Source of the DNA: the human T2T-CHM13v2.0 reference genome, Homo sapiens
Length of the DNA: 64,000 nucleotides
Strand: one strand, 5' to 3'
Assembly (NCBI RefSeq): GCF_009914755.1
Contig: NC_060936.1
Of the stretch, positions 1 through 64,000 are shown piece by piece. The notes under the pieces are model-generated. The model was not told the origin of the DNA. It did not search any database and worked only from the letters and a program-made list of their open reading frames with translations. Numbering within the stretch: position 1 is the first letter of the stretch; every line of letters begins with the position of its first letter. A program made the position numbers and the translations under genes.

Positions 1-242
1 TGTCTCTCCTTTGTGATGTTAGTGGCTGTTGAAAATCAGTACAATCCATTGGGGATTGCAAAATGATTTTGTTCCATCATTCCCTTTTCATTTAGTCTCT
101 CCCATAATGAGAAGCTTTTCTCATCTACTCTGTGGTACCACTCTATGGTATAATTTATCTAGGAAAGCCCAGATAAATTATTTGCCAGTTTTCAAAGTAA
201 TGAGTTGGTTTATTAGTGTTATCCTCCAAATGTGACCAATTA

Positions 243-500
<258 letters not shown>

Positions 501-1391
501 TTACCCTACTGATGCTCAAATTGTCCTATTTTTTGGCAAGAGACCCCTTTAAATTGGCTCCTGAGTCCTTTGGACACAATCCTAGTTGTCTTCGAGTGCT
601 TCCTTACTATCTAACATAATAAGATGTTTTAGACTTACCTTGTACATTTCCTGGCTGGGACCTATGACCAGCCATTTCTCCAGGGAGCTCTGATTCCTTT
701 TATTACAAAATGGTATTTTAAGAGACTATAATGTAGGTACTAATTATACTCATTGCTACTGATTGATCATTTTTTCTAAGCCTTTGAGTGGGCAGAGCTA
801 GAAAATATAAATTTGTAAATTTAAAAACATTAAAAATAAAAACGCATTGTATATTATTGTTGATACTTCCAATTCAATTTAGGACTGCATGGCTCTTATT
901 TACCTTTTGTCTTAAAACTGTATCTCCTTTCTCTCTTGCCGAGAATCCCAGTCCTCAGCCGCACTGGGAGTGACAGAATAAATTCACATAGCTACTCATT
1001 TGTTTTATCTCACAACACACAACAAGCCTCAGAATACCAACACCAACCCTACAACCAACAATAGGATAACCAAAAAACAGTTTCAGATCTTTTAAAATTC
1101 TTCTTTGTCCTTAGAGTATATGCCACTGAGGATGTTCAGTCAGGTTACTATGTTTTAATGTTACTTAGAATAATTTCTCTTGGAATTTATACCATCAATT
1201 TGACCTTTGTTTTCATTTTGTTTTTGATTTTGGGGAATTACTTTAAAATTTTTAATTTTACATTATGTAAATTATTTACAAAATAAGGCATATTCAAAAA
1301 AGTCTAGTTTCTATCTTTGTCTCTTCCATCTTATTCCCTCCCTCCTCTCTAGGTAACTATTTAAAAAAATCTTTTGTGACTTTTTCTTCTT

Positions 1392-1734
<343 letters not shown>

Positions 1735-2106
1735 TAAGCAAACACTTATGTTCCAACACCCTTTGTTAGATAAAAGGTAGCAAATTATACAGTTTTCTCC
1801 ATCTTGCTTTTTAAACTTAATATTATATTTTGGAGATTTTTCCATGGTAGTAATAATATATAATTTTAAATGTCTATAAAGCTAATTTAATACATAAAAA
1901 TCCTAAGTAGATATTAGACTATTTTATTTACTTCCCTAAAAGTTTGTTTATTCCAGTTGGCCTCAAAAACTTTATTTCAATCTTCCCATTGGGAAAATGA
2001 ATTGCCTTATGTTCAGAGTTGTCTTATTTGGGAGCATAGATGATAACTACAAAATAGTAACTTTGGAACAGTAAGCTGGAAACTTGAGCAGGATCTAGAA
2101 GGAAGG

Positions 2107-2516
2107 TGATATCGTTTGGCTATTTGTCCCCACCAAATATGTTGAAATGTAATCCCCAATGTTGGAGATGGGGTCTGGTGGGAGATGTTTGGGTCATGGA
2201 GGCAGATGCCTCATGAATGTCTTGGTGCCATCCTCACAGTAATGAGTGAGTTCTTGCTCTGAGTTCACCCAAGATCTGGTTGTTTAAAAGAGTCTGGGCC
2301 CTCCCCTCTCTCTTGCCCCCATCTTGCCATATTATACACCAGCTTCCCTTTTGCCTTCTGCCATGATTGTGAGCTTCCTGACTCTCTTACCAGAAGCAGA
2401 TGCTAGCACCACACTTCCTGTACAGCCTGCAGAACTGTGAGCCAAGATAAACCTATTTTCTTAATAAATTACCCAGTCTCAGGTATTCCATTATAGCAAT
2501 GCAAATGGACTAATAC
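2107..2516 (+). mobile_element. MaLR LTR (MST-type) solo LTR
   Basis: Starts TGATATCGTTTGG and ends GGACTAATACA; typical MST internal motifs. Confidence 0.85.
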
Positions 2517-2779
2517 AGGAGACGTGGGGATTTAATGTGCTGGAGAGTTTGGGGAAATGGCATGTTAGATGACTAGATGACCTGACAATATGAGCAAAGA
2601 CATAAAGGTGGGAATGTGCACAGTGCTCTCGGGATCAGTCAGCTTGGCTGGAGTTGCAGGTTTGAGAAGGGAAATAGATTGCCAGGGAAATCAGCTAAGA
2701 GTTTTTTTGAAATAATTCAGGGTCTTGTGATTCAGGGTATTGATAGGATAGGTGCCATTATATTCATTCTTTTAAAACG

Positions 2780-3737
2780 TTTAATTTTTATTTTGAAATT
2801 GACAAGTAATATTTAAGTAATATTGTACATATTCATTGGGGTGCATAGTGATGTTTCAATACATGTAATGTATAGTGATCAGATCAGAGTAATTAGCATA
2901 TCTATCATTTAAAACATTTATTATTTCTTTGTGTTGAGATTACTCAATATCTTCCTTCTAGCTGTTTGAAACTCTATATTATAGTCATCCTACTATAGTA
3001 TAGAACACTAGAACTTATTCTTCCTATATAGTTGTAATTTTTTATCCTTTAGCAAATCTCTCCCTACACTTCTCCCCCTTGCCTTCCTAGCCTCTAATAT
3101 TCTCTCTTATACTTCTTACTTCTCTGAGATCAACTTTTTTTAGCTTCCACATATGAGTGAGAACATGCAGTGTTTAACTTTCTGTTCCTGGCTTATTTCA
3201 CTTAACATAATGTCCTTCAGTTCCATCCATATTGCCACAAATGACAAGATTTCATACTTTTTATGGCTGAATAGTATTCTGCTGTGTATATATGCCATAT
3301 TTTCTTTATCCATTCATCTGTTGTTGGACACCTAGGATGATTCCATATCTTGGCTATTATGAATAGTGCTGCGATAAACGTGGGGATGCAGATGTCTCTT
3401 TAATATAGTGATTTCCTTTCCTTTGGATAAATGCCCAGTAGTGAGATTACTGGATTATATGGTGGTTCTGTTTGTAGTTTTTTGAGGAACCTCCACTGTT
3501 CTCCACAGTGGCTGTACTAGTTTATATTCCCACCAACAGTGTATAAGGGTTCTTTCTTCTTCATATCCTTGCCAGCATTTGTTATATTTTGTCTTTTTGA
3601 TAATAGCCATCCTAACTGGAGTGAGATGATACCTCATTTTGGTTTTGATTTGCATTTCCCTGATGATTAGTGATGTTGAGCATTTTTTCATATATTTGTT
3701 GACTATTTGTTTGTCTTTTGAGAATTGTGTATTCATT
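2780..3737 (-). mobile_element. L1 (L1MA-like) 3' fragment
   Basis: The minus-strand ORF at 3455-3736 resembles the ORF2 C-terminus ([22 protein letters not shown]); L1 3'UTR motifs follow. Confidence 0.88.
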
Positions 3738-3744
3738 CTTTTAA

Positions 3745-4148
<404 letters not shown>

Positions 4149-5071
4149 AGACATTTTATTACTAAGAGAATTGCAGTGTGCTATGAGGGTATATAAATGG
4201 TGGACCTAGCTTAGTTTGGAAGTCGGAGTGGGTAATCAGGAAAGGCTTCCAAGTAAGTGTGTTGAGGCTGAGATCAAAGAGATCATCATCTCTTTGATCA
4301 TCATCAAAGGTGGGGGCAGGTGGTGGGAGTGGCAGGGAGAGAATGGTAGTTCCAGGAAGAGACAGCAGCACTAAGTAAAGAAGGTGGGTGTGGTTCCAGA
4401 ACTAAAAAAAAAAAGAAAGAAATGCCTAATATGATTTAAAGGGTTGGAGCATGTAGGGAAGAGTGGATGAGAGATGAAAATTAATTTTTTAGAGAAATTG
4501 CAAAGGAAGAAAGACTTGGTAAGAAAAGGGAACTAGCTACCTGAAGGCATATGGTAGGCACTCATACATGTGGAATGGATGAATAAGTAACTTTGAAATT
4601 TCACCTGTGGGCTAATAAATGATGGTGCCATTGGTAGGAATAAACAAATGAGCACAGGGTGTTAGTTTTGGAAGGAAAGTTAGTTGGGTTTTAGACACAT
4701 GGTTCTTGAGGTGTGGCATCCTAGTGGCTTATCAATTACTGAACCACAGTTTCAGACTGCAGTTGAAATTGTAAGTCTTAAGTGAGGAAAACAAAGAGTA
4801 GAGAGCTCTTTCTTGGAAATTATGGTTAGAGGAAGAAAAAGACTAAGGATGAGACAGAGGAGGCCTGATAAGAGGAGCAGGATGGAAAATTTCAAGGACA
4901 GCGTGTGGTAAACAGGCCCAAATGCTGCAAAGAGGCCAAGGAGACCAATCTACACCAAATGGGACAACTTGCTTCACAGCACTTGCAAAATGCCAAAATG
5001 TTATACAGAGGTATAAATGGAGTGGGGAGGTGGAAAAGGCATGAGATTTACAGCCACAAGACCTGGGCTCA

Positions 5072-5218
5072 TGACACGTCCTAGTAATCCCAGCTGCTCT
5101 GGAGGCTGAGGTAGGAGAATTGTTTGAGCCCAGGAGTTCAAGGCTGCAGTGAGCTATGATTGTATCACTGCAATATAGCCTGGGTGACCCATTCTCTCTC
5201 TGTTTTTTTTTTTTTTAA
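5072..5218 (+). mobile_element. Alu monomer fragment
   Basis: Right-arm-like sequence; TSD aagacct(g/a)ggctca at 5058-5071 and 5219-5232. Confidence 0.8.
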
Positions 5219-5498
5219 AAGACCTAGGCTCAGTCCTAGCTCCGCCTTTTATGACATTTGTGACCCTGGGCCATCATTACTTAATGTTCTCTGAGTGTCA
5301 GTCTGCTCATTTATAAAATGAGAAAGATAATGGCTACCATATTTGCATCTAAAAGGTATTGTGAAGTTCACATGTAAAAATACAGGTAAACAATTGTGTT
5401 TCCCCCGTAAGTATCTCAAAAGGATCTGGCATACACAAGGTTTGTATATTTGAACGAGGTATGTGTATTACTGTGACTACTTATTTGTGTTTAAACAG

Positions 5499-5580
5499 AG
5501 ACCAGATGAAGAAGCTGTGGTGGATCAGGGTGGGACCAGTACAATTCTCAACATTCACTATGAAAAAGAAGAGCTGGAAG
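5499..5580 (+). CDS. SLC4A8: SLC4A8 exon 2 (RPDEEAVVDQGGTSTILNIHYEKEELE)
   Basis: aaacag|AGACCA ... GAAG|gtaaga; 82 nt; phase 0 to 1. Confidence 0.95.
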
Positions 5581-7905
5581 GTAAGAACTGCCATGCTGTG
5601 TGATCAGGGAAATTGGTGAGGGGCAGCCTGGTGTGGGAAGACCTGGCTCTGTGTCCTAACTCTCTCACTAGCTGTCAGACCTTGGGGAAAATCACTTGAT
5701 TTCCTTTAGCCTCACTTTCCTCATCTGGTAAATAAAAGTGGGGATACTAATACTTGTCCTACCTTACAGGGATATCATTAGGATCTAATTGCCTACATGG
5801 GAGATAGTGCTTTGAACACGGTGAAGTCCAATATAAATATTAACAAGTAACCTGTTCTTTGAGAATGTGATGTACTCAGTTCAGTGCGTTAATTCTTGAC
5901 AACTGCCTGGAAATACAAATAAATACAAAACTTAAAGAGAAAATAAAATACAAATAGTTTTAAAAACTCATTTTGGCTACAAAACCCTATTTTTACCCCA
6001 TTTCCAATATTTACTGTTTCTATTCTATTTATACCCATTTCTGCCTGGTGGTTTCATCTAAACAAGAGGGAAAACAGGAACACACCTGTGACATACTCTT
6101 GAGTTCATAACATCAAAGTTATATAAAAGCCCAGCTGAAGGGGAAAGGAAAGAAGAGGCATTTTGGATGACCCACTCTGTCCAGTTTACCTTATTTCAGC
6201 TCTTCCTTTCTCTGCACCTCACCCCCAGCTCCCCACATAACCGTTATGTGGTGTCCTGCTTTCCTTCTTCCCCTGGGGACTAGTTGGTGTGTTAGGAGTT
6301 GGACCCACACCTGGCCATGGTTTTCTAATTAGTGTTGATGCTCAGTTTCATTAGAGGAAGGCTCATGTCCAGTATCCAATATAGCTTTAATGAGAAGCCA
6401 CATTTGGCTCAAAAGCCTTTGTGAAATCTCTGCAGCATCCCCTGCAATGTTGAAGGCTATGATACAGCAACTTTCTGATGCCTGAGACAGCATGTGAAAT
6501 GTTCTCTCTGTACTGCCTGTTCCCGTGACAGTTTTTTCATCAAAGTTGTACAACCTCCAGAGAAAACTTGTCCTTTTGATGGGGAGAACGGAAGCTGTAG
6601 AGGCTGACTCAGCCTCTGGGTCTGTTACCATGAGAACTGACGTGGGTGGCTCTGTGGAGGTCAGTGGTGTTTGGGTATACCAAGGTGAAGTTTTCCAAGT
6701 TATTTTGACCAGATGGAAGAAGAGAACATGTGAGTTGCAGCAGTTGGGAGGGAGTGGGAGAAGGAAAGGGTGTGGAATGGAAGGCTAACATTTGTTGAAT
6801 GCCCCTTGTGTGTTAGGCATTAGATTAGGCACCTTATACAAGTTGTCCTTTTCATCTTCATAGCACCCCAGGCAGGTAGGTATCATTATCCCTATTTTAC
6901 ACATGAGGAAACTGCTCAAGGTCATCGAGCCTAATTGCAGGTGAGGCTGGGGAGAGAATCCTGCTCTTTTCATTCTGCCACACAGCCTGCAAGAGAGGAC
7001 AGTAACTGTCATTAACCACCCAACCTCAATATCTTGCTCCATCAAATAAAATTTTTGTATGTTGCTCTTGCCTCTTCTTCTGTTCTGATAATCATGTGGT
7101 CTCTCTACCCTCTCATTGCATCCTGGGGGCATGTTGCTGTCAGTTTAGTTGTTCTATAGCAAGCACCACTGGACCTTTGCCCTCAGCAAGGAGGTAACCA
7201 TTTATGAACACTCTTGTCTACTTGGGAGTAGAATAAGAAACCTGAGCAAGCTCTCTTGAATCTTAATAACTGGTTCCGTCCACGGAGATCAGCTGAGTAA
7301 CTGGCGGTGGGAGCAGCTTCTCCAGATGACATCATCTGTTCTTTATGCATGTTCTACTTTGCTAAAAAAGAATGCTGTCTGTGATGACAGCCTTACTAGT
7401 GCATAGTGTGTTGGGAGATGGTCCTTTGTACATAGACTTTTTTGAAAACTAGAATCTTATTTATGTTAACACTTAAAAAAAAAGCATTACACGCAAATGG
7501 TGGACAAACTAGAACCAGATCTCAGGCCTGATGTGGTTTCTAGACCAGCTCTGGAGAAGAGAAGAGAGAGTTGGGATTTGCTATAGGGTTGGCTGTGCTG
7601 TGGGTTCCACTCAGACTCACTCTGAAGGGTAGCCCTAGGACTCAATGAGGCTGTACTCAGGGTAGTGTTATCTCTTGAAGGCATAGAATAAAACGAGTAC
7701 CATTTTGATGGAACACAGAAGCAAATTGTGTTCAGATTCAATATGCATGCCATGATATCAGGTTCTGTGGCTGCAAAAAAAATCTCCAGGTCTTTTTTCC
7801 CCTTTATGTCATAACTTCTGCCCACATGACATAAACTATAAATCATTGCCTTACCACATTTTATTTATTTATATTAAACAACAACCTCTAGTCCAAGAAT
7901 ATGAG

Positions 7906-8105
<200 letters not shown>

Positions 8106-9961
8106 TGAGATTTAGTCTGTGTACATTGTTAGAAACTTTGTAAGTGTGGGTCTTTTGCATAAATTAATTCTATCAGTAAGAGAAGTTGCATTAAGCCATT
8201 ATGTTGCTTTTTTTTTAATATGTGAGAAGAGTCAAAAGCCAACATCAGAACACGTTCCAAAGATGAACTCAAGAAGAGCAATAGTCCATGATGTGCTTCA
8301 GTGGACTTTCCCAGTCCCAGAGGAACAAGAGGCAGTTGCTTTAGTTAGAGGGATGGCTTTTTCCATTTTTTCCTGGCAGATCATTATTCCTGATTAACTA
8401 CTAGATTAATGAACTCTGGAGTGAGTTTAAGGCCTTCTAATACGTTTTTAACAGAGGTAAGAGCCATTTGGTCATATTTATAACTTCTAAAAAGGCTTAC
8501 ATCTGCTCGACATGTGAGATTCACCTCTGCAGTTATTGACTTTGAGTTAACCTGTAAGCCCAGAGGAGCCGAGCACCCTGTTGTATGTGCTAATGAGCTC
8601 TGTGTGAGTGCTGGGTAAGCAGTGTGCGTGTACTGCATTGTACCTTAGTAGGCCCAATCTCCATCTGCAGGGTACGTCAAACCTATGGTTCCTGTCCTGC
8701 TTCACATGATTCATTGCCAGTTCACTAAAGATTGCTCTCTGCATGTGTATATGTACTTATTTTTTAAACTATAGACTAAAATTACATCTTTCCCACAATT
8801 TTTACTAAATTAGAATACTTTATTTGCACACAGATAGTTCCAAAAGACTAGGTTTGACCTTTTTTGGAAAAAAGAATGACGAGTTAGATGGGAAAAAAAT
8901 GGGATTTGTGCGAGTTGGTAGGTAGAAGACGGGGGCAAAGAGCGGTTGAATGGCCAACAAAGTGACCACAGAATTAGTTTAATGAAGTCACTGGGTGGCC
9001 AGAATCCAGTTAGATGGACTGGATTTTATTGGTGCTATATTCATTTCCTAGTGTCTGTTTGTCATCTTTTCTGCCAATTTTTCTCAGAAAATCCAAATCC
9101 TTGCTTTAGAACTCCCAGACTAGAAACTGATGCCTGATTTTCTGACAGCTGCTTGGTCCTTCTTAGCTCTGACCCCCTGCCGAACTTGATTTCATTTCTG
9201 CCTGTCTCTCTGATATTTTCAAAAGACAGGCATTGCGATTGGCTAATGTTCGTGATAATTGATTGTACTAAAGTAAGATTTACCTTACTTCCTACAGAAC
9301 CATTCAAGGCATCTATAGGATGTCTTCACCATTATGCCTCAAACCTACATAGTGGGAATTTAGATACCAAGCAAAACCATATATTATTCACTCAGCAAAC
9401 ATTTACTAAGCCCCTTCTGTAGTCCCTTTCTGCAGTAATAAGTCAGGACAGTGAGAACAATTGAACCATCGTGTCTTTTCTGAAGAATAACCTAGCCTGA
9501 AACTTTCATAGGACTCGAACATTAGAACCTGGACTAGCCATCATCTGGACAAGCCTGGGAAGTCATTTGGTCTGGCCTCCTTGTTTTACTTTAATAGTGA
9601 CAGTGAGTAATTTAAACCAATAACATGAAATCTAATAATGCAGTTTCTAATATCCAATCACTGCCTCCTCAATTTCTCCTTTAAAATTAAATAATACTAG
9701 CAGTATACCAGCATGAGCCCAGTGGAAGTATTTGGAATGGGCTCAAGGAGCAAGGAGAAGTAGAGGTTCTAGCCTGGCTAGTAATCCTTTGCGGGGTTTG
9801 TAGGGAAGAGGAAACCCATGGTTGGGATGGCTGTATTGAAGAACTGAAAGTCACCTCTCACTGAGGCTGTTCTTAACCTAAGTCCAGCTCTATCTAGCTG
9901 TACTAGATTTTACAACACCAGGTCATCATTTTAGAGGCCAAAGTGGTTGTTTAGTTTTAAA

Positions 9962-10258
9962 TTTTGTTTTGTTTTGTTTTGAGGCAGGGTCTCACTCTGT
10001 CGCCCAGACTGAGTGCAGTAGTGCGATCATGGCTCACCACAGCCTCCACCTCCTGGGCTCAAGTGACCTCCCACCTCAGCCTCCCAATAGCTGGGACTAC
10101 AGGCATGCACCACCATGCCTGGCTAATTTTTTATTTTTTATAGAGGTGGAATCTTGCTGTGTTGCTCAGGCTGGTTTCAAACTACTGAATGCAAGTGATC
10201 CTCCTTCCTTAGCCTCCCAGAGTGTTGAGATAACAGGTGTGGGCCGCTGTGCCTGGCC
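9962..10258 (-). mobile_element. Alu (J-type)
   Basis: Diverged dimer. Confidence 0.9.
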
Positions 10259-11814
10259 AGAAGTGGTTGTTCAGGATCGAATTATGCTTTTTACAGCACA
10301 TAGATTCTTCATGACCTGCCCCTGCCTGTTTTTCTGTCCTTGTACATCTCCTTTCCTTCCCTTTTCTACCCTGCCCTGGCCCTACTGGCCATCCTTTTGC
10401 CCCAGAACCAGCTCTGCACATTCCCACCTTAGGACCTGTGCACTTGATCTTCCCCCTTCTTGGAATACTCTTCTCCCAGGTCTTCTCATGGCCTCTCCTT
10501 CTTATCACTTAGATGTCCCCTCTAATCATCTTAAAGTCTCCCTTCTCCATCCTACCCCTTACCCTAGACACGCTAGCATTTTACCTTATTTGGTTCATAG
10601 TAATAATCAATATTTAAATGATATATTTTTGTTTTCATTTCTGACCCCCCCAAGCAGAATATGTGTCCTGAAGACTTTGTTCTGTTCACTATTGTATCCC
10701 CAGCCCTTGGGACAGGATCTGGCACAATTACTTGACTCTAGTCTGCTGCTAATGCCACCTGGGTTGGTCTCAGTAGTGTGCTACAGGGATTTCATTAACA
10801 TACTATAATGGAACATAATGAGTTAGCAAATTGTATTTTATTAAGATGGTATTCAATTTAGTATTTTCACGCTATATGCTTTTTATAGTTTATACTGATA
10901 ATGTCAGGGTCTGGAATCCCACATCTTAGCAGATGACCTCCTCTGGCTCTATATTTCTGTTTCTATGAAGTTGCAAGATGACTACATTATGTTCAGAGAT
11001 CTGCCTGTTAAAAATGACCTGAGATATACACGAGGCAACAGAGAACTCTCCTGAGACAGGAGGGTAAGAAGTGCGATTCCACCAGATACTAAACATTTTA
11101 TCCTCCTGCCTCTTAACATTCTAGCAGATCTCTGATCATCTTATCCTCTAATCCTTACTGTTTGTTTTTTATTTTGCTTTATCACTTTGGAATTTGGAAA
11201 ACAGAGAGGGCAAATAAAAGGAGAGACAAATAGAGAAAGGTGTTAGAATGGCATCCAAGGCACTTTAACCTGACTTGGAAGTGGAGGGCACTATCAAGGA
11301 AGTTGAGTGCAGCCTTAGGAAACCCCATTGCTGGGAAAAGAAGAAGATAAAGAGTTGGCAACTCTTCCCACCAAGTCTCCTTCTCGGGGAAGTCTTCCTG
11401 ATGAAGCTCTCCATTCTCAGGTCAGTTAGGACTTTATCAACCTCCCCATGCCCTGGTGAGTACTTTATTTGTCCTAAACACATTCACTTTGGTTACATGT
11501 TCTTTTTGTGGCCCCTTTCAGGTCAGAGTCAGAGGCCCTCTTAGGTGAGATTATGTACTCCTGAGGAGGTCCTAAGGGCTTATGCTCTTCAGGGAGGTAC
11601 TTAGGAGGTATTTTATTTGCTGAACATTTATGGAACAATGACCATGTGTGAAACACTGTGCTTGATTATGTAGGCATTCTGAGAGAAACGTCTAACTTGG
11701 GACACCAAGGAGATTGCAAGAGAAGAGTGCAGAATAAGAGAGATAGCTGCTTAACTTTAACGCAAAATAGAAAAATAAGTACATGAGAACAGCACTAACC
11801 AAGGGTGCTGGGAA

Positions 11815-11854
11815 TCTGCCTGCCTGCCTGTCTGTCTGTCTGTCTATCTATCTG

Positions 11855-11893
<39 letters not shown>
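11815..11893. repeat. Compound tetranucleotide STR (CCTG)(TCTG)(TCTA)n
   Basis: Directly visible. Confidence 0.95.
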
Positions 11894-11894
<1 letters not shown>

Positions 11895-12193
11895 GAGATA
11901 GGGTCTCATTCTGTCACCCAGGCTGGAGTGCAGTGGTAATGATCATAGCTCATAAGCTCATGCAGCTTTGAACTCCTGGGCTCAGGCAATCCTACCACTT
12001 CAGCCTTCCAAATAGCTAGGACTATAGGTGCACACCACCACACCTGTCTAATTTTTTTTTTTTTTACACCTTTTGTGGAGATGAGGTCTCACTAAGTTGC
12101 CCAAGCTGGTCTCAAACTCCTGGCCTTAAACAGTCTTCCTGCCTTGGCCTCCCAAAGTGTTGGGATTACAGGTTTGAGCCACTGTGCCTGGCC
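11894..12193 (-). mobile_element. Alu (J-type)
   Basis: Diverged dimer whose tail is the adjacent (TCTA)n STR. Confidence 0.9.
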
Positions 12194-12440
12194 TGGCACT
12201 GGGAATTTAAAGGAATGAGGCAGCACATCTGATGGGGGAAATCAGAAAAAATACCAAGAAGGAAGATGCATCTGCAGTGCATCTTGAATAAGTGAGCCAA
12301 GCCAGTGTCCAGAAAGCACTGGCACATTTGTGGAATGGCAGTTTGATTCTGGTAGAGAAAAGAGTATGAGGTGATGGTGGGTACAGCAGTCAAGGCCATG
12401 AAGAGGAGATGGAGTCAAAACCAGGCCATTTGGTTGCTGA

Positions 12441-12820
<380 letters not shown>

Positions 12821-13956
12821 GGGATTTCCACTTTTTATTTCTCTTGAACTTGTTATTCAGTTCTTGAGAGGTCTTTCATTTTATTTTCCCACTGAATGTA
12901 TAATTGGTATTAAAAGAAGAAAAGATTAAAAAGGAGATTGAGTACTGAGCATGAAGGTCCTGAATTCATATGGGTGAGCCATGATCAGAGCTGTAACTAG
13001 GAGGATTTGTTTGCAGGGTTAATTTAATGTGAGAGGCAGGAAGGGGCCCCTGCTTTGTTAAAGTGGGAGTTTTGATGGCCCTAATCTATAGAAAGTACGG
13101 TGAGGGAGAAAGGGAATGGAGTTGAAAATCTAAGGTAACGCTCGGTTTCAAGCCTAGGAAATTGAGAGAATGACAAGGCCATGAACAGAAACATGGAATG
13201 AGTATAAGACCGATTTGAGATGGAGGATGGTGAGTTTGCTTTGTGACATGTTCAATCATTGTAGATAGAGATTTGAAGGTCATTTGTAGAAGTGAATTTT
13301 GAAAACAGAAGAGTGTTTAGCACTAAAAAGGAAGAAAAGGGCCAAGGACAGAAACTTGAGGAGCTTTCCTTTGGTGGCTTGTTGGGGGATGGAGCAGCAC
13401 AGTCAGAGTAGTGCAAGTGAACCAGGGGAGGGCAGTGGCACCGGAGCTCAGGGAGCCCAGAGCACCCAAGTGGTTTGGATACTGCCTGCAACGTGGTGGG
13501 CTCTCAAGAAAGTCTTTTGAACTAAGCTGAGAGAGATGTAAGATGATAGAGATTTGGTGAATGAGTGGTGTGGTGTCCCTAATGAGGGAAGCTTCAGCAG
13601 AGACTGGGGTCAGAAGCCATATGCAGAGGCTGTGGAACAAGGAAGTGGTGAGGAAAGGGAGTTAGGTTGTGACTGTTTTTGGAAGTGGTTTGATAAAGAA
13701 GGAAAGAGGAAACAGCAGAAGCTTGGGTGGGTAGCACTGCTTGGGAAGGTTTCTTTTTAAGAAGTCAGGAGAAACCTATGGCAGGGATGGATGGAAAGGA
13801 GAGACTGAGGATAACAGAAGCAACAGGATACCAGAGGGGTGGGAGACAATGGGATAGAGTCATACTCATTAACATACCCAGCTTGGCAGAGGAGAGCAAG
13901 CCAGACTGAGGAAGAGAAGAACTTCTTCCATCTCTTCTCAGGAAAAACTGAAGTGA

Positions 13957-14250
13957 GGGCTGGGTGCAGTGATTCACACCTGTAATCCCAGTACTTTGGG
14001 AGGCCAAGGCAGGAGAATCGCTTGAGCTCAGGAGTTTGAAACAAGCCTGGGCAACATGGCAGGACTTGTCTCTACTAAAAATCAAAAAAATTAGCTGGGC
14101 GTGGTGGTACACGCCTGTGGTCCCAGCTACATGGGAGGATCACTTGAACTTGGGAATTCAAGGCTACCATGAGTGGTGATCATAACACCACACTCCAGCC
14201 TGGGCAACAGAGTGAGACCCTATCTAAAAAAGAAAGGAAAAAAAAAAAAA
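13957..14250 (+). mobile_element. Alu (J-type)
   Basis: Dimer with A-tail. Confidence 0.9.
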
Positions 14251-14560
14251 CTGATGCAAAGTCACCTGCTCTCAGCAGGAAGGAATGTGGATAAGGTTGT
14301 GGATTTGAAGACAGTGGCTAAGGATTAGAACAGCTCCTTTGGTGGAAGATGTGGGGAATGGGTCTGAGATCTAGAGTGCTGAGCAGCAGTAACCAGGCAG
14401 AAATGGGAGAAGACCAAGGCATGGTGCATTGGGCATGGGAGCATCAGCAGCCCCAAATTCTGGGCTCCAGGTTTGGCAGGAAGGCAAGGGAAAGCCAGGT
14501 AGAGGTGACAGAGATCTGGAAATCTGGATCAAAACAAAAGCAGGCTTATAGAAGGAATGA

Positions 14561-14850
14561 GGCCAGATGTGGTGACTCATGCCTGTAAACCCAGTGCTTT
14601 CGAGGTGGAGACAGTAGGATTGCTTGGGGCAATCAGCTTGGGCAACGTGGCGAGACCCCATCTCTACAAAAAATTGAAAAATTAGCTGGGTGTGGTGGTG
14701 CACACATGTATTCCTAGCTACTTGGGAGACTGAGGTGGGAGGATTGCTTGAGCCCAGGAGTTCAAGGCTACAGTAAGATATGACCAGGCTACTGCCCTCT
14801 AGCCTGGGTGACAGAGTGAGATACTGTCTCAAGAAGAAAAAGAAGAAATA
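14561..14850 (+). mobile_element. Alu (J-type)
   Basis: Dimer with a small internal deletion. Confidence 0.88.
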
Positions 14851-15677
14851 GGAGCAGAGGAACTAGGGAGGGAACACTATTGGGTCACTTATTTTCTCAT
14901 GTTCCCCTCTCTTTGTACAGTATTTAATGTCTTTTTTTAACCTTAGCCTCACCCTCCTCATGACTTACAACTAGTCTCTTTTAGTACTGTTCTAGATTGT
15001 GTATGCTACAATGTAGAAAATAAAATAATGGAAGCTGATCCTAGGATGAATACATCCTAGGCTGCTACAATTTATTCCAGGCATGTGTTAAGCATTTTGC
15101 ATGCATAACCTTATTTACTGCTTATGAAAACTCTGAGTTTAAATACTAAGCTTTTAATATTTCTTCTTAAAGATGAGTCACAGAGAGATTAGATAAATTG
15201 TTCAAGGTCACATGGCAAGTGAATGATGGAATTGAGTTTTGGACCCAGGTGGGCTGATTTGAGCCTTACCTGTGCTCTTAACGACTTTTCTAAACTGCCT
15301 CCCTGCCAAGACCTGCCACACTTGTCATAGAGCAACTGTATTGCCTTTTAAAAAAATCACTCAGTCAAATTGTCATTGTCATTGTCATAACAATAACATC
15401 TGAATCAGCCTTTACAGTTTGGAAATCACATTATTTCTTTCAGTCTTCACAAGATCCCTGTGAAGTTTGCAGGCATGTGCAGGACAAAGGAAGAGACCTT
15501 CAACTCCAAAATCTCTATATCTTTACTCCTGGAAGTCTTTGAAGTTTTGTTGTTCCAGAGCTGTGACCAGACCAAAGAACTGTGATATTTTTTTCTCTTA
15601 ACTATGCTAGGCTTTTTGTTGTTGTTGTTTTTTAAAACTAAAGGAGTTCTCTCCACAGACCTTCTGCTTCTTTCCAG

Positions 15678-15824
15678 GTCACAGAACTCTGTATGTGGGA
15701 GTTCGGATGCCGCTTGGCCGGCAGAGCCATCGGCATCACCGCACTCATGGCCAGAAGCACCGGAGACGAGGGCGGGGCAAAGGAGCCAGCCAGGGGGAGG
15801 AAGGCCTGGAAGCCCTGGCCCACG
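15678..15824 (+). CDS. SLC4A8: SLC4A8 exon 3 (GHRTLYVGVRMPLGRQ...EALAH)
   Basis: ttccag|GTCACA ... CACG|gtaagg; 147 nt; contains Met54 ATG at 15707. Confidence 0.96.
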
Positions 15825-16008
15825 GTAAGGGCCTTGGGAGACAGGGCGGGTGTCCATGGCCCAGGGGAATGGGGAGGCTGAGGGGACATGTGACTGACAT
15901 TAGCAGCTGGTCTTGATTCTTGAGCCTTTTTGTAGGATTTCCAAAGCTTGCTTCTAAGAAGAAATGCCTCTAAGAGTCAAAAATATTTTCGTGAAAACTT
16001 CACAGTTC

Positions 16009-16604
16009 CGGGCGGCTGGGACTACAGGCGCCCGCCACCACGCCGGGCTAATTTTTTGTATTTTTGGTAGAGACCGGGTTTCACTGTGTTAGCCTGGACG
16101 GTCTGGATCTCCTGACCTTGTGATCCGGTCTCGATATCCTGACCTCGTGATCCGCCTGCCTTGACCTCCCAAGGTACTGGGATTGCAGGCGTGAGCCACC
16201 GCACCCGGCCACTGTTTTTAAATTTTAAAATATACAATTAAATTGTTATTTACTATAGGGTTATTTTTATGGTCATAATACAAATTATATGTGAGTATAA
16301 ATAAAATTCATTTCTAAACTCTTAATATTTTTTCAAAATTGTTATATATTTTTGTTTGAACATGTGGCCTGTCTGCCTGCAAACACACAGACTTTTTGAT
16401 TCACATAGAGTTAAATATATATTAGTCTAAAGACAAACTTTAGGTGTAAGAAAATTATGGAATAAGTGTGTGTGTGTGAGTATGAGTTTGTACCTATTTT
16501 CAGAAGAAAAGAACAATATGGGAATGAAAATCATTTTAATAAGGTGGCTACTATAAAACCAAAAACCTAAAAACTGAAAGCAAATGTAAAAAAAAAAAAG
16601 AAAA
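16009..16604 (+). mobile_element. Retroposed transcript 3' fragment: antisense partial Alu, AT-rich UTR-like sequence and poly(A)
   Basis: Perfect 16-bp TSD GAAAACTTCACAGTTC at 15993-16008 and 16605-16620; A-tail at 16588-16604. Confidence 0.85.
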
Positions 16605-16925
16605 GAAAACTTCACAGTTCTGACCCCCTAAAATCAATACTATAATAGGTAAAACCCCTTGCTAGAGAATTAGCCAATCTTTTTGATCAAATTCATCAGT
16701 TTTCCAGTTTCTTGTGGGTTTTCTTCAAGTGGTCTTCATTCATAAATTTTTCCTCCCATGAAACTACTTCTACAGAGTAGCTTTTTCTCTGAGAATAAAG
16801 AAATCTTTTTCTTCTGCATTCGTGGTTGTCTATATATATTTCTAAAGTTGTTAGGTAAGGAAGAATGCTATTTCTGTTCTAAGTGTGAGGCTAGAGCAGA
16901 CCTTTCTCTTTGGTTGATTTCCTAG

Positions 16926-17061
16926 ACACACCATCTCAGCGTGTTCAGTTCATTCTTGGCACCGAGGAAGATGAAGAGCATGTGCCTCATGAGCTGTTTA
17001 CAGAGCTGGATGAGATCTGTATGAAAGAGGGAGAAGATGCTGAGTGGAAGGAAACAGCCAG
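16926..17061 (+). CDS. SLC4A8: SLC4A8 exon 4 (DTPSQRVQFILG...WKETA)
   Basis: cctag|ACACAC ... GCCAG|gtgagg; 136 nt. Confidence 0.96.
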
Positions 17062-18340
17062 GTGAGGCCCTAAAATGGCCTGCATCAAGATCTGCTTGGG
17101 TAGGCAAATGTGTACCCTTCAGCAAGTGACAGGCCTGCCTGCCTTATTTCTTCTTGGGAGAAGCTGTGACTGACATGGGGACTGACATTCCAGTGTCTCC
17201 TGTGGAGAATTTTGGTGTTGGCATCTTTATGATGTCTTTGGTGTTACCTATGCCAGTTGACCTGGAGCATGGGATTGGTGAAATAACATGGGATATTCAG
17301 GGGGGCCCCTCTCATTTGTTTGGGGCTCAGAGTAAGTTTATGGGCTATCTTGGTATTATTATAGGTCTGACTTAGAAGATGTAGACAGGGCCACCTTGGT
17401 GGGGACCTAGTTTAGCAGACATAGCATAGGTCCAGACTTCTTCTGCAGGTGAACCACAGGGTTCAAATTCACCAGCAGTCACAGAGTTTTTGAGACTTTA
17501 ACTTCCTCTGGGACAATTCAAGCTATCTAGAGACCCTTGGGATTATATCCAGCCTGACTGTAGGCTTCCGGAAGTGGTTGTAGAATAATTATGCTTCTCT
17601 GAGACTCAAATCCCAGAAGAGCCCTCAGGATAACCAAGGACATGTCTAGGGTCCTCTAGTAACTGACCAGTGAACCTTACGGATGATGCCTGAGCTTTGG
17701 GGAAGGAGCGAGATGGGTAATTAGCAAAGCATGGCTTCAGCTCTCACTGAAACAGCTCTTGCTGGGTGCCTGCTGTATTGTGAATGTTATGGGCTGAGAG
17801 ATTCAAACAGGCCAATTGACCTGGTACCAAGTGAAAAGGCAATTAGTCTTTTGTTATTCCATCTTGGCAAACTTCTAAAGGTCACACAGGACAATGATAA
17901 AAAGAAAAATATCATTTTATTAATGTGGTTTGTCAATGTATCCAAATGATATAGATTAAATCTATTTTTTTAATTGTACAGGTAATGCATGCTCATTATA
18001 GAAAGTTTAAGAATAAAGATAAGCAAAAAGAAGAAAAAAATTATCTGTAATTCCACAACTGCAGGGTTAATGAGGAATATAATATTTGGTGTCTTATACA
18101 TGTATGTATTTGACTTTTAGAATTTTCTTTAAATAAGAATGGAATTAAACTATACTCAATCTTGCAGTGTTCTATTACCTGCTTTTTTCACTTATCAATG
18201 TACCCTGAACATACAGATTAGATTTTACAATGTTCAGTATGACTATCCAGATATCTTCCTCTGTGGCTCACATCGAAGATTCTCTCTTAAAAATTCCTCA
18301 TTTTCTATCTTTGGCATCTAGTTATTTGTAATGCTTTCAG

Positions 18341-18501
18341 GTGGCTGAAGTTTGAAGAAGATGTTGAAGATGGGGGAGAACGCTGGAGCAAGCCTTATGT
18401 GGCAACCCTTTCATTGCACAGCCTGTTTGAGCTAAGGAGCTGCCTTATTAATGGAACAGTCCTCCTGGATATGCATGCAAATAGCATAGAAGAAATTTCA
18501 G
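18341..18501 (+). CDS. SLC4A8: SLC4A8 exon 5 ([16 protein letters not shown]...IEEIS)
   Basis: tttcag|GTGGCT ... TTCAG|gtaagg; 161 nt. Confidence 0.97.
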
Positions 18502-18819
18502 GTAAGGTTGGGGAAGGGAAAACAGAGCAACTTTCTTATAAATTTAAGAAGTGTGGGAAAAAAGGAGTGTGGCGTGACAGAAAGAATACAGTGGGTTGTG
18601 TGTCCTTGGGCAAGCCACAACCTTCCTGGCCTCAATGTCCTTGGCTGTGGGAAGGGTTTCAGGCTAATAAACGACTCTACCTACTTCACAGGTGTATTAT
18701 GGTATTCAAATGACATGGTGTTAAGTTTCCATTTGTCTGTTTATTCAGCAAATGTTTTATTTTGTATCTGCTATATACTTGATAATGTGCTAGGCATGGG
18801 GTTATGAATAAAGTTCCCT

Positions 18820-20088
18820 CGGGTGCAGTGGCTCACACCTGTAATCCCAGCACTTCGGGATGCCAAGGTGGGTGGATAACTTGAGCTCAGGAGTTCCAGG
18901 CCAGCCTGGTCAACATGGTGAAACCCTGTCTCTACAAAAAATACAAAAATTAGCCAGGCATGGTGGCTCATACCTGTAGTCCCAATTATTCAAGAGGCTC
19001 AGGCACGAGGATCACTTGAGCCTGGCAGGTCAAGGCTGCGGTGAGTCAAGATTGTGCCACTGCACTCCAGCCTAGGTAGCAGAGTGAGTGTAGGGGTGGG
19101 TTGCCCCTACACACCTGTGGGTGTTTCTCATAAGGTGGGACGAGAGATTTGGAAAAGAAAAAGACACAGAGACAAAGTATAGAGAAAGAAATAAGGGGAC
19201 CCGGGGAACCAGCGTTCAGCATATGGAGGATCCCGCCAGCCTCTGAGTTCCCTTAGTATTTATTGATCATCTGTGGGTGTTTCTCAAAGAGGGGGATGTG
19301 TCAGGGTCACAAGACAATTGTGGGGAGAGGGTCAGCAGACAAACACGTGAACAAAGGTCTTTGCATCATAGACAATGTAAAGGATTAAGTGCTGTGCTTT
19401 TAGATATGCATACACATAAACATCTCAATGCTTTACAAAGCAGTATTGCTGCCCGCAGGTCCCACCTCCAGCCCTAAGGCGGTTTTTCCCTATCTCAGTA
19501 GATGGAGCATACAATCGGGTTTTATACCGAGACATTCCATTGCCCAGGGACAGGCAGGAGACAGATGCCTTCCTCTTGTCTCAACTGCAAGAGGCATTCC
19601 TTCCTCTTTTACTAATCCTCCTCAGCACAGACCCTTTACGGGTGTCGGGCTGGGGGACGGTCAGGTCTTTCCCTTCCCACGAGGCCATATTTCAGACTAT
19701 CACATGGGGAGAAACCTTGGACAATACCTGGCTTTCCTAGGCAGAGGTCCCTGCGGCCTTCCGCAGTTTTTGTGTCCCTGGGTACTTGAGATTAGGGAGT
19801 GGTGATGACTCTTAAGGAGCATGCTGCCTTCAAGCATCTGTTTAACAAAGCACATCTTGCACCGCCCTTAATCCATTTAACTCTGAGTTGACACAGCACA
19901 CGTTTCAGAGAGCACGGGGTTGGGGGTAAGGTTATAGATTAACAGAATCTCAAGGCAGAAGAATTTTTCTTAGCACATAACAAAATGGAGTCTCCTATGT
20001 CTACTTCTTTCTACACAGACACAGTAACAATCTGATCTCTCTTGCTTTTCCCCACAGTGAGACCCTGTCTCTTAAAAAAAAAAAAAAA
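18820..20088 (+). mobile_element. Alu split by the LTR5_Hs (18820-19088 and 20057-20088)
   Basis: The Alu resumes after the LTR as gtgagaccctgtctc plus an A-tail. Confidence 0.92.
19089..20056 (-). mobile_element. HERV-K(HML-2) LTR5_Hs solo LTR inserted inside an Alu
   Basis: 968 bp. The minus strand starts TGTGGGGAAAAGCAAGAGAGATCAGATTGTTAC and ends CAACCCACCCCTACA. 5-bp TSD GTGAG (19084-19088 and 20057-20061). Minus-strand TATAAAA at 19520-19526 and AATAAA at 19259-19264. Confidence 0.97.
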
Positions 20089-22148
20089 GTAAAAGAAAGA
20101 AACGGTTCCTACCTTCAAGGAGCTCGCCTTCAAGTGGGGGAAATAGCCATGGAAATAACAATTAAAAAAAGTGCAACGACAGAGACATGCTTGATAATAA
20201 TTAGAGAAAGGGGCAACTGGAAGTTGTGTGGAAAAAAGGAGTAAAGAGAATTAAAGACTTTAAAATATAGCATCTAGGGCAGATATTCAGGAACTTGAGC
20301 CAAAGTGCCCCTACCTCTTCAGTAAGATGTGAAGGGGAGATATCTGATTGTTCTTCCTGATGTGATTGAGTGTTAAGTTATTATGTTTGGGGCCTGAATG
20401 GAGAAACACCTGGATGCATGGGGGAGTTTTCTCTTGAATTGATTCTGTTTGGCTGGACAGGTTAAGAAATATTTCTCCAAATCTTTCTCTATTTCAAGTA
20501 TCCAAGTCATTCTGTCTCTCTGGGATCATAGGAGGACCCAGGGGAGGGGTAAGCACTGATGGGACATTGGGCCCCCCTCTTTTTCAGGGAGGTACCCCAG
20601 AAGTATCACTCTGACTGCCTGGGAAAAATGAAATTCTCATGTTCATCATTGGAGTCACATTTTGCTAACTTTTGACTATTTGTCTGAAATCCCATGAATG
20701 TTCCTTAAAAGGTTGTTTGTTAGGGAGAAGAATCCCTGGGAGCTATTGAAGCTGTTTAAAACTCTTTGTAAACAACAGCAGTCACGGGAGAGTTTTGGAC
20801 AGGGTAATGATCAATCAGATTTTGCATATTAGAAAGATAATGATGGCAGCAATATGGAGGGTGAGTTGATGGGAGAAATGCATTAGGCTATTGCAGTAGT
20901 TCAGGTGAGATCACCTGCACTGTGGGCAGTGTCAGTAAGGGATGGATAATTTTTCTTCTGATAACTTTAAGTGATAAGAGAGACAGGAGGTGATAGAGGG
21001 AGACATGAGGTGGATGTTCTTTTTTTTCCCCCAAGATGAAGAGTCCTGAAGCATGATTATAATATAGGGGGAAGGAAACAATGAATATAAAGGTTAAAAA
21101 TACAGAAATATGGCTCTTCAGCTTGAATATTAAATAGATTTTCCTCATTTATTTCTTCTAGTACTTGAATAGTCATGAATAGAATTAGAAATTGAGGATA
21201 GGTTCAGATTTTTGGGAGGCTTTTGAAGAAGTGCATAGGACTGAAGTAAAAGTGCTATGATTCTTCACATCAGGTACCTAATATGTTCATAATATTTTAG
21301 GGATACTGATAGGTAAAGTGCCTAAAAGGAAATCAGCACTGTATATCATCTCATTTAATTTCCTGTAACAACCTTTTAACAGATAATATGAGCTCCATGT
21401 TACAGATGAAGAACTGAGGTATAGAGAGATTATATACCTTGCTCAAGATCACACAGCTAAAAAGTGGTAGAACAGGGAAACAATGTGGGCCTTTAACTCC
21501 AGAACTCATACTGATAACTGCTATGTTTACTGCCACTTAACACTAGGTATTGAGATTTTTTTCCTCCTCAAATCTGTTGGGCTTGATAGGTTTAAATGTG
21601 ATGCTTGGTGGTAATTGTCTGGGGTGAGTGGTTAGTTAACTTAATTTTTCTTATAGATTTCTCTTCTAAATAGCCCTTTGGAGTTCTACAGTTATAGTTC
21701 TTCTTGACAATTACAGCAATGTTAAAATCTTGGAGGAAGGGAATGTAGGGGAAATTTGGCAGATGACAGAACAAAGCAGGTAATAATGTGAGCTTTCAAA
21801 TTATACAGTCCTCAATTTGAATCCCAGCTGTGCAAACTGCTAGATGTAAGACCTTGGAGAATTTTCTAGCATTTGGGCCTTAATTTCCTCATTTGTAAAA
21901 ATTGTTGTACTAGTGCTCAATAGTTTCTATGCCCAATAAGAATAATTTGTTACATGAATAAAGTATAACTTTTCACAGTCACTATCATCAAATGGCACTT
22001 TCAGACAGGAAGCTGAAATTGCACCTCAATGACCCTAGTGGAGCTGCTTCCCCCTACTCCATGCCCTTTACCCCACTCCACCTGATGTTGGCCTTCTTGG
22101 GTTCATTAACCCTCAATCTGAGTGTTCATGTGAGTGCCTACTTTCCAG

Positions 22149-22337
22149 ACCTGATCCTGGATCAGCAAGAACTGTCCAGTGACCTGAATGACAGCATGAG
22201 GGTTAAAGTGCGGGAAGCCCTTCTCAAAAAGCATCATCATCAGAATGAAAAGAAGAGAAACAACCTCATTCCCATTGTTCGCTCCTTTGCTGAGGTTGGC
22301 AAGAAGCAGTCTGATCCTCATTTGATGGATAAACATG
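22149..22337 (+). CDS. SLC4A8: SLC4A8 exon 6 (DLILDQQ...LMDKH)
   Basis: ttccag|ACCTGA ... CATG|gtaaga; 189 nt. Confidence 0.96.
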
Positions 22338-23356
22338 GTAAGATTATTAGGTGATTTTTCTCTCTTTATTAATAAGACATTGGGAACTAGTTGGAGATGC
22401 TGACTTACTAGGGGTGGGGGCTGTATTTGTCTAATATGTTTCCATGTCCACTTAGGCACTTAGTACTTTTTGGAGACTGGTAAGATTGGTGGCTGGGACT
22501 GGTGCTCATCTCTCTCTCACGGCATTCCTCAGATAGGTCTCAGCGGACCCAAGGTGAGGGACTTATGCCCCAGGGTGGCCTCAGAACTGATGTAGCTTTT
22601 GAGAGATAGCCACATTGGGGACAATTTGAGACCCGAGAAGGTAAACTGGAGCTTTTTAGGAGCAAACAAATATCTTAGATTAGGGAGGCAAAATACAGTA
22701 GAGTAGGCTCTGGAGTCAGACTTGTAGGCTTGTGATTGTGGCTTTACCACTCACAAAATGTATGACTTTGGGCACTCTACTAAGCCTCTTTAAGTCTCAC
22801 TTTCTTACCTATAAAGTAAGAGTAATAATAGGACCTACTCCACCTACTCCATTTATTGTGAACTTCAATGAGTTAATCCATGTGAGGCCCTTAGCCAGAT
22901 GCATGGTGGATTATAATCACTCAGAATTTTGGCTACTGATTGGTTCCTTTTCCTGTGGCCAGGAAGGGTCTCATCTACATTTATTTCCTGGTCTCTACTC
23001 ATAGTGAATCACCATGTGCAGGGGATATGCCTGGGAATCTATATTTTTGAAAAGTTTTCCATAGGGGTCTCTCATATGCATGTCTGGTGAAGGATTACTG
23101 CCTTAATAGAGAAATAAAAGAGGGTCATAAATGTGTTCAGAAAGAAGGTGCAGAAGTAGCAAGAGCTCTGTCCTTTCCTTACCACTAACTAGTAGATAAG
23201 GAGAAAGATGTGTGTGGGTCTTGACTTCGTAGTCATCTTAACCTCTTTTCTAGATAGGCTTTGCAGGAGAAGGCAGAACCAACTGATGATGGGTGGGATG
23301 TGTCAGAAGGGGAAAAGGGCAGGGACTCAGGATTTTGTTTTATTTTCTCCAAATAG

Positions 23357-23448
23357 GTCAAACCGTGTCTCCTCAGTCTGTTCCAACTACAAATCTTGAA
23401 GTAAAAAATGGAGTGAATTGTGAACATAGTCCTGTGGATTTAAGCAAG
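23357..23448 (+). CDS. SLC4A8: SLC4A8 exon 7 (GQTVSPQ...VDLSK)
   Basis: aaatag|GTCAAA ... CAAG|gtgagc; 92 nt. Confidence 0.95.
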
Positions 23449-24385
23449 GTGAGCAGAGTGGTGGGAAGTTGGCTTCAAGGCCTAAGGTTCCTTTTAGTGG
23501 AATCCAGAGTTTAATTGCTGGAATTTGGGTAAGGTTTAGTGTTTCAAGACTCTTTCCCTAAGACTAGAGCCCTTTCTGCATAAAAGGGGGCCCATCTCTG
23601 CATGTCTTTTCCCTTCTCCTTCAGCCTGGATGAAGCTGACTCAACAGTTTCTTTCTCCAGATTCAACATACTGAAAACTGGGACTAGCTGCTTAGAATCT
23701 TCCCTAAAACAGATCTCTTGATTTTTCAATTATTTTTTTGGTACCTGCTCTCCAGCAGTTCCTTCTCACCCCCAAGGGTTTTGCCAAAACAATATTTTGG
23801 ATATCTATTTAGAGACAGATGTCTCCTAAAACTAACTCTTGGTTGAAGCTCTCCTTGAGGACTGTGACTTTGGTATCTGAGGCCTTCTGTAGCAGCAGTG
23901 TCTCACTGCAGCTTATGGTCCAAGCCTTGGTCTCCCTGCCTCCAGCCTCTCCTTGCTCTGGTCTATCTTTGACACTGTGTTTCTAAAACACAGATAGTGT
24001 CATATCACTTCCTCTGCTCATAAGGCTTCCCATTTTATTTGGAAAACCTGAAACCCCCGACAAAACATTTGAGTGTTTAAAAAGGGAAAGAATGTGACCC
24101 AGAGCTTCAGAAACATTTCTCTTGGAGGAAGCTTGGGGGAATGGGATTGAAATCAGAATACCTGATTTTAAAATCCGAACCTATACCTTAAAAGCTCTGT
24201 GGTCCTGGGCAAGTCAACTTCACCTCTCTGGGTTTCAGATACTTCATTTTTTTTTTTTCTTTAAGTGGGACGAATACAATCTGTCATATCCTCCTTCTGG
24301 GGTTTTTGTAAGGATCAAATAAAATAAGAAAACATTTGCTAACCATAAAATGACATATGAGTGTAAGATATATTTTAGGTGATGG

Positions 24386-24690
24386 GGCCAGGTGCAGTGG
24401 CTAACGCCTGTAATCTCAGCACTTTTGGAGGCTGAGGCGGGTGGATCACATGAGGCCAGGAGTTTGAGACTAGACTGGCGAAAATGGCAAGACCCCATCT
24501 CTACTAAAAATACAGAAAAATTAGCTGGACATGGTGGTGCATGCCTGTAATTCCAGCTACTAGGGAGCCTGAAACACAAGAATTGCTTGAACCTGGCAGC
24601 AGAGAGCTGTGAGCTGAGATTGCGCCACTGCACTCCAGAGTGGGTGATGTAGTGAGACTCTGTCTCAAAAAAAAGTAAATAAAAAATTTA
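24386..24690 (+). mobile_element. Alu (S-type)
   Basis: Full dimer ending about 60 nt before exon 8. Confidence 0.9.
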
Positions 24691-24748
24691 AAAACGATAT
24701 TTAAGGTGGTGGTTCCCAAGTTGTCAGATGTTTCTTTTGGACTTTCAG

Positions 24749-24906
24749 GTAGACCTTCATTTCATGAAAAAAATTCCTACTGGGGCCGAGGCCTCCAATG
24801 TCCTGGTTGGAGAGGTGGATATTTTGGACCGTCCCATTGTTGCCTTTGTGAGGCTGTCTCCAGCTGTTCTTCTCTCAGGCCTAACAGAAGTGCCAATCCC
24901 AACAAG
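24749..24906 (+). CDS. SLC4A8: SLC4A8 exon 8 ([10 protein letters not shown]...EVPIPT)
   Basis: tttcag|GTAGAC ... ACAAG|gtaaag; 158 nt. Confidence 0.96.
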
Positions 24907-25037
24907 GTAAAGGCAAAGATAAAACTCATGCATTCTATCCAAAATTCAAATTTATGTAGTGCTGGTAGAAGAAACCACTTAATACTGAAATTTAGAATTA
25001 ATTAATTTTAGGAATGGTGTTTACAATTCAGCAGAAA

Positions 25038-25205
25038 AGCCAGATGTGCTGGTGTGTGCCTCTAATTCCAGCTACTAGAGAGGCTGAGGTGGGGGATTAC
25101 TTGAGCCCAGGAGTTTGAGCCTGCAGTGAGCTAGAATCCTAGGATAGCACCATGGCACCCCAGTGTGGGTGACAGAGTGAGACCCTGTCTTTTTAAAAAA
25201 AAAAT
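25038..25205 (+). mobile_element. Alu monomer (FRAM-like)
   Basis: Right-arm sequence with A-tail. Confidence 0.8.
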
Positions 25206-26000
25206 CAGCAGTAATCTCAGAAAATTGAGGTATATTTGATTAACCACCATGAAGAGGAATTCTGAGATTTATTTCTAAGGCTATGACTGCACAGTATCTA
25301 TAGCCTTGGAAATAGAGAATTGAAGACCATTCAAAGGACATAGCAAGGGCCAATAACTTGTTAAAATAGGAAGCCAAGTCTTATCTTCTCAGTTCTGTAG
25401 AGCCATATTCCAGGGGAACGTCTCTGAATAAAGGTATTTGTTTCCCTTTGCACAATTCTGGCATGGTTTGTATGGTTTGCAGATATGCAAACATTTGTTC
25501 AAAAGGCTATTCATGCGCTCTGAAGGTGGTGATGCTGGTGATTCAGAGCCCTGCTACTTACAGAGAGTATTCAGATGTCCAGAACACATTTAGACTCCTC
25601 TGTAAGGCTTGATCATTTCAACTTCCTTATCCCTCTCCTCTCCCCATCATTTTCTGATTAGAACAATAAGTGGAATTCAGACAACCTTGAATTTGCACCA
25701 CAGTGCCATGTTTTGAAAAAGCATCTTTTCTACAGCTAGGAATTGTGTCTATGGAAACCCTAAGAAATGTAATCACATTATTGAATGATGCCGCACAATA
25801 GCTTCCAATGCCCATAGTGGAGCTATTATTAGGTCAAGGCAACTCAAAGTGCTCCTTCATTACTGTCTTCTTTTTTTTTTTTGAAGGTACAGTGATGATT
25901 TATGTACGATAAGAGAGAGAAATCTTATACTGTTTAGAGAGGACTAATGGCACTTCTTTATATTTACTTACATAATTTCCTCCTCTGTGTGTTTTGCCAG

Positions 26001-26088
26001 ATTTTTGTTTATCTTATTGGGTCCAGTAGGGAAAGGTCAGCAGTACCATGAGATTGGCAGATCCATGGCCACCATCATGACAGATGAG
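26001..26088 (+). CDS. SLC4A8: SLC4A8 exon 9 (RFLFILLGP...IMTDE)
   Basis: tgccag|ATTTTT ... TGAG|gtatgt; 88 nt. Confidence 0.96.
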
Positions 26089-27107
26089 GTATGTGCAACT
26101 TTTGCTTCAGTCTTCCATCTCATAAATATTTATTGAATATTTACTCTGTGCCAGGCAATATGCTAGTTATTGGGGATAAAATACTTTCCATTGCAATATC
26201 TGCTGGGAAGTAGTTCAGGGTACTTCTCTGAGAGCCCAGTGTGGAAGGACCAAGCTCTAGAGGATTTTTCTTCCTATGTTATCTCTCCTTTTTTGAGTAA
26301 TCAAGAATGCAGAGAAATCTTTTTCTGGGGAAACTATTATTGCCAAGTAGGATATATAGAGAAATATATTAAGGTTGGCTTAACTTTCAAGAGAAGATGG
26401 TTAATTAAATACATTCAAGCTATTTACATAAAGAAACCTCACTCCTGTTCCACTAAATGAGACCAGTTTGTATAAGGTCATGGGTGTGACCTCAGGCAGT
26501 GTAGTGTGAATGTCTTGACTAGTCTGTACCAAAACAACCAGATATTTTGACATTTTGACATTGAACCCACAGTGCATACTCTGGTAAGGACTGCACTGCT
26601 CGGTAAGCTGCAAAGTAGGGCTTTCAAGGCATATGCCTTAGGCGGCAGAGGGAGGTGTGGCCTGTTTTTTATCAGCTTTCTTTGATTGAGAGGCTTAATT
26701 CAGGAAGGACCTTCATTAGTAATTCCATCCAGTGTTTCCGACCTTTAAGATCAAGAAAATTTCCCTCTCAACGTGGGAAAGCTGATTAAAAATTTTTTTT
26801 TTCATATATCTTGCCTTTCCTTCCATCCTTTGTGGAGATAACATAATTGTACAACTTTAGACTCATGTCTTATCTCTTCTTATACTAGCAGACATGTATT
26901 TAGTTCTTTTAATGCATCTCATTTCCACGCTTGTTTTTTAAATCCTTTTATCCTTGCACTTCTCTAAGTGCTAAAGTTTTCTGCATCTCAGATCCCCATG
27001 ACAGAGATAAAAATCAACAGGTTGTATTCATTTTTCACCATATCCATTGGTGATTGTTTCATGTAAAGTTACTTTTAACTTTCCTGAGGGTTTTCTCTTC
27101 TCTGTAG

Positions 27108-27254
27108 ATTTTTCATGACGTAGCATATAAGGCAAAAGAGCGAGATGATCTCCTGGCGGGGATTGATGAGTTCCTAGACCAGGTGACGGTGCTCCCTCCA
27201 GGAGAGTGGGATCCCTCCATTAGAATTGAGCCACCCAAAAATGTCCCTTCCCAG
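27108..27254 (+). CDS. SLC4A8: SLC4A8 exon 10 ([10 protein letters not shown]...VPSQ)
   Basis: ctgtag|ATTTTT ... CCAG|gtaatg; 147 nt. Confidence 0.96.
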
Positions 27255-27377
27255 GTAATGTATGCACATCAGCCAATGTGGCTATTGTCACTTACTGACT
27301 GCCCACCATGGACAAAGCAAAGACCATGTGGGTATATGCTAAATATATCAAGATGCAGCTCTGTTTTGGTGCACCTA

Positions 27378-27836
<459 letters not shown>

Positions 27837-28208
27837 CTACATTGTATACAAGTCATCAAATGAAAAAAGCAAGTTATATAGAGAGAGCAGATAGAATGTC
27901 TGATATTTTTCTGACATATTAGAGATGGGAAAGGAACTCCTACTGTGTATTAGACAGCAGCCAGGTGCTTTATATATGCAAATTCAGCCTTCCCAGGAAC
28001 ATCCCTCAAAAGATATTGTTATCTCTAGTTTTACAAAATGAGGAATAAAACTGTCTTCTAGGGCAAGATTTTAAGGTAAAGTAAGATTACACAGAGGCAG
28101 ATATGAAACTGGAACTTAGGTCATATCTAATGCCAAAGCCCCATTTTTCTCTTTCTAGGCAAGGCTTAGTTAGGAGTCAGGTACTATGGAACAGGAAGAG
28201 AAATTATG

Positions 28209-28210
<2 letters not shown>

Positions 28211-28250
<40 letters not shown>
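28211..28250. repeat. (GT)20 microsatellite
   Basis: Perfect repeat 163 nt upstream of exon 11. Confidence 0.97.
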
Positions 28251-28252
<2 letters not shown>

Positions 28253-28413
28253 CGGTAAAGTCAATAAACTGCATCAAGTCAGTAAGTGTATTTGAAAGCT
28301 ACAAACACGGGCATTTTTGGTTGCTTTTGGGTTATCCCATTCCCACTCCCTGCTGATAGCAGGACGAAAAGATAGATGTTACCTTTACTAATTTTGTGGT
28401 CTTCTGTTAAAAG

Positions 28414-28514
28414 GAGAAAAGGAAAATGCCTGGAGTTCCAAATGGAAATGTTTGCCACATAGAACAGGAACCACATGGGGGTCACAGTGGGCCAGAACTT
28501 CAGCGCACTGGGCG
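28414..28514 (+). CDS. SLC4A8: SLC4A8 exon 11 (EKRKMPGVPNG...ELQRTG)
   Basis: taaaag|GAGAAA ... GGCG|gtaagt; 101 nt. Confidence 0.94.
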
Positions 28515-31500
28515 GTAAGTCCTGGGACGTTTCACAGCGATGCTGCTTATTGGGTAGAAGTTATGCAAAGGAATGAGGCATCTTCTTTCTTTCAGCCTAC
28601 TTCTCTGTGGTGGGAATTTATTGGCTGAAGAATGACTTTTCAAATGGAACCACTGACTAGAAGTATTATGAATATATCAAATATCGTATTCATTCATTCA
28701 AGTTTCTCAAATCACCTACCATGTTTTGTCTCACCTCCAGTCCTTCCTACCATTGTTCCCTCTGATTTGAACACTCTTCCCTTTCCTCATCTCCTGGCTA
28801 ACTCCTACGTACCCTTAGTCTCGGTTCTTGTGTCACTTCCTTTGGAAAGCCTTCTAGGACTCTCTCTGGATGAGGTTAGGTGTTCCTGCTATGTAATATC
28901 ACAGTATTGAGCTCTGACCTCCCTTCCCCACATTACAGCCTTTATCATACTTCATTATTATTGGTTGATCTATTGTCTTTTCTGCTAGGCTGTTTATTCC
29001 AAAAGGGCAGAGGCTCTATTATATTCCTAGGACCCAGCACAGTGCCCTGAACAGAGTAGGCTCTCAATGTCTGCCAAATGAATGAATATTTTTAGAATAA
29101 TGTCTGTTCTGTAGCATGGAATGGACTAGGTATGATAAATGTTGAGTGATCATTTTAGGTTAAGAAACTCCCTTAGGGTAGGAAGATAGGTACTATTTTA
29201 GGTGTGTGTGCCTCAGAATAGGCAATCTACTCTTCTAGGCCAACATTTTAAGGACAGATGTCCAAGGAGGAGGTAAGTGAGGGAAGCAGGTCCCCAGAGT
29301 AGGAGGTTTTATTCCCTAGGTCAGAAGGTGGTAAACGAGAATGATATTTTGGGTTAGTGTGATATCCAGGGGTGTCCCCAGAGAAGGTTGAGACTATGGC
29401 TCTGTCTCTGTTAAGCTGTGCTGTGTCTAAGAAGGTTCTGCTGGGTAGAGATTCTCAGGGCAGGACTGAGATCATGGAAATTAGCTTTTATGTCCTCTAA
29501 CCCCTTGCTTTCTTCTTTTCTGCCTCCTTGCTTGAGGTTGCTTTCCTTACTCTTCTATCCTCAGCACTCTACCCAGTGGAAACTCAGAGTTATTTTGGAA
29601 TTGTGGAAAGCATTTTATTTTTCCAATCTTGGAAATTCAGGGAGAAACCAGGAGAGGAGACAGAAACAGGAGAGAATGGCACTTGACTAGCAGTGTCCTG
29701 CAGAGAAGCATGTTTTCTGGTAGGAAGAATGTATTGGAGGGTAGGGGAAGATAGCTGTGCTCTGGGAGGGAGCATTGGTGGAAAGAAGGAGTCCTTGCAA
29801 TGGAAGGGCCACTGAAAAGGGGAAGCAGCCTTCCCTTTTTAAAAAACATTTTCTTTAAAGTTGGGAGAGATCTGAATTGGGTGGGGAGGCCTGGTATTGA
29901 GAGGCAGTTCAAGGGAAGCATATGTCCTCAGAAGGGGTTCCAGGATTGAGACTGTCCTAGAGGAGGTGGTAATTTTTTTCAGGAAAAGGTTTTGAGTATG
30001 GATTTGATATTTCAAAATTATAATTTATCTTTTGGATATAAAGGGTGTCCACACTTTAGGAACTTAGAATTTGAAAGTAGTAGAATTTAGGGCAACAAGG
30101 TTTTCCTCAAACCAATATCTGTGCAGAGATGAGATTTTAGGTTGCTCTTTGTGCCAAAGAAAACAAATAGATTAGCATCCCAGGCTTTGTGAGAGGTGGT
30201 CACTTATAATCAATTCCACCTGAGGGTTTGGGAGACCATTATATTGGATCTCAACAGTTATAAGATCTTGGTAATGGTGTCTGATGTCCCCAAGAAAATC
30301 CCATATTGCCAGGATCATCATATTCTTATTCACAAACCGCAAGTATCTTAACTCACAAATTCAAATGGAGTTTGAAGGAGTTCTCCCATAATGTCATGTC
30401 AGGAACTTCTGGAATTGACAAAGCTAAAAGGAAGCTCTGGGCTCAGAGCTTAGCTCTGCTTGATATGGGAGATGCTTCCTCTTTCTGAGCTTCTGTCATT
30501 TTTCTTAGAGCCCTTAGTAAAGGGCCTCAAGCCATATGACCTTCCTCCCATTGTAGCCCCTTAGGCAAGGTGACATAATGGCTGCATAGAGAATCACATT
30601 TCCAGGCCAGCTCTGGCCTCTTTCTCAGTCTCAAATTATGTGGGAGGTAAATGTGAGTCTTTTTTGTATATGGACATCCTATAAGTTTCTGTACTTTCCT
30701 GGACTGCACAAACTAAAACCACATTAGTCTGGGTTTTATAATTTTTCGGACTATTAGTTGTGTTTCTTGGAGATGCAAAACTGCTTTATGCTTGTCATGT
30801 TGCACAACCTTGGAGCAAGACTTGGATAACATCTTACGGAATGTTATCCTTGTTGGATGGAGAAGTATTTGAAGGCAGGGTGAAGTAGACTCTAAGAAGA
30901 TGGGAAAGGAGACAAAATTGAAATGGTACTCTGAGTTCTGTATGATCTGACCCTCCAAGCCAGGTTTAAGACAGATCTTAAACCTCCCTGATATTGACTA
31001 AGGCAGGGATGCCATAAGTAACAAAGAAGGAAATATGACTAGAGTGTTCCTAGGCCGGAAGCTCCACAGCAAGGAGGGTGCTCTGGAAAGGGGTTTTTCA
31101 GGGTATATTTCTGTCCCTTATTGGGGATGCCACTTTTGGGAAGGGTTAATGGAAAAAAGAATCAGGAGCTGCTATCTCGATGATCCCCCCACACTTCAAA
31201 CAGGTTTCTTCCAAAGTATACCAGACAAATGGATGGCTGGCCTGTTTCTAAAGCCCTCCAGGGAAGGGCTCCTTAAGTCAATGCTCCAGAGCCTAGTGAC
31301 CCTCTACGCGGGTAAGTCCTCTCTTGCATCAAACTTAAACTCATATCCCTGTGTGCCTCCTGCCCCAGAAAACTTGAATGTGAAGGGCAGTGTTGAAAGG
31401 GAAAGGAAATCCCAAGTACAGAAAGAAGCATCCATGCCTGATGAATATCTGTTGTAGATGTGCAATCATAGTCTGATTTTATGCATGAATGAGGTATGAG

Positions 31501-31736
31501 GCTGACTCCATAAAGTGTTCAGAAATTATTTTATTAATTTATAGTTATACCATCCATATGAGCCTCAGATCTTTCCCCGCCTTTTAATAACTGCTAGACT
31601 GACAGATGTCTTCCCTTTCTATGGCTTCTTAGAAATCCATTTCACATAAATCTTTTGTCTGTTGCTCACAGACACTCCTGTCCTCCTGTGTCTAGGGGCT
31701 GAGTATTCATTGCAGCATCTCAGGTAGCCTCAGAGT

Positions 31737-31778
31737 ATGTGTGTGTGTGTGTGTGTGTGTATGTGTGTATGTGTGTGT
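31737..31778. repeat. Interrupted (GT)n microsatellite
   Basis: Directly visible. Confidence 0.93.
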
Positions 31779-33268
31779 AGGGGGTCACTATTATGCAGGG
31801 ATATTTTCTCACAGAATTATGCTTTCCAGAGGAAGGTGACTGGTAATGAAGAGGTAATAATCGCATGGTAATAAGATGCTATGTTAGCTAAGAACCCAGG
31901 AATACTTGAGTCTTGCCCCAGATAAATTATTGCTGCCTGCAAGGTTATTGAGGGGCTATTTACCTAGAGGAGAAAGCAAGACAAAGTGACACTTTATTAC
32001 TAACTGAAGCATTGGTCCCAAACCCTGAAGCAGAATTCATGATTTAGGCTAGACCATGTAGATAGCTTCTTTACCTGAGCTAGGTTTGCCAGATAGGCTA
32101 AAACTAAGGCAGGTCACAAGGCTGGCTTTGCTTCTCTTCCCTAAGCCCAGACCCAGATTATGATGTTACTGCTGTAAGCTGAGGAAAGGTGAATCCCAAC
32201 TATACCCACCAGAACCAGAGGAAAAGAGCAGGTGGGTGTCTGTCCTGTGTCCACCTGGATACCCATTATACTAGCTAGATGAGAGAGAGTGTTCCAGGAG
32301 AAAGAGCTGGCTGGATCTTCTCCCCTAGCATACAGATCCCAGGCCTCCTCATACTCCTCCAGGCTTCTAGGTGACAGAAGGAAAGAAAGAGCTTGCCAAG
32401 CCTCCTTCCGTGAGAGAGTAGCTTGTGTGTTTTTTAAAAATAGCTTTTTATTATAGAGAATTTCAAACATATAAAAAAAAGGGAGAATAGTTTAATGAAC
32501 CCCCATGTACCCATCAACTATTACCAACATTTTGCCAATCTTGTTTCATCTATTTCTTCTCACTTAATTTTATTTTTATGTTTTCTAGATTATTTTAAAC
32601 CAAATCACCGACATACATTTTACCTGTAAATACTTCAGTATGCATCTCTTTAATTAGGACATTAAAAAAATTATCATGCCATTATCAAATCTAACAAAAT
32701 TAACAATCATTCTTTACATTGTCTAATGCTCAGTTCTTATTAAACTTTTTATGATTGTGTTAGCAACATCTTTTTAGAGTTCATTTGTTTGACATAGGAG
32801 TCAAAGTTTGCATTTGGTTATTATGTTCCCATTCTGTAATAGTCCCTTTTCCTTTTTTTCTATGCCATTTATTGGTAGAAGAAGCCAGGTGATTTGTGCT
32901 ATAAAATGCCGAGTGGCTCTTTTTGTTATTCACCTGACAGCCCTCACCCTGGTGCAGTGACTCCACTCTTAGAAAAAGTGATTGAATTGGGAACACATCT
33001 CCTCCTTAGGGATATTTTGGTCTTGGTCTGTCTCATCTTTGAGAAGAGGAGAGGGGCCCTGAAGTCCTGCCACCAAGTCCTGTTGATTCTACCTCCTGAT
33101 TAGCTCTTGAATCCATCCACTTCTCATCCTAATCTATGCTCCATTCATTATACTACCACAGAGTGGTCCTTCCAGAATGTATGTTTGATTATGTCACTCT
33201 TCTGTTTATAGTTCTTCAGTAACTTGACATGCTATTAGGATAAAGTTTTAATTCCTTAAAACCATTTC

Positions 33269-33622
<354 letters not shown>

Positions 33623-34405
33623 CTATTGGCATTCACCCTTCACACTGTATTATCCACTCATATCTCTCAGCACCTTGATCCACCAAGCACTCTCACCTCT
33701 AAGTGTCACCCATGTTGGCCCCTCTGCCTCATCTGCTTAACTCCCAGTCCCTGCCTGAAGTCATGGCTGAAATGCCCCTCCCTGCTCTATGCCACCATAG
33801 CACCCTCACAATACTGCCTGTCTCCTGCACTAGACTTGGTCCTGGAGAGCAGGGCTGTTCATGTCTTGCTCATTGCCGCATCTCCAGTACCTGGCACAGT
33901 GCTTGGCACCAAGTATCTGCTGCTACTTGTCAATTGCATGAATGAATTATTATATACATTTCTCACAAGTAAGGGGGGTAGTTGTTCAGAGTAAGAAAGT
34001 ACATGTGATAGGGGCTTTTTTATCTAGAAAACATTTAATAAAACTAGTAATTTTAATACCTTAAGTTGGTTTTGCACATTTCCTCCTAACAGCTCAGAAT
34101 TTAAAGTCTGAAGCTAATACTTGCTTTCGTGTTAATTTTTTTGAACTTTTTATTGAATGGATAATACGCATATCTAAATTAATTCTTTGTATGTTTAGGA
34201 TATTCATTCAAATTTACCTAAGTCATACCCTTGGTTGCAAAGAGACTCTCTGCTGACCTAAGAGAGTTATCTGTACTGGGGTCAAACTGAAGCCAAAGTC
34301 TTACCGCTGAACAGAGCACATTTGAAATGCTTTCAAATGTGTGCTGTTTACATGCTTTTAGGGAAGACGGACTGTGTTAGAAGCCTGTCTGTTGTGTTTC
34401 CACAG

Positions 34406-34580
34406 GCTATTTGGGGGCTTGGTGCTGGACATCAAGCGGAAGGCCCCCTGGTACTGGAGCGACTACCGAGATGCACTCAGCTTACAGTGTTTGGCTTCCT
34501 TTCTGTTCCTGTACTGTGCCTGCATGTCACCTGTCATCACCTTTGGGGGACTGCTTGGAGAAGCCACTGAGGGACGCATA
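34406..34580 (+). CDS. SLC4A8: SLC4A8 exon 12 (RLFGGLVLDIKRK...TEGRI; start of membrane domain)
   Basis: ccacag|GCTATT ... CATA|gtaagg; 175 nt. Confidence 0.96.
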
Positions 34581-35183
34581 GTAAGGACTTTTAACCACTT
34601 CTAATGATCCCAAACAAGACCTAAAATATTGTGGCGGCAGCCAGGTCCACCGTGGGGGAAATTACTTGGTCTAGGACTGAAGAGATTGGATTTTTCCTCT
34701 GAATTACCATGGTCTTCTGACATCACACCAAAGAGCAACACAGTCCTCTCTTTAGAACAGACTCTTCTGCTTGAACATCAGCTTCAGTAGCTGGTTGCCC
34801 AGTTGAATTTTCTGTTGCCTCAGTGATGGAAAATGGATATATTGATGCCATTTCAAAATAAGATTTAAAATGACTCTGTATGTGAGCTTGTAGTGTGAAT
34901 GGTATCACTGTGCTTTCTGTATATTTTCAAATACTGAATTGAGTCACTGAAGAATAGGAGTTAGTTAAGGAATCATGTGTCAATGGAGCTGGGCACCTGA
35001 ATTATTAAAGTAGTATCTGTTTACAGGAGTATTACATGGTGTGTACACATCACTCTTGCTAAGATGAAATACAAGCAAATGGCCATCAAGGCACACAGGA
35101 GAGCAAAGTCAGGAATGTAGCTAAGCCAACATTACTCTGTACTGATGGGCTATGGACTCAGTGATGACTTTTTTTCCTCTCAG

Positions 35184-35317
35184 AGTGCAATTGAATCCTT
35201 GTTTGGAGCTTCCATGACTGGGATTGCTTATTCCTTGTTTGCGGGACAGGCTCTCACCATCCTGGGAAGTACTGGACCAGTGCTTGTGTTTGAAAAGATT
35301 TTGTTCAAATTCTGCAA
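35184..35317 (+). CDS. SLC4A8: SLC4A8 exon 13 (SAIESLFG...STGPVLVFEKILFKFC)
   Basis: tctcag|AGTGCA ... TGCAA|gtaaga; 134 nt. Confidence 0.96.
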
Positions 35318-36079
35318 GTAAGACATTTGTTTTTCTGAAAACTCTAACCAGATTTAGTGATTATGCTGCCAGGATTAAATGTCAGGGTTCTACTCAGTAC
35401 AGACAGGCAATATCATTTTGGATTGTAAGAAACCTGAAAGGAGACCATCATTTGGTCTGTTGTCCTGCCCCCGGGTAGCACCATACCCAAAATAGCAGAT
35501 CTCCTATTGTTAAAGAGCTTGATTAATATTCCTCAGCCATTATTGAAGTCTTGACTTTTTATCTTTAAAAAGACTTTCCCTAGCTAATTCAAACTTCTCC
35601 ATTTCCATTGTGAGTCAATTTTTAATTTGGCCTAATATCCTCCCCCTGCTGTTTTTTTTTGTTTTGTTTTGTTTTTTTTGCTATTGATAGTGGGGCACAA
35701 GAGTGCTCTGGTTTCCCTAATTTTCCTATACAATCTTTTCTTTTTTCCTTTTATATTTCAAGTAGCAGCTCATGGGACTATGGCCAGCCCCTTTTTTTCT
35801 TAACTGCAAGAATAAGATCATAATTACATTAGGTAGTAATGGCAGGAATGTATATGAGACAATTTCTTTTTTTAGTTTTCGTATCCTTGCGCATATCCTG
35901 TGAGGCAAATCTGTATCATAACTGTGCCAGAGCACTATTTAGAAGGAAAATACAATCAGAATTAGGGATAAACTGGGTTCCAGTGCTCGTTTAGATGAAA
36001 TGAATTAACCACATTTCTGACTCCTTGTCTCTTAATGCCATCCATCCATGCGTTCTGATGAACTTTGGTCTTGTTTCAG

Positions 36080-36325
36080 AGACTATGCTCTTTCATACCT
36101 CTCCCTGCGAGCTTGTATTGGACTGTGGACCGCTTTCCTGTGTATTGTCCTTGTGGCAACTGATGCCAGTTCCCTTGTCTGCTACATTACCCGTTTCACT
36201 GAAGAAGCATTTGCCTCCCTAATTTGCATTATTTTCATCTATGAAGCAATAGAAAAACTGATTCACCTGGCAGAGACCTACCCCATCCACATGCACAGCC
36301 AGCTGGACCACCTTAGCCTCTATTA
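36080..36325 (+). CDS. SLC4A8: SLC4A8 exon 14 (KDYALSYL...RFTEEAF...HLSLY)
   Basis: tttcag|AGACTA ... TATTA|gtaagt; 246 nt. Confidence 0.96.
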
Positions 36326-37669
36326 GTAAGTGTGCTTTCTGCTTATTTTTAAAAATTGAGCAAAGGGCCTGAGTTTAATTGCTGATGTAGAGTGCTAGGC
36401 AGTGCTTACAGCTTCTGGTCAAGAAGTGTCTTGCCCTTTAGGAAACGGATCTCAGATACAGACAAGGAGTATTGGAGGGCTGCCAGAGGAGAACAATCAA
36501 AAGTGTTGACAGAGAAGATCGACTAGAAGTGAAACACGAAGGGGACTCAAGAAATGCTTTCCAGACCATGTCTTTTGGTTCTAGGCACTGAAACAAAAAT
36601 GGGCTGCAAATGTAGCAGGGAGAATTTGAGTTAGTTATGGGGAGGAACTTCTTTTTGCAAGGACTTTGTGAGCCTCTGGACTATGTTATCAAGTGAGAGA
36701 ATGGACTCTGTCCTTTGTTGAAATGAAGGACTCTCTTTCTCTGAAAGTATGTACAGGCAACTCTTAGGAATTATTAGGTGAAGATATATTAATCATTCCT
36801 TTCAGATCCAGAAGTGTCTCACACTGTATCATAAAGATCCAGGAGCCTACTTACTTCCTAGATTTCAACTTAAGAGATTATGATTTCTTTATGTGTTCAA
36901 TATGGTTTGGATCACTTGGAAAAGAAACACGGTACCTGGCTGTGTTTTCAACCATCTAGGACACTCTGGTCCTATAAACATTTCTTCTCTGGAATAGTAT
37001 TCTCCAAATTATGACTAAAGATCCTCTTCCCTTAGCTCTGTACATCAAGTTCTGGCTGTACAGTTCTGATGTGGAGGATCTGGTTGTGAAATGAACAACT
37101 TCAGTCTGAAATTGTCTCAGAAGAGAGAGTACACTTTCTGGAGGCATCTGCGGACCAGCGACAGATACACTTTCATCTATTCTAGTTATTCACTCATTAA
37201 CCTTTTAAAAATCAGAATTAATAAAAAATTTATTAGAACTTTATTTTACTAGAAAGTAACAATGATTAGGGAGTATCATCTTCAAAGCCTAGTGAATTGG
37301 CTCCTATTGGCATTAGAGTTCTCATTTCTGTAAGGTTGATTCTTTGACCTCTTTTTATCATTATTTTCTTTGTTTAACAAATATTTATTGAGCACCTATT
37401 ATGTACCAAGCACTGTTTTAGGCCTTGGAAACACAGTGGCAAACATGACAAAGGATCTGTCTTTATGAGGCTTATATCTGAGAAGACAGGCAAAGTGACC
37501 AGCCCCGGATTGAGTAGACTTTGGTTCCAGAAACAAATTCTTTGTTAATAAAGCTCAAGATGATATTTTTTTTTAGTTGCATTCTACTGTTATTTCATAT
37601 GGTGCTGATGTGAAGCTAGAACTCCTTAACTCTTTAAATGATTTTATGTTAATATGTATGTAATTGATT

Positions 37670-38225
37670 TTTAAAAAATAGAGTTTATTTTTTAAAGCAG
37701 TTTTAGGTTCACAGCAAAGTTGAACAGCAAGTACAGAGAGTTAGCATATACCCCCTACCCCAGCACACACACAGTCTCCCCCAATATCAATATCCCACAC
37801 CGGAGTGGTAAGTTTGTTACAATCAGTGAACCTACACAGACACATCATTGCCACCCAAAGTCCATAGATTACATTAGAGTTGACTCTTGGTGTTGTACAT
37901 TCTATGGATTTTGATAAATGTATAATGACATGTATCCTCCATTATAATATCATACAGAATACTTTCACTTCCTTAAAAATCTCCTGTGCTCTGCCAGTTG
38001 CTCTCTCCCTACCCCCAACTCCTAACAACTACTGACCTTTTTATGTCCTTATAGTTTTGAATTTTCCAGAATATCATAGTTGGAATCATACAGTACGTAG
38101 CCTTTTCAGATTGGCTTCTTTCACTTTGTAATATGCATTTAAGGTCCTCTGTTTTTTCATGGCTTGGTGGTTCATTTCTTCTTAGTACTGAATAATATTC
38201 CATTGTCTGGATGTACCACAGTTTA
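37670..38225 (-). mobile_element. L1 (L1MC-like) 3' fragment
   Basis: gcagttttaggttcacagcaaa... 3'-end motif; MEYYSVLRRNE-like remnant. Confidence 0.8.
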
Positions 38226-39138
38226 ATTATTTGGAATTGATTTTTTTAAACCTAAGTATAGGGCTTTATAGCTTTCCCTATTACTTTTCGTTTTGTCAAT
38301 TTCTTCCTATTATTCTAACCTGTCGAGAGCTTTTTGAATTTTAATTCAGTCATGCCGTATCTTAGAAGGCATGCTTATTAAATTCACAGACCATACAAAG
38401 TTAGTGGTGTTGGCTGTGTCAGTTGACCATATTGGGAGCCAGGTCAGGCATGAAGCATGCTGGGACTGGGAGGCAACATGGTGGCCAATGGCACAGGTGT
38501 GGTCTGGTCTGGTCTGGTTTGGCTGGAGTAGGAGGCCTGGGGAAGCTAATGGAGTTTCTAGGTCTGGCTCTACCATGAGCGGCCAGGGAATGGCCAAGGT
38601 AGTGGGGTATTACCAAAGATAACTCAGTGTCAGAAAGTGCTTACATCACGATTCCAGGAGACTCTGACTTTTAGAACAAGAGCATGACGAAGGGTATAGA
38701 GAATAAGATATTCAGGCTTGGAAGAAGTTATTGAGAAGTAAGTGGGATATCGAGACCTCCTTGCTATGTAGACTAAATTTCATAGCAAGAGCCTAAGAGA
38801 TAGAAATCGGGCAAAAACAAAAACAAAAACAAAACAAAAACAAAAACAAAAAACAAAACAACCAATCAAGACTCATTCTGGGCACATCAGATGCCAAATG
38901 TGGTTATCAGCACAGTTTAATCCAAGACCCATGGGCTGATTTGAGTCAAACTTTTGTAATGACTGACTGAAAAATTAGAATGTGATGGGGCCTACAGAGG
39001 GGCCTCAGCTCCTCAGGTCTGAAGTATGCAAAGAAGCAGCAAGGCAGCTCCTGACAGCCTTTAAACCAGTTGTTCTAAAAACATTTAACTGAGTATTTGG
39101 CTGTTTTCCTCAGGAATCTTTTTAATTTTTCCCCTCAG

Positions 39139-39244
39139 CTGCAGGTGTACTCTGCCAGAGAATCCAAACAATCACACCCTCCAGTACTGGAAGGACCACA
39201 ACATCGTGACAGCAGAAGTCCACTGGGCTAACCTGACTGTCAGT
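39139..39244 (+). CDS. SLC4A8: SLC4A8 exon 15 (YCRCTLPENPNNHT...ANLTVS; large extracellular loop)
   Basis: cctcag|CTGCAG ... CAGT|gtaagt; 106 nt; loop cysteines and the NHT and NLT sequons. Confidence 0.95.
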
Positions 39245-39841
39245 GTAAGTCTGGGAGCTGCCAGATGTCCTAGCATTGTGACCACAGGTTTAGGAGGGAC
39301 TTCTAAGTGAAGGGGAGGAGTAGCCCTTTGGCCAAACTCTGGCATTTACCGAAATAAAGCTTTTTAAAAAACAATTCTTACTCACTTTCTTTTATCCTTT
39401 CAGAATTTTTCTTGTATGTTAAGGGAGAAGATTACCCTTCTCTTTTCTCCCCCCTACATCCTACCCAGTGACCCTGCACTAAGGATAGGTGGGGATGAAA
39501 CCATGCAGGACAGGGGGCAGATCCAGACATGTAGGGTTGAAGAATGTTCAAGTTTGGAGGTCCTCTGTGATAAGAAAAATATAAGTTGCCAGGGTCCTTC
39601 CAGAGCCTTGGAAGTAGTATTGTTCAGAACAGTTCTATGTCTTAGGACCATAAGTAACCACCCTACTTGAAAGTGGCCTGTGCAAGACAGCACCCCGCAA
39701 CTGCATAAAGGTCAAGGGGATGCTGCTTGCAGCCTCTGCTCCCAACAACCATGGGATGACAATGAGTGGTGGACTCAGTAGGAAACAGCTATTTATTTGG
39801 TTGTGTCTGCCTTTCATCACCCAGAATGCTTATTCCTCCAG

Positions 39842-40003
39842 GAATGCCAGGAGATGCATGGAGAGTTCATGGGATCTGCGTGCGGCCATCATGGACCCTA
39901 CACTCCTGATGTCCTCTTTTGGTCCTGTATTCTCTTTTTCACCACCTTCATCCTCTCAAGCACCTTAAAGACGTTTAAGACGAGCCGTTATTTCCCAACC
40001 AGA
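39842..40003 (+). CDS. SLC4A8: SLC4A8 exon 16 (ECQEMHG...KTSRYFPTR)
   Basis: ctccag|GAATGC ... CAGA|gtaggt; 162 nt; ends in phase 0. Confidence 0.96.
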
Positions 40004-40983
40004 GTAGGTAGCATGTTCATGCATTTCTTTCACGTTAGAATCAAATATAACAGAACCTTTTCTCAGCCTTCATGCTGCTTATGGGGTTGATTGGCCAGGT
40101 GGAGAACTCCAGATGTCCTGATGAGCCACACTGGCATTCTCTCCTAGTGTCTGGCAGCCTCTTTCATAGATCTGTGGTTGGGAATGAAGGGTTAATACTT
40201 AAAACCTTTTTGGTTTACAAGTGCCAGTTAAGGTTAAGGTGGTAGTGATGGTTTTTTAAAAGTTATTAAGTCTTATTTCCAGAATGCTGTTACGTTTCAT
40301 TTCCAGAATTCTGAGACACTTAACACACAATAGCTACAGCTGGCTCCTGAATACAGTAAATTGTCATTGTGACCTTGGATACTTTAGGGGACCCAAAAAT
40401 CTTCTCCCAGGGATGGCTTTTTTAATAGCTTATGAAATCACTGGCGACACTGACTGCAGCAACCAGCATGCTCCTGACTTAGTTTGTATGACTGTTTGAA
40501 ACCTCAGCAACCTTTCCATGATGCAGATAGCATTGTTTGTATTATGAGCAAGGCTTTTGCCAGTTTTGGCAGGGCAAGATTAGAGGCTGAGTGTGGAGTA
40601 GCTACATGGGCCATTTCTTTGAAAGGGAACTTGAGAAGGTGGAGAATGGCTACTGGGACCTCATCACAGAAAGTTAACACTGAAAAGAATAAGTGCATGA
40701 ATTATTTACATCCTTCAGTCACATGGAAACATCTATAATAAATGACCATTACATTTGCCATATCAAAAATATAAAAGGAAGGTGGGTGATCTACAGTGAC
40801 CACAAAGTTTGTGCCACAGAAGGGCCCCCTGAAGGCCTGGGTTACATGTACTTTTACCACAGTATACCAAGCTAAACCTCAAACATACGAATCAGTGAGA
40901 AGAAGCCACATACCTTTTTAATTTGCCAAAAAGTTAGAACAGCCAGATATGAAGAAATACATTGTGTATTTGTAGTTTATTTA

Positions 40984-41348
<365 letters not shown>

Positions 41349-41671
41349 TCATATTAGTGATGATACACTATTGTAGATAGTTTTAATAAATGTTTAAGTA
41401 GAAGATAATATAAAAAAGGGTGTTCATTTTGCTGGCGAGAGATCTACCATCAGTACATCAAAAATGGGGATGTGCTCCCAGTCCTCTATTGGGGGATAGG
41501 TGCTAGTGGCCTTCAGAGAAACCTATTTATGTGGCCAGTGGTGTGGCCTTACCTGCAGTAAATAAAAAACCTTCTTGGTGTTTCATATAGAAAATCAGCC
41601 ATTGGGCGGGGCATTATTTACGGCATTTTTTTTTCATTGCACACAATAATTTCTGACCTATACATGTATAA

Positions 41672-42015
<344 letters not shown>

Positions 42016-42642
42016 TAAAATATATTTTTAATTTAAATCATACAAAAATTCATAATATGATTTTGTGAATGTGTGTGAAAGTGTGAGACCTTTACATTTC
42101 ACTACAAAACCTGTGATGGTTTGGTTTTTAAAGGCTAAACGGTTGGTATTAAGCAAGTAAATATTTTAATGAAACTATAACTCAGGAACAGTTTAAAATA
42201 TTAGTTTCCCACTTAGATTTCAAGGCATAAAAAGGGCTGAGTTTATCCCTTTAAGTGCTGTCAAGAATTCACTTGGGTTTGTGATATTTGGTGGTACAAT
42301 GCCAAATGCCCACAGCAGCATTATATTGTACTTTGCCAAAGGTAGACAGAGGAATTCTCTATTTCTCAGCAGTCGTTTCCCCAAAAAGTATAATGTTTAT
42401 TTTTAGTTAAAATAGTCTTGTTTTACCATACCACATGATGACTCCCTGGAAGTTATCATGTGAAGTTCCCCAAATTAGTATTTTCTCATCTCTGAGCTCT
42501 TTGCCTGACTCCATTTCTACATTTTTCAGGGGCCAGAGGCTCATCTCTGCCATTTTTCCATGTATCGCCTCCTGATTTGACTTCACTGATTATCTGCTGT
42601 GACTAGCAGTGTTATTTTGGATACTTTAAGAATTTCAGATGT

Positions 42643-43249
<607 letters not shown>

Positions 43250-44206
43250 TCAGACGCAAAGAAACTTTATATGATATTATAAAAGACAGTCCTTTCCATT
43301 TTGGTTTATTTCAGTATTTTAGTTGCAACCTGGGATTAAATTGGAGTTTCAAATGTGATGAAAAGTAGAATGATAACATTCTGTAATTTTCCTACTGCTC
43401 TGCACCAAATTCCAGAGTCTCTGGAGTTTGTATTTCAAATTATTCAGTCGAATGAAACAGGATTTATTGCTGTCTGCTTAACATATATTTGTTTGGTTGA
43501 AAGGATTTTTCCAGAAACTGTAGGAAAATGAAGCAGAATCAACTGGGTGAAATATAGCACAAACATTGGATTAGGATGTGGTGAATTGTGAGCAATCAGG
43601 ATTCTGGTTGTGACTGGGGCCCCTGTCTCATAGGAGCTTAATACCATGTGAGCCAGGGACGCAGTGTCCAAGGCCCATGGCCTGGAGACCTGGATGCTGG
43701 CTGTGGACCTTGGGCAAGTCCCTCATCTTCCCTGTGCCTCACCTCATCTGCACAATGATGTGATGACACCTGCCATCTCTTTCCAATTATGCTTCAAGGA
43801 TGCAGTGAGATTTGATATGATGACCCAAGAGTAGAAGGTGGTGTGCCATGGTGTGTCCTAGTTTAGCATGCTCCCTGCCTTCTCTTCTCTGACATTTTAT
43901 TCAATTTGGGAACAGATGGGATTGGCAGGAGGGGAGCTCATGGTGTAGTAATACTCTACTAAAGTGTGCCTATTGGTATTACCTTCTAATGTTGAGTTGG
44001 ATTTCCTAAAGCAGCCCACTTTGTTACTGAAGTTGCTGACTCCTGTGGAAATCCCCACACTAAGCAGCCTTACAAAATCCAGTCCCCATAGAATAATGAC
44101 TCCACACAGGCGTCAAAAATGGATTGTCTTCAATTATGTTACAAAGCAAACACCTTTTTGGGGGATGGAGGATGATTGGGTGTTTGGATTGAAATGTAGA
44201 CAAAGG

Positions 44207-44503
44207 GGCTGGGTGCGGTGGCTCATGGCTATAATCCCAGCACTTTGGGAGGCCAAGGTGGGTGGATTGCTTGAAGCCAGGAGTTCCAGACCAGTCTGGC
44301 CAACATGGTGAAACCCCATCTCTACTAAAAATACAAAAATTAGCTGGGCGTGGTGGTGCATGACTGTAATCCCCACTACTGGGTTGAGGCACGAGAATTG
44401 CTTGAGCCCAGGAGGTGGAGGTTGCAGTGAGCTGAGATCGTGCCACTGCATTCCAGCCTGGGCGACAGAGTGAGACTTGGTCTCAAAAAAAAAAAAAAAA
44501 AAA
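44207..44503 (+). mobile_element. Alu (S-type)
   Basis: Full dimer; TSD aaatgt(a/g)gacaaa. Confidence 0.92.
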
Positions 44504-44769
44504 TGTGGACAAATATAGCTAGCAAGTGTATTTTGAGCAAAATACATATTTTATAATAAAATTTTATAAATAAACTTTGTAAAATCAATGGTATAAAATC
44601 AATATTTAAGATTATAGGCTATATGTTACTTAATTTCATTAAATAGAAAAAGAAATTCAGCCCTTCTGATGCCTAAACATATTGTAAGAAAGTGTACTAT
44701 GGCTGCCCTTTTTTCTGTCTCACGAAACAGAGGGCTGTTTCTACAAGGCCAAGTTTTGTATAAATGGAA

Positions 44770-45028
44770 TTTTTTTTTTTTTTTTTCAGATGGAGTCTTG
44801 CTCTGTCGCCTGGCTGGAGTGCGGTGGTGTGATCTTGGCTCACTGCAACCTCCGCCTCCTCCCGAGTAGCTGGGACTACAGGCACGCACCACCACAGCCA
44901 GCTAATTTTTGTATTTTTAGTAGAGACGGGGTTTCCCCATGTTGGCCAGGATGGTCTCAATCTCTTGACCTCGTGATCTGCCTGCCTCGGCCTCCCAAAA
45001 TGCTGGGATTACAAGCATGAGCCTGGCC
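44770..45028 (-). mobile_element. Alu with internal deletions (host of the candidate exon)
   Basis: Lacks the ...gggttcaagcgattctcctgcctca... segment. Confidence 0.92.
44790..45020 (+). CDS. SLC4A8: Candidate Alu-derived alternative terminal coding exon of SLC4A8 (MESCSVAWL...MLGLQA*)
   Basis: Long T tract plus CAG acceptor (AG 44788-44789), in phase with exon 16; 76 codons then TGA; AATAAA at 45149-45154. Confidence 0.6.
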
Positions 45029-46424
45029 AAGTGCTATTCTTTATTTCAGATTGAGAGTTGGGAAAAATTGGAGCAAATAATGGATTTCTTTCTTGCTTAA
45101 AATGTATTTATATGTATGTCTTATTATATACAAGGCAGATTTCCCTGGAATAAAAGTCTAGAATGTACTGCTTAATTTTACACATGTGTGCAGGCAATAT
45201 TATCTGTGAGTGAAAAGTGGAATAATACGTGGATTGGGTCAACTGATTATCAGCTTGTTAGGAGTCCTCTGTGTGAGACATGGTGGTATAATTGTGAAGT
45301 TCTCACTGTATGTGGATGTTCATGTGAAAGATAGTACTTTCTTCCCGTAAATATCTTTTGATTTCCATTTGTATGGAATCCCAATGAATGTATCTTTGGA
45401 AAACATAATGTGTCAAAATTTGTATTTTGTTCATTGATCTAAATGCCCGTGTAACTAATCAGAAATCCAATTTGGCTCAGATTGGGAATTTTCTTTTAAA
45501 GGAAAAAAATTTACAGAAAAGACTACTGGAAGAATCATGTTCAAATGACATTTCACATCAATGTTTCTTCAATATTTTGGAGTTGACTTGGTTGTTTTCT
45601 CCTACCTACAATAGAATGTGCCTGCTGTTTCTCTGTCGCTCACTTTGGGCTTGCAGGAAGTACAACGGGAATAGCCTGAGCTTCTTGCTCCCTGTATAAT
45701 TTATTCACTTTACCTGAACTGCCTTACCTGCAGTTCATAGTGAGAACACCTGGGCTTGTAACTTGCCTCCACTTTTAAGTGTGATAGGGCCAAGTTGCTT
45801 TACCTCTCTGGGCGTTTTTCTTTAAAACGAATGGGTTAAACTAGATGAGCTCAGAAGTCCCTTCCTGCCCTAACATTATCTTCTATTTTTATTTTCCTGT
45901 GGTTACTACTATTAGGGTCAGACATGTGAAATGTGAGGGACCATTTAGAGATTTAGATGTTATATTTTTGGATTATTACAGAGTATACACCCAAGTTTAG
46001 GACCTGTGTCATTTTTAGTGTCCCCACCCCGTTTCTATTTCTGTTCCATTTGTCTTTACTTTCTTTGTAATCATCTCATTTTTTTTCCACTCTTGAAACT
46101 CACAACTTTCCAGTCCATGAGCAACTTTGCTACCATCCCCCTCAAAAACAAATCTATTTAAAACACCCTCCTAGAAAAGCCTCTGAACCACCTTCAGCTA
46201 AATCTGTAACGTTTATAGAATATTTTAAAATCTTAATTCAGCTAGAGTTATGATCCCCAAACAAGTGCTGACGAAGCTATCACAGAAATGATGTCTTTTT
46301 CACCTTGTAGGTATCATTGTTGCTAAATCACATCAGTACAGGCCTTCTGTGGGGAGACAGCAGGGGGCAGGGGCAGGACTAGGGGATGGGAGTAGATAAA
46401 ACTGTGATTCTATCCTTTACTTTA

Positions 46425-46775
<351 letters not shown>

Positions 46776-46881
46776 AAAGTTCTCTACTCTTAAGTTGGTA
46801 TATAAGATGACCTGCACAGTGTCACAGAGATTTCCCACTCAGTAAATCACTCTGAAAGAGTTTGCATAAGATTCTGTAGAT

Positions 46882-47507
<626 letters not shown>

Positions 47508-48539
47508 TCTACACTTACATGGTTTGGGGTAGGCAGTGAAATACCATAGGTAGAAAAGGTAATTCAGTGAAGCATCCAAATAGACAGAAACAACACAAAT
47601 ATTTTTGCTGGAGTCAGGAGCACTATGTGGCACAGAACACCTCCCAGAAAGCAGAAAATTTTTCTGCCTGAAAACCAATGTATATGTAAGACCCCAAGTA
47701 AAAAACAAAAGCAAATGAGCCCCAAACTGTCTTCCCTCAGCTTTGCCTGGGAGCTGCTATCTTTGCACTTATTTTTCTAGCATCAGGATATTAGCCACAT
47801 GAGGGAGCCAAGCATATTTGTCTCATTTTAGGCATCATTCTTTTGTGGTTCCCCCCACCCCAGGTATTGTTGAGTCTGTCCAAAGCTGGGTGAGATACCA
47901 CACAAGTCTTGCTTCCCTCAGTGTGCTGCTTCTCTCGGCCTTGGTGGAGGCTGAGCCTGTTGCCGGTACCCACCAGCCCAGTAGGTTTTGATGCTGCCTC
48001 CTGAAAGAGATTGTATTTGTTTCGTTTTGCACTAGTCACAGTTGTTGTTTAAACTACATCAAATTTGGGGGGAGAATATTTGCCTGTGATGGAAAGAGAG
48101 ATAGATGAGTTATTGCTTCAAGTGTTTTAAAATAAAAGCTATTCTCACACACAAAAAAAAAAAAAGAAAGAAAAAGAAAAGAAAGGGAGCTCAAATCAGG
48201 AGGAAATGGTGGTTTTTCCTGTAAGTGAGGTTTCAGCCAGACACATTTTCTTTTTCTTTTTTTCTTTTTTCTTTTTTTTTTTAAGTCAGTAGTGGTTTAT
48301 TAAATGGTTGTATCACATCTGGAAAACATTATTCAAAACATTTATTCAGCGTACTTCCTGTTCATATTTTAGAAGATGTAAAGCAATGAAATTTGCTCTA
48401 AATAAATGGCATTTTTTTTGCCATTATTTGGCATCTTGCCAGGTTACTTTTTACATCCAAGTTCAAGTGATATTTTGTTCTCAAAATAAAATAATTTTCA
48501 AGGTTTGGAAGTATAATGCGAAAATTTTAACAGGGATTC

Positions 48540-48880
48540 TTTTTTTTTTAATTATACTTTAAGTTCTAGGGTACATGTGCACAATGTGCAGGTTTGTTAC
48601 ATATGTATACATGTGCCATGTTGGTGTGCTGCACCCATTACCTCATCATTTACATTAGGTATATCTCCTAATGTTATCCCTCCCTGCTCCCCCCACCCCA
48701 CAACAGGCCCCGGTGTGTGATGTTCCCCATCCTGTGTCCAAGTGTTCTCATTGTTCAGTTCCCACCTATGAGTGAGAACATGCGGTGTTTGGTTTTCTGT
48801 CCTTGTGATAGTTTGCTCAGAATGATGGTTTCCAGCTTCATTCATGTCCCTACAAAGGACATGAACTCATCCTTTTTTAT
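48540..48880 (-). mobile_element. L1PA 3' fragment
   Basis: attatactttaagttctagggtacatgtgcacaatgtgcagg... is the primate L1 3' end. Confidence 0.92.
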
Positions 48881-49589
48881 CAGCCAGGCACATTTTCAAT
48901 ACAGGGTACATAAATGGGAGGACTCAGTTAATTAGATATTTAGTGTACACCCATATATGACTAGAACACATTCTTAGACTTCAGTGAGCCTACATGGCAG
49001 TCACGGGAGGTACATATTAAGTAAGTTCTGGGTCTTTGTTTCCTGCTAGGACAAATAGTTAACAAGTGGCTGTTCTGTACTGACTACTTGCTCAGGCCTG
49101 GGTTAAGTGCTAGGGAGGTGCAACAGAAACTTAAAAGATAGTATCTGTCATCAGATAGGAAGGAAAAACACATGAAACAATCAGATGCTGTATGCAAAGT
49201 AGTAAACAGTTGGATGTCCCCTGGGATGTACGTGCCGTAGGAGTTCAGAGGAGAAAAGGGCCACTGGGCCCCAGGATGGTCAAGTGGGCTTCATGTTGGG
49301 GATGGGGAGGCAGTGGATACTCAGAGAATTTATATTGCATTCAGAGAAGAACTAACAAAACCATGGAGGAGGAACTGGAAACCTTGGGCTTCAAAGCAAA
49401 GTGAAGTCAGGCTAAGGTACCGGTGATATTACGTGTGGCTAAGATATGTTTTGCTCTCACTCTTTTGGAAGCTTAGATTAAGGCAGGCACGGGTCATTTG
49501 CCAGGTACTGTATTTTATTAAAGCCACACTATAAAGTGAGGCAGTCCTTTTATGATGGATCCTAAATTGGATGGGAATCTCCAACAAAA

Positions 49590-50250
49590 TAGAGATATGT
49601 GCCATGGAGGAAAATAAAGCAGTAAAGAAGTACAGGAAGTGCTGGGGTGGAGGGAGGTGGCCAATTTTAAGTGGTATCATCAGAGACGAGCTCAAAGAGA
49701 AGGTGATATTTGAGTTGAACCTAAAAGACGTGAGGGAGCTGCCCAAGAGGTTACCTGGAGGAAAGGCATGTTAGGTAGAGGCATGAACAAGTACAAATAC
49801 CCCGAGGTGGGAGTGAGCTTGGCATGTTTAAGGAAACAGCAACGCGGTCTGTGTGTTTGGAGCAGAGTGGGCAAGCAGGAGAGCAATAAGAGCTGGGGTG
49901 GGAGATGTGATGATGCCAATTGTGTGGCCCTCATAGGCCAAGAAGGCCTTTTGACCAGAAGCCATTTCAGGGTTTTGATAGAGGAGTGACATGACCCAAC
50001 TTATGTTTCAAATAATTACTCCAGTGACTGCATTTAAAAAACACTGCAGGGCAAAGGCAGAAGCAAGTTAGGAGGCTGCTACCATTACCTGAACAGGAGC
50101 TGGTGGTGACTTGGATCTGGGTGGGAGCAGTGGCGGTGGTAAGAAGTGATCAGACTCGGGATATGTTCTGAAGGGAGAGCCAATAGGACTTGCAAATAGA
50201 CTGGCTATTGGGTATGAGGGAGAAGTGGAGTTGATGCTGCTGCTGAGGTT
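49590..50250 (-). mobile_element. L2 remnant
   Basis: Typical L2 motifs (gttttgatagaggagtgacatgac, gaagcaagttaggaggct, ggatatgttctgaagg). Confidence 0.65.
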
Positions 50251-50585
50251 TTTGGCTAGCACTGAGGACCTTGGCTGATCCCAGAAAATCCAAGTTCTCA
50301 GAACTAGAGTCCCAACCTGGCCCTAAATGTCCCAAACAGAACTCTTCAGAGGATGGTCTGGGTTATGTTAGCATTTGTCAGAGGGTTCATTCTCCCTCAT
50401 CATATCCACACTTTATGAGCATCAGTTGGGCAATTAACATATTCCTGTTGTTTAAATTTGCTTGCATTAATTCAACTGTAAGATGAAAACATTCTTCTGA
50501 GGATTTTTAAGCCTTTTACAATACTAACCTCTTTTCTACTGTATTTAACCTGCCAAAACATGTGTCCACTTCTTTCTCATGCCAG

Positions 50586-50699
50586 GTACGCTCCATGGTG
50601 AGTGACTTTGCTGTTTTCCTCACTATCTTCACAATGGTGATTATTGATTTTTTGATTGGAGTCCCATCACCAAAGCTTCAAGTTCCCAGTGTGTTCAAG
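50586..50699 (+). CDS. SLC4A8: SLC4A8 exon 17 (VRSMVSDFAV...PSVFK)
   Basis: tgccag|GTACGC ... CAAG|gtaaac; 114 nt. Confidence 0.96.
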
Positions 50700-52942
50700 G
50701 TAAACAGATCTCAGAGTACTTGGTGCACTCATGTAATTTCATACATTCTGATGCCAAGTAAATTTCAAAGGCCTTTTCATATCCTAATCCTGAGTTTTAC
50801 AGTCCCCTAAATCTGAACCTTGCTCCTCATACCTTGTCATTTAGAAAAGCAAACTTCAGACTTGGTTGAATTCAAGACAGAAAAGCCAGAGAACAGAAAA
50901 ACCAAGGTTGTTTAATGAATGAAAAGTATTATTATTATTGTTATTAATACCACTTACTGTTCTTAATATGTTAATATTTAAACAATGGAATGTGCACATT
51001 TACATAAATATATTCAAGACACTGTGGAAACATGGGTCTCTGGAACAAGCCTCGTTAACAGCACTTTCATTGAGCATCAGCTGTATAAGGGCACTGGGAA
51101 GAATGAAAAAGGTAAAGGACTTGGCCTGAACCTTCAAGGATGGTGCCCCTTCCTTGAAGGGGGAGAATGGAACTGAGAGGAGCCTCATCAGGAGTCTAGG
51201 GCCCCTGCCGGAGTAATCATGACATCTCTTTCGAAATCATCTCAATCTGATTTCATTGTTTGTATAACTCTCTCTAATATATGATATTTTTCAAGAAACT
51301 ATACAAAAAGTCAAACAAATGATCAATACATGGGGACTCCAAATAGATTTCAGTTTGGGAGCACTGACTAAGTAGACAAAGAAGATAGAAAAGCTGAGCT
51401 CAGTTCTATAGAGCCCCATAGGGTGAGGGGAGAGAAAATCTGTGCGTACTCAGTGACTTAAGAAGAATTATGAAGGAGGAAAGTGGGAGAAGTTGGTGAG
51501 GAGAAGGCCGACAGGAATAAAGGCAGTCCCTGACTTGTAAATGCTCCCTTCAGTTGTCCCTTTCCTTTCTCTTTTTTCTCTCTACCCATGAAGTAGGCCT
51601 GTTGAAATACCTTCTTCCATATTGTCTGAAAATTTTTAATTTTGTTGAATTTGCTGAAATGCCACCAGTTGGAAGTTTATGGACTAACCAATCCCTCTTG
51701 TAAGTATAATACCTTCTAGAATATGGCATTCTTGCCTTTGTGTGAATGAGCACAATCAGCTTTCTCTCTAATACCTAGCTGAGATCAGTGCTGCAGGAGG
51801 AATGGATTTTGTCTAAAAATAGGTAATATGGGAACATTAAGTGGTCCTTGGAAAGGTTCCAAAGGGATAGGCCTAAGATAGTCAGAAGGCACTGAATTTC
51901 TGGGACATCTGTGAAGAACGCCTCTGGGAGGTAGGACAGGGGAGAAAGGGAAACGGGAGAATGTCAAAGAAAATGTTGCTCATGACAGGCTCCATTTTCA
52001 GGAGGCAGAGAAGAAGTTTTCTTCTTTTTGTCTCTCCCTATTGTATCACATGGCACTCAACTCCCAAGACCCAATCTGAAGGCTAGTACTATTACTAGGG
52101 GTATCACGTCATTAAGGGTTTATTTAATAAGTTTTTGTGTTGGTCTGAGAACTTAACTACCACTTAGAACATTGTTGTTAGGGAAACATAGATTCTGTAA
52201 ACTTTTAGAAGCTAACCCATTCATAATTTTGGACTTGGTGGTGTTATTAAAGAGTATTTGAATCCTAGAGTCATGACTAATAAGGAACCAAATCAAATAT
52301 AACAGTCTGTGCTTTGTTTCTTGAATTTGGGTCAACTCTGGTCCAGTTGGTATCCCTGGCCTTTTATCCTCTAGCACCACTTGCCAAAAAAGGGCGAACT
52401 TGTCTTCCTCAGAGTACACTGCAGGGGTGGGGTAAGGATCTAGGTGAGTTTAGATATGTTGTGAACACCCCAGTAAGATTTATAAACAGTTGTATTACAG
52501 GGGCATTGGAGAGGATCCTAGGTCAAACAAACCCCCAACTTTAGCCGTCTTAGGCTCCTTCTCAAGTCTCTGATGGCTGGACCCCTGTTTCACTATTGAT
52601 GGGAGAAGCCCCTTGGAGCAATCCAGTCCATTCAAAGCCCAAGAGATTCCATGCAGATGGCTCCACTTTGCCTTTATTTATGCTGTAGACACACATTATG
52701 TGGCTCTGGAGAGAAGTCGTAGGAGAATAGTCTAAGTTACTTATATTTGTCTTTAGAAGTCATTAAATTTTTTTGACAACAGATACAGTTGTTAATTATA
52801 TTTTACTTGGGTTAATGTTGAGATACACTTGTTTTCTCTCTACACAGAGGTTTGGAAAGTAAGTGGAAGGAAGTGCAAGATTAATGAATATTTCACAAGA
52901 AATTAATAATTGAAGATTGACTGTTTCAAAGGGGATTCGGAA

Positions 52943-53325
52943 CTATTACTGAGCAAAAGGGGCTTGCTGCCCAATGTGCTAGAAGCCAATACTATGATAC
53001 CAGGTTTTTGAGAGAAGAAAAGTTTTTTATTTCAAGTTTACTAACAAGGAGACAGGAATTCAGCTCAAATCTGTCTCCCTGCACTGGCTTTACTGCAATA
53101 ATTAGAAAATGTTTAGGGGGTGGATTCTGGGATAGTAGGTTATTGGTAGAAGGAAAGGGGAGGTCTGGAAAGTCCTCAGGCATTCATAGTTATCTCTTCA
53201 TGCTACCTCTGGGTCCCCTGTGCCAAGGGGGTTTCAGCAAGTTGTTTCTTTTCTTATCTACCATCCTGCAAACCCAAGAATTTCTGTTAGTCATTGGTGT
53301 CTTTAACTCTTTGGGAAATGGTTTC
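52943..53325 (-). mobile_element. ERV-type LTR remnant (family not assigned)
   Basis: ctagaagccaatactatgataccagg...aaggagacaggaattcagctcaaatctgtctccctg, an ERV1-LTR-like motif string. Confidence 0.55.
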
Positions 53326-53496
53326 AGAACAAGGTCATAGATTTCCTAAGGAGTTGCTGTATTTCATGCCTTTTTTTTTTTTTTTAAGAACCTCACTCAA
53401 GAATAAAAAGAAATATGGATATTGTGATCCAGTTTGATATGTTTTACCCCAATGACTATAACTTAAAATACAAAAATAATATATTTTCCCCCTTAG

Positions 53497-53658
53497 CCAA
53501 CAAGGGATGATCGCGGATGGATTATTAATCCCATTGGCCCCAATCCCTGGTGGACTGTGATAGCTGCAATTATCCCAGCTCTTCTCTGTACTATCTTGAT
53601 ATTCATGGATCAGCAGATCACAGCCGTCATTATTAACAGGAAGGAACATAAGCTCAAG
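53497..53658 (+). CDS. SLC4A8: SLC4A8 exon 18 (PTRDDRGW...[18 protein letters not shown])
   Basis: ccttag|CCAACA ... CAAG|gtaaaa; 162 nt. Confidence 0.96.
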
Positions 53659-54497
53659 GTAAAAAGAGGTTCTGACCTAGAAGGCTGCTGTGGCAACCTG
53701 TTACATTTTCGTAAAATTTTAGGGTAAGCACATCTAGACCAGAAATTGTAGAATCTCATAGAAGAGGTTCATAAGGGGTTTCCATTCTTTAATAACAAAG
53801 ATTTCTTTGGAGATTAGAGTGGAACATGGTTGTATGGTATGAAAGCAACGTGGACTCCATTACTCTCCTCTCACACCTGTGGGGAAGGTGATTGGGTAGA
53901 GTTCCTGGTGATCCCTATATAGCTATATGCTTTGGGTCAAGCAACTGTACAGCTTGTCTTCCTGAGGTTCAGGTGGGGGCCTGGGCCACTGTTTCCTAGA
54001 GGCAGGTATTCTCCCACTGGTGTCTGTTACTATAGTTTCTAGGCCGAAACTGGAACCCTAGGATCCTAGGGAAGTAACAGAGCAGGCAAGCAATATCCAA
54101 ATCTGTCAAGGATCTGGGGGTATGTGGTAGGAAGCCAATAAGGACACTTACCTCTAACTCCCATAGTTTCTACCATCTAGAATGGTCAAGATGTGGCAGG
54201 GTGTCTGGTTAATCTTCCAGAGAAGAATGGATCTTTGAATGTGTAAGACTCAGAGTCAGCTGGAGGCACTTGGAAAAATAATCAATATTGGCATATATAG
54301 GACAGGCTAAGATTCCCCTTTTTCTTCTTTGTTTCCTCCTAACCAGGAGGGGCTACAAGACTCCTCTTGGATCCCTGAACCCCTTCCTTCTTATCCATAC
54401 ACCCCTTCATGCTTTGGGCCTGAGACCCGTAGCTCACTGTTCTATGCCCTACTACAGCTAGCCTACTGATGGTGACAAAGACTCTGTTTCCCCACAG

Positions 54498-54749
54498 AAA
54501 GGCTGTGGCTACCACCTGGACCTACTGATGGTGGCCATCATGCTGGGTGTCTGCTCCATCATGGGCCTGCCCTGGTTTGTAGCTGCAACTGTCTTGTCCA
54601 TCACACATGTGAACAGCCTCAAGCTAGAATCTGAATGCTCTGCTCCTGGAGAACAGCCCAAGTTCCTGGGCATCCGAGAACAGAGAGTGACAGGCCTTAT
54701 GATCTTTGTGCTGATGGGCTGCTCAGTCTTCATGACGGCTATCTTAAAG
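54498..54749 (+). CDS. SLC4A8: SLC4A8 exon 19 (KGCGYHLDL...EQRVTG...AILK)
   Basis: ccacag|AAAGGC ... AAAG|gtaatc; 252 nt. Confidence 0.96.
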
Positions 54750-54759
54750 GTAATCATCC

Positions 54760-56533
54760 TTTCAGTCATTCAGCAAATATCAAGGGCCTGATTTGTGCCA
54801 GGAATCCTGCCAGGTGCTGGAAATACAGTGGTGCCAAATACTTACAAGTATAAATCCCTGCCCTGAAAGAGTTTATTCTAGAGGGATAAGACAGATAACA
54901 TGTAGTTAAGAAAATTAGTTAAGAAACAAACATGATAACTACAGAATGTGAATAGTGATATAAAGGAAATACACAGTGCTTTCTGGCACTATAGAGAACT
55001 GAGAGGGGTCTATTTTAGTAGGATGGTCAGAGAAGGCTTCTCTGAGGAGATGCTATTTAAGATGAGGTGGAGGCCAGGCGCGGTGGCTCACACCTGTAAT
55101 CCCAGCACTTTGGGAGGCTGAGGTGGGTGGATCATGAGGTTCGGAGATCGAGACCATCCTGGCTAACACAGTGAAACCTCGTCTCTACTAAAAATACAAA
55201 AACAAAATTAGCCGGGTGTGGTGGCAGGTGGCTGTAGTCCCAGCTACTCAGGCAGGAGGCTGAGGCGGGAGAATGGCGTGAACCCAGGAGGCGGAGCTTG
55301 CAGTGAGCCGAGATCATGCCACTGCACTCCAGCCAGGGCAACAGAGCGAGACTCCATCTCAAAAAAAAAAAAAAAAAAAAAGATGAGGTGGAGCCATGCC
55401 ATGGATGGTGGGACATGGCATGGAAGGAGGGGAGAAAAGCAGTCTAGTCAGGCCCTTAGGTGGGAAAGAGTGATATGTGTTCTACGAAATATCAGGGCCA
55501 TGTGGCTCATGGGCATTGAGTCAAGACAAGAGCACAGTGCAATGAGAAGGAAAGAGAGGCAGGGGCAGATCATGTAGGGCCTTGTCGACAGTGGGCAAGG
55601 TAACCTTTGAAGGGTTTTAACAGGAGAGGGACATGATCCAGCTAGTTTAAAAAGATCACTCTGGCTGAGGTCTAGGGAAGAATAGAAGCAGACAGACCAG
55701 TGAAGCTGTTGCAGGTGACAGATGATGGTGGCTTGGATAAGGAAGCTGGTAGCAGGGACAGATAAAAACGCATGGCTTCTGTATAGCTTGGAGGCAGACC
55801 CAAAGGTCTCAATTGTTGACTGGATGTGGAATGAGGTGAGGAAAATAGAAAAATCGAAGAAACCTGTTAGGTTTCTGACTTGACCATCTGGTGGAGTGTG
55901 ATGGCATTTATTAAGATGGAAAAGATTGTATGATTTTTGTGAGGGGTGGGGCTGTGATCAGATTTGGAGTGAGATGTCTGGGAGTCATCTAAGTGAAGAG
56001 GCTAGAGGAGGGTTCTGGACTAAAATATAAATTTGGGTATAAATTTGGGAGTCAACAGCACATAGGTGGTATTGAAAGCCGAGGGAATAGATGAGAGAAC
56101 TCAGGGAAAAGAGACGACGTAAAAGAGAAGTGGGACATAAGAGCAGAGTTAGAGGTTGGATAGAAGAAGAGGTAGCAACAGAGTCTCAGAAGGAGCTGCC
56201 AGAGAGGTGGGAGGAAAACTAGGGGGATGTGGTATTAGGGAAGCCAAGTAAGGAAAATGTTTCAAGAAAGAGGGATTGGGTAGACACGTCTTGGAAAATG
56301 AAGACTAAGCTAAGGCCATTGGATTTAGCAACATTGGAGGCCTCAGGTTATCTGACAAGAGCAGAGTCAGTGGATTGCATTAGTTTCTGCTGCCTGTGGG
56401 TGATTTAGAAGTAGAAGCAAAAGCAGAAGCTGACCATGATAAAAATCATTTTGTTCTGAAATGAAATGATTACATGTAAGTTAAATTACAGGCCTCCATG
56501 TCTGGCTCTTCCTCCACCCCTGTCTGGGGATGG

Positions 56534-56577
<44 letters not shown>

Positions 56578-56880
56578 CTCTTTAACAGAAATGATGCCTT
56601 TTAAATCTTCCACAATCTCAAAAATCTTCCAAATCCTTAGGGATTTAGTGCATTTTAACATGGAACTTTTTTACTGACCAGTGACTTGAGGCAGGAGTTG
56701 GGGGTATCTTATCAGAGAAGGAATTCAGTGGAACTATAGAGTAGAAATCCAATTATAGGTGGCTAAAGAGTGAATAGGAGATAAGGAAGTAAGGACTGCA
56801 GGCAAATCTTTCAAGAGGTTTTTCTGCGAAGCAAGATGGAAAAATGGCAGTGGCTAGTATGAGAAGTGGGGCTAAAAGAG
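54760..56880 (-). mobile_element. L2 remnant interrupted by an Alu and by the left arm of the inverted duplication
   Basis: tcattcagcaaatat...gtgccagg 3' end, plus gatcactctggctg and ccattggatttagcaac L2 motifs. Confidence 0.7.
55072..55381 (+). mobile_element. Alu (Y-type)
   Basis: TSD aagatgaggtggag. Confidence 0.93.
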
Positions 56881-58187
56881 AGGTTTTTTTTGTTTTGTTT
56901 TGTTTTTGGTACAGATAGAGGATACTTTGAACATTAAAAAAATGTTTTGTGGGTGGAAGGCCTGCATCTGGGAGATTGGGGTGAGAAGGAAACTTTACGG
57001 CTGTATTCCCAGGTGCCAGCCATTCTGGAGCACTGCCTTGTCTCCCTTGCCTCCTCTTCCCTTTTTTTTGGCAAATCTTCAACCACCCCAGCCTGTACCA
57101 CAAATGCCCTTCAAGGGTGAGAACTGAGAGGGATGGGAAGGATTTCTGAACCATCTTCCTGTCCCCTCACTTTCCACTCAACCTTACCACCCACCTCTCC
57201 TGACACCCCTTTCCCACCTCATGTTCCCTGTCCCCAGCCCAACTCCCACTCCCACCTGGTTGAGGCACCATCTGGAAGAGCCTAAACGTTGCTGCTTCTC
57301 CAAGATAGAACCATGAAGGCGCGGCAGTGGCCATCCCTGGGCTTTCCCCTAGCTGCTTCAGGACAATTCTCTTAGGACAACTATTCAGTAGTTCACAAAC
57401 AACATCGAATTGGAATGTCTAATCACTCTACAGCTGGAACATAAAATCCAATGGGGGATTTTCTAATTTTTTGTTTTTTAAAATTTTACTTTAAGTTCTG
57501 GGATACATGTGCAAAACGTGCAGGTTTGTTACCTAGGTATACATGTGCCATGGTGGTTTGCTGCACCTGTCAACCGATCATCTAGGTTTTAAGCCCCACA
57601 TGCATTAGGTATTTGTCCTAATGCTCTCCCTCCCCTTGCCCCCCACCCCCCAACAGGCCCTGGTGTGTGATGTTCCCCTCTCTGTGTCCATGTGTTCTCA
57701 TTGTTCAGCTCCCACTTATGAGTGAGAACATGCAGTGTTTGGTTTTCTGTTCATGTGTTAGTTTGGAGGGATTTTCTAATTCCACAAATTAGATTTGAGA
57801 ATATTTATATAGTCCCAAAAAAACTAAATTATAGTCCAATTTAGTTTTCAGCTCTGAGACTTTCCTTGCCTTGATTCTATAGGCCCAATTTCCCTACCTC
57901 AGAGTCAATCTGAAGATTACCTAGGTTGATAGACATGACGTGATCAGAAAGTCATGTTCAAATACTGTGTGGATGTTCAAGTGCAGTATAATAATGTCGG
58001 TGTTTCCCCCCAGACCATTACCTCTTTGATAAGATACGTCCCCACTCTTGCCCTCAAGCCACTGGTCAGTAAAAAAGGAAGCTTTTTTGGTTCACGTTAA
58101 AATACATCAAATCCCTGAGGAGATGATTGTGAGATTACAGAAGATTTAAAAGGCATTATTTCTATAAGAGAGGGGTGCGTTTGTGTG

Positions 58188-58218
<31 letters not shown>

Positions 58219-58382
58219 ATGTGTGCCCATCCCCATGGAGGAGGAAGAGCCAGATGGGTGAGATGGGAAGTCTAACTTACATGTAATCATTTCATTTCAG
58301 AACCAAATGATTTTTATCATTGTCAGCTTCTGCTTTTGCTTCTACTCCTAAGTCACCCACAGGCAGCAGAAACTAATGCAAT
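56374..58382. repeat. Inverted duplication with arms at 56374-~56724 and ~58017-58382 and a ~1.3 kb spacer
   Basis: Arms align by eye as reverse complements. The outer ~110 nt differ at 4 positions. The (CA)n tract in the left arm matches the (TG)n tract in the right arm. Confidence 0.95.
57469..57765 (-). mobile_element. L1PA 3' fragment within the spacer of the inverted repeat
   Basis: Primate L1 3' end; TSD GGGATTTTCTAATT at 57455-57468 and 57768-57781. Confidence 0.92.
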
Positions 58383-58500
58383 GTGTCTGCAGCTATTTTG
58401 TGACTTTGTTTCATTCTTGGAGATTTAAAAGTGTATATAGTTTTGAGTGTGCTATGATACCAAATTTAATTTCTGGCCTTTCTTGTCCTTTTGTCTTCAG

Positions 58501-58569
58501 TTTATTCCAATGCCAGTACTCTACGGAGTTTTCCTTTACATGGGAGTTTCTTCACTACAGGGAATTCAG
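58501..58569 (+). CDS. SLC4A8: SLC4A8 exon 20 ([23 protein letters not shown])
   Basis: cttcag|TTTATT ... TCAG|gtattg; 69 nt; phase 0-0. Confidence 0.96.
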
Positions 58570-59740
58570 GTATTGTATGGTTCAGCCAGGGCAGTTTCTT
58601 CTCACTGCAAGTTTGCATGTCCTGTCCAGGGAGGGACAGCTCCCCAAGAGAAGCACAACCAGTTCTTGAGAAAATTGTTTCCTAGTCTTGCCACTTAGGC
58701 TATTTTAGACATGTATTTGGATATAGGGAGAAAAACAGCCATGTTGGCAGGAGAGTACAGAGACTTCCAGGGTGGTCTGGCTTGATGTCATGGCTCCAGT
58801 TATTCATTAATTATTCAACAGACAATTTTTTTTTGGCATGTATTAAACATTAGTTGCTTTGCCAGGTGCTAGTAAACTTGGATCTGAAAGGTTGATCAAG
58901 AACCAAACTGGCTTTCACTCATGGACAGATCTAGGTTAGTGCCAGGCTAAAGTATAAAAATGGGGTGTTTAACTTTGGGAGAGGGTTCATTGGCAGAAGA
59001 GATAGGGGAATAGTGGGAGTTGCTCCTGGTAAGGAGATGTCACTTCTTGTTATACTCTGCATTTTTCCATCCATCAACTATTGCTCTAAGTCTTTCAAAA
59101 AGAAAAATCAGGAGCTTGTCATTGATAACTTGGGTATTCCAGATAATATAATAACTTAGGCTGATTATTCTTTGTTTGAATGGAATGTCCTATGGCCATT
59201 CTTTTTTTTCTTTTTTTTTTTTTTCCTATGGCCATTCTTACATACTGAGTTCTACTATGAACTTGGGCAGGTTATTTAATCTCTGGTTCTCTTTTTTCCT
59301 TATTGTAAGGATGATCATTTTTTATATATCTAGGATGTTATGAGGTTTTATTTTATCTTTTCACTATAAATAATCAATGAATGGCTCCAAACTCCTAAAA
59401 CAAGTAAGAAATTTGGTTTTGATAATAAGCAAAAAGATGTAATTGGTTTATTTTGTTTTCAACACCCCCTGAGAAAGAGCTCTCTTAGGAGACACAGCGT
59501 GGGATAAGAGAAAGAAGTTTGAACCTAGAATTAGAAAAGATGGATTCAAATTTTGACTTTGCCACTTAATAACCTTGGCCAAATTGCCTGGTCTTTTAAA
59601 GTCTCAGTTTCCATTTCTGTCCAGAGGAAATGGTGTTACCTACCTTTCAGAGCAGGTAATGTAAGAGATATGAATTGGTCTAACAAAGCTTCTGACCCAG
59701 AATGCCCTCCTGAAAATAAATGCCAGTTCCTTCCTTTCAG

Positions 59741-59914
59741 TTCTTTGATCGTCTAAAGCTCTTTGGGATGCCCGCAAAGCACCAGCCAGATTTCATCTAC
59801 CTGCGGCATGTGCCGCTGCGCAAAGTGCACCTCTTCACCCTCATCCAGTTGACCTGTCTCGTCCTGCTCTGGGTCATCAAGGCATCTCCAGCTGCCATTG
59901 TTTTCCCAATGATG
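59741..59914 (+). CDS. SLC4A8: SLC4A8 exon 21 (FFDRLKLF...IVFPMM)
   Basis: tttcag|TTCTTT ... GATG|gtgagg; 174 nt. Confidence 0.96.
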
Positions 59915-59959
59915 GTGAGGTGGTTTTTAAAAAATAAATTCTTATTATCATTGTTATTT

Positions 59960-60840
<881 letters not shown>

Positions 60841-61784
60841 TTCTAATCCTCTAGATCCACACCCTCCTGGTGGGTTTCTCAATTTTGTCAGGCTACATAT
60901 AAGGGTTTGTATTCGTGTGTTACGTTCATGGGTTAAATAAATAGCAGATTACTGGGAACTCCTAGAAGGGATCCTATCAATTCCAGATGTATTAGGAAAG
61001 TAGTCACTAAATTAGAGAGAAATGTACTTGAATTTAATAAGCCTGATTTGCCTCATTCCTTGTCCAGTCACCAATTATAGCTGATGAACAGCAGTCCACC
61101 CAGGCAGGATTAATTCTTTGTTTTCCTTTGGCTAAAATGGCCCTCATGGAAAGAAAGTGGAGCAGCAGTTGAGATGCCCTGGACATACCTTTATCGGGGA
61201 AATCAGCTGTCAGATTTTAGACGAGTCACTTTCTCTCTCTGGGCCTCAGTTTCCTCATTTATAAAGCGAGTGTCAGGCCAGGCCAGAGGGCAAAGACAAA
61301 AACCACTAGAGACAAATGATGCAGGCCCAAAGCAAGGATTTGGGTAGGGGAATGTATAGGCAAAGGATCAGAGGGAATAAAGATGATCTTCTAAGAGAAC
61401 CCATCATCCCACTGTGAGGAATGCTTGGGTGGCTGTGGCTGGTCCCACCATGGCCCAGCTCCAGCAGAGGCTTTCTACCCACCTGCTGTCCTGTAGCCTT
61501 CCTGCTGACCCCTAGCCATCTGCAGATGATGTGCTCATCTTTTCAATGACAGAATCCAGTTAGCTGCTCTCTAAGTTGTAGAGCTGTTATGATAGTTAAA
61601 ATACTGTATGTAACACATGTTACCTGGCACAAAGAAAGCATTCAATAAATGGTGACTGTTAGGATTATTATGAGTTTGATTTTGCTTGAAATGTCCTAGT
61701 CTGCTGTGAAAATAAGGCTTTGCTTTTAAGTCCAAGAAGGAAATTAGTCCCTTTAATTCACTTTTTTTTTTAATTTTTCTTCAG

Positions 61785-61922
61785 GTTTTGGCCTTGGTCT
61801 TTGTCAGGAAAGTCATGGATCTCTGTTTCTCTAAGCGAGAGCTGAGCTGGCTAGATGATCTCATGCCTGAAAGCAAAAAGAAGAAGTTGGATGATGCCAA
61901 AAAGAAGGCCAAGGAGGAAGAG
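61785..61922 (+). CDS. SLC4A8: SLC4A8 exon 22, spliced form (VLALVFVRK...KAKEEE)
   Basis: cttcag|GTTTTG ... AGAG|gtcata (weak donor); 138 nt. Confidence 0.93.
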
Positions 61923-61976
61923 GTCATAGTCCTTGCACCAACTGTATACCTGGGGGCCTCAAATTACAGAACATAG
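61923..61976 (+). CDS. SLC4A8: Read-through extension of exon 22 encoding the short C-terminus [17 protein letters not shown] (NDCBE-B type)
   Basis: 17 in-frame codons then TAG. With a 16-codon exon 1 the total is 1044 aa, matching the short isoform as I recall it. Confidence 0.9.
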
Positions 61977-62398
61977 GAAGGGTCATGTGAAAAGTCAGCA
62001 TGTCTGGAATCCCGAGGGTTATATTTAGGAGCTGGGAAGATTACCCCCAAAGATGTTCTCAGCTAAGAATGGATTAGGGATTCTTGCTTCTGTCTGTTCT
62101 TAATTTTTGGGTTTGACAACCACTTATTTTTTCCTTTGTTTACAATCTACTCACCAGGCTCATACCTACAATGTGAACATACAGTATGCCCTTATTAGCA
62201 GATTCAATGGCTCACATTCTTTCAAAAGGTCTAATTTGACAAATACATAAGACCCATTATTTCCTAGAATGTTTGTAATATATCTAATTGCAAATGGTGC
62301 TGTGGTTGGCACCATGCAAAGATAACTTGCATAGGACTTTCTGTCTTTTTTCATTTCCCTCAGCACTTGGCATCTTGTCATCTACACAATGGACCCTC

Positions 62399-62404
62399 AA
62401 TAAA
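62399..62404 (+). terminator. Candidate poly(A) signal for the read-through isoform
   Basis: AATAAA about 420 nt after the TAG at 61976; usage not shown by sequence. Confidence 0.45.
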
Positions 62405-62543
62405 TGGCCTATATGTGCAAAGAAAGAATGTGTAGCAAATGAAAATACCAGACCAAGAAATGAGTGAGCTGGGAAGTGTTTCCAAATACAGTTAGTGCCT
62501 AAAATAGTGTCCTTTGAAAAAACTTTTAAAAGACTTTTTTTTA

Positions 62544-62663
62544 GGCCAGGCATAATGGGTTATCCCTGTAATTCCAGGGCTTTTGGGAGTTGAAGCTGGA
62601 GGATTACTTGAGGCCAGAAGTTTGAGACTAGCCTAGGCAATATAATGAGACCCTGTCTCTACA

Positions 62664-62695
<32 letters not shown>

Positions 62696-62868
62696 AAAAT
62701 CAAAATAATTAGCTGGATGTGGTGGCACATACCTGTAGTCAGCTACTTGGGAGGCTGAGGTGGGAGGATACCTTGAGCCCAGGAGGTTGAGGCTGCAGTG
62801 AGCTGTGATCATGCCACTGCACTCCAGCCTAGGCTGAGTGAGATCCTATCTCAAGAAAAAAAAAAAAG
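62544..62868 (+). mobile_element. Alu (J-type)
   Basis: Dimer with an expanded A-rich linker. Confidence 0.9.
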
Positions 62869-63403
62869 ATGACTTTTTTTTCCCCTAATATCTTGAACTT
62901 TAAAAATCTTGTATTTCTAAATAAGCTTCAACAATTATAAAATATAAAGTCAATGGAAGAAAACTTTAAAGAGAATATTGATAGAATTCACTACATAAAA
63001 TGTGATGCTTTCAGGCATCCAAAACTCTAATCAAAATTTTAAAATAACAGATAAGTTGAGACGTGTTAATATCCTTACTATTCAAATAATTCTTATAAAT
63101 TAATAAGAATAATATGAAATTGAAATGAGCAATGGACATATATAATTTACGAAAAAGAAGTACAAATGACCAGTTGCCTTATGACAAAAATTTCATTCTC
63201 ACTAATAATCAAAGAAATGATTGTGCAGCATCTGGATTTTATGAAATGAAAATAAATATTAAAAAATAAAAAAGAAATGAAAATTTAAGCAAGGAGAATA
63301 CTTTTTTACTTGTCGAATTGGCAAAGATTTTTAAAAGATAAAAACAAGTGTTGGCAAGACTGTAATTGAAATTGGCTTCTCATACACTAAAAATAGTAAT
63401 ATA

Positions 63404-63701
<298 letters not shown>

Positions 63702-63917
63702 GGTAATATAAGTTGCATAAATCTCTTTAGAGGGCAGTTTAACCTTAGAGTCTTAAAAACGTATATGCCCTTTGGCCCAGCAACTCTAATTTTTAAATTT
63801 ATCCTAAGGATATAATTAGCAATGTAGACAAAATATTTTAATTGTGGTGACATAAAGAAAAAAAGAAAATTAGAGTAAATGTATTACAATGGAATATTGT
63901 ACAACAGTTTAAAAAAA

Positions 63918-64000
63918 TTTTTTTTTGAGACAGAGTCTCGCTCTGTCTCCAGACTGGAGTGCAGTGGCGTGATCTCAGCTCACTGCAACCTCTGCCTCCC
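63918..64000 (-). mobile_element. Alu (cut by the window end)
   Basis: T-tail followed by gagacagagtctcgctctgtc. Confidence 0.9.

What the first reader, a model, noticed from the sequence alone, without database searches (positions are those of the whole stretch)
44770..45170. Composite alternative last exon: Alu splice acceptor and ORF, with a retrocopy-region poly(A) signal, truncating the transporter
Seen: the antisense Alu reads T-tract-CAG|ATGGAG where the consensus has GAG, which makes a strong 3' splice site. The frame matches the phase-0 end of exon 16 and stays open for 76 codons, helped by internal Alu deletions. AATAAA lies 129 nt after the stop. Splicing would give 724+76=800 aa, or 747 aa from Met54; I recall a ~747-aa database isoform but have not verified it. 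Inference: two nested retroelements together build a last exon that avoids NMD. It would yield NDCBE with the cytosolic domain and only the first part of the membrane domain, lacking the DQQIT region. Because SLC4 proteins dimerise, it could act as a dominant negative or simply lower full-length output.
Basis: partly seen in the sequence, partly recalled or inferred. Interest (0 to 1): 0.8.

Follow-up and report, generated by a model that had tools for sequence, protein, structure and literature searches.

The report
Alu-derived alternative last exon of SLC4A8
An old Alu repeat inside an intron of the human bicarbonate-transporter gene SLC4A8 has acquired a strong splice acceptor and supplies an already annotated alternative last exon that would cut the transporter in half; it is real, but known to the databases and of untested importance.

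Summary
The sequence observation holds. An antisense Alu (44770-45028) reads T17-CAG|ATGGAG. The exon ending at 40003 ends in phase 0. The frame from 44790 is open for 76 codons to TGA 45018-45020, and AATAAA lies 129 nt further on.

It is not new. The hub's RefSeq table lists exon 44790-45405. A published Alu-exon catalogue (Attig 2016, supplement) lists what is almost certainly the same exon, with acceptor scores of 13.03 in human, 4.28 in chimpanzee, 3.5 in gibbon and 3.97 in rhesus.

The "nested retroelements" idea is correct. Window 40696-48152 is an intron-less, 5'-truncated retrocopy of a USP5-family gene on chromosome 3, and the Alu is absent from that parent.

The proposed poly(A) signal is doubtful, because both annotated exon ends lie 235-280 nt beyond its expected cleavage site.

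Two likely brakes on use exist: the 17-nt U-tract, which is hnRNPC-repressive according to Attig 2016, and a predicted 230-bp duplex with an inverted Alu 258 nt upstream.

Eight macaque brain A-to-I "coding" sites, including the published "SLC4A8 R713G", map exactly onto this Alu ORF.

The product would keep the cytosolic domain and roughly TM1-6 and could not transport. Any dominant-negative role is untested.

Verdict: an ordinary, already annotated Alu exonization with a possibly human-specific strengthening.

The parts
39842..40003 (+). SLC4A8 exon 16, the upstream exon whose donor would join the Alu exon. It ends in phase 0 with codon AGA and is followed by GTAGGT.
   Evidence: Its 54 residues match NDCBE structure 7RTM chain A residues 221-274 (E 1.2e-32).
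40696..48152 (+). 5'-truncated processed retrocopy of a USP5-family gene on chromosome 3 (USP13 by recall only), in the same orientation as SLC4A8. Several later Alu insertions interrupt it.
   Evidence: It is collinear with G000:C3:182585267-182592925 at 75-83% identity. The parent's 2.2-kb intron (between 182585357 and 182587571) is absent from the window. The 59-aa remnant at 40696-40872 matches the C-terminus of USP5, 3IHP residues 798-853 of 854 (E 3e-18). Nothing upstream (40010-40700) matches elsewhere in the genome.
44201..44512 (+). Sense-oriented Alu with a 19-nt A-run (44485-44503). It is the inverted partner of the exon-forming Alu, 258 nt upstream of it.
   Evidence: 74% identity, minus-strand match; predicted duplex, MFE -452.6 kcal/mol, z -22.9. 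It is absent from the chr3 parent.
44770..45028 (-). Antisense Alu, called AluSc in Attig's table. It carries a 1-nt and a 29-nt internal deletion and a short deletion near its 5' end. It inserted into the retrocopy.
   Evidence: The parent positions 182590088 and 182590090 that flank the insertion are adjacent. I found no clear target-site duplication.
44770..44789 (+). Acceptor: U-tract of 17 followed by CAG. The C at 44787 replaces the usual Alu G.
   Evidence: Pyrimidine content at -20..-4 is 100%, against 59-88% for the 21 canonical exons. Published MaxEnt scores are 13.03 in human and 4.28, 3.5 and 3.97 in chimp, gibbon and rhesus.
44790..45405 (+). Annotated alternative terminal exon (RefSeq, hub table).
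   Evidence: Hub annotation. Positions 45406-7 read TA, so there is no donor. The hg19 exon in Attig's list is 660 nt, which would end near 45449, where TG follows.
44790..45020 (+). Alu-encoded open frame of 76 codons plus TGA, in frame with exon 16.
   Evidence: Eight macaque A-to-I sites map onto its codons 30, 36, 37, 44, 45, 53, 70 and 75.
45149..45154 (+). AATAAA 129 nt after the stop, with CA and a TGTGTG stretch about 30 nt downstream.
   Evidence: The parent reads ATAAAA with 3 nt fewer. The annotated exon runs past it.
45383..45388 (+). AATGAA, a weak poly(A)-signal variant (named from recall), 17 nt before the RefSeq exon end at 45405.
   Evidence: The parent has the same hexamer.
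48131..48165 (+). The retrocopy's own AATAAA (48131-36) and its A-run remnant (48153-65). In sense orientation this is a further possible intronic 3' end.
   Evidence: The match to the parent ends at 48149.

Best explanation
This is an ordinary, already annotated Alu exonization that makes an alternative last exon in intron 16 of SLC4A8.

Shown:
- An old processed retrocopy of a USP5-family gene from chromosome 3 lies in the intron, in sense orientation.
- An AluSc-type element later inserted into it in antisense orientation.
- Its poly-T end followed by CAG forms the acceptor.
- The Alu supplies 76 in-frame codons and the stop.
- Retrocopy-derived sequence supplies the 3' UTR and the transcript end.

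Taken from a published table: the acceptor score jumps from about 4 in chimpanzee, gibbon and rhesus to 13 in human. That fits the G-to-C change at -3 having arisen on the human lineage.

Inferred:
- Use of the exon is low. The 17-19-nt U-tract is the type bound by the repressor hnRNPC. The tract and the AG are predicted to be locked in a roughly 230-bp duplex with an inverted Alu 258 nt upstream. The nearby poly(A) signals are either bypassed (AATAAA) or weak (AATGAA).
- When the exon is used, the mRNA escapes nonsense-mediated decay, because the stop is in the last exon.
- The encoded protein has the cytosolic N-terminal domain, about TM1-TM6 and a 76-residue Alu tail. It lacks TM7-14 and the ion site, so it cannot transport.
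- The most likely net effect is a small diversion of pre-mRNA away from full-length NDCBE, not a working protein.
For: - Sequence facts.
- Only this Alu junction reads CAG: 1 of 14 aligned copies and 1 of 15 scanned junctions.
- The exon is listed in the hub RefSeq table.
- Attig 2016, fig5-data1, lists it as Aluexon:776: 'alternative', 'Emerging Exon', a + strand exon starting 21 nt inside a 257-nt minus-strand AluSc, with scores 13.03/4.28/3.5/3.97/-4.58.
- No GT follows either annotated end.
- Retrocopy: collinearity with chr3, the parent's intron missing, a USP5 C-terminus match, and AATAAA plus an A-run at the end.
- The Alu is absent from the parent.
- Repression by long U-tracts: passages of Attig 2016.
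- Duplex: MFE -452.6 kcal/mol, z -22.9; 230 of 258 Alu bases pair with the upstream Alu, including the U-tract and the AG.
- RNA over this Alu exists and is edited in macaque brain. All 8 listed sites fall on A's of the window at one constant offset, and 7 of 8 carry the same residue as the human ORF.
- Protein: DQQIT is at residue 800, downstream of the cut. Exon 16 maps to 7RTM residues 221-274. The SLC4 architecture comes from the NCBE paper: gate TM5-7/12-14, core TM1-4/8-11, long loop between TM5 and TM6, ion pocket formed by TM3/8/10 (passages).
Against: - No junction reads, 3'-end data or protein data could be examined here, so the level of use is unknown.
- A MaxEnt score of 13 with a 100% pyrimidine tract is stronger than every canonical acceptor context in the window. 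The exon is also transcribed 5.8 kb before exon 17. Use could therefore be higher than I infer.
- A macaque Ensembl model includes the exon although the rhesus acceptor scores only 3.97. Use may thus pre-date the human change, or that model may simply be projected from human annotation.
- The link between Aluexon:776 and this window rests on geometry and on my recalled hg19 position of the gene, not on a coordinate conversion.
- The exon is absent from Attig's GTEx inclusion table and from the Alubaster frontal-cortex tables, which hold 0 SLC4A entries although gene names are used. This fits low use, but it may also reflect those methods' criteria.
Confidence: 0.72

Rival explanations
1. The truncated protein (800 aa, or 747 aa from Met54) is made and acts on purpose. 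It keeps the dimerising cytosolic domain and part of the gate domain (TM5-6). It pairs with full-length NDCBE or a related SLC4 protein and holds it back or regulates it.
For: - The stop lies in the last exon, so the mRNA should escape NMD.
- SLC4 proteins are dimers, the N-terminal domain dimerises (review passage), and TM5-7 lie at the dimer interface.
- SLC4 genes do produce short variants carrying only the N-terminal domain, such as THYMU3021755 for SLC4A8 and rb7NCBE for SLC4A10.
- The acceptor gain on the human lineage shows the site changed recently.
Against: - The 76-residue tail is plain Alu translation with 7 cysteines. The same frame is open by chance in other Alus.
- There is no sign of selection. 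The ORF differs between human and macaque at 1 of the 8 checked codons and is heavily edited.
- A half transporter ending after TM6 is a likely quality-control substrate (inference).
- The three SLC4 reviews whose NDCBE passages I read do not name this variant.
Confidence: 0.1
2. The exon model is a by-product of incompletely processed RNA. The cDNAs behind it are rare or truncated clones. The reads and editing over the Alu come from unspliced intron 16. Any real processed transcript ends elsewhere, for example at the retrocopy's own AATAAA at 48131.
For: - The two annotated ends (45405 and about 45449) differ. Neither follows a canonical AATAAA or ATTAAA; only AATGAA lies 17 nt before 45405.
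- Clustered A-to-I editing at 11-47% is typical of intronic inverted Alus (general knowledge).
- The exon is absent from two junction-based lists.
Against: - The model's 5' boundary sits exactly at the CAG| acceptor, which argues for a real splice rather than intron retention (hub table).
- The same boundary is used by RefSeq, by UCSC hg19 and, judging from frame and offset, by a macaque Ensembl model.
Confidence: 0.18

Closest known systems
Alu exonization through the poly-T-proximal acceptor of antisense Alus. Attig 2016 (methods passage), citing Lev-Maor 2003, gives TGAG|AnGG as one of the two commonest Alu acceptor positions.
   Same: The Alu is antisense and the AG used is the first one after the U-tract. 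A single point change improves the site. A long U-tract accompanies a gain in acceptor strength, as that paper describes for 'emerging' exons. The exon is in that paper's own list.
   Different: Typical Alu exons are internal cassettes with a donor inside the Alu. Here no donor is used and the exon is terminal. The sequence beyond the Alu is a retrocopy of another gene.
Short SLC4 variants ending in intronic last exons: SLC4A8 'THYMU3021755' (isolated N-terminal domain with 15 unique residues), and SLC4A10 rb7NCBE (review PMC4664831).
   Same: Same gene family, and in one case the same gene. An alternative 3' end removes the transport domain and adds a short unique tail.
   Different: Those variants stop before the membrane domain. 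This one would keep about six membrane spans. It is not named in the NDCBE passages of the three reviews I read.
Transposon-derived alternative last exons that give truncated receptors. The listing shows PMC10515820 on interferon signalling and PMC7617988 on IL13RA1; I saw only the search-listing abstracts and recall the rest.
   Same: A primate retroelement supplies an alternative exon, giving a truncated membrane protein that could interfere with the full-length one.
   Different: Function was demonstrated experimentally for those. Nothing of the kind exists for this exon.
Inverted-repeat Alu duplexes as ADAR substrates (general knowledge; data in PMC12203800).
   Same: Two oppositely oriented Alus lie 258 nt apart, a long duplex is predicted, and A-to-I sites cluster.
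   Different: One arm here is annotated as coding. Its editing sites were therefore reported as amino-acid recoding of SLC4A8 (for example R713G), although canonical NDCBE has Lys at 713.

Membership tests
Alu exon (antisense Alu exonization) | Alu lies antisense to the host gene's transcript | tested here: met
   the element aligns with the window's other Alus with the T-tract first on the + strand. Attig's table lists the Alu on the minus strand and the exon on the plus strand.
Alu exon (antisense Alu exonization) | Acceptor AG directly after the Alu's U-tract | tested here: met
   T17-CAG|A, and the annotated exon start 44790 coincides with it. Published MaxEnt score 13.03.
Alu exon (antisense Alu exonization) | Spliced transcripts that use the site | not testable with these tools
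   Only annotation (hub table; the UCSC class 'alternative') was available, with no read-level data. The exon is absent from Attig's GTEx table and from the Alubaster tables.
Alu exon (antisense Alu exonization) | Donor site inside the Alu (cassette type) | tested here: not met
   The annotated ends lie 377-421 nt beyond the Alu and are followed by TA and TG. This is a terminal exon, not a cassette.
Alternative last exon by intronic polyadenylation | Acceptor followed by a functional poly(A) site before any donor | tested here: inconclusive
   AATAAA at 45149 is bypassed by the annotated models. AATGAA at 45383 precedes the RefSeq end by 17 nt. No 3'-end sequencing data were available.
Processed retrocopy (processed pseudogene) | Lacks the parent's intron(s) | tested here: met
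   Window 40697-40790 and 40780-40987 abut, while their chr3 matches lie 2.2 kb apart and are bounded by AG and GT in the parent.
Processed retrocopy (processed pseudogene) | Ends with the parent's poly(A) signal and an A-tail remnant | tested here: met
   AATAAA at 48131, match to the parent ending at 48149, A-run at 48153-65.
Processed retrocopy (processed pseudogene) | Target-site duplication | tested here: inconclusive
   Only A-rich, ambiguous similarity between the flanks, judged by eye.
Inverted-Alu ADAR substrate | Oppositely oriented Alus close together that form a long duplex | tested here: met
   230 of 258 bases paired, z -22.9 against 20 shuffles (prediction only).
Inverted-Alu ADAR substrate | Clustered A-to-I sites in RNA | tested here: met
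   The macaque brain tables of PMC12203800 list 8 sites within 137 nt at editing levels of 0.11-0.47. All 8 fall on A's of the human sequence. I did not see human read data.
Dominant-negative truncated SLC4 subunit | Protein is made, binds full-length subunit and lowers its activity | not tested
   No expression or interaction data.

The most novel reading that the evidence does not exclude
The G-to-C change at -3 of the acceptor arose on the human lineage; the published score is 13.03 in human against 3.5-4.3 in chimpanzee, gibbon and rhesus. It raised use of a truncating last exon in a neuronal and renal pH regulator. Humans would then make less full-length NDCBE, or a human-enriched half-transporter that pairs with it. 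Use would be tuned by hnRNPC and by ADAR editing of the inverted-Alu duplex that hides the acceptor.
Probability: 0.1. Interest if true: 0.6.

Novelty: already known. Interest (0 to 1): 0.3.

Why it matters
As it stands this is a textbook Alu exonization that RefSeq/UCSC and one published catalogue already list, so it adds little by itself. Three details may be useful.

1. The acceptor appears to have become strong only in humans, in a gene that sets neuronal pH. This can be tested directly with comparative brain RNA-seq.

2. The exon is a three-layer composite of host gene, USP-family retrocopy and Alu. It shows how a sense-oriented retrocopy can lend 3'-end sequence to an Alu acceptor.

3. 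The 'primate-specific recoding site SLC4A8 R713G' reported from brain editing surveys lies in this Alu exon, not in the transporter proper. It should not be read as a change to NDCBE function.

Tried and rejected
- Parker & Boron 2013 and Parker 2008, the papers most likely to describe SLC4A8 transcripts, are not held. I cannot say whether they mention this exon.
- Literature searches gave nothing specific. 'SLC4A8'+'Alu' returned 8 papers, none about this exon judging by titles and abstracts; I opened two of them. 'NDCBE-E' returned 2 reviews. 'SLC4A8'+'intronic polyadenylation' returned 0. 'THYMU3021755' returned 2. One search gave only general exonization papers.
- Attig's GTEx inclusion file does not contain the exon. 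The Alubaster supplements have 0 SLC4A entries.
- I looked for a target-site duplication of the Alu by comparing its flanks with the chr3 parent. I found none beyond 1-2 nt, plus about 7 extra bases next to the T-tract. I left this unexplained.
- I tested whether the deletions are needed for the open frame and rejected the idea.
- I checked whether exon 31341-32231 of the hub table is the THYMU3021755-type last exon. It is preceded by AC, not AG, and joining it to 28514 gives 12 residues rather than 15. I did not pursue it.
- The parent gene's name (USP13) comes from my recall of the map position and C-terminal sequence. The tools only show a USP5-family C-terminus.
- I tried no structure prediction, complex prediction or protein database search. 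The tail is Alu translation and the rest is canonical NDCBE.

Full report
**1. Observation**

The window reads 17 T (44770-44786), CAG (44787-89), then ATGGAGTCT from 44790. Translating the 21 in-window coding exons of the hub table gives one open frame. The exon ending at 40003 ends in phase 0. From 44790 the frame runs 76 codons to TGA at 45018-45020. AATAAA is at 45149, 129 nt after the stop.

Up to 40003 the window encodes 708 residues. With the 16-residue first exon stated in a review, that makes 724. The only Met in the relevant stretch is residue 54. The totals of 800 and 747 aa are therefore arithmetically correct.

**2. The Alu and its acceptor**

BLAST of the element against the window gave 31 rows of Alu matches. 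I aligned it with 13 near-full-length copies chosen by hand, leaving out fragments and weak copies. All 13 read GAG where this one reads CAG.

An independent motif scan of both strands found 15 junction-like sites: 13 GAG, 1 AAG and this single CAG. Genome-wide, the exact 22-mer with CAG occurs 537 times against 46,046 with GAG. The state is uncommon (1.15%) but far from unique.

The tract upstream of the AG is 100% pyrimidine. The 21 canonical acceptors in the window range from 59% to 88%, and their longest T-runs are 2-10 against 17 here.

**3. The open frame**

Relative to the other copies the element has a 1-nt and a 29-nt deletion, 30 nt in all, and the short form at the position where some copies carry two extra bases. 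I read every copy in the same frame from the junction. The first stop comes after 14 to more than 91 codons; two copies reach 72 and one exceeds 91. An open frame of 76 codons is thus within what undeleted Alus give. The deletions are frame-neutral overall rather than necessary.

**4. The retrocopy**

Non-Alu sequence from 40697 to 48149 matches one place on chromosome 3 of the same assembly (182585267-182592925), collinearly and at 75-83% identity.

Two adjacent window blocks (40697-40790 and 40780-40987) match chr3 blocks that lie 2.2 kb apart. In the parent these blocks are bounded by AG and GT. The window copy therefore lacks an intron.

Its first 59 codons (40696-40872) match the extreme C-terminus of USP5 in 3IHP (E 3e-18). 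The copy ends with AATAAA at 48131 and an A-run. Sequence at 40010-40700 has no other match in the genome.

This is a 5'-truncated processed retrocopy of a USP5-family gene. USP13 is my recollection only.

The exon-forming Alu is absent from the parent: the chr3 positions flanking the insertion are adjacent. So are the window's other Alus in this stretch. 'Nested retroelements' is correct.

**5. The 3' end**

The AATAAA at 45149 is not inherited. The parent lacks 3 nt there and reads ATAAAA.

The RefSeq exon ends at 45405. The hg19 exon in Attig's table is 660 nt long, which puts its end near 45449. Both ends lie beyond the expected cleavage site of that AATAAA. Neither is followed by GT, so they are transcript ends, not donors.

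AATGAA lies 17 nt before 45405. That AATGAA is a weak signal variant is my recollection. Which site is really used cannot be told without 3'-end data.

**6. What was already known**

The hub table lists exon 44790-45405.

The supplement fig5-data1 of Attig et al. 2016 (PMC5115870; I read passages and searched the supplements) lists Aluexon:776, chr12:51873774-51874433 (+), class 'alternative', 'Emerging Exon'. It lies in a minus-strand AluSc at 51873753-51874009. The acceptor scores and U-tract lengths are: human 13.03 (U19), chimpanzee 4.28 (U19), gibbon 3.5 (U16), rhesus 3.97 (U16), marmoset -4.58 (U5).

I equate it with this exon because the geometry is the same: exon start 21 nt inside a roughly 257-nt antisense Alu with a long U-tract. 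It also lies within about 140 bp of where my recalled hg19 gene start would place it. I could not run a coordinate conversion.

The jump from about 4 to 13 is what GAG to CAG would be expected to give. I did not see the primate bases themselves.

The same paper reports that long U-tracts recruit hnRNPC and repress Alu exons. The exon is not in its GTEx inclusion file.

The NDCBE passages I read in three SLC4 reviews name variants NDCBE-A to -E; two of them also name THYMU3021755. None names this variant. Alubaster's frontal-cortex tables hold no SLC4A entry although they use gene names.

**7. Duplex and editing**

A sense Alu (44201-44512) lies 258 nt upstream. Folding 44190-45040 as RNA gives -452.6 kcal/mol, against a shuffle mean of -245.6 (z -22.9, 20 shuffles). 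In that fold 230 of the 258 bases of the exon Alu pair with the upstream Alu. The paired bases include the U-tract (paired to the A-tail) and the AG.

A 2025 survey (PMC12203800; passages and supplement) names 'SLC4A8 (R713G)' as an editing site that evolved only in primates. Its macaque tables list Y698C, H704R, P705P, S712G, R713G, P721P, K738K and Q743Q within 137 nt of transcript ENSMFAT00000031037.

All eight fall, at one constant offset, on A's of the window at codons 30, 36, 37, 44, 45, 53, 70 and 75 of the Alu ORF. Seven of the eight carry the same residue as the human ORF. Seven of the eight are paired in the predicted duplex.

Canonical NDCBE has Lys at 713. These 'recoding' sites are therefore Alu-exon sites. 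The macaque model's 668 residues upstream of the Alu ORF are close to the 671 expected for a Met54 start. The edited reads may come from pre-mRNA.

**8. The protein**

Exon 16 matches 7RTM residues 221-274. It encodes the end of the Cys-rich loop and one hydrophobic span.

In the paralogue NCBE the long extracellular loop lies between TM5 and TM6. The gate domain is TM5-7 and TM12-14, the core is TM1-4 and TM8-11, and the ion pocket is formed by TM3, TM8 and TM10. DQQIT is at residue 800, in exon 53497-53658.

The product would therefore keep the cytosolic domain and about TM1-6 and could not transport. This is inference from homology.

**9. Reading**

- Most likely (0.72): a real but minor Alu-derived last exon that diverts a little pre-mRNA into a dead-end isoform.
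- Rival (0.18): a model built on incompletely processed RNA.
- Rival (0.10): a functional interfering protein.

None of these can be separated without read-level data, which these tools do not hold.

**10. Limits**

I had no RNA-seq, no 3'-end data, no primate genomes and no isoform database. The two Parker papers were not held. Supplements of other Alu-exon or polyadenylation atlases that I did not open may list this exon.

Noticed in passing
window 40696-48152 (parent G000:C3:182585267-182592925): A roughly 7.5-kb sense-oriented processed retrocopy of a USP5-family gene fills much of SLC4A8 intron 16. It consists of the last two exons, including about 5 kb of 3' UTR, and carries several later Alu insertions. 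Its own AATAAA and A-tail at 48131-48165 are a potential intronic poly(A) site.
   Followed up: yes
window 44878-45014 (macaque chr11:50386781-50386917 in PMC12203800 tables): The published 'primate-specific recoding' site SLC4A8 R713G and seven neighbouring macaque sites lie in the Alu-derived last exon, opposite an inverted Alu. Canonical NDCBE has Lys at 713.
   Followed up: yes
window 19087-20104: A roughly 970-bp repeat, 98-99% identical to at least 39 other full-length places in the genome. This fits the young solitary HERV-K (HML-2) LTR that a review says sits in an SLC4A8 intron and drives antisense transcripts (PMC5462908 passage). I did not determine its orientation or identity further.
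   Followed up: partly
window 44770-44786: The T-tract is 17 nt in this assembly but is given as 19 for hg19 in Attig's table. This suggests a length polymorphism in the element that both forms the polypyrimidine tract and would bind hnRNPC.
   Followed up: no
window 31341-32231: This 'exon of other transcripts' in the hub table is preceded by AC, not AG. Joined to exon end 28514 it gives 12 residues before a stop, not the 15 unique residues described for THYMU3021755. It may be a first exon or belong to a different transcript structure.
   Followed up: partly
window 46890-47170: This part of the retrocopy (query positions about 100-390 of 46790-47180) matches dozens of other genomic places at 70-77% identity. 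The parent's 3' UTR thus itself contains an older interspersed repeat.
   Followed up: no

What the first reader, a model, noticed from the sequence alone, without database searches (positions are those of the whole stretch)
56374..58382. Non-Alu ~350 bp inverted duplication predicting a long dsRNA stem 118 nt upstream of exon 20
Seen: 56374-~56724 is the reverse complement of ~58017-58382. The outer ~110 nt have only 4 differences, one of them a U-G wobble and one an A-C mismatch at A56409. The inner part is much more diverged and has indels. Exon 20 is 69 nt and phase 0-0, so skipping it keeps the frame. Inference: the identity gradient suggests selection on the outer stem or gene conversion. 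The duplex could be an ADAR substrate or modulate splicing, and the arms could mediate inversion of the spacer.
Basis: partly seen in the sequence, partly recalled or inferred. Interest (0 to 1): 0.8.

Follow-up and report, generated by a model that had tools for sequence, protein, structure and literature searches.

The report
Old inverted copy inside SLC4A8 intron
A 351-base piece of SLC4A8 intron 19 was long ago copied and pasted backwards about 1 kb upstream, so the intron RNA can fold into a long hairpin, but nothing seen here shows that the hairpin has a function.

Summary
Window 56374-56724 is the reverse complement of 58017-58382. The outer 110 nt are 106/110 identical. The rest differs at 41/190 substitution sites and has indels, and this contrast is significant (p=8.5e-6). 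The right arm ends 118 nt before the 69-nt, phase 0-0 exon 20.

The arms are not dispersed repeats. Four whole-genome searches found only the two arms, while control queries recovered old and young repeat families.

New here is the direction of the duplication. The left arm is an insertion flanked by a perfect 7-bp target-site duplication (TCAGTGG), and it splits an older dispersed repeat. A profile built from 14 other copies of that repeat reads straight across the site once the arm is removed. The right arm is therefore the source. There is no poly(A) tail and no L1-type target.

In this assembly the spacer keeps its ancestral orientation. It later gained an ordinary truncated L1 3' end.

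The arms are predicted to pair strongly (-176.6 kcal/mol for the outer block). I found no evidence for editing, a splicing effect or selection. Differences between the arms show no excess of pair-preserving changes. Gene conversion of the outer block is my preferred reading. Cross-species data would decide, and I could not obtain them.

The parts
56374..56724 (.). Left arm: 351-bp inserted, inverted copy of the right-arm segment
   Evidence: Homology to the reverse complement of 58017-58382. It interrupts an older repeat and is flanked by a 7-bp duplication.
56367..56373 (.). Target-site duplication, copy 1 (TCAGTGG)
   Evidence: Printed. It lies at positions 398-405 of the family profile, which are matched twice in the window.
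56725..56731 (.). Target-site duplication, copy 2 (TCAGTGG)
   Evidence: It is 7/7 identical to copy 1. The source continues differently at this point (3 of 7 bases the same).
58017..58382 (.). Right arm: presumed source segment, 119-484 nt upstream of exon 20
   Evidence: No duplication flanks it. It is unique in the genome apart from the left arm.
56374..56483 (+). Outer high-identity block, left arm (pairs with 58273-58382)
   Evidence: 106/110 identical with no indels. Cofold -176.6 kcal/mol against -42.5 +/- 3.1 for shuffled partners. Longest perfect runs are 31, 30 and 25 bp.
58273..58382 (+). Outer high-identity block, right arm
56535..56575 (.). (CA)n tract in the left arm
   Evidence: Its position matches the (GT)n tract of the right arm in the alignment.
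58175..58226 (.). Interrupted (GT)n tract in the right arm
56032..56373 (+). Host repeat, part before the insertion (old dispersed family; the name LINE-2 is recalled only)
   Evidence: 14 other genomic copies at 71-81% identity. Family profile positions 19-408, E 5e-52.
56725..56829 (+). Host repeat, continuation after the insertion, same orientation
   Evidence: Family profile positions 398-510. With the arm removed, a single hit spans the junction at 179.0 bits, and 0 of 100 shuffled controls reach it.
57455..57781 (-). Later insertion in the spacer: 5'-truncated young repeat with a poly(A) end, between 14-bp direct repeats (57455-57468 and 57768-57781)
   Evidence: 5558 first-look candidates, of which 40 were scored at 92-94% identity. 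5 of 5 fetched copies run on past its right end. The hub table lists 57455-57765 as masked.
58501..58569 (+). SLC4A8 exon 20 (69 nt, phase 0-0), 118 nt downstream of the right arm
   Evidence: Hub annotation; reading frame checked.

Best explanation
This is the relic of a single old mutational event. A roughly 350-bp stretch of SLC4A8 intron 19 (now 58017-58382), which already contained a GT microsatellite, was copied and inserted in reverse orientation about 0.98 kb upstream, into an older dispersed repeat, at a staggered break that left a 7-bp target-site duplication. That part is shown. Both copies then decayed at about the neutral rate: 21.6% substitution differences plus indels, which by recalled primate rates means tens of millions of years. 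The exception is the outer 110 bp. I infer that these were homogenised later by gene conversion between the arms, and that the conversion stopped at a badly diverged patch at 56484-56500. A truncated LINE-1 3' end entered the spacer still later. In the pre-mRNA the arms should pair into an imperfect duplex of about 300 bp whose outer 110 bp are nearly perfect. This would loop out 1.3 kb of intron. It would probably attract some promiscuous ADAR editing in the nucleus before the intron is degraded. I take that duplex to be a by-product of the duplication and not a selected device.
For: The insertion and its direction are supported as follows. TCAGTGG lies on both sides of 56374-56724. A profile built from 14 other genomic copies of the flanking repeat, without the window, matches 56032-56376 (profile 19-408, E 5e-52) and 56724-56829 (profile 398-510), so positions 398-405 are used twice. 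With the arm and one duplicate removed, there is one hit over profile 19-509 reaching 97 nt past the junction, at 179.0 bits against 165.9 bits for the filled site. None of 100 shuffled controls reach it (maximum 168.8). The downstream part alone beats 200 of 200 shuffles. In 2 of 14 copies a single BLAST alignment crosses the junction by at least 20 nt, and in a third by 18 nt. The pair is unique: searches found only the two arms, at 86-89% and 74% identity. The same tool found 14 old copies of the neighbouring repeat and thousands of candidates for the young repeat. The gradient is 4/110 against 41/190, p=8.5e-6. If only one arm were constrained, P(<=4 differences)=0.006. There is no sign of selection for pairing: wobble-compatible differences are 1/4 outer and 13/41 inner. 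Folding: -176.6 kcal/mol for the outer block against -42.5 +/- 3.1 for shuffles; in the minimum-energy fold of the whole 2009 nt, 306 arm-to-arm pairs are kept, including 107 in the outer 110-nt block.
Against: Gene conversion is inferred only. No other species or haplotype could be examined, so purifying selection on the outer block is not excluded. A conversion tract that abuts the very edge of the homology is somewhat awkward mechanistically. The second profile hit is weak on its own (E 0.039), and only 2 of 14 family copies give a single BLAST alignment across the junction. The copying mechanism is open: the insert has a target-site duplication but no poly(A), no TTTT/A-like target and no microhomology at the junctions. 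It therefore fits neither class of templated insertion described in PMC5110952 (passages). The genome search misses very old copies: the downstream part of the host repeat itself gave no hit. So the source segment could still contain an ancient repeat. All dating rests on recalled substitution rates.
Confidence: 0.6

Rival explanations
1. The outer 110-bp stem is kept by natural selection as a functional long-range RNA structure. It might be an ADAR or dsRNA-binding-protein docking site, or a loop that shortens intron 19 and hides cryptic splice signals or a pyrimidine tract upstream of exon 20.
For: Divergence is six-fold lower in the outer block, and lower than expected even if one arm alone were constrained (P=0.006). 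The predicted stability is very high. The stem would bury a GTAAGT at 56476-56481, an AG-ending pyrimidine run at 58290-58300 and a pyrimidine-rich tract at 58327-58349 (read).
Against: Three of the four outer differences break pairs, and wobble changes are not enriched. The structure arose from a random-looking insertion. No functional element is annotated there in the hub table. SLC4A8 does not occur in the held supplement text of two catalogues of long dsRNA or conserved complementary regions, though those files may not contain the full lists. Intronic inverted duplicates are very common and are mostly without known function (PMC7006430, passages).
Confidence: 0.12
2. The two arms are independent copies of one dispersed repeat family, or the terminal inverted repeats of a DNA transposon about 2 kb long.
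For: Inverted pairs in human introns are usually repeats. The genome search tool is not fully sensitive to old families.
Against: Only the two arms were found genome-wide in four searches. Old families at about 70% identity to each other could not give arms that are 80-96% alike, and young families would have been found (controls). The sequences flanking the whole unit do not form a duplication, whereas the left arm alone is flanked by one. Both arms share a microsatellite at the same place.
Confidence: 0.03
3. The duplication is young, with its age given by the 3.6% outer divergence, and the inner part diverged quickly because the microsatellite and its surroundings are hypermutable or were copied with errors.
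For: The inner part contains a long dinucleotide repeat and many indels. The 7-bp duplication is still perfect.
Against: About 20% divergence persists up to 150 nt from the microsatellite (29 mismatches in 144 compared sites at 56576-56724). The outer and inner blocks have similar composition and almost no CpG. From general knowledge, not tested here, no known polymerase error rate gives 20% differences.
Confidence: 0.05
4. The copy was made by reverse transcription of local intronic RNA by LINE-1 ORF2 protein acting in trans (a class 1-type templated insertion), and not by DNA-templated repair.
For: A target-site duplication of at least 5 bp is the hallmark of class 1 events, and intronic fragments are known templates (PMC5110952, passages). 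The template lies in the same transcribed intron.
Against: Homology to the source starts and ends exactly at the duplicated heptamer, so there is no room for a poly(A) tail. The target is not TTTT/A-like.
Confidence: 0.15

Closest known systems
Inverted-repeat Alu pairs and other intronic inverted duplicated sequences that form intramolecular dsRNA (ADAR substrates)
   Same: Two reverse-complementary segments lie in one pre-mRNA within about 2 kb and are predicted to form a long duplex. Such structures are abundant in pre-mRNAs and are tolerated there (PMC7006430, passages).
   Different: The arms are single-copy sequence, not mobile elements. They arose from one local copy event. At 110 bp/96% and 351 bp/80% the pair falls below the '>300 bp and >96%' class that the paper singles out.
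Templated sequence insertions, class 1 and class 2 (Onozawa and Aplan, PMC5110952)
   Same: A piece of unique genomic sequence is copied and inserted elsewhere. A duplication of at least 5 bp flanks it, as in class 1. There is no poly(A) tail, as in class 2.
   Different: It is a hybrid of the two classes: a duplication without poly(A) or a TTTT/A target. The template is local (about 1 kb away, in the same intron) and not distant, and the copy is inverted.
Palindrome and inverted-repeat arms homogenised by arm-to-arm gene conversion, such as sex-chromosome palindromes (recalled, not looked up here)
   Same: Part of the arms is far more alike than the age of the duplication predicts.
   Different: The scale is 110 bp, not kilobases to megabases. 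Only the outer third is homogenised. Conversion is inferred, not shown.
Conserved long-range intronic RNA structures that affect splicing (catalogue of conserved complementary regions, PMC8052449; abstract start and supplement search only)
   Same: Complementary intronic segments could loop out part of an intron next to an exon.
   Different: Such structures are typically short and are defined by cross-species conservation, which could not be tested here. SLC4A8 was not found in the held supplement text.

Membership tests
Pair of dispersed repeats in inverted orientation (e.g. inverted Alu pair) | Each arm belongs to a multi-copy family | tested here: not met
   Four whole-genome searches found only the two arms. 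The same tool found 14 copies of the neighbouring old repeat and 5558 candidates for the young repeat. It missed very old copies.
Pair of dispersed repeats in inverted orientation (e.g. inverted Alu pair) | Opposite orientation within one transcript, a few kb apart | tested here: met
   both arms lie in intron 19 (hub table).
DNA transposon with terminal inverted repeats | Target-site duplication flanking the whole unit | tested here: not met
   The outer flanks end in ...GTCAGTGG and start with GTGTCTGC.... The duplication flanks the left arm alone.
DNA transposon with terminal inverted repeats | Other copies in the genome | tested here: not met
   The arms and the spacer stretches 56725-57452 and 57783-58174 are unique, apart from low-complexity hits.
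Class 1 templated insertion (LINE-1 ORF2-mediated) | Target-site duplication of at least 5 bp | tested here: met
   7-bp TCAGTGG at 56367-56373 and 56725-56731.
Class 1 templated insertion (LINE-1 ORF2-mediated) | Poly(A) tail and an upstream polyadenylation signal | tested here: not met
   Homology to the source abuts the duplication at both ends.
Class 1 templated insertion (LINE-1 ORF2-mediated) | Insertion at a TTTT/A-like site | tested here: not met
   The target reads ...AGAG TCAGTGG AACT....
Class 2 templated insertion (double-strand-break patch) | No target-site duplication; microhomology, microdeletion or untemplated bases at the junctions | tested here: not met
   A perfect 7-bp duplication is present, and no microhomology is visible at either junction.
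ADAR substrate / editing-enriched dsRNA | Long, nearly perfect intramolecular duplex | tested here: met
   In silico only. 107 pairs within the outer 110-nt block, perfect runs of 31, 30 and 25 bp, -176.6 kcal/mol.
ADAR substrate / editing-enriched dsRNA | A-to-G mismatches in RNA reads at the locus | not testable with these tools
   No RNA-seq or editing database was available. The one paper holding both 'SLC4A8' and 'A-to-I' reports coding sites only, in the passages seen.
Conserved long-range RNA structure | Both arms conserved across species, with compensatory changes | not testable with these tools
   No other eukaryotic genome is held. Within human, the differences show no excess of pair-preserving changes.
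Inverted-repeat arms under concerted evolution (gene conversion) | Arm-to-arm identity above what the age of the duplication predicts | tested here: met
   Outer 4/110 against inner 41/190, p=8.5e-6. P=0.006 even under half the inner rate.
Inverted-repeat arms under concerted evolution (gene conversion) | Arms within a species more alike than orthologous arms between species | not testable with these tools
   No orthologous sequences were available.

The most novel reading that the evidence does not exclude
The outer 110-bp stem is held by selection and not by gene conversion. On this reading, a chance local inverted insertion was co-opted in primates as a long-range RNA switch in a neuronal bicarbonate transporter gene. 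Pairing would loop out 1.3 kb of intron 19 and bury a consensus-like 5' splice site in the left arm, along with a cryptic 3' splice site and a pyrimidine-rich tract 150-210 nt upstream of exon 20. Editing or unwinding of the stem would then tune intron 19 removal or exon 20 inclusion.
Probability: 0.1. Interest if true: 0.6.

Novelty: new member of a known kind. Interest (0 to 1): 0.3.

Why it matters
This is a clean, datable example of how unique, non-transposon sequence can create a long intronic hairpin. The insertion site, target-site duplication, source and direction can all be read from one genome. The junctions do not fit the two published classes of templated insertion, which is of modest interest for mutation mechanisms. 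If the outer stem proved to be under selection, it would be a rare non-repeat, lineage-specific long-range RNA structure next to an exon that encodes a transmembrane segment of SLC4A8. As things stand it is most likely a neutral relic. Its practical value is as a candidate non-Alu ADAR substrate that is easy to check in brain total-RNA data.

Tried and rejected
- Rfam scan of 55800-59000. Only sub-threshold matches appeared. SCARNA7 scored 24.9 and 23.5 bits against a gathering score of 65, mirrored on the two arms across the dinucleotide repeat. I treat these as low-complexity chance hits.
- Coding reading of the outer block. From reading by eye, one orientation is closed in all three frames and the other has one open frame. 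The four arm differences would give 3 replacement changes and 1 silent change, so there is no sign of coding constraint. This was not run through a tool.
- L1-type retro-insertion of the arm. There is no poly(A) tail and no TTTT/A target.
- First alignment of the filled site with family copies. MAFFT did not open the long gap, so it was uninformative.
- First 'empty site'. It was cut 4 nt off register and was redone correctly.
- Genome search with the downstream part of the host repeat found nothing but itself. This shows the limit of that tool, and I used a profile instead.
- Literature. 'SLC4A8' with 'inverted repeat' listed 14 papers. Judging by titles and abstract starts, 13 concern SLC4 proteins and other transporters or channels (structure, pharmacology, reviews) and one concerns endogenous retroviruses. 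None appears to concern this DNA repeat. 'SLC4A8' with 'A-to-I' gave 1 paper, with coding sites only in the passages seen.
- A pattern scan for the macaque coding edit cluster in the window found nothing relevant; the one match contains stop codons.
- SLC4A8 is absent from the held supplement text of PMC7006430 and PMC8052449.
They might list a duplex here.
- The search of earlier findings was not open.
Full report
**1. The observation**

The repeat finder gives arms 56374-56483 and 58273-58382: 110 nt, 96% complementary, 1789 nt apart. Alignment of 56340-56760 with the reverse complement of 57980-58420 extends the homology to 56374-56724 against 58017-58382. blastn within the window gives 79.8% over 376 aligned columns, E 1.3e-83.

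The four differences in the outer block are at 56404, 56409, 56435 and 56452.

Both arms hold a dinucleotide repeat at the corresponding position: a pure (CA)n at 56535-56575 and an interrupted (GT)n at 58175-58226. The microsatellite was therefore already present when the segment was copied.

The right arm ends 118 nt before exon 20 (58501-58569). That exon is 69 nt and begins and ends on codon boundaries. It encodes [23 protein letters not shown].

**2. The gradient**

The outer block has 106 matches, 4 mismatches and no gap columns. The inner blocks, leaving out the microsatellite, have 149 matches, 41 mismatches and 25 gap columns. Fisher's test on substitutions gives p=8.5e-6.

Jukes-Cantor distances are 0.254 for the inner part and 0.037 for the outer part. 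Even if only one arm were constrained and the other were free, four or fewer differences in 110 sites has P=0.006. Composition does not explain the contrast. The outer block and the larger inner block are both 34-38% G+C, and CpG is almost absent: 2 in the right inner block and none elsewhere. The change is abrupt, and a badly diverged patch lies directly inside the block at 56484-56500.

**3. Not a dispersed repeat**

The window's own assembly was searched with four queries: the left outer part, the left inner part, the right outer part with its flank, and the right inner part with its flank. Each search found only the query itself and the other arm, at 86%, 74%, 89% and 74% identity.

The same tool does find repeats. 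The 224 nt just left of the arm gave 14 other copies at 71-81% identity. The masked stretch in the spacer gave 5558 first-look candidates, of which 40 were scored at 92-94%. The tool is not fully sensitive, since the downstream part of the host repeat gave no hit. That gap does not rescue the repeat-pair idea. Members of a family old enough to be missed could not be 80-96% alike, and a family young enough to give that identity would have been found.

Against the rest of the window, which holds many Alu-sized masked stretches according to the hub table, the arms have no match better than E 0.06.

**4. What it is: an insertion with a target-site duplication**

The heptamer TCAGTGG lies directly before the left arm (56367-56373) and directly after it (56725-56731).

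The sequence left of the arm belongs to an old dispersed family. I recognise it from memory as the 3' region of LINE-2, but no tool named it. I aligned the 14 genomic copies and built a profile from them without the window. Run against 55700-57400, the profile gave two collinear hits on the + strand:
- profile 19-408 on 56032-56376 (E 5e-52);
- profile 398-510 on 56724-56829 (E 0.039).

Profile positions 398-405 are thus used twice, once at each copy of the heptamer.

When the arm and one heptamer are removed by computation, the profile gives a single hit over positions 19-509 that runs 97 nt past the junction. It scores 179.0 bits against 165.9 bits for the real, filled sequence. None of 100 controls with the downstream part shuffled reached this score (maximum 168.8). 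The downstream part alone scored above all 200 shuffles.

At the level of single copies the evidence is thinner. In 2 of 14 copies (L016, L022) one BLAST alignment crosses the junction by at least 20 nt, and in L017 by 18 nt. The other 11 alignments stop before the junction or within a nucleotide of it, because the copies are only 62-78% identical to the window.

The right arm has no flanking duplication: its flanks end in ...CCAGACC and start with GTGTCTG.... The left arm is therefore the secondary copy and the right arm is the source, unless a lost third locus was the source of both.

**5. How the copy was made**

Homology to the source begins at the first base after one heptamer and ends at the last base before the other. 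There is no room for a poly(A) tail. The target (...AGAG TCAGTGG AACT...) is not like the TTTT/A site of LINE-1 endonuclease, and I see no microhomology at either junction.

In the scheme of Onozawa and Aplan (PMC5110952, passages read), class 1 events have a duplication of at least 5 bp, poly(A) and a TTTT/A target. Class 2 events have none of these and show end-joining features. This event has the duplication only.

The template lay about 0.98 kb away in the same intron. That figure is the present spacer of 1292 nt minus 313 nt of later insertion. The copy is inverted. I infer repair of a staggered break with a locally templated patch. Whether the template was DNA or RNA is open.

**6. Later history**

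The spacer contains a member of a young, very abundant family at 57469-57767, between perfect 14-bp direct repeats at 57455-57468 and 57768-57781. In 5 of 5 fetched copies the family sequence runs on beyond the window copy's right end, while the sequence left of the T-rich end differs in every copy. This is an ordinary 5'-truncated insertion on the minus strand, with its poly(A) end at the left. From memory it is a LINE-1 3' end. Its 92-94% identity to other copies, against 78% between the inner arms, places it after the duplication.

Because the host repeat continues in the same orientation directly after the left arm, the spacer in this assembly has its ancestral orientation. No net inversion between the arms has occurred.

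By recalled primate substitution rates, the inner distance corresponds to several tens of millions of years, and the outer distance to roughly 10-20 million years with a wide error from four events.

**7. RNA**

The outer blocks cofold at -176.6 kcal/mol, against -42.5 +/- 3.1 for 100 shuffled partners. The whole arms cofold at -482.2 kcal/mol. In the minimum-energy fold of the complete 2009 nt, 306 arm-to-arm pairs form, including 107 in the outer 110-nt block. Perfect runs are 31, 30 and 25 bp.

The branch-point and polypyrimidine region of exon 20 lies outside the stem. The stem would bury three features (all read):
- a GTAAGT at 56476-56481;
- an AG-ending pyrimidine run at 58290-58300;
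- a pyrimidine-rich tract at 58327-58349.

A56409, which sits opposite C, has a 5' G. From general knowledge this is a poor ADAR context.

**8. Selection or conversion**

Among the differences between the arms, changes that keep a wobble pair number 1 of 4 in the outer block and 13 of 41 in the inner blocks. That is about the one third expected without any selection for pairing. This fits a neutral structure whose outer part was homogenised by gene conversion, with the diverged patch at 56484-56500 as a likely barrier to the tract. Four differences are too few to exclude selection, and no orthologous sequence could be obtained with these tools.

**9. Literature**

In the library searched, I found no paper linking SLC4A8 to this repeat (judged from titles and abstract starts). 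The single paper with 'SLC4A8' and 'A-to-I' (PMC12203800) reports a primate-only coding site, R713G, in the passage read. Its supplement lists a cluster of macaque coding sites in the passages seen. None of these could be placed in the repeat.

SLC4A8 is absent from the held supplement text of PMC7006430 and PMC8052449; those files may not contain the full catalogues. PMC7006430 (passages) shows that inverted duplicates are common in pre-mRNAs and that the class of concern is longer than 300 bp at more than 96% identity. This pair does not reach that class.

**10. Verdict**

The anatomy is now explained as a one-off, local, inverted, templated insertion with a 7-bp duplication, later partly homogenised. 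The functional ideas (ADAR target, splicing control, inversion) remain untested, and the internal evidence leans neutral. It is a new member of known kinds, with moderate-to-low interest.

Noticed in passing
window 57455-57781: Ordinary 5'-truncated insertion of a young, very abundant repeat on the minus strand. From memory it is a LINE-1 3' end with poly(A). It lies between perfect 14-bp direct repeats (GGGATTTTCTAATT). It lengthened the spacer by 313 nt after the arms were duplicated.
   Followed up: yes
window 56032-56373 and 56725-56829: An old dispersed repeat, with at least 14 other genomic copies at 71-81% identity. I recall it as the LINE-2 3' region, but no tool named it. It is split by the left arm.
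   Followed up: yes
SLC4A8 coding exons, probably 39842-40003 or 50586-50699; not placed: PMC12203800 reports a primate-only recoding edit, SLC4A8 R713G. Its supplement lists a macaque cluster (H704R, P705P, S712G, Q743Q) within about 120 nt. The complementary sequence that would make these exonic sites double-stranded is not identified, and these sites are not in the inverted repeat.
   Followed up: partly
window 56476-56481, 58290-58300, 58327-58349: On the gene's strand the left arm carries a consensus-like 5' splice site (GTAAGT). The right arm carries an AG-ending pyrimidine run and a 23-nt pyrimidine-rich tract. All three would be buried in the predicted stem. No splice-site scoring tool was available.
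   Followed up: no
window 56481-56673 (-) and 58089-58252 (+): Mirror-image sub-threshold Rfam matches to SCARNA7 (24.9 and 23.5 bits; gathering score 65) across the dinucleotide repeats. They are most likely a low-complexity artefact.
   Followed up: no
window 56873-56905: A T-rich run (T8 GTTTT GTTTT GTTTTT) just after the end of the host repeat gave short 92-100% matches on six other chromosomes. It is low complexity and of unknown origin.
   Followed up: no
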